Notes under the pieces: model-generated
What the model was told of the DNA's origin: nothing
The model's input: the letters and a program-made list of their open reading frames with translations, nothing else
Databases searched by the model: none
Program-made: the position numbers and the translations under genes
Part shown: positions 1 to 17,870 of the stretch, piece after piece
How positions within the stretch are numbered: the first letter of the stretch is position 1
How the letters are laid out: every line of letters begins with the position of its first letter
Source of the DNA: an uncultured archaeon
Lineage (GTDB): Archaea > Asgardarchaeota > Lokiarchaeia > Sigyniarchaeales > SOKP01
Direction: 5' to 3'
NCBI GenBank assembly: GCA_964525635.1
Contig: CAZGJX010000057.1
Location: 1 to 17,870 of the forward strand
Length of the DNA stretch: 17,870 bases

Positions 1-396
1 GAATTTCTTAAAATAATAAGAATTAGCTTAAATTTAAATATAAATTTGATTAATATACATATTATAGAGAGAACCCGTGTAATTTGCATACATAGAAAAA
101 AATATCCCTTAATTTCCTGATTATTTGACGTAGCTAAAAACTAACTCAAACAATTAAATATTATAATAATATATTTGCGTTTCACGAATCTCTCTTTCTT
201 TTTTTTTTTATTCAATTAATTTTTATTAGAGTTAACTATATTTGCTGAATCTATTAATTTTACTAAATAGATGATAATATAATTATCAATAATATAGACA
301 AAAATTTATGTATAAAATTGAAATAATATCCATAATTTATAAAAACAAGAGAATTTGAAAATTAAATATCTATATAAAAATAAGAACGATGATATT

Positions 397-1026
397 ATGG
401 ATTTAGAAAAAATAACGGAATATGTTATAGAGCTCGAAGTTGATGAAATCCATGACGAAGTTAAAAAAGCTTTAGATGATGGAAAGGATCCATTTGATAT
501 ATTAGATGCTTTAACTAAAGGAATGGATAAAGTAGGGAGATTATATGAAGAAAAAGAATACTATCTCACAGAATTAGTATTAGCAGGAGAAGTGATGAAG
601 GAAGCTTTAAAAGTATTACAACCCGCACTTGCTGCTGTAGAAAAAGCTCAAAATAAACCAAAGATAATATTAGCAACTGTGAAAGGAGATAATCATGATA
701 TTGGGAAAAATATTCTGGGTTCTCTTTTATTAAGCTCAGGTTTCGATATTTATGATTTAGGGATGGATGTAAATGAAAAGAAATTAGTAGATAAGGTAAA
801 AGAAACAGGTGCAAAAATAATTGGTCTAAGTACACTTCTCACGACTACAGTAGAAAATATTAAAGATGTTCATAACGCATTAAAAACAGCAGGTTTAAGA
901 GATGATGTTAAGTTAATTGTTGGTGGTGCTGCTCTAAATATGGAACTTGCAAAAAAAATGGGCGCAGATGATTTTGCTGGTGATGCTATAGAAGGTGTAA
1001 AACAGATAAAAAAATTAGTAGAATAA
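397..1026 (+). CDS. Methyltransferase cognate corrinoid (B12-binding) protein, MtbC/MttC/MtaC-like
   Basis: N-terminal helical cap domain, DxHxxG motif (GDNHDIGKN), GLSTLLTTT and IVGGA motifs. ATG at 397 is preferred over the ORF-track TTG at 355. Confidence 0.92.
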   Translation: MDLEKITEYVIELEVDEIHDEVKKALDDGKDPFDILDALTKGMDKVGRLYEEKEYYLTELVLAGEVMKEALKVLQPALAAVEKAQNKPKIILATVKGDNHDIGKNILGSLLLSSGFDIYDLGMDVNEKKLVDKVKETGAKIIGLSTLLTTTVENIKDVHNALKTAGLRDDVKLIVGGAALNMELAKKMGADDFAGDAIEGVKQIKKLVE

Positions 1027-1262
1027 ATAAATTAGAATTGATATTATTACTCTAACTATTAGAGATTCTATTTAAAAATATCACATTTGGATTAATAAAA
1101 TATAAATCTTTTATTGATTGTAGTTTAGTTTTTTTTTGTTGTTTAAGGAAAGATCACTAAAATATAATAACTATCTTTTTGTTAAAGCAAAATGATCTTT
1201 AACTTGAAAAATAAATTTGATAATCCTTAAACAAATATATCATAATTCTACAGAAAAATAAA

Positions 1263-1267
1263 GGAGG
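1263..1267 (+). promoter_or_regulatory. Shine-Dalgarno site (GGAGG) of the tusA-like gene
   Basis: GGAGG lies 8 nt before ATG 1276. Similar sites: GAGGT before 1545, AGGTGA before 1943, GAGGTGA before 3140. Confidence 0.7.
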
Positions 1268-1275
1268 CTAAAAAA

Positions 1276-1530
1276 ATGGTTGATAATAATATTAAAGATT
1301 CCGATTTTAGTATAGTCTTAGATACAAGAGGTTTATTTTGTCCAGAACCATTATTTGAGGTAAGAAATCTTTCAGAGACATTAGAAGCAGGACAATGTTT
1401 TAAAGTGTTTGCTGATGATCCTGCAGCTGAAGAAGATCTTAAAAGATGGGCAAAAAGAACAAATACAGAAGTTTTAAATTTTAAAAAGGATGATGAGGAT
1501 TTAATTTTCTATTTTAAAAAAAAGAAATGA
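1276..1530 (+). CDS. tusA: TusA/SirA-family sulfur carrier protein
   Basis: LDTRGLFCPEP (CPxP) motif, ADDPAAEEDL motif, 84 aa. Confidence 0.93.
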   Translation: MVDNNIKDSDFSIVLDTRGLFCPEPLFEVRNLSETLEAGQCFKVFADDPAAEEDLKRWAKRTNTEVLNFKKDDEDLIFYFKKKK

Positions 1531-1544
1531 GATGAGGTATTATA

Positions 1545-1904
1545 ATGGAAAATAAATTTATTTTATATATTCAAACCAGCAATTCGCCAGAGAGACAATA
1601 TTCTCCATTAGTTTTAGCTCAAACAGCTAAAGCGATGAATATTAAGGCAATTGTATATTATTTAGGAATTGGAATACATATTCTCAGACCAGGAGAGGCG
1701 GAAAAAATTAAGATTGGTAATTTTCCCAGTGTTAAAGAAATGATTGATAAAACAGTGGAAGCAGGAGTACAAATATATGTTTGTGAAGCATCTAAAAGAA
1801 TGTTAGGTTGGGATAAAGTTGATTTGATTCCTGGTGTAAAAATTGTTGGTGCGGCTACTTTAAATGATTTAGTTCTTGAAGCGGATGGTACAATGTGGTT
1901 TTAA
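1545..1904 (+). CDS. DsrE/DsrF-like family sulfur-relay protein
   Basis: 119 aa with GVQIYVCEAS Cys motif and GVKIVGAATL C-terminal motif typical of the DsrE fold; lies between tusA and iscS. Confidence 0.85.
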   Translation: MENKFILYIQTSNSPERQYSPLVLAQTAKAMNIKAIVYYLGIGIHILRPGEAEKIKIGNFPSVKEMIDKTVEAGVQIYVCEASKRMLGWDKVDLIPGVKIVGAATLNDLVLEADGTMWF

Positions 1905-1942
1905 AATAAAATATAATATATAAAAAATAGGTGAGAAAAAAA

Positions 1943-3136
1943 ATGGATGAAATTTATATGGATTATCAGGCTGCAAAGCCTGTAGATGAAAGGGTTCTTA
2001 AAGAAATGCTTCCATATTTCAATGAGAAATATGGGAATCCTGCTTCTTTACACACTATAGGAGATCAAGCAACTGAAAAGCTTGAAGAATCAAGGAAAAA
2101 AATAGCTCAATTTATAAATGCCTCTGAAAATTCAAAGATAATATTTACTTCAAGTGCAACTGAATCTAATAATCTAGCCCTTATTGGAGCAGCTCAGAGA
2201 TATAAAAAAAAAGGAAATCATATTATAATTTCTGAAATTGAACATATCTCAATTTTTAATATATGTAAATATTTAGAAAGAAATGGTTTTGAAATAAGTA
2301 AAGTTCCAGTAGATCAATTTGGAATTATAAAATTTGAGAAATTAAAAAATCTAATTAAAGAAAATACAATATTAATATCTATATCGATTGCGAGTAATGA
2401 GATTGGCTCTTTACAACCAATTAAAGAAATTTCAGAAATAGCAAAAGAGAAGAATGTTTTATTTCATACGGATGCTGTTGCTAGTGAATCTGTATTACCT
2501 ATAGATGTAGAAGAAATTCCCATTGATCTATTAACATTATCTTCAAATGATATTTATGGTCCTAAAGGTGTAGCTGCTTTATATATTAGAAAAGGAGTAA
2601 GAATCAATCCAATAATAATAGGTGGTGGACAAGAAAATGGTTTGAGATCAGGATCTCATAATATTCATGGTATTGTAGGATTTGCTAAAGCAGCAGAAAT
2701 CATGAAGAGAGAAATTGATTCAGAATCAAAAAAATTGAAATTATTAAGAGATAAACTAATTAAACAAATATTAAATATAATTCCTAATTCTTATTTAAAC
2801 GGACATCCTGAAAAAAGACTTGTAAATAATGCTCATTTCAGATTTGACTATATTGAAGGAGAATCTTTAATTTTAGGTTTAAAAGATCATGGGATAGCAG
2901 CAGCGACAGGTTCAGCTTGTAGTTCAAAAACATTAGAACCCTCACATACACTAATATCCTGTGGTTTACTCCATGAAGAAGCTCATGGAAGTTTACTATT
3001 TTCTTTAGGTAGATATTCAAAAGAGGAAGATATTGATAAGGTATTAGAAATTTTGCCTAAAGTAATAAAAAGATTAAGATTATTATCTCCTTTAACACCC
3101 CCTAAATTATTAAAACAATATGAGGTGAATAATTAA
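1943..3136 (+). CDS. iscS: IscS/NifS-family cysteine desulfurase homologue, Archaeoglobus-type (Asp in place of the PLP Lys)
   Basis: GNPASLH, ATESNN, GGGQENGLRSG and GSACSS (catalytic Cys) motifs; SSNDIYGPKG in place of SxHKxxGPKG. ATG 1943 follows AGGTGA; the track start is GTG 1931. Confidence 0.93.
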   Translation: MDEIYMDYQAAKPVDERVLKEMLPYFNEKYGNPASLHTIGDQATEKLEESRKKIAQFINASENSKIIFTSSATESNNLALIGAAQRYKKKGNHIIISEIEHISIFNICKYLERNGFEISKVPVDQFGIIKFEKLKNLIKENTILISISIASNEIGSLQPIKEISEIAKEKNVLFHTDAVASESVLPIDVEEIPIDLLTLSSNDIYGPKGVAALYIRKGVRINPIIIGGGQENGLRSGSHNIHGIVGFAKAAEIMKREIDSESKKLKLLRDKLIKQILNIIPNSYLNGHPEKRLVNNAHFRFDYIEGESLILGLKDHGIAAATGSACSSKTLEPSHTLISCGLLHEEAHGSLLFSLGRYSKEEDIDKVLEILPKVIKRLRLLSPLTPPKLLKQYEVNN

Positions 3137-3139
3137 AAA

Positions 3140-3934
3140 ATGAAGTCTACGCAATATTCCAAAAAAGTTCTAGATCATTTTAGAAATCCACGTAATGTAG
3201 GAGTAATAGAAAATCCTGATGGATATGGAAAGGTTGGAAATCCTGTTTGTGGTGATTTAATGGAGATTTTTATAAATATTGGCAAAAATGAAAATAATGA
3301 GGAAATTATTTCTGATATAAAATTTAGGACATTTGGATGTGGATCTGCTGTAGCCACATCTTCAATGATAACAGAATTAGCGATGGGTAAAACAATTGAT
3401 GAGGCATATAAAATAACAAGAAATGACGTCGCTGATGAGTTAGATGGTTTACCACCGATCAAAATGCATTGTTCGAACCTTGCTGCTGATGCTTTACAAG
3501 CAGCAATTAGAAATTACAGAGAGGGTACAAAACCTGATGTGGAGATAATAACTTCATGTCAATTAGAAATAAAAGTAATTTTAGGATTTGATGAGTTCTT
3601 GGGAAAAGGAACCTATAAAAAAGTTGATGATTTAACAGAGTTTAATGATAAAAGAATACTTATAGTAGATAACGGAGATAAATCATTAGAATTAGCTATT
3701 AATCTAACAAAAATCACCGGAAGAGTGATCTTAATAACGTCAGGAAAATATATGCCAGGTAGCAAAGATTTACAATCTAAATTAAAAAAATCTGATGTCA
3801 AAATGCTTTATGAATCAGAACTATTAGAAGTAAGAGGAACTGATGATGTTGAGAAAGTAATAATTCATGATTATGATGAGGATAATAATTATGAACTTTT
3901 CCTTGATAGTGTTATAATTTTAGAAGAGAGGTAA
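3140..3934 (+). CDS. iscU: IscU/NifU Fe-S scaffold fused to a degenerate thioredoxin-reductase-like NAD(P)H-binding domain
   Basis: Residues 1-128 carry NPVCGD, FGCGSA and LPPIKMHCSNL (three Cys ligands). The C-terminal ~125 aa follow the TrxB NADPH-domain pattern. Confidence 0.9.
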   Translation: MKSTQYSKKVLDHFRNPRNVGVIENPDGYGKVGNPVCGDLMEIFINIGKNENNEEIISDIKFRTFGCGSAVATSSMITELAMGKTIDEAYKITRNDVADELDGLPPIKMHCSNLAADALQAAIRNYREGTKPDVEIITSCQLEIKVILGFDEFLGKGTYKKVDDLTEFNDKRILIVDNGDKSLELAINLTKITGRVILITSGKYMPGSKDLQSKLKKSDVKMLYESELLEVRGTDDVEKVIIHDYDEDNNYELFLDSVIILEER

Positions 3935-3942
3935 ATTTGTTC

Positions 3943-3961
3943 TTTTTTTTCCTTTTTTTTT
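3943..3961 (+). terminator. Oligo-T tract, probable archaeal intrinsic terminator of the tusA-iscU operon
   Basis: T8-CC-T9 immediately after the iscU stop. Confidence 0.55.
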
Positions 3962-4064
3962 ATTTATTTCTTTATGTTTGAAATTAATACAAAATAATTA
4001 TAAATTTGAATAGAAAAATATAAAAAGTTGGAATAAAAAATTTATTATGATAAACGATTAGATC

Positions 4065-5201
4065 ATGTCAATAAAGGTATTGCTTAAAGAAGATTCTGTT
4101 TTTCAGAGAAATTTATTTTCTGAAATGTTGTCAACATATAAAAATATTGAAATTATCACAGTTTCAAAAAATCTTGAGAAGATTTTAGACAAGATATATA
4201 CTTTTTTGCCACATATAATCATATTAGATATCGACATCATAAAATCTGAAGAATTAACCTTATTCGAAAAGATTAAAAAGAAGATCCCCTTACCAACAAT
4301 ATTATTAACGACTTCAGAACCAGATCAAGCGGATTCTTCAATTAAATCTATTATATCAAAACCTTTTGATATAATTATCAAACCATGGGGTATTTGGAAG
4401 GAAGAGTTGCCCAAGATGAAAAATTAGCTGATAAATAAAATAATATCTGCTTCTAAACTCGTTCAAGATAGTATTGATGAAAAAAAAAATCTTATGGATA
4501 AAAATTTATTTATAAAAAAGGTCCAAAAGAAACAAACAGTTATAAAATTAAAAATAGACCAAAAAGCTGAACCAAAATATGAGGATTATTTTTTTGATAG
4601 GAGTCCTGTTTATATTATAAATTTAGAAACCAATGTTATTGTAATGGGTGCTAGTGTAGGTGGTCCTCGAACTTTTGAAAGTATTTTAAAAGAGATACCC
4701 AGAAATTTTCCAAGTCCAATTCTTATTGTACAACATATGAATAATATGTTCACAAGGCAATTTACCATTCGTTTAAATCAAGTTTGTAGTCTTAAAGCTA
4801 TACTTGGTAAAAATGGAGATGAAATTAAATCAGGTATAATATATGTAGCACAAGGAGATAAGCACATGCAAATAATCGAAAAGAATGAAAAACCACATAT
4901 TAGAATATATGAAGGAGCCCCTGTTAATTTCTGTCGCCCTTCCGTTGATGTATTGTTTTACTCAGCTGCTCGCATATATAAAGAACATACATTAGGGATC
5001 TTATTAACTGGCATGGGAACAGATGGAGTTAATGGCCTTAAATCAATTAAAGAATATGGAGGAAGAACAATATCTGAATCTCAAGAAACTGATGTTCTCT
5101 ATGGGATGCCAAAAATGGCCGTACAATCAGGAGTTTCAGATTATATAGTTCCTAGTTATAAAATCAAAGAATTCATGATAAATTATGCTAAAAAACTTTA
5201 A
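4065..5201 (+). pseudogene. cheB: CheB protein-glutamate methylesterase (receiver + catalytic domain) interrupted by one in-frame TAG at 4425-4427
   Basis: ORFs 4065-4427 and 4494-5201 share a frame, and the intervening 22 codons are open (LINKIISASKLVQDSIDEKKNL). Catalytic motifs GASVGG, VQHM, RPSVDVLF and LTGMGTDG are present. Confidence 0.85.
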
Positions 5202-5228
5202 TAAATTCTAATTTCTAATTTAATTTGA

Positions 5229-5240
5229 TTTTTTTTTTTT
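5229..5240 (+). terminator. Oligo-T tract after cheB
   Basis: T12 run about 28 nt downstream of the stop. Confidence 0.45.
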
Positions 5241-5276
5241 AATAATATGTTAAAGAAAAAGGTTTAATGTTTAAAA

Positions 5277-7346
5277 ATGACAAGAGTTGTTATTATTGGT
5301 GGTGTAGCAGGAGGAGCTACTGCAGCTGCTCGATTAAGACGCTTAAAAGAAGATTTTGAAATCATTATTATTGAAAAAGGATTATATGTTTCATTTGCCA
5401 ACTGTGGCCTTCCATATTATATTGGAAACGTAATAAAAGAACAATCTCAATTGAAATTAATGACGCCAAATAGATTTTTAAGAAGGTACAATATATATGT
5501 TAGAGTCCAACATGAAGCCATCTCAATAGATAGAGATAATAAAAAAATTAAGATTAAAAGTCTATTAAATGATGAAGAATATTCTTTAGAATATGATTAC
5601 CTTATTCTCTCTCCTGGAGCCCGTCCAATTATTCCTAATTTCAAAGGTAATGAAGAAGTTCCTATATTTTCAGTTAGAACTATCCCGGATTCAATTAAAA
5701 TTAAACAATTTATTGAAAAGAATAAAGTAAACCATGCAACAATCATAGGAGGAGGATATATAGGATTAGAAATGGCTGAAAATCTACATAATCAGGGAAT
5801 AAAGGTTAAAATAGTTGAGATGTTAGAACAAGTATTAGCTCCAATAGATAGAGAAATGGCTCAGTTTATCCATCAAGAACTCATTTTAAATGGAATCTGT
5901 CTACAATTAGGAGATGCTGTTGATTCTTTTGAATGTATTGATAGATGTAACTATGTAATTCCAAAAAGTGGGAAAAAAATTAAAACTGATATGATATTTA
6001 TGGCAATTGGAGTGACGCCAGAAACATCTTTAGCTAAAAAAGCAGGGCTTAACTTAAGTCCAAATGGACATATTATAGTTAATGAAAAAATGCTATCATC
6101 AGATCCATCCATATGTGCTATTGGAGATGCAATTCAGATTAATAATTATATAACAAAACAACCCACATCAATACCTTTAGCGGGACCTGCTAATAAACAG
6201 GGAAGAATTGCAGCTGATAATATCGCTGGAAGGAATTCTACTTATAAGGGAAGCTTAGGATGCTCAGTTTTAAAGATTTTTGACTTAACTGTTTCTTTTG
6301 TTGGCCTAAGTGAAAAACAATTAAAAAAAACCGATATTAAGTATAATAAAATATATATACATCCAAACAATCATGCAGGATATTATCCAAGAGCCACTCC
6401 TATTACAGTTAAATTGATTTTTGAGGTTCCAAGTGGTAAAATTTTAGGGGTTCAAGCAATTGGAGGTCAAGGAACTGAAAAAAGAATTGATATAATTGCA
6501 ACGGTAATGAAATTTGGAGGAAATGTATTTGATTTAGAGGAATTGGAACTTTCTTATGCTCCACCTTTCAGTTCTGCAAAAGATCCAGTAAATATGGCAG
6601 GATTTGTTGCTTCAAATGTACTTCGAGGAGATCATCCAATATGGCATTGGAATGAATTAAATAACATTAAAAATAATAATAGCTTTCTTCTTGACGTAAG
6701 AACTCCTCGAGAGTATGCTGTAGGGACGATTGAAGGCGCAGTGAATATTAGTGATCTTGAAATAAGAGATAGATTGGATGAAATTCCAAAAAGTAAGGAT
6801 ATTTATGTTTTTTGTGAGGTGGGATATAGAGCATATATAGCTACTCGCTTATTACTTCAAAAAGGATATCAGGTAAAAAATTTATCTGGAGGATATAATC
6901 TTTATAAAATAGCGAAAATGACAATTGAAGAAATTGCAATGGAATGTGGAACTTCTCAGGATTTTATAAATGAGATGATGGAAGAAAAAACTTTAGAAAA
7001 TAATGGTTATATTACTATTGATGCTTCGGGTTTACCCTGTCCAGGGCCTTTAAATGTAATGATTAAAGGTTTAGAAGACCTACCAAAAAATAAAAAACTA
7101 ATAATATATGCTACTGATCCTGGATTTAAATCTAGTATTGAAGCCTATGTAAAATTAAATGAAGAAATAAAACTTCTTCATTTAGGAAAGGAGGAAGGTA
7201 GACTCATTGCTACTTTAGAAAAAGGGGAAATAACTATTGATGAAATTAAAAATCCTATTCAGATAAATAAGAAGACAAGAAAAGAACTAAAAGGTATAAA
7301 TGCCCCTCCTATTTCTGAGATAGATGTTGATGAACTTTATGATTGA
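5277..7346 (+). CDS. CoA-disulfide/persulfide reductase fused to rhodanese and TusA domains (continues in frame past a TGA into a second rhodanese)
   Basis: GGVAGG FAD motif, SFANCGLPY active site, GGGYIGLE, YAPPFS; rhodanese LLDVRT...FCEVGYRA; TusA DASGLPCPGP...ATDPGF. Confidence 0.92.
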   Translation: MTRVVIIGGVAGGATAAARLRRLKEDFEIIIIEKGLYVSFANCGLPYYIGNVIKEQSQLKLMTPNRFLRRYNIYVRVQHEAISIDRDNKKIKIKSLLNDEEYSLEYDYLILSPGARPIIPNFKGNEEVPIFSVRTIPDSIKIKQFIEKNKVNHATIIGGGYIGLEMAENLHNQGIKVKIVEMLEQVLAPIDREMAQFIHQELILNGICLQLGDAVDSFECIDRCNYVIPKSGKKIKTDMIFMAIGVTPETSLAKKAGLNLSPNGHIIVNEKMLSSDPSICAIGDAIQINNYITKQPTSIPLAGPANKQGRIAADNIAGRNSTYKGSLGCSVLKIFDLTVSFVGLSEKQLKKTDIKYNKIYIHPNNHAGYYPRATPITVKLIFEVPSGKILGVQAIGGQGTEKRIDIIATVMKFGGNVFDLEELELSYAPPFSSAKDPVNMAGFVASNVLRGDHPIWHWNELNNIKNNNSFLLDVRTPREYAVGTIEGAVNISDLEIRDRLDEIPKSKDIYVFCEVGYRAYIATRLLLQKGYQVKNLSGGYNLYKIAKMTIEEIAMECGTSQDFINEMMEEKTLENNGYITIDASGLPCPGPLNVMIKGLEDLPKNKKLIIYATDPGFKSSIEAYVKLNEEIKLLHLGKEEGRLIATLEKGEITIDEIKNPIQINKKTRKELKGINAPPISEIDVDELYD

Positions 7347-7640
7347 TTGAATAGTGATGATCCCCCTAAATTGTTAATTGATGTTCGCACAGCTCAAGAG
7401 TATTATAGTCCTACTGGACATATTCAAGAGAGTAAATTAATTCCATTAGGAGATTTAATGGATAATTTAAATCAGTTAAAGTCATATTTAGATGAAGAGG
7501 TCGTTGTAATCTGTCATAGTGGGGCTCGTTCAATGATGGCCGCTCAATTACTAGCACGAGCAGGATTTACTGATGTAAGAAATCTCTCAGGTGGCATGAT
7601 AAGTTGGCATAAAAAAAGCTATCCTGTAAAAATGAAGTAA
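7347..7640 (+). CDS. Rhodanese domain, probably the severed C-terminal domain of the upstream gene
   Basis: LLIDVRTAQEY, GHI, ICHSGARS and NLSGGMISW motifs. It directly follows TGA 7344-7346 in frame, and the domain's first strand and helix (ISEIDVDELYD) lie before the stop. Confidence 0.85.
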   Translation: MNSDDPPKLLIDVRTAQEYYSPTGHIQESKLIPLGDLMDNLNQLKSYLDEEVVVICHSGARSMMAAQLLARAGFTDVRNLSGGMISWHKKSYPVKMK

Positions 7641-7781
7641 ATTTCACATATATTTTTCTATTCGATTAAGGTTTTTTTTTAAGATTTTAGAATTTATAAA
7701 ACTAAATCATATGAATCATAATGTAGATTATTAAATAATTAGAAAAATTACTATCAAATAACCAATTTTAAATTTAGGATA

Positions 7782-8183
7782 TTGAAAATTATGGAAAGAA
7801 AAAATATATATAAGTGTAGTGTTTGTGGTAAAGTAATAGAGATCCTTAATCCAGGTGCTGAAAAGACCATATGTTGTGGGCAACCGATGAATCTAATGGA
7901 AGAACAATGGAAAGAGTGGAGTGGGGAAAAACATACACCTCATATTACGATTGATGGAAATAAAGTTGTTGTTGATATAGGCATTGAGATGGGAACTCCT
8001 CATCCTATGACAGAAGAACATTGGATTATGTGGATTGAGATTATATATAAAGACGGTTGTTACAAGAGAAAATTTTTAAATCCAGGAGATGAACCAAAAG
8101 CTTCATTTATTGTAGCTAACACAGAAGGAATTTGGGCTCGTGAATATTGCAATTTACATGGACTATGGAAGTCTGGAAAATAA
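7782..8183 (+). CDS. dfx: Desulfoferrodoxin (2Fe superoxide reductase)
   Basis: Desulforedoxin centre CSVC...CCG; SOR ligands EKH, HPMTEEH, CNLHGLW. The start may be ATG 7791. Confidence 0.95.
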   Translation: MKIMERKNIYKCSVCGKVIEILNPGAEKTICCGQPMNLMEEQWKEWSGEKHTPHITIDGNKVVVDIGIEMGTPHPMTEEHWIMWIEIIYKDGCYKRKFLNPGDEPKASFIVANTEGIWAREYCNLHGLWKSGK

Positions 8184-8371
8184 ATTTTATTTTTTTTCTT
8201 ATTATTTAGGTAATAAAATTAAATATTTTGCATATTTAATCTTTTTTTCAAAATTTTGTGTCCTTATACAAAATAATAATAAGTGTTAGAATAATATTAA
8301 AATGAAAGTTAATTTATTTATAATAATCTATCAATTTTTAATTTAAAATATAAAATTAGTGGTGTTTTATC

Positions 8372-8659
8372 ATGACATTAGGTTCAATACCAATAGATCT
8401 TTCCAAATTAAATAAAAAGAATTTAGAAAAGCAAATTTTAAGAATAGGAATGTTAGCTGAATTAGACGCTATCAATCTATATGAACAGCTAGCTGATATG
8501 ACTGAAAATAATAATTTAAAAAAATTATTCCTAGAAATCGCTAAAGAAGAGAAGACTCATTTAGGAGAATTTGAATATCTATTATTAAAACTCGATCAAC
8601 AACAAAAACATGAATTAGATGAAGGTGCCAAGGAAGTTAAAGAATTAATTAAAGATTAA
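8372..8659 (+). CDS. Small ferritin-like protein (encapsulated-ferritin/Flp-like)
   Basis: AELDAINLYEQ and EEKTHLGEF di-iron helices, 95 aa. Confidence 0.88.
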   Translation: MTLGSIPIDLSKLNKKNLEKQILRIGMLAELDAINLYEQLADMTENNNLKKLFLEIAKEEKTHLGEFEYLLLKLDQQQKHELDEGAKEVKELIKD

Positions 8660-8671
8660 TTTTTTTTTTTT
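8660..8671 (+). terminator. Oligo-T tract after the ferritin-like gene
   Basis: T12 directly after TAA. Confidence 0.5.
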
Positions 8672-8687
8672 CTTAAAAATATATATT

Positions 8688-9239
8688 ATGGAAAAAAATA
8701 AAGCAATAATTCTTGATAGAGATGGCACTTTAAATGAAGATCAAGGTTATGCACATAAAGTTAGAGAATTTAAATTTTTATCGGGAGTTATAGAAGGTTT
8801 AAAACTTCTTAAAAGTGATTTCTTGTTTTTCATAATTAGTAATCAATCTGGAATTGGAAAAGGATTTTACACTATAGAAGATTTTTGGAAATTCAACGAC
8901 TATCTAACTACAAATCTTAAAAACAATAATATTAAAATTATAAAAACTTATTTTTGTCCTCATAAAATCGAAGATAAGTGTATTTGTAGGAAACCAAATA
9001 TAAAATATATAAACGATATTGTTTCGGAATACAATATCGATTTAAAAAATTCTTGGGTAATAGGAGATCATCCTTCAGATGTTCAACTTGGGATTAATGC
9101 AGGTTCTAAGACAGTATATATGCTTACAGGACATGGAAAAGAACATCAAGGAGATTTAAAAAAAAAGCGGATATTTCCAACCTTTATAGCTGAAGACTTT
9201 TTAACAGCAGCTAAGTATATCATATCTAATAAACAATAA
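8688..9239 (+). CDS. gmhB: HAD-IIIA phosphatase, GmhB/HisB-N family
   Basis: LDRDGTLN, SNQSGIG, CPH...CICRKP zinc site, VIGD motif. Substrate assignment is by family only. Confidence 0.85.
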   Translation: MEKNKAIILDRDGTLNEDQGYAHKVREFKFLSGVIEGLKLLKSDFLFFIISNQSGIGKGFYTIEDFWKFNDYLTTNLKNNNIKIIKTYFCPHKIEDKCICRKPNIKYINDIVSEYNIDLKNSWVIGDHPSDVQLGINAGSKTVYMLTGHGKEHQGDLKKKRIFPTFIAEDFLTAAKYIISNKQ

Positions 9240-9254
9240 TCATTCTAAAAAACC

Positions 9255-9902
9255 TTAGCTTTTATTCTTTTTACCCTTAATTGTAATCCAACTCTTATCT
9301 TCTTCTTCATAGATTTCAATTTCAGAATATCCTGCTATTTTGATAAAAGATTTAAATTCTTCAGGAGAATAAATTTTAAAATTCACTAATTTTGCCCATT
9401 TTTCATTTCTTTTTCTTAAATATTCATTTTGACATTTATAAGCTTCATTAACTAGAATTAACATTCCATTTGGTTTTATCACTCTATAAATCTCCTTTAG
9501 ATCATTTATTAAATCTGACCAAAAATAATAAGCTTCAAAAGCAGTGACTAAATCAAATGTATCATCTTCAAATGGTAATTTCGATACTGAAGCATGTTTT
9601 ATAACAATATTTCCCTTTTCTATTAAATCTCTATTAACTTTTTTCGCAATTTTTATGGATGTTTTTGAATAATCAATTCCAAAGACCTTTCCTTTTGTAG
9701 CAATTTTAGCTAAATTTTTTATATTACCTCCACCACCACATCCAATATCTAAGATTATATCATTATTACTAATCTCTATATGATTTATTCCCCAATTGGC
9801 TAATTTTGCATGACTTCCTCTATTCATCCCTTTAACAATTAATTTTCCAAAAAATCCTTCTGGTTTACGAACTTGTTTTATAAAAATTTTTGTAATTCCC
9901 AT
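9255..9902 (-). CDS. Class I SAM-dependent methyltransferase
   Basis: ILDIGCGGG motif I, GIDYS, LPFEDDTFDLV, RVIKPNG. Confidence 0.92.
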   Translation of the reverse strand: MGITKIFIKQVRKPEGFFGKLIVKGMNRGSHAKLANWGINHIEISNNDIILDIGCGGGGNIKNLAKIATKGKVFGIDYSKTSIKIAKKVNRDLIEKGNIVIKHASVSKLPFEDDTFDLVTAFEAYYFWSDLINDLKEIYRVIKPNGMLILVNEAYKCQNEYLRKRNEKWAKLVNFKIYSPEEFKSFIKIAGYSEIEIYEEEDKSWITIKGKKNKS

Positions 9903-10173
9903 ATAAAATAAGTCTTTATATTATTATATTTAGTTACAACTAATTTAAATTAATTTATTATATTAATAAATGAATTATTATAATAAAAGGATTATGAAAT
10001 AGAAGAATTATTTGATATTAGATTAAATTACCATTTAATTTAAAAAATAATTTAGTATTAGCATTAATTTTATGAATAGTCAAAAAAAAAACCAAAAATC
10101 AATTATTTTCTTTAATATAATAAGAAATTATTATAAATACTACTATTTCTTCTTATAAAATAAATAGGTCTAA

Positions 10174-10647
10174 ATAACAGGTGTTTATCAGATATTTCTT
10201 AGAAAATTAAATAATGCTGAACTATGGGATAAAATTTAAAAATTAAGGGAATTTATAAAATCAACAGATAATTTTAAAAAAAGGAAATGTTGGCAATGTG
10301 ATAAAGAATTAAATATATATGATTTTTTAAGTGATAATATTGAATATGCAGCAAAAGAAATTTTTATATTATGGCAAACACCCCTATTGGAATTTCATTG
10401 TTGTGATTGTTTTAAAGAATTAAAGATACATGAATTAGAAAAAATAGAATTTGAATTAAAAAGTAGGAAATGTTCTTATTGCAAGAAGGAAATAGACATT
10501 TTCTATTATAGTAAATATAATAATTATTTGAAAATCTATGAATTGAGGGATATTTGGTCTAATAAAAAGATTGATATTTTCTGTAATTCAATTTGTCGAA
10601 AAGCATACAACCGAGATTTAAAAAGTAGCACAATTTTTTTAAAATAA
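10174..10647 (+). pseudogene. Cys-rich tandem putative zinc-binding protein, interrupted by an in-frame TAA at 10237-10239, apparent ATA start
   Basis: The frame of ORF 10387 extends upstream: ITGVYQIFLRKLNNAELWDKI*KLREFIK...RKCWQCDKELNIYDF...W...EFHCCDC, followed by a second module RKCSYC...W...IFCNSIC. Confidence 0.65.
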
Positions 10648-10693
10648 ATTATACAAAAAATCTATTTTAAAAAAGAGATTTGTGTATAAAGAC

Positions 10694-11935
10694 TTAATAT
10701 TCTTCATCTTTAATTTTGGATGGTATATTTTTTACTTGAGAAGCTAGTTCTTTCCCTAATAATTCTCCTTTTTTAATTTCTTCAGATGTAGGATGACCTT
10801 TAAATGATAATGGATCTAAGATATCCCACTTCATTTTTTCTGATAATGTTTCAAAATCTTTCAGTGCACCTCCACTCCATCCATAAGATCCGAAGAATGC
10901 TACTTTTTTAAACCACATATGTTTCTTTTTTAATAACTCCATTATGTATTTCATAGGAGGAAACATACCATATTCATAAGTAGGTGCTCCAATTATTAAT
11001 CCTGCTGATTTATATGCATCAGAAAGAACAAAAGAGGCATCTATATTTGGAACACGATGTACATGAATAGGAACTTCTTCTTGAGCAATACCATTTAACA
11101 CGGCACTTAACATAGTCTCCGTATTTCCATACATACTTCCCCAAATCACACAAATTTCTGGTTCAGCATATTCTTTATTATAATTAGCATACCTAATGTA
11201 TTTTTTAATTACAGTTTCAGGTTTTCCTCGCCAGATTAAACCATGTGAAGGAGCGATCATATTAATTTCTAAACCAGCTAACGCTTCAATTGCTTTTAAA
11301 ACCATTGGAGAGAATGTAGCTACAATATTAGCATAATAGCGGAGCATTTCTTCTTCCCAATATGGCTTATTAGCATCTGGAGTCTCATCATCAAAAATGG
11401 ATCCCTTATGAACTCCAAAAGAACCAAAGGCATCACTTGAAAAGAGAATTTTTGAATTTTCTTCATATGTGACCATTGTTTCAGGCCAATGCACATTTGG
11501 TATTTCTGCAAATTTAAGTTTCTTTCCTTTACCAAGATCTAATTCATCTCCAGTTTTGACTGCTCTAACATTATTCTTTATCCCAAAAAATCCATCTACA
11601 AGATCAACACCTTTTTGTGTTGTTATTATTTCCGCATTTGGTGCAAGTAATTTTAACATATATGTAAATCCCGTATGATCAGGTTCAAGGTGATTTAAGA
11701 CGATATAATCAATATCATTAAAGCTTATCGAAAGTGTTTCAAGATTATTTATAAGAGTTTGAGCAGCACCACCCCATTCACGTACTAATTCTATGAGAGC
11801 AATTTTCTCTCCTTTAACGACATATGCGTTTAAGGCAACTCCCTTTGGAATTGGCCAAATACCCTCAAACAAATCCTCTGTGTGTATATTTGCACCAATC
11901 CAATATATATCTTCTGCTAATTCTACTAATGTTAT
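10694..11935 (-). CDS. fprA: Flavodiiron protein (FprA/A-type flavoprotein; O2/NO reductase)
   Basis: NHLEPDH, HWPET, SDAFG, PSHG di-iron motifs; flavodoxin WGSMYGNT and FGSYGWSG. The conserved N-terminus (TLVELAEDIYWIGAN) extends 21 codons above the track start, to ATA at 11935. Confidence 0.95.
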   Translation of the reverse strand: MTLVELAEDIYWIGANIHTEDLFEGIWPIPKGVALNAYVVKGEKIALIELVREWGGAAQTLINNLETLSISFNDIDYIVLNHLEPDHTGFTYMLKLLAPNAEIITTQKGVDLVDGFFGIKNNVRAVKTGDELDLGKGKKLKFAEIPNVHWPETMVTYEENSKILFSSDAFGSFGVHKGSIFDDETPDANKPYWEEEMLRYYANIVATFSPMVLKAIEALAGLEINMIAPSHGLIWRGKPETVIKKYIRYANYNKEYAEPEICVIWGSMYGNTETMLSAVLNGIAQEEVPIHVHRVPNIDASFVLSDAYKSAGLIIGAPTYEYGMFPPMKYIMELLKKKHMWFKKVAFFGSYGWSGGALKDFETLSEKMKWDILDPLSFKGHPTSEEIKKGELLGKELASQVKNIPSKIKDEEY

Positions 11936-12077
11936 TTTTTGACACCTTTAATAAAAATAAGATGATACTGAATCTAATTATTCAAACTCAATTAAATATT
12001 TAGTGTCTATGAATTATTAATTTAAAAAAAAAGATTTTTATTGTTATTTTTTGGTTTTTTATTCTCTATGCATTTTA

Positions 12078-12662
12078 TTATGGAGGTAACTCGATTAATC
12101 CTATATATGCTTGAGCTACTAATAACGCATCAACAATATCAATAGTTCCACTACTATCCACATCTGCCTCTTCGGGATAAAAAGGTTGAGGATCAAGTCC
12201 AATATAATATCGAGCAATCAAAAGAGCATCAATAATATCAACAACTCCACCATGATCTACATCTCCTATTTTGAAATATATTGTAACTACAATTGAGTCA
12301 GATACACTATGGCCTTCTTGATCAGTGAATGTGATAGTTATAGTATGGCTACCTGCATTTAAAGAGCTTATATCAATTATTATAAGTACACCAGATTCCC
12401 ATGAACCAGAGGCAACTAGGATTCCATTTAGAGTAACTGCATAACTAGCGGGATCATCATCATAAGCTGTCACATATAGTTTTCCATCTACAATATCTGG
12501 AGGATCTATTCTGGGAGGATCATTTACATCTCCAGATTTTATAGAATTTGTATTTAAACTCCTATTAAAGACTAAATATAATGATGAAATAAAAAAAAAA
12601 AGACTAATCAATAGTTCAATCCTTAAGAGAGTATTGTTACTTTTACTTAGTTTTCTTATCAT
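12078..12662 (-). CDS. Membrane-anchored or secreted protein with a beta-rich (Ig-like) segment and a C-terminal type I dockerin domain
   Basis: N-terminal hydrophobic helix; two Ca-binding repeats GDVDHGGVVDIIDALLIARYYIG and ADVDSSGTIDIVDALLVAQAYIG. Confidence 0.85.
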   Translation of the reverse strand: MIRKLSKSNNTLLRIELLISLFFFISSLYLVFNRSLNTNSIKSGDVNDPPRIDPPDIVDGKLYVTAYDDDPASYAVTLNGILVASGSWESGVLIIIDISSLNAGSHTITITFTDQEGHSVSDSIVVTIYFKIGDVDHGGVVDIIDALLIARYYIGLDPQPFYPEEADVDSSGTIDIVDALLVAQAYIGLIELPP

Positions 12663-12820
12663 TATTATTCAATTAATTTATTTAAATTTGGAATTCTATT
12701 TTCTTTTTATTTTAAAAAAAAAGCTACAATTGATAATATTTCATATTTATTATAAAAAAGTGATTGGACAAAAATTGAAATAATTTATAAAAATAATCTT
12801 ATAGAATAATTAAAAATAAA

Positions 12821-13486
12821 TTACGTTTTTATCCTTCCAGACCATATTTTCCATAAACTGAAAGAAATTAGAATTAGAGATATTGGAATTAGAGCAACCA
12901 TCTCAATTAATAAATCATTGGTAATTCCTATAGATGAAGAAATTAAAGTATAATCTACTAAAGCTAAAAATAATAATGTAATACCTATAATTAAGGGCCA
13001 AATCAACCAGAATGATCTGAATTCTGAAATTTGTTCATTATTTTTTATGTAATTAGATAAAATTATAAGAATCCAGCAAAAAATTGCAAATAGGAGCCAT
13101 GCTATATCTTCTCTTGTTTTATCAAAACGAATCATTAATCCAACTTTCCATAATAAAACTAATGAAATAATTAAGCACATTATCAAGTATAAGAGGATAC
13201 GTTTCCAAACCTGCTTTCTATAAAAGAATTCTAAATCAAGAATAACAAACAACGGAATTATAAACACAATACCAACTAAATATGATTGAGAATAATCAAT
13301 TGAAGGATTTGTCTGCCAATTGGGATCTATCCACTGTGGAAACCAAAACCTAACTTTTCCTTGAATTAAAGACATAATTAAGAAATCAAAAATAATTGTA
13401 AACATGAAAATTAAGATCATCTGTAAGAATATTTTTCTAGTTTCTTTCTTTTCTATTATTTCTTTAAAATTCTTCAAATTATTCAC
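12821..13486 (-). CDS. Hypothetical integral membrane protein (about 6 TM helices)
   Basis: Six long hydrophobic stretches; starts immediately after the DUF362 gene's terminal TAG. Confidence 0.75.
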   Translation of the reverse strand: MNNLKNFKEIIEKKETRKIFLQMILIFMFTIIFDFLIMSLIQGKVRFWFPQWIDPNWQTNPSIDYSQSYLVGIVFIIPLFVILDLEFFYRKQVWKRILLYLIMCLIISLVLLWKVGLMIRFDKTREDIAWLLFAIFCWILIILSNYIKNNEQISEFRSFWLIWPLIIGITLLFLALVDYTLISSSIGITNDLLIEMVALIPISLILISFSLWKIWSGRIKT

Positions 13487-14437
13487 CTAATTAATAAATA
13501 TTTCTTTATCAAATGGGTACTTTTCAATCCTATTTTGAATATTTTTATCTATAAAAGTTCTACTCCATAAATTCGAATCTACAATTTTTCTCCAATAAAA
13601 TCTTGTTAAAAAATTTGGGAGTTTAAATTTCAATTTTTCTGGAAAATCTCCCTCTAGTACATAATCTGGATTATATATATCTTTAATTTTATCTAAGTAT
13701 TTAACTATTTAAGGTTTTAATTTTATTAATCCACAAACTAAAAGATCTAAAGCATAAGGATTATCAGATGCCAAGAGATATCCATAATGTCTAGAATAAT
13801 TACGTAATTTTTCTTTTAAATGTTGATTTATACAATCTTGAACCTCTATTCCATCTATTATAGTAAAATCTGGTTTAACAAAATGATGGAAAGCACCAAT
13901 TGCTTCCTCAACTTTCCATTTTCTATGATATTTATCATATTTGTTAAAAGCAGGATAACATCCATAGAGGTTCTTTATTGCACAAGTAATACCAAATTGA
14001 CCTAAAGCCTTAAATTTAGGTAGATTTAACAAGAAAAAATCATTATTATTTCTATCTAAGATTTTTGGTACTTTTAATTTACGATTTTTAAATAAAAAAT
14101 CAACTGTAGGTTGTTTAGAAAGATTAATAATATTTATTTTACCATTAATGCCAATCTTTTTTGCAATATTATCCACATTATGATTTTTAAATAGGTTTGA
14201 ATAATAAACATTAGATTCTATGATGTTGAGATTAGTATATCCCAGATCATTTATATATTCACAAATAGAATTAATCAACAATGGAGATGTATAATTAAGA
14301 TATTCTTGATGTACAAAAGCCATAAAATTAGGTTTGATATATATTCTCTCTTGGTCTATATACTTCTTTAGGTTAATGAAATCTAAAAATTTAAAGATTG
14401 ATTTTTTTTCTTCCTCAACCTTTTTTGAATAAATCAT
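13487..14437 (-). pseudogene. DUF362-family protein interrupted by one in-frame TAA at 13709-13711
   Basis: IKPNF, NLPKFK, AIKNLYGC, PDFTIIDG and ASDNPYALD motifs. The frame stays open for 73 codons after the TAA (IVKYLDKIKDIYNPDYVLEGDFPEKLKFKLP...) to TAG 13487-13489. Confidence 0.8.
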
Positions 14438-14546
14438 TGACCCAATTTTTTCTTTACTTATTTCACTTTTTGCAGTAATAATATTTTCTATAATTGAATT
14501 TTACATAAAAGGTTATTGAGATTTTTTCTTTTTAAAAGTTGACTCT

Positions 14547-14858
14547 TTAATTTATTAATTGTGTTTTTAAAATATCAAAACGAGAAATTTCGTCAATGAT
14601 TTCACATCCCCATGGTTTACTTGTATCAATCGAAACAAATTCACGATTGTCTTTATCTCTCCAAGATTTAATAATTTCACATGCGATGACACCATTCTGA
14701 GGAAACTCAGCATATATATCGAAATTATTAGAGGTAACTACGGGTATTTTTTCGATAAATATTTGGTTATAACCCCAAGTATCAATAAATGAACATTCAA
14801 CCCTACTAGAATAATTTAAATCATTAACAGAATGTATAATTATAACTTTAACTTTCAT
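14547..14858 (-). CDS. Hypothetical protein
   Basis: 103-aa ORF with ATG start and protein-like composition (VEC..F.EK.PVV, GVIACE, IDT.KPWG). No function recognised. Confidence 0.65.
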   Translation of the reverse strand: MKVKVIIIHSVNDLNYSSRVECSFIDTWGYNQIFIEKIPVVTSNNFDIYAEFPQNGVIACEIIKSWRDKDNREFVSIDTSKPWGCEIIDEISRFDILKTQLIN

Positions 14859-15180
14859 ATATCATCTAATTAAAGAATAAAGGAAAAATCGATTAATAAA
14901 GATCTTATATAAATCATTTGAAGATCAATAAAAAAGAAAAATGTTTTTGAGTTTAATCTATTTAGGCTATTCTTTTATTTATTGTCCTCTTGATATCTCT
15001 ATTTCGCTTCCTTTAAGTTAATGAGGATATGGAAAAAATCCTATTTTTAGAATTACGATATATCTCAATAATTCAAGACCTGATTTTCTACCTATAAATC
15101 TAAATATCAAAATTTTTATGTAAAAGTACTATTTTAATAATTTAACCAAATGATAGAAATGAAAAAGTTAGAAAATAAAC

Positions 15181-15890
15181 GATAATTTATATCAATTAAG
15201 TGAAATTTGTGAAAATAATTCATTAGAATGTGTTCTAAATAACTTTTTTACTGAAATTATGAAAGGATATATTATACCCCAAGACGCATTTAACGATAAT
15301 TCAAATCCGCGAGCTTCTGATTATAAGACTCAAGGTACTAATAAGGAACCATTGAAATTTTCAATAATAGAACCTTTTTTAAATAATTTACAAAAAGATG
15401 GAGAATTAAAAATTTATGATCATAATTTTAAACTTTCAAAAATTGCTTATAAGGTTATTAATAAATTTTGATAAAATGGATTTCCAAAATCAGGTCATGA
15501 ACAATCCTTACTTCTATTTTAATTGATGATGATAATAGTCTTGCTGTTGAAGTTCCTATTTGAAAACCATTTGAGAATAATATAAATCTTCTAGGACATA
15601 TTGATCTAATTCAATTTAAGAATGATATAGTATATGTTATTGATTATAAACTAAATGAAAATACATTTTTTACTTCTTTACCCCAAGTGGGAATATATGG
15701 TTTGATATTAAAAGAATTGTTAAGAATTCCTAAAAAAAAAATTAAATGTATTAGTTTCGATCAAAATGGAGCATAGGAATTCAAATCTAATGTTTTATTA
15801 ACAAAAGTAAAATCATTCTTAGATAAGCTTAATTTAAGTAGGAGTTCTCGATTAATAGATACGTCTTGGTATAGATACTTTAAAAAATAA
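15181..15890 (+). pseudogene. Decayed PD-(D/E)XK nuclease-family gene
   Basis: After ORF 15259-15471 come TGA TAA and a frameshift near 15505, then SLAVEVPI*KPF...LLGHIDLIQ...VIDYK...SLPQVGIYG...CISFDQNGA*EF..., ending at TAA 15888-15890. Internal stops at 15561 (TGA) and 15774 (TAG). The 5' boundary is uncertain. Confidence 0.78.
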
Positions 15891-15911
15891 AAAAAATGGG
15901 TATTATTAGAA

Positions 15912-16081
15912 TTATTCTTTCATTTTTTCGAACATGTCCTTGCTTATGTTGTAATGGGATATCCATTATTATCTACACCACATACAGGACAAAGCCAATC
16001 ATCTGGTAAATCTTCAAAAGGAGTATCTTCTTCTGCTTCATCATAAATATATCCACAAGCAGTACATTCCCATTTAGCCAT
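15912..16081 (-). CDS. Rubredoxin, split gene: exon 1 16081-15973, exon 2 15943-15912; joined product [46 protein letters not shown]
   Basis: CxxCGYxY...LPDDW.CPxCG motifs; GAGG upstream of ATG 16081. The canonical tail KDMFEK lies in another frame 29 nt downstream. Confidence 0.9.
15944..15972 (-). other. 29-nt intervening sequence with a bulge-helix-bulge motif (candidate archaeal mRNA intron)
   Basis: Insert AUAAUAAUGGAUAUCCCAUUACAACAUAA; central helix GUGU/ACAU, 3-nt bulges AGA and AAG, internal hairpin UAAUGG/CCAUUA. Confidence 0.7.
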
Positions 16082-16250
16082 ATATTTTTCCTCTTTTTTT
16101 AAATTATAAATTCTATATAACAGAGAAAATTCAAATTCTTTTAAATTATTTAAGATGATATTTAATAAAAACATTATAATAATATTAAAATCATTATAGT
16201 CCAATATTTATCTATAGAGATTTTATATATATTCTAAATAATATATGAGC

Positions 16251-17600
16251 CTAATTTAGATTTTTATTTTTAAATGTATTTTTAGGAGCACCACATTTAC
16301 ATTTCCAATCAACAGGCAAATCTTTAAAGAGTAATTCCAATTTTGCTTCATCATAAATATTTCCACAATTCTGACATATCCATTCATATAAATTAATCGC
16401 CTTTCTCAACTCATAATCACTAATGTTCTTTTCTATATTTTTACTAACATAGGGGACTGCTTTTTTATCTCCAAAAAGTATTGCCCCTTTTAATTTATTA
16501 TCTTTGATAATTATTTTTTTATAACAATTACTTTTTTCATCTATGTTTTTTAGAATTTCCCATCCTGCTCCGATTAAATCTTTATCTTCGGGATCAAAAA
16601 GACCAATTGAAGTAAGATCAACACCTATTATTTTTAATGTATTTTTTGGTATAGTTCCTTTATATTCTAAAGTATCTTTACCTAAAACTGCATGAGATAC
16701 TATTTTTGATTGTTCTATACAAGCAGGAATAATACCCCAAGTTTGATTTTGATATTCAATACAATCCCCTACAGCATATATATCTCTTCGACTTGTTTCT
16801 AAAAATTGGTTAACTTTTATTCCATGATTTGTATTGATGTTTGCTTCTTTTGCTAAATTAATAGTTGATCTTATTCCAGCTTGAATTAAAATAATATCTG
16901 CTTCTACTTCGCGTCCATCCTTTATCTTAATTCCTTTAACTCTTTTATCTACATATATCTCTTCTGTAACAGCATCTAATTCTACATTAATTCCCATATT
17001 TTCAATTATATCTTTCAGCATCCCCCCACAATCTATATCTAATTGTCGAGGTAACAATCTAGGAAAAAATTCTACGACTGTAGTATCTAAATTGCAATTT
17101 TTAATTTGTTTCGCTAATTCTAATCCTAATAATCCACCTCCTATAATAACTGCTTTTTTTACATTGTTAGTCTTTATATAATCATGAATCTTTAAAGCAT
17201 CATCAATATTTCTTAGTGTAAATACACCATTATTTAACATTTCAAGAGCATTTTTTATAGGAAGTAGATTAGGCATACTACCCGTCGCAAGAATGAGTTT
17301 ATCATAAGAAACGGATTCATTTTCTCCTTCTACAAAAATAGTTTTATCATCAGGAAGGATTTTTTTTACTTTTTTATTGAGTTGTACTTCTATATTATTA
17401 TTTTTATACCAATCTTCTTTAAATACAATTAAATCATCAATTATTACTTTTTCACTAATAAGTTCAGGAAGTTTTATACGTGAATAATAAGGATAACCTT
17501 CTTTTGAATAAATTATAATTTCTACATCATGATCTAACTTTCTAATATTTTGAGCTGTTATAGTACCAGCAATACCATTTCCTACTATAATTATTCTCAT
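16251..17600 (-). CDS. FAD-dependent NAD(P)H oxidoreductase (NADH:rubredoxin oxidoreductase/NirB-N-like) with a C-terminal rubredoxin-like domain
   Basis: GNGIAG, LATGS, GGGLLGLE and YAVGD motifs; C-terminal WICQNCGNIYDE...LPVDWKCKCGAPKNTF. Confidence 0.9.
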   Translation of the reverse strand: MRIIIVGNGIAGTITAQNIRKLDHDVEIIIYSKEGYPYYSRIKLPELISEKVIIDDLIVFKEDWYKNNNIEVQLNKKVKKILPDDKTIFVEGENESVSYDKLILATGSMPNLLPIKNALEMLNNGVFTLRNIDDALKIHDYIKTNNVKKAVIIGGGLLGLELAKQIKNCNLDTTVVEFFPRLLPRQLDIDCGGMLKDIIENMGINVELDAVTEEIYVDKRVKGIKIKDGREVEADIILIQAGIRSTINLAKEANINTNHGIKVNQFLETSRRDIYAVGDCIEYQNQTWGIIPACIEQSKIVSHAVLGKDTLEYKGTIPKNTLKIIGVDLTSIGLFDPEDKDLIGAGWEILKNIDEKSNCYKKIIIKDNKLKGAILFGDKKAVPYVSKNIEKNISDYELRKAINLYEWICQNCGNIYDEAKLELLFKDLPVDWKCKCGAPKNTFKNKNLN

Positions 17601-17799
17601 ATTTCTATTAGATATCCAATGATATTTTAAGATTTTTATTATAAATACAAAAAATAACTACTATATAGAATTTAAGATTTTTGTTAAAATAATAAAAAGA
17701 GGAATAAGTTTTCTCTTTTCAAATGAACATGTTCGAGATAAAGAATATATTTTTTTTATAACAGTAAATAATTAAGAAAATACAAGAAGTTTTGTTATT

Positions 17800-17870
17800 A
17801 TGAGTATATCAGAAAGAGAAAAAAAGATTGAAAGAAAAATAATTGAAATTGATGAAGAATTATGTAACGG
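17800..17870 (+). CDS. Partial 4Fe-4S ferredoxin-domain protein (runs off the window)
   Basis: MSISEREKKIERKIIEIDEELCNG..., the typical lead-in to a CxxCxxC motif. Confidence 0.7.
   Translation, partial: MSISEREKKIERKIIEIDEELCN

Follow-up and report, generated by a model that had tools for sequence, protein, structure and literature searches.

A probable tRNA-type intron of 29 nucleotides in the coding sequence of an Asgard rubredoxin gene

Introduction

The locus described here raises the question of whether an archaeal rubredoxin gene, whose reading frame is broken by a 29-nt insert, is repaired at the RNA level. The gene lies on the minus strand of a 17,870-nt stretch of archaeal DNA, which we analyzed as a whole and call the window. 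An original prediction, made from the letters of the window, proposed that the insert at 15972-15944 is an intron of the bulge-helix-bulge (BHB) type, that its removal restores the rubredoxin tail, and that the host is probably an Asgard archaeon. Introns of this type are known from the pre-mRNA of the pseudouridine synthase gene cbf5 in Desulfurococcales and Sulfolobales (Yokobori 2009, PMC2738675; Watanabe 2002). A later study named cbf5 as the only prior mRNA example and added one case in a 5' untranslated region (Schwarz 2020, PMC7714728). The evidence presented below leads us to interpret the insert, with considerable confidence, as a BHB intron of the tRNA type in the rubredoxin pre-mRNA; the splicing endonuclease EndA would excise it, and the ligase RtcB would join the exons.

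The interrupted rubredoxin gene

Exon 1 (15973..16081, minus strand) runs from the ATG through the first base of a split Gly codon, contains all four Cys ligands, and matches Pfam PF00301 with an E value of 4.6e-13. It is followed by the putative BHB-type intron (15944..15972, minus strand), a frame-shifting, phase 1 insert of 29 nt that terminates with an in-frame TAA and whose assignment is based on orthologue comparison, and by exon 2 (15912..15943, minus strand), which supplies the C-terminal tail and the stop. Read without splicing, the frame ends in the tail NNGYPITT-stop, whereas deletion of 15972-15944 gives a normal rubredoxin tail. The predicted coordinates were confirmed. The spliced protein would have 46 residues versus 45 for the unspliced one. 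The unspliced product retains the four Cys, as had been pointed out, and loses the conserved Lys-x-x-Phe strand, the Phe of which belongs to the rubredoxin core.

A search of the 4.45-Mb genome allowing up to 6 mismatches found a single copy of the insert. The rubredoxin gene, the only free-standing one, is the sole PF00301 match found in that genome, which is rated 100% complete. The original prediction had named DNA reads lacking the insert as the sign of an assembly artefact. Such an artefact is not the explanation, because contigs of four sequencing runs cross the insert with zero differences, although one run is possibly the source of the assembly and all four possibly belong to one campaign.

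Upstream lies an NAD(P)H:rubredoxin oxidoreductase-like gene (16251..17600, minus strand) with Pyr_redox_2, Rubredoxin_C, and weak Rubredoxin matches and a degenerate C-terminal rubredoxin domain. In this fused rubredoxin-like domain (16251-16390, minus strand), the second motif is shortened to C-x-C in the host genus, whereas other genera have C-P-x-C. A search for promoters and terminators gave no informative signal. The oxygen-defence set of the window comprises a desulfoferrodoxin, a ferritin/rubrerythrin-like protein, a flavodiiron-type protein, rubredoxin, and the rubredoxin reductase, and is scattered over 7782-8659 (plus strand), 10694-11872 (minus strand), and 15912-17600 (minus strand).

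Orthologues with and without the insert

When 400 genomes of the phylum were searched by pattern, about 90 members of the family had the gene without interruption, and three genomes had the insert, namely the host, one genome of the same genus (G002), and one of another genus (G098). Eight further inserts came from searching metagenomes and proteins for the aberrant tail, for a total of 11 distinct ones. All 11 are 29 nt long and lie at the identical base position, with 13-26 of the 29 bases identical. The insert-bearing relatives are recorded as Promethearchaeota, to which the host also belongs, and the expectation of an Asgard archaeon was thereby borne out.

In the 11-sequence alignment, 90.5% of the cells of the BHB and its flanking helices were paired, and five pairs showed two-sided changes, 17 in total; these counts overstate independence, as the 11 sequences are related, and should not be read as probabilities. 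None of 500 shuffles paired as highly, and sliding the partners lowered pairing to 34-52% with 1-6 two-sided changes. RNAalifold recovered the BHB core from the alignment unguided. The paired fraction reached 97% in the exon helix and 87.5% in the intron helix, and the central helix had four standard pairs in seven sequences (including the copy in the window) and three in the other four. The compensatory changes include one central-helix pair, linking an exon base with an intron base, in which 4/11 sequences have C-G in place of U-A. Both outcomes that the original prediction had proposed to look for, presence or absence of the insert at one site and covariation in the BHB, were thus found. 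A covariance model of four inserts, run against 135 genomes, returned same-site copies only, plus three weak matches with E values of 0.03-0.04.

The orthologues also bear on the borders. When 13 possible 29-nt deletions were compared, the one dictated by the EndA rule was alone in giving the orthologues' GVGK in 11/11 genes, so that structure and homology choose identical borders independently. The predicted cut, which yields VGK, is accordingly favored over the alternatives ending in VSK or VDK.

A second, unrelated BHB intron site was found 10 nt upstream, where the Val codon meets that of the fourth Cys. It carries inserts of 30-32 nt with unrelated inner hairpins (L120:700-730, L121:700-729, and L123-L126) and is occupied in 4 of the 42 genomes of genus g2 (G149, G152, G155, and G156).

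The fold of the copy in the window

Each pairing that had been folded by hand was present at its coordinates. The exon strand of the 4-bp central helix (15975..15978, minus strand) pairs with the intron strand (15946..15949) through one G-U and three further pairs. The 5' bulge AGA (15972..15974) and the 3' bulge AAG (15943..15945) lie on opposite strands, and a cut is predicted after the second base of each, by the rule described for cbf5 (PMC2738675). The intron forms a hairpin (15950..15971) with a closing U-A pair (15971-15950), an internal loop, a 6-bp stem, and a 5-nt loop. On the exon side, a 6-bp helix is formed by its 5' arm (15986..15991) and bases 15940-15935, and the stretch 15935..15942 holds both the 3' arm and the partners of the two outer pairs (15980-15979 with 15942-15941). 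Five to six Watson-Crick pairs of this exon-exon helix are present in 11/11 intron-bearing genes versus 9/59 intronless genes, and its retention is consistent either with selection acting on synonymous sites or with transfer of the flanks along with the intron.

The copy in the window has a complete central helix, both outer pairs, a perfect exon helix, and two 3-nt bulges on opposite strands. The flanking helices are short, as the original prediction had cautioned, and interrupted, and two outer pairs of the intron stem are mismatched. Folding the region alone gave a modest gain over shuffles (z -1.96), and the beyond-chance evidence for the BHB comes from the orthologues rather than from the folding of this copy alone. 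The competing pairing that had been noted as a caveat was also confirmed. The BHB of this copy lies 5.7 kcal/mol above the competing minimum-energy fold, the second weakest value of the 11 (range 0-8.1), whereas in 7/11 sequences the BHB lies within 0-2.1 kcal/mol of the minimum. Across the alignment the competing fold is 89.5% paired, with just five two-sided changes versus 17 for the BHB. This energy gap is the main weakness of the copy.

The gap and the mismatched pairs of the intron stem would fit a reading in which the inserts are introns and the host copy is decaying. The competing fold would then prevail, the transcript would be spliced poorly, and the cell would have mostly tail-less rubredoxin or little of it. 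Against this reading stand the full central helix with both outer pairs and the perfect exon helix, an intact exon 2, and the position of the gene as the sole PF00301 match of a complete genome. Additionally, nearest-neighbour energies penalize 3-nt bulges that EndA stabilizes. We regard decay of the host copy as improbable, although it is the strongest of the rival explanations.

Selection on the spliced frame

Pairwise counts over the 11 intron-bearing genes gave 135 synonymous and 10 non-synonymous differences for exon 2 in the spliced frame, a pN/pS of 0.01 to which RNA pairing contributes in part. The corresponding values were 0.2 for exon 1 and 0.63 for the insert read in the unspliced frame. 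Purifying selection thus acts on exon 2 when it is read in the spliced frame. The unspliced tails vary in sequence and length, with nine residues and a stop in some genes and read-through in others.

These data bear on the view that the insert stays in the message as the scar of a mobile element or a duplication and that the 45-residue, four-Cys protein with its new tail is the working product. The location of all four Cys in exon 1, a pN/pS below 1 in the insert, and, in two relatives, a 21-nt hairpin flanked by an exact direct repeat of 8 nt that resembles a target-site duplication can be cited in its favor. However, the unspliced tails differ in length and sequence among the genes, and exon 2 is conserved in the spliced frame even downstream of the stop. 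Moreover, compensatory changes maintain the BHB, the insert lacks a second copy in the genome, and at the second intron site the unspliced protein would lack the fourth Cys. An unspliced working product is therefore highly improbable. Ribosomal recoding, in which a -1 shift of frame or a hop over 29 nt would recover the tail from an unspliced message, is barely credible: a hairpin does lie 3' of the take-off codon, and four relatives have the same codon again 29 nt further on, but the landing codon is mismatched in the host genome and six others, the 11 inserts share no conserved slippery heptamer, a -1 shift would add about 8-10 residues inside the tight CG-x-x-K-x-x-F motif, and the covarying exon-intron pairs would be left unexplained.

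Several other identities of the insert were considered and rejected. A MITE or IS element does not fit a sequence with a single copy at up to 6 mismatches and a flanking repeat that matches at 2/8 positions in the host copy, and a CRISPR-repeat or dif-like origin was likewise rejected for a single-copy insert. A group I or group II intron requires a ribozyme core of several hundred bases versus 29 nt here, and an Rfam search with the insert gave no match. No tRNA-intron donor or look-alike was found in the host genome within 6 mismatches.

Splicing machinery and further inserts in the genome

Genes for RtcB and for two EndA paralogues are present in the genome. In an alignment to the Aeropyrum EndA, the alpha subunit has the Tyr, His, and Lys residues of the catalytic triad and the specificity-loop region in place, and the second paralogue is presumably the beta subunit. 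Asgard EndA has been described as an (alpha-beta)2 type with a specificity loop, able to cut relaxed motifs (PMC5829648). Together with the exact site, the compensatory changes, the unique cut, and selection on exon 2, these genes support the BHB-intron reading of the original prediction.

In the proposed mechanism, the transcript would fold into the 4-bp helix with its two 3-nt bulges, a fold that the intron hairpin and the exon-exon helix of 6 bp would hold in place. EndA, in its (alpha-beta)2 form, would cleave after the second base of each bulge, and RtcB would ligate the exons, giving an intact Gly codon and the 46-residue rubredoxin, while the 29-nt intron would be freed, probably as a circle. 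The rubredoxin mRNA is very probably spliced in this way: the insert, its exact site, the covarying fold, and the enzyme genes are documented here, and we infer cleavage and ligation from known archaeal splicing.

We scanned the genome for BHBs whose excision joins two coding stretches, with an energy filter, using cuts shifted by one base as the control. The scan, of a kind that the original prediction had proposed, resulted in six further BHB inserts of 29-31 nt in unrelated genes and in none of those lengths in the shifted controls. It also returned 21-nt and 24-nt matches. The signal appeared with the energy filter; by pairing rules alone, the scan gave no excess over the shifted controls. 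The resulting number of at least seven mini-introns in the genome is a lower bound, because the scan is blind to the rubredoxin intron, whose exon 2 is too short.

The longest of the six inserts, 31 nt, lies in a RadA-like gene (L099:1164-1194 on contig C44, plus strand), where the Pfam Rad51 profile is split at positions 196/198. The other five are of the 29-30-nt class and interrupt an eIF2-gamma-like GTPase with an N-terminal helix-hairpin-helix region (L100:1368-1396, minus strand), a ThiF/E1-like enzyme (L101:567-596, plus strand), a PBP/YbhB protein (L102:623-651, plus strand), a nucleoside/AMP phosphorylase (L103:1167-1196, minus strand), and an IorB/POR-gamma-like subunit (L104:458-487, plus strand). 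The split domains are contiguous, with the RadA profile matched at 7-196 and then 198-243 and the PBP profile at 2-83 and then 85-135. The exon 2 pieces of ThiF, POR, GTP_EFTU, and Glycos_transf_3 start inside their Pfam profiles.

The original prediction had further suggested that the intron might gate the electron carrier of the oxygen-defence chain. This suggestion found no support, since most relatives carry the gene without the intron and the same class of insert occurs in six unrelated genes. On balance, the intron looks more like a roughly neutral, tolerated passenger of the tRNA-splicing machinery than like a dedicated redox switch.

The tRNA genes of the host genome also appear interrupted. 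Dense, mostly intron-less tRNA arrays occur on contigs C54 (about 19100-26300, with 22 tRNA genes) and C146 (about 5800-7600), unlike the scattered, interrupted tRNA genes elsewhere in the genome, and these arrays may represent a mobile element or a virus. On contig C50, a tRNA-Sec was predicted.

Comparison with known archaeal introns

On the features that could be tested, the rubredoxin intron appears to belong with the crenarchaeal cbf5 mRNA intron and would work like it. Both are short, phase 1 inserts within a coding sequence with a border BHB cut between bulge positions 2 and 3, and both share often relaxed motifs, a host with heteromeric EndA, and patchy gain and loss (PMC2738675). The rubredoxin intron differs in its phylum (Promethearchaeota), its gene, and its position outside a catalytic codon. 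It is also one of several in its genome, with two sites 10 nt apart, whereas the cbf5 intron is confined to a single gene. Splicing of the latter is established at the cDNA level, whereas the rubredoxin intron is known here from DNA sequence.

Two other systems are related. In Asgard archaea, tRNA genes contain non-canonical BHB introns (bioRxiv 10.64898/2026.10.13.758758) that share the motif, the predicted enzyme, and repeated gains, and whose origin that preprint treats as the central open problem; it covers tRNA genes only and mentions neither mRNA, cbf5, nor rubredoxin. The BHB intron of Haloferax volcanii HVO_1309 (Schwarz 2020, PMC7714728) is likewise EndA-processed and in an mRNA, but it is 46 nt long, lies in the 5' untranslated region without affecting the frame, and was demonstrated by circRNA-seq and in vitro. 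Our literature search, mostly outside subscription journals, found no paper on Asgard mRNA introns and documented endonuclease-type splicing inside an archaeal coding sequence for cbf5 alone.

Origin, loss, and movement of the intron

Monophyly of the intron-bearing genes, evaluated on 98 exon columns, was rejected with 4 rows (AU p 0.003) and not rejected with 11 rows (p 0.076), and because these tests disagree we preferred a tree of the neighboring oxidoreductase. In this quick tree, the intronless G001 and G003 are nested inside G000 and G002 (SH-aLRT 98, 99, and 100), and at least four changes are required for six intron-bearing loci. The exon tree shows the same nesting of G001 and G003, the simplest reading of which would be one precise loss.

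The inserts split into two subtypes. The large genus contains both, and the G098 subtype also has one member outside that genus. Additionally, the intron-bearing L106, which comes from an assembly with two copies, is identical to an intronless gene at 96/98 exon bases. The subtype distribution on this quick tree and L106 hint at lateral movement. That assembly (GCA_016839635.1) contains two different intron-bearing rubredoxin genes, L106 and L114, in different neighborhoods, which are either paralogues or the product of a mixed bin.

In the two relatives with the direct repeat (L116:1602-1638 and L117:1611-1647), the last eight exon bases recur exactly at the end of the insert, and a self-complementary tetramer forms the BHB helix. 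Duplication around such a tetramer would build a two-fold BHB in one step, hinting that the intron may have been born by duplication. In the host copy the 8-nt repeat differs by six transitions (about 0.001 under a rough, post-hoc null). A flanking direct repeat was absent in 5/6 of the other inserts of the host genome, which confines this lead to the rubredoxin intron.

Drawing on the exact repeat in two relatives, the two subtypes off the host tree, and the nested intronless genomes, we tentatively consider a broader life cycle, for which the odds are somewhat unfavorable. In Lokiarchaeia-type Asgard archaea, the tRNA machinery might splice many mRNAs as a matter of routine. The enzyme-less mini-introns of these archaea might arise when a near-palindromic tetramer is duplicated around a hairpin, move laterally between lineages, and be lost precisely.

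Implications

If the introns are spliced as proposed, some entries in Asgard gene catalogues would be mis-called or truncated proteins; in one relative, the unspliced product is catalogued as a hypothetical protein. The tiny rubredoxin gene, with 11 natural variants ranging from near-perfect to weak BHBs, would offer a substrate series for tests of Asgard EndA, and the repeat signature is a testable lead on how such introns originate. A spliced rubredoxin and at least six more such genes would make mRNA splicing routine in the closest archaeal relatives of eukaryotes. This would bear on the origin of non-spliceosomal mRNA splicing, of which the Ire1/RtcB system is one type.
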